From: Promethearchaeota archaeon | Lineage (GTDB): Archaea > Asgardarchaeota > Lokiarchaeia > Sigyniarchaeales > SOKP01 | NCBI GenBank assembly: GCA_048939015.1 | Contig: JBHLPW010000074.1 | Coordinates: 1 to 21,190 of the forward strand | Direction of reading: 5' to 3' | DNA: 21,190 bases | Shown here: positions 1 through 21,190 of the stretch, one piece after another | Layout: each line of letters begins with the position of its first letter | How positions within the stretch are numbered: the stretch's first letter is position 1 | Notes under the pieces: generated by a model | What the model was told of the DNA's origin: nothing | The model's database searches: none | Seen by the model: only the letters and a program-made list of their open reading frames with translations | Translations under genes and position numbers: made by a program

Positions 1-838
1 ATTGTACAAATTCCATTGTAGAGTCAATAAATCCCTCCGAAAGTGCTATACAATATTTTGGAGAAATTTCTAATATAGCTTTCACATAATCACTTTTTAA
101 AATCTTTACATTTTCACATATGATTTCTGCTGCTTTAGATGGATTATTTCTTAACAAAAAGGAAGCTTGTTTATGGCAATTTAGAAATTTAATGACTAAC
201 TCTGGGTTGTTTTCAATAATATTCTCATGGAAAAAAATTCCATAACTTGGATTATTTGCCCTCAAAAATTTTGGGGGAATAATTATATGCGATTTTAACA
301 TTGATGAGGCAAATATTGCTAATGCTGGAGTGCCAACACCAGCTTCAATATTCCCTTTTTTCAAATCTAAGGCAATAAATTCTGCTTGATTATAATTCCT
401 TATTTTGACATAGTCAATTAACTCATACTTTTTTAAAAAAAAATTTAATATAACGTCATGAATAGATCCTTTGCTTGTTACTCCAATTGATTTTCCTTTA
501 AATTGAGCTAAAACATCATATATATTATCATTAAAATCGTTAAGATCCTTGTATTCGGTTTTAGCAATTATAACCGTACCTTCTACATGACCACCTGCAA
601 CACATTTAATTAAGACTCCATTATCTATTCCTATAATAGCTGGTGGTAGTCCAATATAACCAATTTCTAATTGTTCATTCATAAACGCTCTAATCATTTC
701 AGGTCCTGTTCCGAATAAAATCCAATTTATTTTTTGATTAAAACGTTTTTTGAATTCTCGATTTTGCATTAATAAAAAATTAGTATGATATACTGTAGAT
801 AAATGTCCGATATTTATTTCATCTTTTTTAATATTAAT
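1..838 (-). CDS. NitT/TauT/SsuA/THI5-type substrate-binding-fold protein, 3' end runs off the window
   Basis: Not in the ORF track because it is open to the edge. Manual translation gives INIKKDEINIGHLSTVYHTNF...INWILFGTGPEMIRAF..EQLEIGYIGLPPAIIGIDNG..IKCVAGGHVEGT...KGKSIGVTSKGSIHDVIL...NPSYGIFFHE...NPELVIKFL..HKQAS..LRNNPSKAAEII, with no stop down to base 1. The upstream in-frame stop is at 875-877 and the first ATG is at 769, downstream of GHLST, so the start is uncertain (ATT at 859, 838 or 832). Confidence 0.8.
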   Translation of the reverse strand, partial: MNIKKDEINIGHLSTVYHTNFLLMQNREFKKRFNQKINWILFGTGPEMIRAFMNEQLEIGYIGLPPAIIGIDNGVLIKCVAGGHVEGTVIIAKTEYKDLNDFNDNIYDVLAQFKGKSIGVTSKGSIHDVILNFFLKKYELIDYVKIRNYNQAEFIALDLKKGNIEAGVGTPALAIFASSMLKSHIIIPPKFLRANNPSYGIFFHENIIENNPELVIKFLNCHKQASFLLRNNPSKAAEIICENVKILKSDYVKAILEISPKYCIALSEGFIDSTMEFVQ

Positions 839-959
839 CCCTTGTTCTTTCCTTTCAATTTTATTATTAGATAATCAAATCTAAATCTTATAATAAAAAA
901 TCTTAATTATTAAATTCTTAAAACAAATATGAAATATTAGATAAATACCGAAGATTAAT

Positions 960-1250
960 TTGATGATTAAGGTTAAAATTTCTTTTTTATCATTATTAGC
1001 TGATATCGTTAATGAGGAAGAACTCATATTGTCAATTAAAGGAGACTCTACTGTAAAGGACATCCTAAACATATTGAGTAGGGAATATGGAACTAAATTT
1101 AAGGAAACCATTTTCACATCATCAGATATATTAAGTAATTATATTTTATTAGGATTAAATGGTAGAGATATTCGCTCCTTAGATAACTTAAATACCCTGC
1201 TTCATAACGGAGATGAAATCTCTTTTTTACCTGCGATTGCTGGGGGGTAA
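960..1250 (+). CDS. MoaD/ThiS family ubiquitin-like sulfur carrier (SAMP/Urm1-like)
   Basis: 96 aa beta-grasp pattern STVKDIL..L...LNGRDI..L....T.L.NGDEISFLPAIAGG with a free C-terminal GG. Start is TTG 960 or ATG 963. Confidence 0.93.
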   Translation: MMIKVKISFLSLLADIVNEEELILSIKGDSTVKDILNILSREYGTKFKETIFTSSDILSNYILLGLNGRDIRSLDNLNTLLHNGDEISFLPAIAGG

Positions 1251-1254
1251 AAAA

Positions 1255-1524
1255 TTATAATTTCATTAACTTCAAAATCCATTCATCTTTACCTCTATTT
1301 TTTTCCTCTATCTCTAATACTTTTGCTAAATTCTGGCGTTTAACATTTTCTGGAATACTTTTAAGAGCTGCTGGAAAATTAAGAAGAACTTCTAAAATTT
1401 CACCTTTATTAAGATCCTCAAGTGCTAATTTAGTGTATACAAATGTCATTGGACAGACTTTTCCTCTAATATCAATATGTTTTATAATTTGTTCCTTGAA
1501 GTTATGTTTTTCTTTTATTGACAT
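1255..1524 (-). CDS. tusA: TusA/SirA family sulfurtransferase
   Basis: IDIRGKVCPMTFVYTKLALEDL..GEILEVLL, the D.RG..CP TusA signature. 89 aa; overlaps the upstream E1-like gene by 10 bp. Confidence 0.9.
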   Translation of the reverse strand: MSIKEKHNFKEQIIKHIDIRGKVCPMTFVYTKLALEDLNKGEILEVLLNFPAALKSIPENVKRQNLAKVLEIEEKNRGKDEWILKLMKL

Positions 1525-2321
1525 ACATCCTCAATTCTGTAGTTATATGTCTCAACCAAATTTTTAGCACTATCTCCACATGCGAGACATTTTTCATCTC
1601 GTTGAATCTCAACAAAATTAAATCTATTGCGTAAAAGATCTACATACATAATTTTGTTAATAATTAAATCTCCTATATTTAAAATACATTTAAGAGCCTC
1701 ACTTGCTTCTAAGCATCCTAAAATCCCTGGAACTAAACCTATAACACCTGCTTGAGAACATGACATTCCAGAAGGGATATCAGTAATTTCACCAAAAACA
1801 CATCTATAACAAGCAGTTTTATTATTTGGAATAGTAGTCATTATTTGACCATGAAATCTTAAAACTCCTGCAATAGTAAAAGGTAAACTTAAACTTACAC
1901 ATGTATCATTAACTAGCATCTTAGTAGGAAAATTATCTGAGCCTTCTATTACAAAATCAGAATTTCTTAGTATTTCTTTAGAATTTTCAGGTGTGATTTT
2001 TTCAGTAATAATCTCTATGTTACAGTCTGGATTTAATAGATTAAGTTTTTCAAAGGCACTATCTGTTTTCTTTCTATTAATATCCTCTGTGAAATGGAGA
2101 ATTTGGCGATGCAAATTGGAAATTTCAACTGAGTCATAATCAATTATTTTTAGGTTACCAATTCCAGCAGCAACAAGGTAATATGCTACCGGCGATCCAA
2201 GAGCTCCTAAACCAACTAATGAGACATGAGACTTTAATAATTTTTTTTGACCAATTCCTCCTATCTCTTCTAAAACAATTTGACGAGAATATCTATTAAT
2301 TTGTTCATCTGTTAATTTCAT
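1515..2321 (-). CDS. HesA/MoeB/ThiF family E1-like adenylyltransferase
   Basis: RYSRQ, GQKKL, GLGALG nucleotide-binding loop, D.VEISNLHRQ, SDNF, Zn motifs CYRC and CLAC, active-site-loop SCSQAG. No fused rhodanese domain. Confidence 0.95.
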   Translation of the reverse strand: MKLTDEQINRYSRQIVLEEIGGIGQKKLLKSHVSLVGLGALGSPVAYYLVAAGIGNLKIIDYDSVEISNLHRQILHFTEDINRKKTDSAFEKLNLLNPDCNIEIITEKITPENSKEILRNSDFVIEGSDNFPTKMLVNDTCVSLSLPFTIAGVLRFHGQIMTTIPNNKTACYRCVFGEITDIPSGMSCSQAGVIGLVPGILGCLEASEALKCILNIGDLIINKIMYVDLLRNRFNFVEIQRDEKCLACGDSAKNLVETYNYRIEDVCQ

Positions 2322-2436
2322 ATTCTACTATTCAAAAGATAAATCCGCAATATTAATATTTTAGACTTATATAAAATAAAATCTAATATTAGAATGGTTT
2401 CTAAATTATTACTAAGATAAAGTAAATTTTTATGAG

Positions 2437-3183
2437 TTGGAGAAAATGGAAAAAGAATATCAATTTATCAATATTGAAAGGAGAGGAAAAATCTCAATAA
2501 TTAAGTTTAATCGTCTTGAGAAGAAAAACGCTTTAAGTGAAGTGATGAGGGCAGAAATTATTGATGCTTTAAACTCTCTACAAGAAGAAAAGAGAATAAA
2601 AGCAGTAATTTTTTATGGTGGGGAAGAAATCTTTTCTGCAGGTTTTGATAGAGATGAAGTACAGGCTGTAGTACAAGGAAAAGGTGATTATCAAAAATTT
2701 GTTGATTCAAATCATCTTTTTCATCAGACAGTGTTTGAATTTCCAAAACTATTAATTGCTGCTATTAATGGATATGCTTTAGCAGGAGCATTTGACCTTG
2801 CTGTTATTTGTCACCTTCGAGTTGCTTCAAAAGGATCCCTATTTGGGCATCCCGAGATAAGATTTGGAGCATGTCCACTATTTTTCCCATATATGACTCT
2901 TGTGGGACGTGGGAAAGCTTTAGAACTTACATTGAATACAGGAACTCGAGAAACATTTCTTACAGCTGAAGAAGCATATCGGTTGAACATTATTAATAGA
3001 CTAGTTGAGAAAGGGGAAGTATTGAATAAGGCAGTTAACTTAGCTAAGCAAATAACTCAATCACCTGAATACGTAGTAAAACAATTACTTCAAGTCAACA
3101 ATATTCTCTTCGATCAAGTTAAAACGTTTGATACTGAAATAGATACAATCCTTAAAAGCATGAGCTCGTTATTAGGGATTTGA
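2437..3183 (+). CDS. Enoyl-CoA hydratase/isomerase (crotonase) family protein
   Basis: FNR.EKKNALS, FSAGFD oxyanion motif, IAAINGYALAGAFDLA, FGHPEIRFG, AEEAYRLNIINRLV. The real start may be ATG 2446 behind GGAG. Confidence 0.92.
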   Translation: MEKMEKEYQFINIERRGKISIIKFNRLEKKNALSEVMRAEIIDALNSLQEEKRIKAVIFYGGEEIFSAGFDRDEVQAVVQGKGDYQKFVDSNHLFHQTVFEFPKLLIAAINGYALAGAFDLAVICHLRVASKGSLFGHPEIRFGACPLFFPYMTLVGRGKALELTLNTGTRETFLTAEEAYRLNIINRLVEKGEVLNKAVNLAKQITQSPEYVVKQLLQVNNILFDQVKTFDTEIDTILKSMSSLLGI

Positions 3184-3196
3184 TTTTTTTTTTTTT
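3184..3196 (+). terminator. Oligo-T (T13) archaeal-type terminator
   Basis: 13 consecutive T immediately after the crotonase TGA. Confidence 0.6.
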
Positions 3197-3283
3197 AACA
3201 TTTTTATCTTAAAATTACATAAACTATATTATTTTTCTAGAATAAATGAAATAATAGAAAAACTAATTGGAGTTGATTATTCA

Positions 3284-4264
3284 ATTAGAGCTGCAGTTAT
3301 TGAAGATATTAAAAAAATAGTCTATATAGAAGATTATCCCAAACCAATTATAGGACCAGATGAAGCTCTGGTAAAAGTTCATTATTGCGGAATTTGTGGG
3401 AGTGATTTAACAAATTTCAAGTACAAGACATATAATATGCCTTTAATAATGGGACATGAAATTACAGGAGAAGTCGTAGAAATTGGTGAAAACGTTTCAG
3501 AAGTAAAAGTGGGAGATATGGTTCTCTGTGTTAATGTATCACTTGATCTTAGTGAGGGGGATTTAAAAGGGTTGGGAATGTTTCAAGATGGGGGTTTTGC
3601 AGAATATGTAAAAGTACCTAAAATATCTTTATTTCCTCTTCCTGAAAATGTCTCAACTAAAGATGGTGCTATGCTTGAGACTTTTGCTTTGGCTATGAGA
3701 GCCTTTAAATTATCAAGAATTAAAAATAATGAGAACATTATCATTTTTGGAGGAGGAAACGTTGGATTAGTCTTTTTAAAAGCTCTACTGATTCAAAAAA
3801 ACCCAAATTATGTAATTATTGTTGAACCCAATGAATTCTTAAGGAAAAAGGCTATAGAATTGGGTGCAACTGATGCTGTTGCCCCAGGTAGACCTAAATT
3901 AAAAAAAATTGTTAGAAAACTTGGATCTCCTACATTTATATTTGATTGTGTAGGAATTGAACAAACGATATCAGATGCGCTTTATATTATTAAGAAAGGT
4001 GGGACAATTTTACTAGAGGGAATGTATAAAGGAAGTATATCTATCACCGTATTTATGATAAATAATAAAGAAGTCACTCTGAAAGGATGTTTAGGTCATG
4101 ATCGTGAAGATATATTAGCCGCAGTTGACATTTTTACTAAAAATGATGTAGATGCTAATGAATTTATTTCTGAAGTTATACATTTAGTAGATATACAGAA
4201 AACCTTTGAAAGATATCTTGATCCGAAAGATAGGAATTTTGTTAAAATTATCGTTGAGCCTTAA
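3284..4264 (+). CDS. Zn-dependent medium-chain dehydrogenase/reductase (threonine/sorbitol dehydrogenase-like)
   Basis: The ORF track starts at 3437, but the frame continues upstream as (I)RAAVIEDIKKIVYIEDYPKPIIGPDEALVKVHYCGICGSD, then GHE..G.V.E.G..V...KVGD.V, GGFAEY and Rossmann GGGNVG. Start placed at ATT 3284. Confidence 0.9.
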   Translation: MRAAVIEDIKKIVYIEDYPKPIIGPDEALVKVHYCGICGSDLTNFKYKTYNMPLIMGHEITGEVVEIGENVSEVKVGDMVLCVNVSLDLSEGDLKGLGMFQDGGFAEYVKVPKISLFPLPENVSTKDGAMLETFALAMRAFKLSRIKNNENIIIFGGGNVGLVFLKALLIQKNPNYVIIVEPNEFLRKKAIELGATDAVAPGRPKLKKIVRKLGSPTFIFDCVGIEQTISDALYIIKKGGTILLEGMYKGSISITVFMINNKEVTLKGCLGHDREDILAAVDIFTKNDVDANEFISEVIHLVDIQKTFERYLDPKDRNFVKIIVEP

Positions 4265-4312
4265 TAATTTAGTTATTTTGAATAAGATCTTAATAATCAT
4301 CGGGTAAAAATT

Positions 4313-5635
4313 GTGAACGAAAAACCAAATATCATATTATTTATAACCCATGACCAAGGGCAGTTTCTTGGATGTTATAATACACCACAAACTCCAAATT
4401 CTCTTAACACTCCCAATTTAGATAAACTTGCTGAAAATGGAGTACGATTTACAAATCATTTTTGTACAGCTCCTCAATGCAGCCCGAGTCGTGGAAGTAT
4501 ACAAACATCTTTATATCCCCATCAAAATGGTTTGATGGGTCTTGTAAATAGAGGATGGAACTTACCTGTTGAAAATATAACGTTACCGAAGTTTCTAAAA
4601 AATAAAGGATATTCCACTCATCTAATTGGAGTACAACATGAAGCTTTAAAGCCGGTAACTTTGGGCTATGATACTATGTCAGAGCGGTTTTTTAGTAAAA
4701 AAGGAGTAGAAATTTTATTTAATTATAACTGTAAATATGTAGAAGATCATTTTGTACGATTTTTAAAAGAGCATAAAAATGATGATAAACCATTATATTT
4801 AAGCATTGGAGTAGAAGAAGTCCATAGACCATTCAAAATCTGGGGGGATCCAGTAGATCCGAGTACTGTTAAGGTACCCCCTTTTTTGCCAAATCATGAT
4901 ATAATTAAAAAAGAATTATCAGAATTTTATGGAGCAATTAATAATGTTGATGTTACTATAGGAAAAATTATTAATATGTTACAAGAAACCAGTTTAAATG
5001 AAAATACGCTTTTTATTTTTACAACTGACCATGGAAGTGCCTTCCCTAGAGCAAAATGTACTTTATATGATCCTGGCATAAGAACAGCTCTTATAATGCA
5101 TAAAGATGATTCAGAATTATTTAGTGGAGGAAAAGTAATTAAAAGCTTGTTAAGTAATATTGATTTGCTTCCTACGATACTCGAACTCATTGGAGCAAAA
5201 ATTCCAGATGATATTGAAGGAAAATCCTTTTTATCTATCTTAAGAGGAGAAAAAAACGCTATTAGAAAAGAGATATTTATTGAAAAAACATTCCACGAAA
5301 CTTATGATCCAATTCGAGGAATAAGGACTCAAAGATATAAATACATTAGAAATTTTGAAAAATTAGAAACATTGTATCAAATTCCTGCACCTGTTTTGAT
5401 GGCACCTTCTGGAAAACTTATGAAAGATATATATAACACGCCAAGATTGGATGAAGAGCTTTATGATCTGAAAATAGATCAAAATGAAACTAACAATATA
5501 ATACAAAATCCAGAATATGCAGATATTGCTGAAAATCTTAGAGAAAGACTCAATTTATGGCTAAAAACTACTAATGATCCAATATTGAACGGTAGAATAT
5601 ATCCTCAACCTCAAGTAGGATATAAAAAAAAATGA
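4313..5635 (+). CDS. Formylglycine-dependent sulfatase (S1 family, Cys type)
   Basis: KPNII.FITHD, TPNLDKLAENGVRF, CSPSR (CxPxR), FTTDHG, LYDPGIR, NIDLLPTILEL, GKSF, IRTQRYKYI, ELYDL..D..E..N. GTG start; no signal peptide. Confidence 0.95.
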   Translation: MNEKPNIILFITHDQGQFLGCYNTPQTPNSLNTPNLDKLAENGVRFTNHFCTAPQCSPSRGSIQTSLYPHQNGLMGLVNRGWNLPVENITLPKFLKNKGYSTHLIGVQHEALKPVTLGYDTMSERFFSKKGVEILFNYNCKYVEDHFVRFLKEHKNDDKPLYLSIGVEEVHRPFKIWGDPVDPSTVKVPPFLPNHDIIKKELSEFYGAINNVDVTIGKIINMLQETSLNENTLFIFTTDHGSAFPRAKCTLYDPGIRTALIMHKDDSELFSGGKVIKSLLSNIDLLPTILELIGAKIPDDIEGKSFLSILRGEKNAIRKEIFIEKTFHETYDPIRGIRTQRYKYIRNFEKLETLYQIPAPVLMAPSGKLMKDIYNTPRLDEELYDLKIDQNETNNIIQNPEYADIAENLRERLNLWLKTTNDPILNGRIYPQPQVGYKKK

Positions 5636-5710
5636 AAAAGACAAGTAATTATTACCTCAAATATTGCTTAATATACGGATTATCAATATAAATCTAGATG
5701 GAAACTAACA

Positions 5711-6667
5711 ATGTCATTTCAAGGAATAGAAGAAGCCCATAATAGAATTAAAAACATTGTTAATAAAACACCAGTTATGACTTCAAGAACTTTGAATAAA
5801 TTAGTAAAGGCAAGTATATACTTCAAATGTGAAAATTTTCAAAGAGTCGGAGCCTTCAAATTTCGAGGAGCTTATAATGCATTAAGTTTACTCTCAGAAA
5901 ATAAAAGGAAAAATGGTGTTATTACTCACTCAAGTGGTAACCATGCACAAGCTGTTGCACTAGCTGCTTCCTTATTAGGAATTGAAGCAACAGTGGTTAT
6001 GCCAAAGGGCGCTCCGATAAATAAAATTAATGCTACAAAAAGTTATGGTGCATATATTGTATTTTGTGAAAATACTCTCGAAGCGAGAATGAAAACAACT
6101 GAAGAGATAATAAAAGAACAAAAATTAATACTCATCCATCCTTTTGACAATGATAACATAATAAATGGGCAAGGAACTGCTGCTTATGAATTAATAAAAG
6201 AAGTCGACTCATTAGATATCGTTATTGCTCCATTAGGAGGAGGAGGTTTATTAAGTGGTACGGCATTAGTGACTAAAGGACTAAGTCCGACCACTAAAGT
6301 TATCGGAGTTGAACCCACTCTAGCAGATGATGCGCTAAAATCACTTAAGGCAGGTTATATCATACCAAGTACATATCCTGATACAATAGCAGATGGTTTA
6401 CGCACTTCTTTAAGTGAAAGGACATTTAACATTATTCGCCTTCATGTTGATGATATTGTAACTGTTACCGAAATTGAAATAATAGAGGCTATGAAATTCC
6501 TTTGGGAACGCATGAAAATTATTGTAGAACCTTCTGGAGCAGTTCCCTTAGCTGCTATTTTATCAAAAAGAGTTTCAGTAGAAAATAAAGAGGTTGGTGT
6601 CATTTTAAGCGGGGGGAATATTGATATAGAACCATTTTTCGAAATTTTAGAGAAAAAAATAGTATAA
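5711..6667 (+). CDS. Fold-type II PLP enzyme, serine racemase / threo-3-hydroxyaspartate ammonia-lyase / serine-threonine dehydratase family
   Basis: KCENFQRVGAFKFRGAYN (PLP Lys), HSSGNH, GQGT, GGGGL, TIADG, WERMK..VEPS, LSGGN. No C-terminal ACT domain. Confidence 0.93.
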   Translation: MSFQGIEEAHNRIKNIVNKTPVMTSRTLNKLVKASIYFKCENFQRVGAFKFRGAYNALSLLSENKRKNGVITHSSGNHAQAVALAASLLGIEATVVMPKGAPINKINATKSYGAYIVFCENTLEARMKTTEEIIKEQKLILIHPFDNDNIINGQGTAAYELIKEVDSLDIVIAPLGGGGLLSGTALVTKGLSPTTKVIGVEPTLADDALKSLKAGYIIPSTYPDTIADGLRTSLSERTFNIIRLHVDDIVTVTEIEIIEAMKFLWERMKIIVEPSGAVPLAAILSKRVSVENKEVGVILSGGNIDIEPFFEILEKKIV

Positions 6668-6670
6668 ATC

Positions 6671-7945
6671 ATGTTAAGTGCTCTAAAAAAATTATTTGAT
6701 GATATCGATCTCTCATGGATTGATTCTTTAAAAAATATAGATAAATCAGATGAATTTAATAAACTCTTACTAATATTTCCAAATTTAAAGAAAATTTTTC
6801 AAGAAGCAAGAGAGAGAAATAAAGATGAATTTCAGAGAACCATTAGGCATATTTTTAGAGCATTTAAAATATTCAATTTAATGATTAATGGAAATTTCTC
6901 GCACAAAACTCTTTCTCCTGCATCAATAAAAATAATTCAGGAAAAAGTTTTCAATCTACAATCTCAAAACGAGTTAATAATCCCAATACTCTTAATGTAT
7001 CACGATATTGGTAGGTATATTGATAATAAAAAACATCCTTATCATAGTTATCATCTTGTTTCAAAAATGGATTTACTCGATCTTTTTGAGCTTTCTGATG
7101 TCGATAAATTGCTTATTCATGAAATAATTCATTACCACTTGCTTATCGCGACCATCTACACTGGAGAATCTACTTTTTATGGGATTTATTCATTATTTAG
7201 TGATCCCGAATTTAATAAACTCCTTAGTTATTATAACGCTTTGAATAGATTCGTTGATTTATTAGAAGTTTTCACCTATATTGATATTCTAGGTTACTAT
7301 TACACAAAAATATTCGACCACTATATTAAATATTATGAAGAAATTAATTCAAAATTAAAAGATATTTTAAAATTGTGGCCAGATAAAGACAAAGCTCTAA
7401 TATTAGCCAAGAAATATTCAGATGAATGGCTTGAATGGAGGCTTGCGGGTGCTCTTAGAATATTTCAGTTTGTTGAAACAAAGCCTTATTTAACTAAAGA
7501 GTTTTATTACGCAAAACTGGCAGATAGCATAAAGCATACTGATATTCAAACCTTCGAGAATCTTAATTGGGATTCATTAAAAGATCAATATTTAATTCAT
7601 TCTTATAAAATCCAAATGCGATATTCTTTAGCTCTGTTAATGGTTTTGGCATTTGGAAGTTTTCAAAGAATGGGATTAAAGATTAATGAAGGAATCTCAT
7701 ACAAATTACTTTTATTTTGGAAGATTCTTTCAAAAGAAGTGAAACTAAGATCTAAAGAGAATGATAAATCTATATGGAATATATTTTTAGAAGGGATGCC
7801 TCATTGGTCAAAAATAGATATATCATTTATTAAATTATTAAGTGATACTATGATTGAGTCCTTAATCCGAAATTCTAAAGTTGAGTACGATATTGAACAA
7901 GAAGAATATAATTTATATCTAAACGTTGAGCAAGTTTTTAAGTAA
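6671..7945 (+). CDS. Hypothetical protein with GlnD-like HD metal-dependent phosphohydrolase domain
   Basis: RTIRH...LLMYHDIGR....HPYHS...IIHYHLLI...FTYIDILG follows the H...HD...H...H...D spacing of HD domains. Starts 3 bp after the PLP gene. Confidence 0.6.
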   Translation: MLSALKKLFDDIDLSWIDSLKNIDKSDEFNKLLLIFPNLKKIFQEARERNKDEFQRTIRHIFRAFKIFNLMINGNFSHKTLSPASIKIIQEKVFNLQSQNELIIPILLMYHDIGRYIDNKKHPYHSYHLVSKMDLLDLFELSDVDKLLIHEIIHYHLLIATIYTGESTFYGIYSLFSDPEFNKLLSYYNALNRFVDLLEVFTYIDILGYYYTKIFDHYIKYYEEINSKLKDILKLWPDKDKALILAKKYSDEWLEWRLAGALRIFQFVETKPYLTKEFYYAKLADSIKHTDIQTFENLNWDSLKDQYLIHSYKIQMRYSLALLMVLAFGSFQRMGLKINEGISYKLLLFWKILSKEVKLRSKENDKSIWNIFLEGMPHWSKIDISFIKLLSDTMIESLIRNSKVEYDIEQEEYNLYLNVEQVFK

Positions 7946-7980
7946 TTTCTGTTATATCAAAAACTTAAAAACTATAAAAT

Positions 7981-8322
7981 TTATTTATAGTCCTCCCTCG
8001 TTGGACTAAAAACTTCTATTACTTCAGTATTTTCGAGTAATTCAGCACCATGCTTTTCATTTGAATTGAATACATAACTATCTCCTTCATTTGCAATAAA
8101 TTCTCTTGTTTCTGTGATAAATTTTATTTTCCCTTTTAACACATATCCTATTTGATGGTTTTCATGTTCATGAAGTGGCACTATAGCATCCTTTTCTAAA
8201 TTAAAAAAGCATAACATTACATCATTATTAAAAGCTAAAGTTCTTCTGTATATACCCTCAAGAGCCTTAACCTTTTCAACATCCTGTTTATTAATTGGAC
8301 CTTTAATCATAAATCTATTCAC
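7981..8322 (-). CDS. Cupin domain protein, KdgF-like
   Basis: GIYRRTLAFNNDVML, PLHEHENHQIGYV..G, GDSY....NEKHGA, VFSPTREDY. Start is GTG 8322 or ATG 8310. Confidence 0.88.
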   Translation of the reverse strand: MNRFMIKGPINKQDVEKVKALEGIYRRTLAFNNDVMLCFFNLEKDAIVPLHEHENHQIGYVLKGKIKFITETREFIANEGDSYVFNSNEKHGAELLENTEVIEVFSPTREDYK

Positions 8323-8450
8323 TTTCTTTTTGTATTATTTGGAATATTTTTACTCTTTAATAAATTTGTTTAGAAAACTATTTTTTTGATAATTAAGATA
8401 GTGAAGTAAATGATATTTTTAATTGAAATTATTATGAATATTAATTTGGC

Positions 8451-8470
8451 TTTTACCAAAATTGTTAAAA
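8451..8470. promoter_or_regulatory. Imperfect palindrome TTTTACCAA-AA-TTGTTAAAA, candidate transcription-factor site
   Basis: 9-bp arms with one mismatch; identical copy at 12194-12213; both begin 173 bp before the start codon. Confidence 0.55.
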
Positions 8471-8568
8471 ATTTCAATTATTTTTCAAAATTCTAAATAA
8501 TTTTTTAATAGATTTTCATATACCTTTCATCTTATAAAATTTTAAAAGAAAAGAGTTTGAGAATTAAA

Positions 8569-8576
8569 TTTAAATA
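8569..8576 (+). promoter_or_regulatory. Archaeal TATA box (TTTAAATA) of surface protein gene A
   Basis: Lies in the block AAATTTAAATAAGATCAAATC shared by both paralog promoters, 55 bp before the start codon. Confidence 0.6.
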
Positions 8577-8623
8577 AGATCAAATCCTCTTGAACTTTAA
8601 CACCTTTTTTTGGGGTTATTTAT

Positions 8624-11600
8624 TTGTATAAGAAAATAAAAAATAAGAAAATTAGAATTATCTTTGGAGTAATTCTGTTAATTACGCTGAATTTAGCATC
8701 TGTTCCTTCCTTTCTAACACCTATTAATAAAGAGATTAAGGAACTCAAAGAAATAAGAAGCGCAGGAGTCTATTATGATATCGAAATTAATGATCTTCCT
8801 AGTAGTCCAACAAATTGGTCTTGGGCTGCTACTCAACCTTGGTTTAAAGGCGGTTCTGGTACACCCGTAGATCCCTATAGAATCGAAGATGAGACTTTCA
8901 TGTATAGCTCAGGAGCAGGCGAATGCCTCAGAATTTTTCACTCAAATAAGCACTTTATCATTAGAAATTGTACTTTTACAAATTCGTTTCCTTCTTTAGC
9001 AGGCCTTTATTTTGTAAATGTTACTAACGGACAATTTCTGGAGAATAATGTAGTATTCAATGGATATGGATTAGTTTGCGATAATGTTAGTAATACAATT
9101 ATTTCAAACAATGATTTCTCCTATTATTCAGATTATGGAATTTGGCTTATTGACAATTGTGATAATAATGTCATAACTGGAAATACAGTTAATGGACATG
9201 GTGGAGATTATGGAATAGCACTAGATTTAGATGCTGATAATAATCTGATTTATAATAATATTATTAAAAATCATGGAGTAGATAATGCTTATGATGATGG
9301 TTTTAATAATGATTGGAATAATACTGGGATTGGGAATTATTGGGATGATTACCCTGGTTATGATATGGATCTAAACGGAATTGGTGACATACCATATAGT
9401 ATTCCTGGAAGTGCTGGAGCTTTCGATTATTTACCAATATGGAATATTCAAACTCCAATCGCAATTGATGATCTTCCTGGTAGCCCAACAAATTGGTTAT
9501 GGGCTCAAACTCAACCATGGTTTGGAGGAGGATCTGGGACTTCGGGAGATCCTTATATTCTTGAGAATTTTAATATAGATGGTGGTGGTACAACTAATTG
9601 TATAACAGTCCTAAATTCTAATAAGCATTTCATTATTCGGGATTCTCACCTTTATAATTCTGGAGGATCTCCACCTGCAAGTTTAGTGCTATGGAATGTC
9701 ACTAATTCTCAAATTATTGGAAATAATGTAAGTAGCAGCACAAATATGGGTATTTTGCTATTTCTTTGTGATTACAATGTAATTTCAGGAAATACAGGAA
9801 ATCTTAATCAAATAGGATTAATATTATACGGAAGTAACCATAGTACAGTTACTGAAAATACATTCAACAATAATTTAATGGTCGGAATGATTGCTTATTA
9901 TAGTTCCCATAATGATATAATCGGGAATACGATTAATAACAATATAGCAAATGGAACTAGTGTTATTGAGAGTGATAATAACATAATTTTCGGAAATTCT
10001 ATAGAGAACAATGATATTGGTGTTTTCCTCAGTTCTGGAAGCAATAATAATCTTTTTTATGAAAATTATTTTAGAAATAGTGGAACAAACCATGCTTTTG
10101 ACAATGGTGTAAATAATGATTGGAACAATACACTCATAGGAAATTATTGGGATGATTATACCGGATATGATATGGATTTGGATGGCATTGGAGACACTCC
10201 TTATGACGTTCCTCCACCTGGAGGGAGCCAAGATTATATGCCGATATGGAATTTACAAGGACCGATCGCAATTGATGATCTTCCTAGTAGTATGAATAAT
10301 TGGGCATGGGCAGTAAGTCAAGTGTGGTGTAGTGGTTCTGGAACGGAGTTAGATCCATATATCATAGAGGATTTAATCATAGATGGTAAACTTGCTGATA
10401 TTTGCATCGAAATATCTAATTCTGATGCCCACTTTATAATTCGAGGTTGTAGTCTTAATAACACGCCTAGTGGTGCAACTGACGCTGGTATTTATTTGAA
10501 TAATGTGACTAATGGAGTTATTATAGACAATACTTTTTATAATCACAGAAATGCGTGTATATTTGGAATTATGAGCCACAATAATACTATATCGGATAAT
10601 TCCTTTGATTTTTTCCAACATGGAATATACTTATATGGGTCTTCCAACGAGTTATTAGATAACAATATTTATGGAGATTTATCAGGTACTGGTATAGTAT
10701 TAGAGGGGAGTTATTATTATAATCATATAACTGGAAATACAATAGAGAATTGTTACCAAGGAATTTTAATTTTATCTCCAAATAATAATACAATTTCAGG
10801 AAATAATGCGTTTGGAAATACTATGAATGGTATAGGTTTTTCTGACAGTGATTTCAATTATATTTCAGATAACACATTTCATGATAATGGATTACACGGG
10901 ATCCTTATGATAGCTGGGAGTAATGATAACACGATTGAAAATACAATGGTATATGATAATTTTCAAAATGGAATAGACCTTGAGAGTTGTTCTAATAATA
11001 TTATTAATGATAATATTATTCTTGACAACATTAATAACGGAATTGATTTAGATGGAACATCCAATAATAATCTAATATATGGGAATTTCTTCAGTGGTAA
11101 TGGAATACACGCTTTTGATGATGGCTCGAATAATGATTGGAATACTACGATTATTGGCAATTATTGGGCTAATTGGACTAGTCCAGATTCAGAACCTGAT
11201 GGAATTGTGGACATTCCATACACTTTCATTAAAGGTACGGCTAATAGTATAGATTACCTACCGATTGCTGAAGATGGACCACCATCTATAACTATCAATT
11301 CTCCTTCAACGAATGATGTTTTTGGGACTAGCGCCCCTGGATTTAGTGTCACTATTACAGACGATTTTCTTGATGAAACTTGGTATACTATTGATGGAGG
11401 ACTTCATAATTTTACGTTTACGGGATCTACTGGAACTATTGATCAGTCTGCATGGGACACTGCTTCAGATGGAGCGATCACATTGACATTCTATGCATCA
11501 GATCATGCAGATAATATCGGGTCTGCAACTGTTAATATCGAAAGAGATACTCAAGCGCCTAATATCACAATTACTTCTCCAAGTACAGATGATACCTTTG

Positions 11601-11935
11601 TAGGAGCCCCGAGTTTCGTTGTCGAAATTACAGATGATAATTTAGATTCAATGTGGTATTCCCTTGATGGTGGAATAACCACTTTCACATTTGACACTAA
11701 TGGTACTATCGATTCCTCCGCATGGGCAGCTTTAGCCACGGGTTCTGTTACCATTACATTCTATGCTAATGATACTGCAGGAAATCTTACCTCAGAAAGT
11801 GTAAATGTAATAAAAGTCCCTCCAGCTTCGGGAGATATGACTATTATTATCATAATAGTGGTTTCTGCGGTTACTGGAGCAGCTGTTGTTACTATAATCA
11901 TAATACTTAGAAAGCGAAAAGCAGGAGAAGAATAA
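8624..11935 (+). CDS. Membrane-anchored surface glycoprotein A: three NosD/CASH-type right-handed beta-helix modules, two Ig-like domains, C-terminal TM helix
   Basis: Basic/hydrophobic N-terminal signal; 3x [DLP...NW.WA..Q.W..GSGT..DPY.IE cap, (GI.L..S.NN.I.GN)n coils, GNYW...D.DGI.D.PY...DY.PI]; two P.ITI.SP...WY..DGG...ITFYA.D domains; TM helix then RKRK; many N-x-S/T sequons. TTG start aligns with the ATG of paralog B. Confidence 0.92.
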   Translation: MYKKIKNKKIRIIFGVILLITLNLASVPSFLTPINKEIKELKEIRSAGVYYDIEINDLPSSPTNWSWAATQPWFKGGSGTPVDPYRIEDETFMYSSGAGECLRIFHSNKHFIIRNCTFTNSFPSLAGLYFVNVTNGQFLENNVVFNGYGLVCDNVSNTIISNNDFSYYSDYGIWLIDNCDNNVITGNTVNGHGGDYGIALDLDADNNLIYNNIIKNHGVDNAYDDGFNNDWNNTGIGNYWDDYPGYDMDLNGIGDIPYSIPGSAGAFDYLPIWNIQTPIAIDDLPGSPTNWLWAQTQPWFGGGSGTSGDPYILENFNIDGGGTTNCITVLNSNKHFIIRDSHLYNSGGSPPASLVLWNVTNSQIIGNNVSSSTNMGILLFLCDYNVISGNTGNLNQIGLILYGSNHSTVTENTFNNNLMVGMIAYYSSHNDIIGNTINNNIANGTSVIESDNNIIFGNSIENNDIGVFLSSGSNNNLFYENYFRNSGTNHAFDNGVNNDWNNTLIGNYWDDYTGYDMDLDGIGDTPYDVPPPGGSQDYMPIWNLQGPIAIDDLPSSMNNWAWAVSQVWCSGSGTELDPYIIEDLIIDGKLADICIEISNSDAHFIIRGCSLNNTPSGATDAGIYLNNVTNGVIIDNTFYNHRNACIFGIMSHNNTISDNSFDFFQHGIYLYGSSNELLDNNIYGDLSGTGIVLEGSYYYNHITGNTIENCYQGILILSPNNNTISGNNAFGNTMNGIGFSDSDFNYISDNTFHDNGLHGILMIAGSNDNTIENTMVYDNFQNGIDLESCSNNIINDNIILDNINNGIDLDGTSNNNLIYGNFFSGNGIHAFDDGSNNDWNTTIIGNYWANWTSPDSEPDGIVDIPYTFIKGTANSIDYLPIAEDGPPSITINSPSTNDVFGTSAPGFSVTITDDFLDETWYTIDGGLHNFTFTGSTGTIDQSAWDTASDGAITLTFYASDHADNIGSATVNIERDTQAPNITITSPSTDDTFVGAPSFVVEITDDNLDSMWYSLDGGITTFTFDTNGTIDSSAWAALATGSVTITFYANDTAGNLTSESVNVIKVPPASGDMTIIIIIVVSAVTGAAVVTIIIILRKRKAGEE
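11563..11754 (+). repeat. 192-bp perfect direct repeat, copy 1 (second Ig-like domain)
   Basis: Base-by-base identical to 15303-15494; only 2 mismatches over 11563-11840 vs 15303-15580. Confidence 0.93.
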
Positions 11936-11943
11936 TAAATTTA

Positions 11944-11957
11944 TTTTTTTTTTTTTT
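11944..11957 (+). terminator. Oligo-T (T14) terminator of gene A
   Basis: TAATAAATTTA then T14; same context after gene B. Confidence 0.65.
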
Positions 11958-12193
11958 AATTTCTTAAGATGTTAGCAATAACTTATCTTTAGAATCTTTT
12001 TTTGAGAGATTTCAAAAATCACTTATGAGTATTTAGATCCTTTACTTATTGTTTTATTTAGAAATCATATCTTGTCTATGTAAAAATCTCTATAACTTTC
12101 CCATTTTCGATTATCTAGAACACTACTTTTTCAGACAAAAATAATTAGTTATATGAAATTTTTAATTAACTTAACTAAGAACATAAAACTGCT

Positions 12194-12213
12194 TTTTACC
12201 AAAATTGTTAAAA
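12194..12213. promoter_or_regulatory. Second copy of the TTTTACCAA-AA-TTGTTAAAA palindrome
   Basis: Identical to 8451-8470 at offset 3743, the same offset as the two start codons. Confidence 0.55.
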
Positions 12214-12311
12214 ATTTTCCTTTTATTATTAGATTCAAAACAATTCTTCAATAGATTTTCATAACTCTTTTATCTTATAAAATTTTTAACGAAATTGATT
12301 TGGGAAATAAA

Positions 12312-12319
12312 TTTAAATA
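12312..12319 (+). promoter_or_regulatory. Archaeal TATA box (TTTAAATA) of surface protein gene B
   Basis: Offset 3743 from 8569; followed by GGTGA, an SD-like motif, at 12355-12359. Confidence 0.6.
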
Positions 12320-12366
12320 AGATCAAATCATCTTAAATTTTAACACCCTTTTTTGGTGAAATTTAT

Positions 12367-15300
12367 ATGTATAAAAAATTAAAAAATAAGAAAATTACAT
12401 TTATCTTTGGAGTAATTCTGTTAATAACACTGAATTTAACAACGATACCCTCGGTTATAACTCCTATGCGCAAGAGTTCTAACGAGATAAATGAATTAAA
12501 AAGCTCTGGAATATATTATGATATTGTAATTGATGATCTTCCTAGTAGCTTAACAAATTGGACTTGGGCTATGACACAACCTTGGTTTGGAGGTGGATCT
12601 GGTACTTCAGGAGATCCATACCGTATCGAAAACCATATTTTTGAATATAATACTGGATCAGGACTTCCTTTCGGTATTATTAATTCAAGAAAATATTTCA
12701 TTATAAACAATTGTACCTTTAGAAATTCAGCCTCTGGTAATGTTGCACTCTTATTATCCAATGTCACCAATGGACAAATTCTAAATAGTTATATTTATAA
12801 TAGTGGTGTTGATGGGATAAATGTAGATGACACTAATGAAATACTCATTTCAAATAATGAGATATACGATAATGCTTGGAGTGGGATATATATGCATGGT
12901 GTTAGTGAAAATAATACCATAATAGGAAATCTTTTTTATAATAATGGATGGTATGGAACAGAAATATATTCTAATAATAATCTTTTTTATGATAATTACT
13001 TTGTAAATCCAATTAGTGGTCATGCTTTTGATACTGGTACTAATGATTGGAACAATACGGTCATCGGAAATTATTGGAGTGATTATACAGGATACGATAT
13101 GGATTTAGATGGTATCGGAGATACACCCTACGATGTTCCTCCAGGAGGAGGAAGCCAAGATTATTTACCAATATGGAATATTCAAACTCCAATTGCAATA
13201 AATGATCTTCCTAGTAGTCCAACAAATTGGTTATGGGCTCAAACTCAACCTTGGTTTGGAGGAGGATCTGGTACTTCCGGAGATCCTTATATTCTTGAGA
13301 ATTTCAAGATAGATGGTGGTGGTACAAGTAGCGGAATAATTGTTGAGAATTCTGATAAGCATTTCATTATTCGGGACTCTAACCTTTATAATTCAGGGGG
13401 AGCCTTTAATGGCGGTATCGCTCTTAATAACGTCACAAATGCACAAATCATAGGTAATAACGCAAGCAGCAATACAATTATTGGAATATTTTTAATGCTG
13501 TGTGATTATATTACAATTTCAGGAAATATAGGGATTCTCAATCAATTTGGTATAGTATTATGGGGATCTAACCATACCACGATTTCTGGAAATACTTTTA
13601 ACACCAATTCGATGGATGGAATTTATCTTTTGATGAGTGCCCTTAATAGTATTATCGGGAATACCATGAGTAATAATGTTGCAAATGGAACTTATTTACT
13701 TCAAAGTGACTTTAACACCATTTCAGGAAACACTATTAATAATAATGATATTGGACTTGGTCTCGATTCTGGAAGTAATGACAATCTTTGTTATGAAAAC
13801 TATTTTAGAAATAGTGGAACAGACCATGCTTTTGACAATGGTGTAAATAATGATTGGAACAATACACTCATTGGAAATTATTGGGATGATTATACCGGAT
13901 ATGATATGGACTTCGATGGCATCGGAGATACTCCACATGACGTTCCTCCCCCTGGAGGGAGTCAAGATTATTTACCTATATGGAACTTACAAGGACCGAT
14001 ATCAATTGATGATCTTCCTAGCAGTATGAATAATTGGGCATGGGCTGTAAGCCAAGCATGGTGCAGTGGTTCTGGAACAGTTGGAGATCCCTATATTATT
14101 GAGAATCTTAATATCGATAGCAAGAATACGGCAAATTGTATTGAAATATTAAACTCTAGAGCCTTTTTTGAAATTAGGAATTGTGAGTGTTATAGTCAAC
14201 CTATAGGAAGCTCATACAATGGAGTCTATTTAGAAAATGTTACAAATGGAGCGCTTTTAAATAACGATATCCATAATAACTATCAAGGAATGCATTTGGT
14301 TGATGTAAATTACACAAATATTATCAACAATGATATTTATAATAGTGCTTGGTATGGAATGTTTGTAGAGGATTGTAATCATTTACAGATTTCTTTAAAT
14401 AATTTCTCTGATAATGCTTATCGTGCCATTCGAGTGGATAGATCCAATTACAATACGATATCAAATAATTATATTTACAACACGATAAACTATGACAGCA
14501 TCCTTCTCTATACTAATTCTAATTTTAATTCAGTATTAGATAATATTATTGATACGACGGGTGATGTTGGAATTCGTCTTTTATCATTATGCAATAATAA
14601 CACGGTCTCTGGCAATGAAATAATGAATAGTAATGACCATGGAATATCTGTGGAAGGCAGTAATTTCAATATTCTTTGGGGAAATATAATACATGATAAT
14701 GATGATGATGGAATAAGAGTAACAAGTAGTGATGATAACACTTTTTATGAAAATGTTATCCGTGATAATATTGTTCATGGAATCTATTTAGATGGGACAT
14801 CTGAGAGGAATTTGTTTTACAGAAATTTCCTTGGTGGTAATACAATACATGCTTTTGATGATGGTTCGAATAACGATTGGAACACTACAATTATTGGTAA
14901 TTATTGGGATAATTGGACGAGTCCAGATTCAGAACCTGATGGAATTGTAGATGCTCCATATACTTACATTAAAGGTTCGGCGAATAGTATCGATTATCTA
15001 CCGATTGCTGAAGATGGACCACCATCTATAACTATTAATTCTCCTTCAACGGATGATGTTTTTGGGGCTAGTGCTCCTGGATTTAGTGTCACTATTACAG
15101 ACGATTTTCTAAATGAAACCTGGTATACGATTGATGGAGGACTTCATAACTTTACTTTTACGGGATCTACTGGAACTATTGATCAATCTGCATGGGACGC
15201 TGCTTCTGATGGAGCGATCACATTGACATTCTATGCATTAGACTATGCTGAAAATATCGGTTCTGCAGTAGTTAATATAGAAAAAGATACTCAAGAACCT

Positions 15301-15675
15301 AGTATCACAATTACTTCTCCAAGTACAGATGATACCTTTGTAGGAGCCCCGAGTTTCGTTGTCGAAATTACAGATGATAATTTAGATTCAATGTGGTATT
15401 CCCTTGATGGTGGAATAACCACTTTCACATTTGACACTAATGGTACTATCGATTCCTCCGCATGGGCAGCTTTAGCCACGGGTTCTGTTACCATCACATT
15501 CTATGCTAATGATACTGCAGGAAATCTTGCCTCAGAAAGTGTAAATGTAATAAAAGTCCCTCCAGCTTCGGGAGATATGATCATCATTATCATAATAATA
15601 GTTTCTGCAGTTGCTGGAGCAGCTGTTGTTACTATAATCATAATACTCAGAAAGCGAAAAGCAGGAGAAGAATAA
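12367..15675 (+). CDS. Membrane-anchored surface glycoprotein B, paralog of 8624-11935 (three beta-helix modules, two Ig-like domains, TM helix)
   Basis: Same architecture and nearly the same length (1102 vs 1103 aa); near-identical linkers and C-terminus; divergent beta-helix cores. Confidence 0.92.
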   Translation: MYKKLKNKKITFIFGVILLITLNLTTIPSVITPMRKSSNEINELKSSGIYYDIVIDDLPSSLTNWTWAMTQPWFGGGSGTSGDPYRIENHIFEYNTGSGLPFGIINSRKYFIINNCTFRNSASGNVALLLSNVTNGQILNSYIYNSGVDGINVDDTNEILISNNEIYDNAWSGIYMHGVSENNTIIGNLFYNNGWYGTEIYSNNNLFYDNYFVNPISGHAFDTGTNDWNNTVIGNYWSDYTGYDMDLDGIGDTPYDVPPGGGSQDYLPIWNIQTPIAINDLPSSPTNWLWAQTQPWFGGGSGTSGDPYILENFKIDGGGTSSGIIVENSDKHFIIRDSNLYNSGGAFNGGIALNNVTNAQIIGNNASSNTIIGIFLMLCDYITISGNIGILNQFGIVLWGSNHTTISGNTFNTNSMDGIYLLMSALNSIIGNTMSNNVANGTYLLQSDFNTISGNTINNNDIGLGLDSGSNDNLCYENYFRNSGTDHAFDNGVNNDWNNTLIGNYWDDYTGYDMDFDGIGDTPHDVPPPGGSQDYLPIWNLQGPISIDDLPSSMNNWAWAVSQAWCSGSGTVGDPYIIENLNIDSKNTANCIEILNSRAFFEIRNCECYSQPIGSSYNGVYLENVTNGALLNNDIHNNYQGMHLVDVNYTNIINNDIYNSAWYGMFVEDCNHLQISLNNFSDNAYRAIRVDRSNYNTISNNYIYNTINYDSILLYTNSNFNSVLDNIIDTTGDVGIRLLSLCNNNTVSGNEIMNSNDHGISVEGSNFNILWGNIIHDNDDDGIRVTSSDDNTFYENVIRDNIVHGIYLDGTSERNLFYRNFLGGNTIHAFDDGSNNDWNTTIIGNYWDNWTSPDSEPDGIVDAPYTYIKGSANSIDYLPIAEDGPPSITINSPSTDDVFGASAPGFSVTITDDFLNETWYTIDGGLHNFTFTGSTGTIDQSAWDAASDGAITLTFYALDYAENIGSAVVNIEKDTQEPSITITSPSTDDTFVGAPSFVVEITDDNLDSMWYSLDGGITTFTFDTNGTIDSSAWAALATGSVTITFYANDTAGNLASESVNVIKVPPASGDMIIIIIIIVSAVAGAAVVTIIIILRKRKAGEE
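15303..15494 (+). repeat. 192-bp perfect direct repeat, copy 2
   Basis: Identical to 11563-11754. Confidence 0.93.
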
Positions 15676-15683
15676 TAAATTTA

Positions 15684-15693
15684 TTTTTTTTTT
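15684..15693 (+). terminator. Oligo-T (T10) terminator of gene B
   Basis: T10 after the double TAA, in the gap convergent with the AEC gene. Confidence 0.6.
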
Positions 15694-15713
15694 AATTTCT
15701 TTATTTTTTATTT

Positions 15714-16643
15714 TTAGCCAAATCCTAAAATTATTATTACAACCCAAAGAAGTATAAACGAGATAATTATTGTTAAATTTGTTACCATTCCAGCAAATCT
15801 CACATTATATTCGAATTCGACCGCAAAAGGGATGATAGCCAATCCTATGGGAAGAATTAGCGCAATGGTTAATATTCCTCTATATAATATATCAAATGGT
15901 AAAAGAAAAAATAAAGTGATCCCAATTATCAACCCAAACGAATACCTTATAAGTAAAACAATAATAACATTTTTCCATTGGGTTTTTTCAAATTTAAAAT
16001 TTAAGAAAATTCCTAGTAATAATAAAGTTAAAGCCATATTTGCTCTTGATAAAATATCTAATAAGTCTGAGACGAAAAGAGGGAATTCTAGATTAAATAA
16101 TTTTAAGACTAGTACAAAAATATAACTCATTAAAGGAGCTGATTTCAACAATTTTAGTAATATATTTTTAATTTGTTCTCTTCTATCTTGAAAATTATTT
16201 TTTGGTGAAAATATTAAACCTAAAATGTAACAAATAACAAAGATTACAATAGCATTCCCGATATCAAACATGGCTATATATTTAAGTCCTTCTTCGTTCC
16301 AGATTCCTTCAATTAATGGATATGCTAAATGCACAACATTGAATCCTATTATGGTCATAAACATCAAACCTTTAATCTCCCTTGGGTACTTCTTAAAGAG
16401 TAAAAAAGCTAAGCAAATAATAGGAATACAATAGAGAACAGAAATCAGAGTAATTAAACCTAAAGAGGCAGTAATTTCTATGGATCCCATAACTTTTAAA
16501 ATTAAAGCCGGCAATGTAACATTAAAAATTACTTTAGCTATGGTCTTTCCATTTTCTTCTGTAATTATGTTAAATTTCTTGAGGATATATCCAATTATAA
16601 TTATCGTCAGAGATAATAGAAAAACGTAGTTAACATCAGTCAT
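15714..16643 (-). CDS. AEC (auxin efflux carrier)/Mem_trans family transporter
   Basis: About 10 hydrophobic segments in two halves; IFNVTLPALI, N...LAYPLI...W...GL.Y...FDIGN, PLMS, L.L.LLG..L, LIRY, LP motifs. Confidence 0.85.
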   Translation of the reverse strand: MTDVNYVFLLSLTIIIIGYILKKFNIITEENGKTIAKVIFNVTLPALILKVMGSIEITASLGLITLISVLYCIPIICLAFLLFKKYPREIKGLMFMTIIGFNVVHLAYPLIEGIWNEEGLKYIAMFDIGNAIVIFVICYILGLIFSPKNNFQDRREQIKNILLKLLKSAPLMSYIFVLVLKLFNLEFPLFVSDLLDILSRANMALTLLLLGIFLNFKFEKTQWKNVIIVLLIRYSFGLIIGITLFFLLPFDILYRGILTIALILPIGLAIIPFAVEFEYNVRFAGMVTNLTIIISFILLWVVIIILGFG

Positions 16644-16792
16644 TTTTTCTTGAGAATGCTCAAGTTTTTTAATATAAAGTTTAATTGAAAAAAAGCTTTC
16701 TGATTACACATTTTTGTTGAAAATAAACCTTATTATAGGATTAAAATCAAATAGTACTATAAAAAAAGATCCAAAGTATTCAATTATACTAT

Positions 16793-18190
16793 GTGGAAGG
16801 TTTAATAGTAAAAATGGATGAAATTTATGAAATTGAACGTAAGAAGACTTTTAGAGCGATTTTCCAGCTATATTTTATGATCTACTTTTTTTATGGTATA
16901 TTGCCCGTAAATATAGATAATTTATTAATATATCTTCCAAATACTACCACGTTTGGAATTGGATTTTTACAAGCATTTACTTTAATCGTTGCAATAATAA
17001 GTATTCTATTTTTTGGGTATTTTGAAGATAAAATAGCAATTAAATATTCAAGAAAAAAGATTTTTATCATAACTAATCTTATTTGGATTTTATCATATGG
17101 ATTAATTAGCTTATCAACAAATTACTACTATTACCTAATTTTTTATCTTATAAGTTCAGTAGGTATAGGGGCATTCCTACCTATAGGATTTTCTATGATT
17201 GGAGATTTTTACACTCCAATAGAAAGAGGAAAGAAATTTGGTATTATGAATTTTGCTTTAATTTTGGGTAGTGGAATGGGGATTATTGGTGGAGGATTGC
17301 TTGGAAGCTATGTAGCAGGATCATTGGGATGGAGAATATCTTATGTTATCGGTTTTGTCTTGGGCGTAATACCCCTTATTTTTTATATAAAGGAGGGAAT
17401 TGAACCTGAACGAGGACGATCTGAACCAGAGTTTGAAGATTTTAAAGGAGAAATTAATTATAATTATAAAATTACATTTAAAAGCCTTATAGAACTTTTT
17501 AGAAAGAAATCTATTGGAGCTATTTTATTGTATGTGTTATGTTCTGGCATTGCAACCTCTACTCTTGGAATCTGGGGAATTTTTTATATTACATCAAAAA
17601 TAGGGGATGCTAATGCAGAATTAGCCGCTACAACAATATATCTTATTGCTGGTGCTGGAGCTCTTCCTGGAACAATCATAGGAGGAAAATTAGGAGATTT
17701 ATATTTGAGTAGAGGAAAAGTTAGGGGGCGTGCTATAATTTCTTTAATTGGAGTTATTCTTGGTGTATTATTTACACTATCTTTCTATTTAATTCCATTT
17801 TTCACCAATAACACATTTCAAATTGTTTTTTCTTGGATATTCTTTATAGTTTTGGGATTTTTTGGGTATTTTTTCGCAACGTTTTCAGTTGGAAATCAAT
17901 TCGCAATATATTCAGAGGTTTGCGTTCCAGAACTACGAAGCTCAGCGAATGCTATGAATGGTTTAATGGTAAATATAGGTGGAATTTTTGGAAATTTACT
18001 TCTATCTTACTTAATTGAAAAAGGTCTATCGTGGTTGCCTATAGCAATTTCCCTGGTTTTATTTATTTGGTTAGTTGGATCTTTTCTTTGGATTATACCT
18101 TACTTTTATTATCCAAAAGAGTCAAAATTATGCAGTGATATATTATTAAGAAGAAGACAGGAATTAGAAAAAAATGTGAAGAGCGCTTGA
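16793..18190 (+). CDS. Major facilitator superfamily transporter
   Basis: About 12 TM segments; motif-A-like FGYFEDKI....SRKKI and GGKLGD....RG; IGDFY...ERGK..G; WR.SY; PELRSSANA. Start is GTG 16793 or ATG 16814. Confidence 0.9.
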   Translation: MEGLIVKMDEIYEIERKKTFRAIFQLYFMIYFFYGILPVNIDNLLIYLPNTTTFGIGFLQAFTLIVAIISILFFGYFEDKIAIKYSRKKIFIITNLIWILSYGLISLSTNYYYYLIFYLISSVGIGAFLPIGFSMIGDFYTPIERGKKFGIMNFALILGSGMGIIGGGLLGSYVAGSLGWRISYVIGFVLGVIPLIFYIKEGIEPERGRSEPEFEDFKGEINYNYKITFKSLIELFRKKSIGAILLYVLCSGIATSTLGIWGIFYITSKIGDANAELAATTIYLIAGAGALPGTIIGGKLGDLYLSRGKVRGRAIISLIGVILGVLFTLSFYLIPFFTNNTFQIVFSWIFFIVLGFFGYFFATFSVGNQFAIYSEVCVPELRSSANAMNGLMVNIGGIFGNLLLSYLIEKGLSWLPIAISLVLFIWLVGSFLWIIPYFYYPKESKLCSDILLRRRQELEKNVKSA

Positions 18191-18249
18191 TCTATAACTT
18201 CTAAATAAATTATATAAGAATCAAATCTAGTTTAAATCATAGAAATATT

Positions 18250-18274
18250 AAACTGTTAATTCTCTTAACAGTTT
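18250..18274. terminator. Perfect 10-bp inverted repeat between convergent genes
   Basis: AAACTGTTAA-TTCTC-TTAACAGTTT between the MFS stop (18190) and the permease stop (18292). Confidence 0.5.
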
Positions 18275-18291
18275 TAATTTTATAATGAAAT

Positions 18292-20190
18292 TTATGGAAT
18301 ATCTATTTTTTGAAAATATAGTGTTGATATAACTAAACAAACTATAGTAATAGTCGATAATATTAAAACAATACCTGTAAGTGTTAACTTTATTGGAGTA
18401 ATAGTGAAACCTAATATCTCACTAAAAGGACCTGTAACTGAACTTAATCCTGCAGTTGAATTGGCAATCCAAATCCTTCCTAATTGTTCATAATAATAAG
18501 AATATGTAAAGAGAAGGGGCCATTCATGCCGAACAAGGAGTGGTAGAAAACTAACCAATGTAGGAACAATCGCAAAAAGTAACATTGGTATGAAAATAGC
18601 TAAACCCATTTTTTTGAACAATGTTGAGCATAAAAACCCTATAGCAAGTAATGGAATTAATGTTATTATGCCTATAAGAAAAATATATCCTCCAATAGAA
18701 AATAAATCATTAAAATATATTTTATCCACATACAATATTCCACTCAGTGCAAATGAAATTGATGAAGGCAACATTATTATAATAACAATAAAAATATAAG
18801 CTAAGAATTTTCCCCAAAGAAACTCCCAACGTCTTACAGGTTTACTAAAGAACCAAGATAATGATCCACTACTCTTTTCTCCGATAATACTCATCGAAGC
18901 AAAAGTAATGGAAAATGCTAATCCAAAATATAAAAAATAAAAAACAAGAAAGATATTTGTTATGTTCCGAATCTGATCAATACTGATACTGCCTAATATT
19001 CGATTTATCATTCTATATATTAAACTTAGTATAATTCCAGGCAGAATTCCAATACCCATAAATACTATAATCTTAAACTTGCTCTTAGCTAATTCATTTT
19101 TGAAAATAATTCCTAAAGAACTAAAATATCCACGGTTTTGTTGATGACGTAATAAAATAATAAAAAGAACTACAATTATTATTAATAAACTAACCCCAAA
19201 TCCAAAAATATTCCATTTGAACGAAGGATATTCAGTTATTTCTATTGTGATTGTGGATGTAAAATTATTTCTAAAACTATCAATACTTACAAGCGAAATG
19301 TTATGAATTCCAGTTGAAGTAAAATTAATGGGTAAACTACCGATATAATTTTTATGGAATCCTGAACCATTTATTTCATATTGAAATTGCCCATCTATTA
19401 AAATTTGGAAAGTGATATTTAGATAACCATCAATTATCGGGCTATCCCATCCTATCCAAGTTAGCTTTACAGATCTTTCAGCGGTTTGATATATTATATT
19501 CTCATCTGATATGCTTAACAAAGCAGGCATTGGGCCTGTAATATAATTTAGTGGTTTTGCTAAATCATTAAGAAATGATACATTTGAATTATTAATATAT
19601 ACTCTAGAAGAAGATAATCCATTTAGACTCACAAAATTTATCAAAGAATTTAAAACCTGAATTTGTCCATCTATTCCAAATTCATTAAGTTGAAAAAATG
19701 AACTATTTGTGATGTTGAGGTTTGCAGAATCAAATTTCCATATAGTAGTCGAGTCAGTTTTACTTGAAAATATACTTAACGAAGAAAAATCACGACATTC
19801 AATATTTTCTTCAATAGTTGAATTATAAACATTTACTACTGAAAGATCTGAAATAATAATATTACCAGTTATGCTTGAATCCTGTTGAATATTTAGAATG
19901 CCTGTATTGAACAGATAAATGCTATCATTAACAGTAGTATTGGTAAGGGTAATATTCGCATGTTCCATTATAAAAATAGTTTCATTGATATATCCATCTT
20001 CAATAAGTATAACATCATAATCATCATATACTAGACTCAAATTTGGAGAATCTTTTGAATGGGCTGGGTGAGATTTGTATAAATCTCGGAAGTGTGAGAT
20101 ATTATGAATTATCAAACAGGATATGGAAAGTGTAATTAATAAAATGATTAGAATAGCATACTTTTTAAATTTATAATTCTCACTTTTCAA
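18292..20190 (-). CDS. ABC-2/NosY-like permease with a large N-terminal extracellular domain
   Basis: C-terminal half has IFKNEL, SIIGEKSSGSL..FFSKPVRRWEFLWGKFLAY and about 6 TM segments. N-terminal ~320 aa has a signal/TM segment, Asn/Ser/Ile beta-repeats, an Ig-like domain and one more TM. TTG start 6 bp after the ATPase stop. Confidence 0.85.
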   Translation of the reverse strand: MKSENYKFKKYAILIILLITLSISCLIIHNISHFRDLYKSHPAHSKDSPNLSLVYDDYDVILIEDGYINETIFIMEHANITLTNTTVNDSIYLFNTGILNIQQDSSITGNIIISDLSVVNVYNSTIEENIECRDFSSLSIFSSKTDSTTIWKFDSANLNITNSSFFQLNEFGIDGQIQVLNSLINFVSLNGLSSSRVYINNSNVSFLNDLAKPLNYITGPMPALLSISDENIIYQTAERSVKLTWIGWDSPIIDGYLNITFQILIDGQFQYEINGSGFHKNYIGSLPINFTSTGIHNISLVSIDSFRNNFTSTITIEITEYPSFKWNIFGFGVSLLIIIVVLFIILLRHQQNRGYFSSLGIIFKNELAKSKFKIIVFMGIGILPGIILSLIYRMINRILGSISIDQIRNITNIFLVFYFLYFGLAFSITFASMSIIGEKSSGSLSWFFSKPVRRWEFLWGKFLAYIFIVIIIMLPSSISFALSGILYVDKIYFNDLFSIGGYIFLIGIITLIPLLAIGFLCSTLFKKMGLAIFIPMLLFAIVPTLVSFLPLLVRHEWPLLFTYSYYYEQLGRIWIANSTAGLSSVTGPFSEILGFTITPIKLTLTGIVLILSTITIVCLVISTLYFQKIDIP

Positions 20191-20196
20191 TTTCTT

Positions 20197-21132
20197 TCAC
20201 ACATTTTTTTTGTCTTTCTCTAGAGCTTTCATAAAAATTTGCTCAATTTCTAATCCAGTTAGACGAAATTCATTAACGACAACATTATTTTTTAATGAAA
20301 TCTGCGCCACAGTATTCCAAACTTGTTCTAAATCATTGGCTTCAATAATTAAAGAATCAGCTTCTTCTTCGATTTTTGAAGCAATTTTTTTAAGAGATTC
20401 ACGAAAAATATCAATATTAGGATTTATTCTAATCCTTTTTGACCCTAATCTTTCATTTAATTCTTGTGTTGAACCCTCCATAATAAGGTTACCTTGGTTA
20501 ATAATACCAATTGAATCTGCACTCATCTTTTGAATCTCTGGCAGTATATGAGTTGAGATTAACATAGTTTTTCCCTCTTGACGCAAATCTTTAAGTAAAT
20601 CGATCATTTGATTTCGACCAAGAGGATCAAGATTTGATGTAATCTCATCAAGTATCAATAATTCGGGATCATTCATTAAAGCTTGAGCAATCCCAATTCT
20701 TTGCTTCATTCCCGCTGAAAATTTAGCAATTTTTCTAGATCTCGCGTCTGTTAATTCAACTAATTTTAATAAATCTGATATACGAGTTTTTATTTCTTGT
20801 TTTGACATCTGAAAAATAGAACCGATATATTTAAGTAATTTTTCCGCTGTCAAATCTAAAAAATATGTTGGATTTTCTGGTACATAACCTATTAGTTTAC
20901 GGATATTAATTTTTTCTTTAGAAGTAATATTTTTTCCAAATATTTCTATTTCTCCAGAAGTTGGAAAAAGTGATCCAATTAGCATTTTTATCGTTGTAGT
21001 CTTTCCAGCTCCATTTGGTCCTAAAAATCCATAAATTCCCTTATCAACTGTTATATTTAATTTATTAACAGCAAGAGTGTTATTATCAAATATCTTAGTT
21101 AACTCAAAAGTCTGAATAATAGGATTTCTCAT
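20197..21132 (-). CDS. ABC transporter ATP-binding protein (ABC-2/CcmA/NosF-like)
   Basis: Walker A GPNGAGKTT, signature FSAGMKQR, Walker B LILDE, H-loop ISTH. Confidence 0.96.
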   Translation of the reverse strand: MRNPIIQTFELTKIFDNNTLAVNKLNITVDKGIYGFLGPNGAGKTTTIKMLIGSLFPTSGEIEIFGKNITSKEKINIRKLIGYVPENPTYFLDLTAEKLLKYIGSIFQMSKQEIKTRISDLLKLVELTDARSRKIAKFSAGMKQRIGIAQALMNDPELLILDEITSNLDPLGRNQMIDLLKDLRQEGKTMLISTHILPEIQKMSADSIGIINQGNLIMEGSTQELNERLGSKRIRINPNIDIFRESLKKIASKIEEEADSLIIEANDLEQVWNTVAQISLKNNVVVNEFRLTGLEIEQIFMKALEKDKKNV

Positions 21133-21190
21133 TATAAAACATAAAGTTCCTTTATTTAAATAGTCAACTATTCAGTACATAACGGTGTTA

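What the first reader, a model, noticed from the sequence alone, without database searches (positions are those of the whole stretch)
8624..15675. Candidate variable surface-protein system: hypervariable beta-helix cassettes between near-identical DNA joints in a tandem gene pair
Seen: each gene is signal + 3 beta-helix cassettes + 2 Ig-like domains + TM. The joints are nearly identical between genes, including third codon positions: 9425-9459 = 13159-13193 (35/35), 9485-9516 = 13219-13250 (32/32), 10089-10176 vs 13823-13910 (87/88), and tail 11563-11840 vs 15303-15580 (276/278). The cores between them are strongly diverged: module 1 (~8890-9280 vs ~12640-12970) and module 3 (~10370-11040 vs ~14110-14790) differ in coil number and are hard to align, while module 2 is collinear but heavily substituted. 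Total length stays 1103 vs 1102 aa. Protein-level selection alone does not explain synonymous identity next to such divergent cores. Known: constant-frame/variable-cassette designs diversified by gene conversion occur in Borrelia vlsE, Neisseria pilE/pilS, Anaplasma msp2 and lamprey VLRs. Inference: the joints act as homology arms for swapping beta-helix cassettes, giving a combinatorial repertoire of adhesins or receptors for partner recognition or virus evasion. I know of no description of this in Asgard archaea, but cannot search.
Basis: partly seen in the sequence, partly recalled or inferred. Interest (0 to 1): 0.85.

Follow-up and report, generated by a model that had tools for sequence, protein, structure and literature searches.

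The report
Recombining mosaic surface-protein gene pair
Two neighbouring genes of an Asgard (Lokiarchaeia-like) archaeon encode membrane-anchored surface proteins whose three beta-helix "head" modules have separate ancestries, while the junctions and stalk have been copied between the two genes; this shows that recombination shuffles the modules over evolutionary time, but not that it works as an on-demand variation system.

Summary
Genes A (8624-11935) and B (12367-15675) have the stated architecture, and every quoted identity is exact. Synonymous divergence runs from about 0 in the tail to saturation in cores 1 and 3.

Two points are overstated. Synonymous identity at the joints is moderate (0.82 of codons against about 0.5 by chance). 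The C-cap of module 1 is at chance.

Recombination is strongly supported:
- In the cores, A groups with its syntenic ortholog.
- B core 1 groups with genes of other genomes.
- B core 3 groups with core 2 of another species' ortholog (84% nt), with switch points in the caps.
- In the caps, stalk and anchor, A and B are each other's closest relatives.
- AU tests reject the alternative groupings.
- The same locus carries five different module combinations in five genomes.
- Family-wide there are 43 architectures among 63 multi-module proteins.

A programmed vlsE/pilS-like system is not supported:
- There is no archive of silent cassettes.
- Both genes have their own promoter.
- No other gene in the genome shares 85% or more DNA identity with them.
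- No population data could be obtained.

Verdict: gene conversion plus cassette shuffling in an Asgard surface-protein family. It is a new variant of a known kind. This scan's unchecked notes report similar tandem pairs in other genomes.

The parts
8371..8623 (+). Promoter/leader region of gene A. It is duplicated upstream of B, and a TATA-like AAATTTAAATAAGATCAA block is conserved in orthologous loci.
   Evidence: 77% identity to 12116-12366. Alignment with the upstream regions of A4 and O8.
8624..11935 (+). Gene A: signal/TM leader, three NosD-type beta-helix modules, two Ig-like domains, C-terminal TM anchor (1103 aa).
8780..9439 (+). A module 1: N-cap 8780-8881, core 1 8882-9280 (type T2), C-cap 9281-9439.
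   Evidence: Cap HMMs. The nearest relative of the core is the ortholog A4 (68% aa), against 38% to B.
9428..9659 (+). Joint 1 tract where A is closest to B: end of C1, 6-residue linker, N-cap 2 and the start of core 2.
   Evidence: HMM segmentation of informative sites. Exact tracts of 35 and 32 bp. Codon identity 0.82 against 0.46 expected.
9560..10087 (+). A core 2 (type T7, 176 aa). It is collinear with B core 2 at 64% aa, and closer to the ortholog A4 (76%).
10051..10227 (+). Joint 2 tract where A is closest to B (C-cap 2).
   Evidence: Exact tracts of 49 and 38 bp. Codon identity 0.83 against 0.55 expected.
10364..11104 (+). A core 3 (type T1, 247 aa). It groups with A4 core 3 and is unrelated at cassette level to B core 3 (37% aa).
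11105..11932 (+). Constant part of A: terminal-type C-cap 3, Ig-like 1 (11267-11545), Ig-like 2 (11546-11830) and the TM anchor. It is homogenised with B.
   Evidence: A and B are sisters here (support 100/99), and A+A4 without B is rejected (AU p 0.004). pS is 0.13.
11563..11754 (+). Most recent conversion tract: 192 bp identical to 15303-15494.
   Evidence: 88 of 89 synonymous codons are identical in Ig2.
11936..12366 (+). Intergenic duplication junction: a copy of the T-rich terminator (11943-11965, matching 15679-15701), about 150 nt of unique sequence, then a copy of the promoter (12116-12366).
12367..15675 (+). Gene B: the same architecture as A (1102 aa).
12625..13017 (+). B core 1 (subtype T2b). 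Its nearest relatives lie in other genomes: the syntenic gene of G046 (73% aa), G018 (62%) and P0005 (59%).
   Evidence: (A+B clade rejected, AU p 9e-4).
13294..13821 (+). B core 2 (type T7).
14030..14790 (+). B cassette 3 (N-cap 3 end plus core 3, type T11). It is 84% nt / 77% aa identical to module 2 of the G005 ortholog, and is flanked by A-like caps.
   Evidence: The clade (B core 3, O8 core 2) has support 100/100, and A core 3 + B core 3 as one clade is rejected at p 4e-73.
14845..15672 (+). Constant part of B: C-cap 3, two Ig-like domains and the TM anchor.

Best explanation
A and B are a tandem pair, each with its own promoter and terminator. They encode type-I membrane-anchored surface proteins of a Lokiarchaeia-like Asgard archaeon.

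Each protein displays three right-handed beta-helix (NosD/CASH-like) head modules on a stalk of two Ig-like domains. Every module has three parts: a conserved N-cap (DLP..NW.WA..Q.W..GSGT..DPY), a variable core, and a conserved C-cap (NDWN..IGNYW.DY.GYDMD.DGIGD.PY...DYLPI). Modules are joined by a 6-residue linker.

The mosaic divergence is the product of homologous recombination acting on a duplicated backbone, in three steps:
(1) A unit of about 3.74 kb, promoter included, was duplicated in tandem.
(2) Cores 1 and 3 of the two copies belong to different cassette lineages, with exchange points inside the cap-coding joints. The sister of B core 3 sits at position 2 in another species' ortholog, so cassettes move between positions and between genomes.
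(3) Later gene conversion between A and B homogenised the leader, N-cap 2, C-cap 2, C-cap 3, the stalk and the anchor. The latest tract is at least 192 bp.

Conserved caps give the short identical stretches (20-50 bp) that recombination needs, so they act in effect as homology arms.

Shown: the mosaic, the incongruent trees, the cassette relocation, and the locus-level and family-level shuffling.

Inferred: that the outcome is adaptive diversification of an exposed ligand-, glycan- or partner-binding head on a constant stalk. The time scale looks evolutionary (between populations and species), not a programmed switch within a clone.
For: Architecture.

Heterogeneous dS.

Codon-level test against codon-usage expectation.

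Three-sequence mosaic of A, B and A4: 338 AB sites against 489 AA4 sites, strongly clustered, runs test z = -8.0. Segmentation puts the A~B tracts at 8632-8812, 9428-9659, 10051-10227, 11005-11476 and 11566-11917.

Nearest neighbours by segment:
- A's cores are closest to A4.
- B core 1 is closest to P5, and to G046 at 73% aa.
- B core 3 is closest to O8 core 2.
- N2, C2, C3 and the tail are closest between A and B.

Trees and AU tests.

Extent of the out-of-register B~O8 block: about 14,030-14,790.

Caps follow position, not core. O8's C-cap 2 is of the internal type (75-79% to A2/B1/B2, 56% to B3). T1 cores carry terminal-type caps 18 times and internal-type caps 9 times.

The same syntenic locus holds five module combinations in five genomes:
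- [T2][T7][T1] plus [T2b][T7][T11] in this genome
- [T2][T7][T1]
- [T2][T11][T1]
- [T2][T1][T1]
- [T2b][435-aa core]

Family-wide there are 43 architectures among 63 multi-module proteins.

The low cap pS is specific to the within-genome pair: A-B 0.26-0.28, against 0.39-0.63 for the same caps between genomes.

Out-of-register identical tracts of 31, 21, 21 and 20 bp are present.
Against: - No reads or strain-resolved data could be obtained, so neither the assembly of the repeats nor ongoing exchange is verified.
- Only ten genes with DNA were compared in detail, and kin are not independent.
- Cap segments are short (33-54 codons), so their individual trees are weak.
- Conversion is only detectable where sequences remain alignable, which biases apparent breakpoints toward conserved caps. 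One breakpoint lies about 100 nt inside core 2 and another about 100 nt inside core 3. A and A4 also show a switch in the middle of core 3, so exchange is not confined to joints.
- Core 2 also has above-chance codon identity (0.69), so part of the 'joint' signal may simply be a younger contiguous block from N2 to N3.
- Other tandem clusters of the family show no recent homogenisation: tails are 66-75% identical.
- Function as an adhesin or receptor is inferred from fold and topology only.
Confidence: 0.8

Rival explanations
1. Programmed, high-frequency variation system. The joints are dedicated recombination sites through which cassettes are swapped within a clonal population to change the displayed head, as in vlsE, pilE/pilS, msp2 or tprK.
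For: Constant frame with variable cores. Identical tracts of 32-49 bp in the joints and 192 bp in the tail. Out-of-register identical tracts. A cassette found at two different positions.
Against: - There is no silent or truncated cassette archive. All 32 cap-bearing ORFs are full-length genes.
- Both A and B have their own promoter.
- No other locus shares 85% or more DNA identity with A or B.
- The nearest relatives of B's cores are in other genomes, not this one.
- The cores of A and B have not been exchanged recently: dS is saturated there.
- No recombinase, reverse transcriptase or special cis element lies in the window.
- The genome is 95% complete and fragmented, so an unassembled archive cannot be fully excluded.
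Confidence: 0.07
2. No recombination. The pattern reflects only uneven constraint: caps and stalk are under strong purifying selection and codon bias, while cores are free or positively selected after a single duplication.
For: The caps are the folding-critical ends of beta-helices and are conserved family-wide. Codon bias gives about 0.5 chance codon identity. C1 is at chance although its protein sequence is conserved (66% aa between A and B).
Against: - Topology changes along the gene. A+B is rejected in core 1 (p 9e-4) and core 3 (p 4e-73), while A+A4 is rejected in the 3' part (p 0.004).
- B core 3 is 84% nt identical to a module at another position in another species.
- Ig2 has 88 of 89 identical synonymous codons, while Ig1 next to it has 68 of 82.
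- Cap pS is low only within the genome, not between genomes.
Confidence: 0.03
3. Assembly artefact. The tandem arrangement or the identical tracts arise from mis-joining or collapsing strain variants in a metagenome-assembled genome (contamination estimate 6.5%).
For: The contig comes from a MAG. The perfect tracts are of read or k-mer size. Reads could not be examined.
Against: - The A-B spacer has the structure expected of a real tandem duplication: a copy of the terminator, 150 nt of unique sequence, then a copy of the promoter at 77% identity.
- Identity decays gradually around the perfect tract, at 88-94% on either side.
- B's divergent cores have independent relatives in other genomes.
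- Synteny on both flanks matches four other genomes.
Confidence: 0.05

Closest known systems
Helicobacter pylori babA/babB (and sabA/sabB) outer-membrane adhesin paralogs (from my own knowledge, not checked in papers here)
   Same: Full-length, separately promoted paralogs. The 5' and 3' ends are near-identical and the ligand-binding middle is divergent. Gene conversion between the copies makes chimeras.
   Different: Those are bacterial outer-membrane proteins at dispersed loci, with one variable block and conversion observed experimentally. Here there is an archaeal tandem pair with three separately bounded beta-helix cassettes. Exchange is inferred only from phylogeny, and cassettes also move between positions.
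Borrelia vlsE, Neisseria pilE/pilS, Anaplasma msp2 and Treponema tprK cassette systems
   Same: Constant frame, variable cassettes, conserved flanks used for gene conversion.
   Different: Those systems have one expression site plus arrays of silent partial donor cassettes, and they switch at high frequency. No silent archive exists here, both genes have promoters, and no switching has been observed.
Plasmodium falciparum var (PfEMP1) domain-cassette shuffling (from my own knowledge)
   Same: A large family of full-length surface-protein genes. Modular heads recombine at conserved homology blocks, giving many architectures on a conserved anchor.
   Different: That family is eukaryotic, with subtelomeric ectopic recombination and mutually exclusive expression. 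Here an archaeal family has beta-helix modules, and only one pair per genome is similar enough for present-day exchange.
NosD, and the non-canonical NosD-like beta-helix proteins of sediment microbes and their viruses (PMC13452462)
   Same: A Pfam NosD/Beta_helix fold. Foldseek matches NosD 7osf/7o0y. The proposed role is adhesion or glycan interaction rather than copper delivery.
   Different: Canonical NosD is a single periplasmic beta-helix docked on NosY in a nos cluster. Here three helices in series sit on an Ig-like stalk with their own TM anchor, and no nos genes are adjacent.
Azotobacter AlgE mannuronan C-5 epimerases (A-module/R-module family; AlgE6 A-module 5lw3 is a Foldseek hit)
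   Same: Beta-helix modules repeated in varying number and order among paralogs.
   Different: Those are secreted bacterial enzymes with known catalysis. No catalytic residues were tested here, and no cap-joint conversion pattern is known to me in that family.

Membership tests
Right-handed parallel beta-helix (NosD/CASH, Pfam PF05048/PF13229) surface proteins | Sequence match to the NosD / Beta_helix profiles above the curated cut-off | tested here: met
   PF05048 E 1.5e-71 (A) and 2.3e-72 (B); PF13229 about 2.5e-50; four stretches each.
Right-handed parallel beta-helix (NosD/CASH, Pfam PF05048/PF13229) surface proteins | Beta-helix fold | tested here: met
   The AF2 model (pLDDT 89.3) has three stacks of short strands. 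Foldseek hits include PL6 lyases, tailspikes, AlgE6, AlgG and NosD.
Right-handed parallel beta-helix (NosD/CASH, Pfam PF05048/PF13229) surface proteins | Surface display: signal sequence and membrane anchor | tested here: inconclusive
   The N-terminal hydrophobic helix (residues 2-22) and a C-terminal hydrophobic run followed by RKRKAGEE are visible in the sequence and the model. No dedicated signal-peptide or TM predictor was available.
Canonical NosD (N2O-reductase maturation, NosDFY) | Single beta-helix encoded in a nos cluster with nosZ, nosF and nosY | tested here: not met
   The gene has three helices plus an Ig stalk plus a TM anchor. Its neighbours are a cupin, Mem_trans and MFS. An ABC-2 permease and an ATPase lie 2.6 kb downstream, beyond two other genes.
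Canonical NosD (N2O-reductase maturation, NosDFY) | Presence of nosZ in the genome | tested here: inconclusive
   PF18764 found nothing in G000, but it also rang in none of the 14 control genomes.
Canonical NosD (N2O-reductase maturation, NosDFY) | Conserved His-Met-Met copper-shuttling motif and NosY-docking elements (as described in PMC13452462) | not tested
   No residue-level alignment to 7osf was made.
Programmed cassette-type antigenic variation (vlsE, pilE/pilS, msp2, tprK) | One expression site plus an archive of silent, promoterless partial cassettes | tested here: not met
   Six-frame cap-HMM scan of the 4.86-Mb genome: 32 ORFs, all long genes with the first N-cap near the N-terminus. 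Both A and B have promoter copies. The genome is 94.9% complete.
Programmed cassette-type antigenic variation (vlsE, pilE/pilS, msp2, tprK) | Donor sequences in the same genome sharing near-identical flanks with the expression site | tested here: not met
   Apart from A and B themselves, no family member shares 85% or more DNA identity over 80 bp or more.
Programmed cassette-type antigenic variation (vlsE, pilE/pilS, msp2, tprK) | Variants arising at high frequency within a population | not testable with these tools
The metagenome scans gave no strain variants.
Concerted evolution / ectopic gene conversion between paralogous surface-protein genes (babA/babB type) | Two or more full-length paralogs with homogenised ends and a divergent middle | tested here: met
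Concerted evolution / ectopic gene conversion between paralogous surface-protein genes (babA/babB type) | Phylogenetic incongruence: paralogs are sisters in converted segments, orthologs are sisters elsewhere | tested here: met
   Trees and AU tests; nearest-neighbour table.
Concerted evolution / ectopic gene conversion between paralogous surface-protein genes (babA/babB type) | Sharp-edged tracts of identity exceeding local background | tested here: met
   A 192-bp perfect tract within a region that is otherwise 88-94% identical. Ig2 has 88 of 89 identical synonymous codons against 68 of 82 in Ig1.

The most novel reading that the evidence does not exclude
The cap-coding joints are not merely conserved for folding. 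They also serve as standard adapters that let Lokiarchaeia populations, and even sister species, trade beta-helix head cassettes in any position. This would give these S-layer-less Asgard cells a combinatorial repertoire of surface recognition modules, used for partner (syntroph) recognition or virus evasion. The pS of 0.35 between B core 3 and the other species' core 2, below the 0.53-0.61 of flanking orthologs, hints at exchange after speciation.
Probability: 0.25. Interest if true: 0.8.

Novelty: new variant of a known kind. Interest (0 to 1): 0.58.

Why it matters
Cultured Lokiarchaeia lack an ordered S-layer and instead carry many complex surface proteins, which are thought to mediate the cell-cell contacts relevant to syntrophy and eukaryogenesis (PMC9834061).

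This locus shows how one abundant class of those proteins evolves. NosD-like beta-helix proteins give 17-56 matches per genome in the 18 other genomes of this genus sampled and in this genome itself. Discrete head modules are exchanged between genes, positions and genomes at conserved cap junctions. A constant stalk and anchor is kept uniform by gene conversion.

This has three practical consequences:
- It gives a concrete, testable model for surface diversification in Asgard archaea.
- It marks which parts of the protein are likely ligand-specific (the cores) and which are scaffold (caps and stalk).
- It warns annotators that 'NosD' labels and orthology calls for these genes are unreliable.

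I found no description of this in the searched literature.

Tried and rejected
Read-level checks of the assembly, of expression and of cassette polymorphism were therefore impossible, and read laying was not used.
- Exact-pattern scans of metagenome contigs gave no strain variants. The joint-2 pattern gave no hits. The Ig2-tail pattern gave one 1.3-kb contig from an A4-like relative at 82-83% identity, which is uninformative.
- A search for a silent cassette archive found none.
- A search for other homogenised tandem pairs covered G008:C226, G005:C56 and G000:C46. Tails are only 66-75% identical. The gene next to the G018 homolog is unrelated, and the G004:C86 stretch gave no cap-bearing ORF of 450 aa or more.
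- A genus-wide search for T11, T7 and B1-type cores found very few carriers: 1, 1 and 3 other genomes out of 53. The comparison set is therefore small.
- The nosZ check was inconclusive, because the control genomes did not ring either.
- Inverted repeats or shufflon-like sites: only three weak AT-rich pairs, judged to be chance.
- Rejected: the pure selection/codon-bias explanation (AU tests).
- Rejected: 'differ in coil number' (core lengths differ by only 2 aa).
- Literature searches found no prior description.

Full report
**What is there.** The window is the whole 21.19-kb contig C83 of a 4.86-Mb, 125-contig genome. Names on homologous proteins place it among Promethearchaeota/Lokiarchaeota-type Asgard archaea.

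Two co-oriented ORFs, A (8624-11935, 1103 aa) and B (12367-15675, 1102 aa), are 65% identical overall. Pfam finds NosD (E 1e-71) and Beta_helix (E 1e-50) repeatedly in both, plus sub-threshold bacterial Ig-like hits.

An AlphaFold model of A, built on 69 homologs (mean pLDDT 89.3), shows these elements in order:
- an N-terminal helix,
- three separate beta-helices,
- two beta-sandwich domains,
- a low-confidence hydrophobic C-terminus ending in RKRKAGEE.

Foldseek matches the helices to PL6 alginate lyases, phage tailspikes, AlgE6/AlgG epimerases and NosD. It matches the sandwiches to SiiE, CbhA and RbmA-type adhesin domains.

Each beta-helix is bounded by a conserved N-cap (DLP..NW.WA..GSGT..DPY, containing a short helix) and a conserved, mostly irregular C-cap (NDWN..GNYW.DY.GYDMD.DGIGD.PY..DYLPI). 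A 6-residue linker joins neighbouring modules.

**Check of the observation.** All four quoted identities are exact. The longest perfect tracts are 192 bp in the second Ig-like domain and 51, 49, 45, 38, 38, 35 and 32 bp elsewhere.

Sliding NG86 estimates give dS of about 0 at 11563-11760 and 0.14-0.3 in the best parts of the joints. Values are saturated in cores 1 and 3.

This genome is AT-rich and codon-biased, so I measured how often amino-acid-identical codons are also the same codon. The chance expectation from these genes' own usage is 0.40-0.56.

| Segment | Codon identity |
|---|---|
| Core 1 | 0.59 |
| C-cap 1 | 0.56 |
| Core 3 | 0.52 |
| Core 2 | 0.69 |
| N-cap 2 | 0.82 |
| C-cap 2 | 0.83 |
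| N-cap 3 | 0.70 |
| C-cap 3 | 0.72 |
| Ig1 | 0.83 |
| Ig2 | 0.99 |
| TM | 0.90 |

Core 1, C-cap 1 and core 3 sit at chance; the rest are above it. The heterogeneity is real, but only the tail is truly near-identical. One joint half (C1) is not young at all.

Core lengths differ by just two residues in modules 1 and 3. 'Different coil number' is therefore not supported. These cores are hard to align because they are different cassette lineages.

**The duplication.** The 431-bp spacer between A and B has three parts:
- a copy of the T-rich terminator that follows B,
- about 150 nt of unique sequence,
- a 77%-identical copy of the 250 bp upstream of A.

The promoter copy includes a TATA-like block that is also conserved upstream of the orthologs in two other genomes. 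Both genes therefore have their own promoter. The unit that duplicated was about 3.74 kb.

**Outgroups.** Searches of relatives and of the large protein collection gave close homologs, whose DNA I fetched.

Four other genomes carry a single gene at the same syntenic position. The upstream genes are enoyl-CoA hydratase, alcohol dehydrogenase, sulfatase, a PALP enzyme and an unannotated ~427-aa protein. The downstream genes are Mem_trans and/or MFS transporters.

I cut all proteins at the caps with two small HMMs and clustered the cores. The locus then reads as follows:

| Genome / gene | Module combination |
|---|---|
| This genome, gene A | [T2][T7][T1] |
| This genome, gene B | [T2b][T7][T11] |
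| A4 (P0004) | [T2][T7][T1] |
| G005 (O8) | [T2][T11][T1] |
| P0007 | [T2][T1][T1] |
| G046 | [T2b][435-residue core] |

That is five genomes with five combinations.

A second synteny group, with a nitroreductase gene upstream, carries [T2][T12][T1], [T2][T3][T1] and [T2b][T1][T1].

Among the 63 multi-module proteins of the 120 best homologs there are 43 different architectures. Core types T0, T1, T3 and T11 occur at more than one position.

**Incongruent histories.** Nearest neighbours by segment are as follows:
- A core 1, core 2 and core 3 are closest to the ortholog A4 (68%, 76% and 54% aa).
- B core 1 is closest to P0005 (59%). In the genus search it is closest to the syntenic G046 gene (73%).
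- B core 3 is closest to core 2 of the G005 ortholog (77% aa, 84% nt), against 37% aa to A core 3.
- In N-cap 2, C-cap 2, C-cap 3, the stalk and the anchor, A and B are each other's closest relatives.

Maximum-likelihood trees agree. AU tests give three results:
- They reject an A+B clade in core 1 (p 9e-4).
- They reject an A+B clade among the large cores (p 4e-73).
- They reject A+A4 to the exclusion of B in the 3' part (p 0.004).

In the three-way alignment of A, B and A4, sites supporting A+B and sites supporting A+A4 are strongly clustered (runs test z = -8.0).

A two-state segmentation places the A~B tracts at five places:
- 8632-8812: leader to N-cap 1,
- 9428-9659: joint 1,
- 10051-10227: joint 2,
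- 11005-11476: end of core 3, C-cap 3 and Ig1,
- 11566-11917: Ig2 and anchor.

Cap pS is low only within this genome: 0.26-0.28 for A-B, against 0.39-0.63 for the same caps between genomes. The cause is therefore gene conversion within the genome, not selection on the DNA sequence of caps in general.

**Cassette relocation.** B was aligned to the G005 ortholog one module out of register. It is 80-96% identical from about 14,030 (inside N-cap 3) to about 14,790 (the start of C-cap 3). Outside these points it is A-like instead.

The C-cap that follows this core is of the internal type in G005 and of the terminal type in B. Across the family, T1 cores carry terminal-type C-caps 18 times and internal-type 9 times, according to position. 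Caps stay with the position while cores move.

Short out-of-register perfect matches exist between caps of A and B: 31, 21, 21 and 20 bp. B's C-cap 1 is closest to the position-2 C-caps.

**What is not there.**
- A six-frame scan of the whole genome with the cap HMMs finds 32 ORFs. All are long genes with the first N-cap 47-92 residues from the ORF start, or further inside very long proteins. There are no promoterless cassette arrays.
- Apart from A and B, no family member shares 85% or more DNA identity over 80 bp or more.
- The closest relatives of B's foreign cores are in other genomes.
- No recombinase, reverse transcriptase or unusual repeat lies in the window.
- Three other tandem clusters of the family have tails only 66-75% identical. 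Recent homogenisation is therefore special to this pair among those I tested.
- Two unchecked notes of this scan report similar pairs in other genomes.

Reads could not be obtained, and metagenome scans gave no strain variants. Within-population switching and the assembly of the repeats therefore remain untested.

**Interpretation.** The best-supported reading has three parts: a duplicated backbone, core cassettes of separate ancestry exchanged at the caps, and later A-B gene conversion centred on the caps and the stalk.

The caps are conserved because beta-helix ends need capping; this rests on established knowledge of the fold. That conservation supplies the short identical stretches on which homologous recombination can act. 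But the evidence is for exchange between lineages over evolutionary time, not for a dedicated switching device.

Breakpoints are not strictly confined to caps. One lies about 100 nt inside core 2 and one about 100 nt inside core 3. A and A4 also change from 80-90% to about 50% identity in the middle of core 3.

A weak hint of exchange after speciation comes from pS. It is 0.35 between B core 3 and the G005 core 2, but 0.53-0.61 in two flanking orthologous genes. Stronger codon bias in the surface genes could also explain this.

**Function.** Topology and fold indicate a surface-exposed head of three carbohydrate-binding or carbohydrate-processing type beta-helices on an Ig-like stalk. This is not a canonical NosD: it has three helices, its own anchor and no adjacent nos genes. 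The nosZ genome search was inconclusive.

A role in adhesion, or in glycan or partner recognition, is an inference. It is in line with what has been proposed for non-canonical NosD-like proteins of sediment communities (PMC13452462) and with the 'complex surface proteins' seen on Lokiarchaeum cells (PMC9834061).

**Novelty.** Gene conversion and module shuffling in surface-protein families are well known in bacteria and parasites. I found no description for Asgard archaea or for cap-bounded beta-helix cassettes in the searchable literature. I rate it a new variant of a known kind, of moderate to good interest.

Noticed in passing
window 7981-8322 (-); L020:9643-9972; L017:1561-1890: The small cupin gene lies upstream of the surface gene in this genome and in the A4 genome, but downstream of it in the P0007 locus. 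The surface gene therefore sits on different sides of the cupin gene in related genomes, which suggests that the surface gene (or the cupin gene) has been re-inserted or locally rearranged.
   Followed up: no
window 10301-10940 vs L017 (A4 gene): A and its ortholog A4 are 80-90% nt identical in the first half of core 3 and only 48-59% identical in the second half. This is a breakpoint in the middle of a core, so exchange is not restricted to whole cassettes.
   Followed up: partly
P0005, P0006, P0010 and window genes A/B: The number of Ig-like stalk domains varies among close homologs: 1 in P0010, 2 in A and B, about 4 in P0006 and about 6 in P0005. P0005 also has an extra N-terminal region of about 250 residues. 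Stalk length is a second variable feature.
   Followed up: no
window 18292-20190 (-) and 20197-21132 (-): A 632-aa protein has an ABC-2 permease domain only in its C-terminal 250 residues (the N-terminal 380 residues are unassigned by Pfam). It is followed by an ABC ATPase.
   Followed up: partly
window 6671-7945 (+): A 424-aa protein has no Pfam match. It is conserved (70-81% aa) and syntenic directly upstream of the surface-protein slot in four related genomes.
   Followed up: partly
window 8440-8623 and 12190-12366: The upstream regions of A and B share islands of identity, including 24 bp at 8451-8474 = 12194-12217 and 22 bp at 8565-8586 = 12308-12329. This is beyond the TATA-like block that is also conserved in other genomes, and it may mark shared regulatory sites.
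   Followed up: no
G000 contig C46 (L031:3397-18152): A cluster of three co-oriented family members (1104, 751 and 831 aa). Only their 3' ~850-950 bp (stalk and anchor) align at DNA level, at 72-75% identity. The design is the same variable head on a conserved stalk, but without recent conversion.
   Followed up: partly
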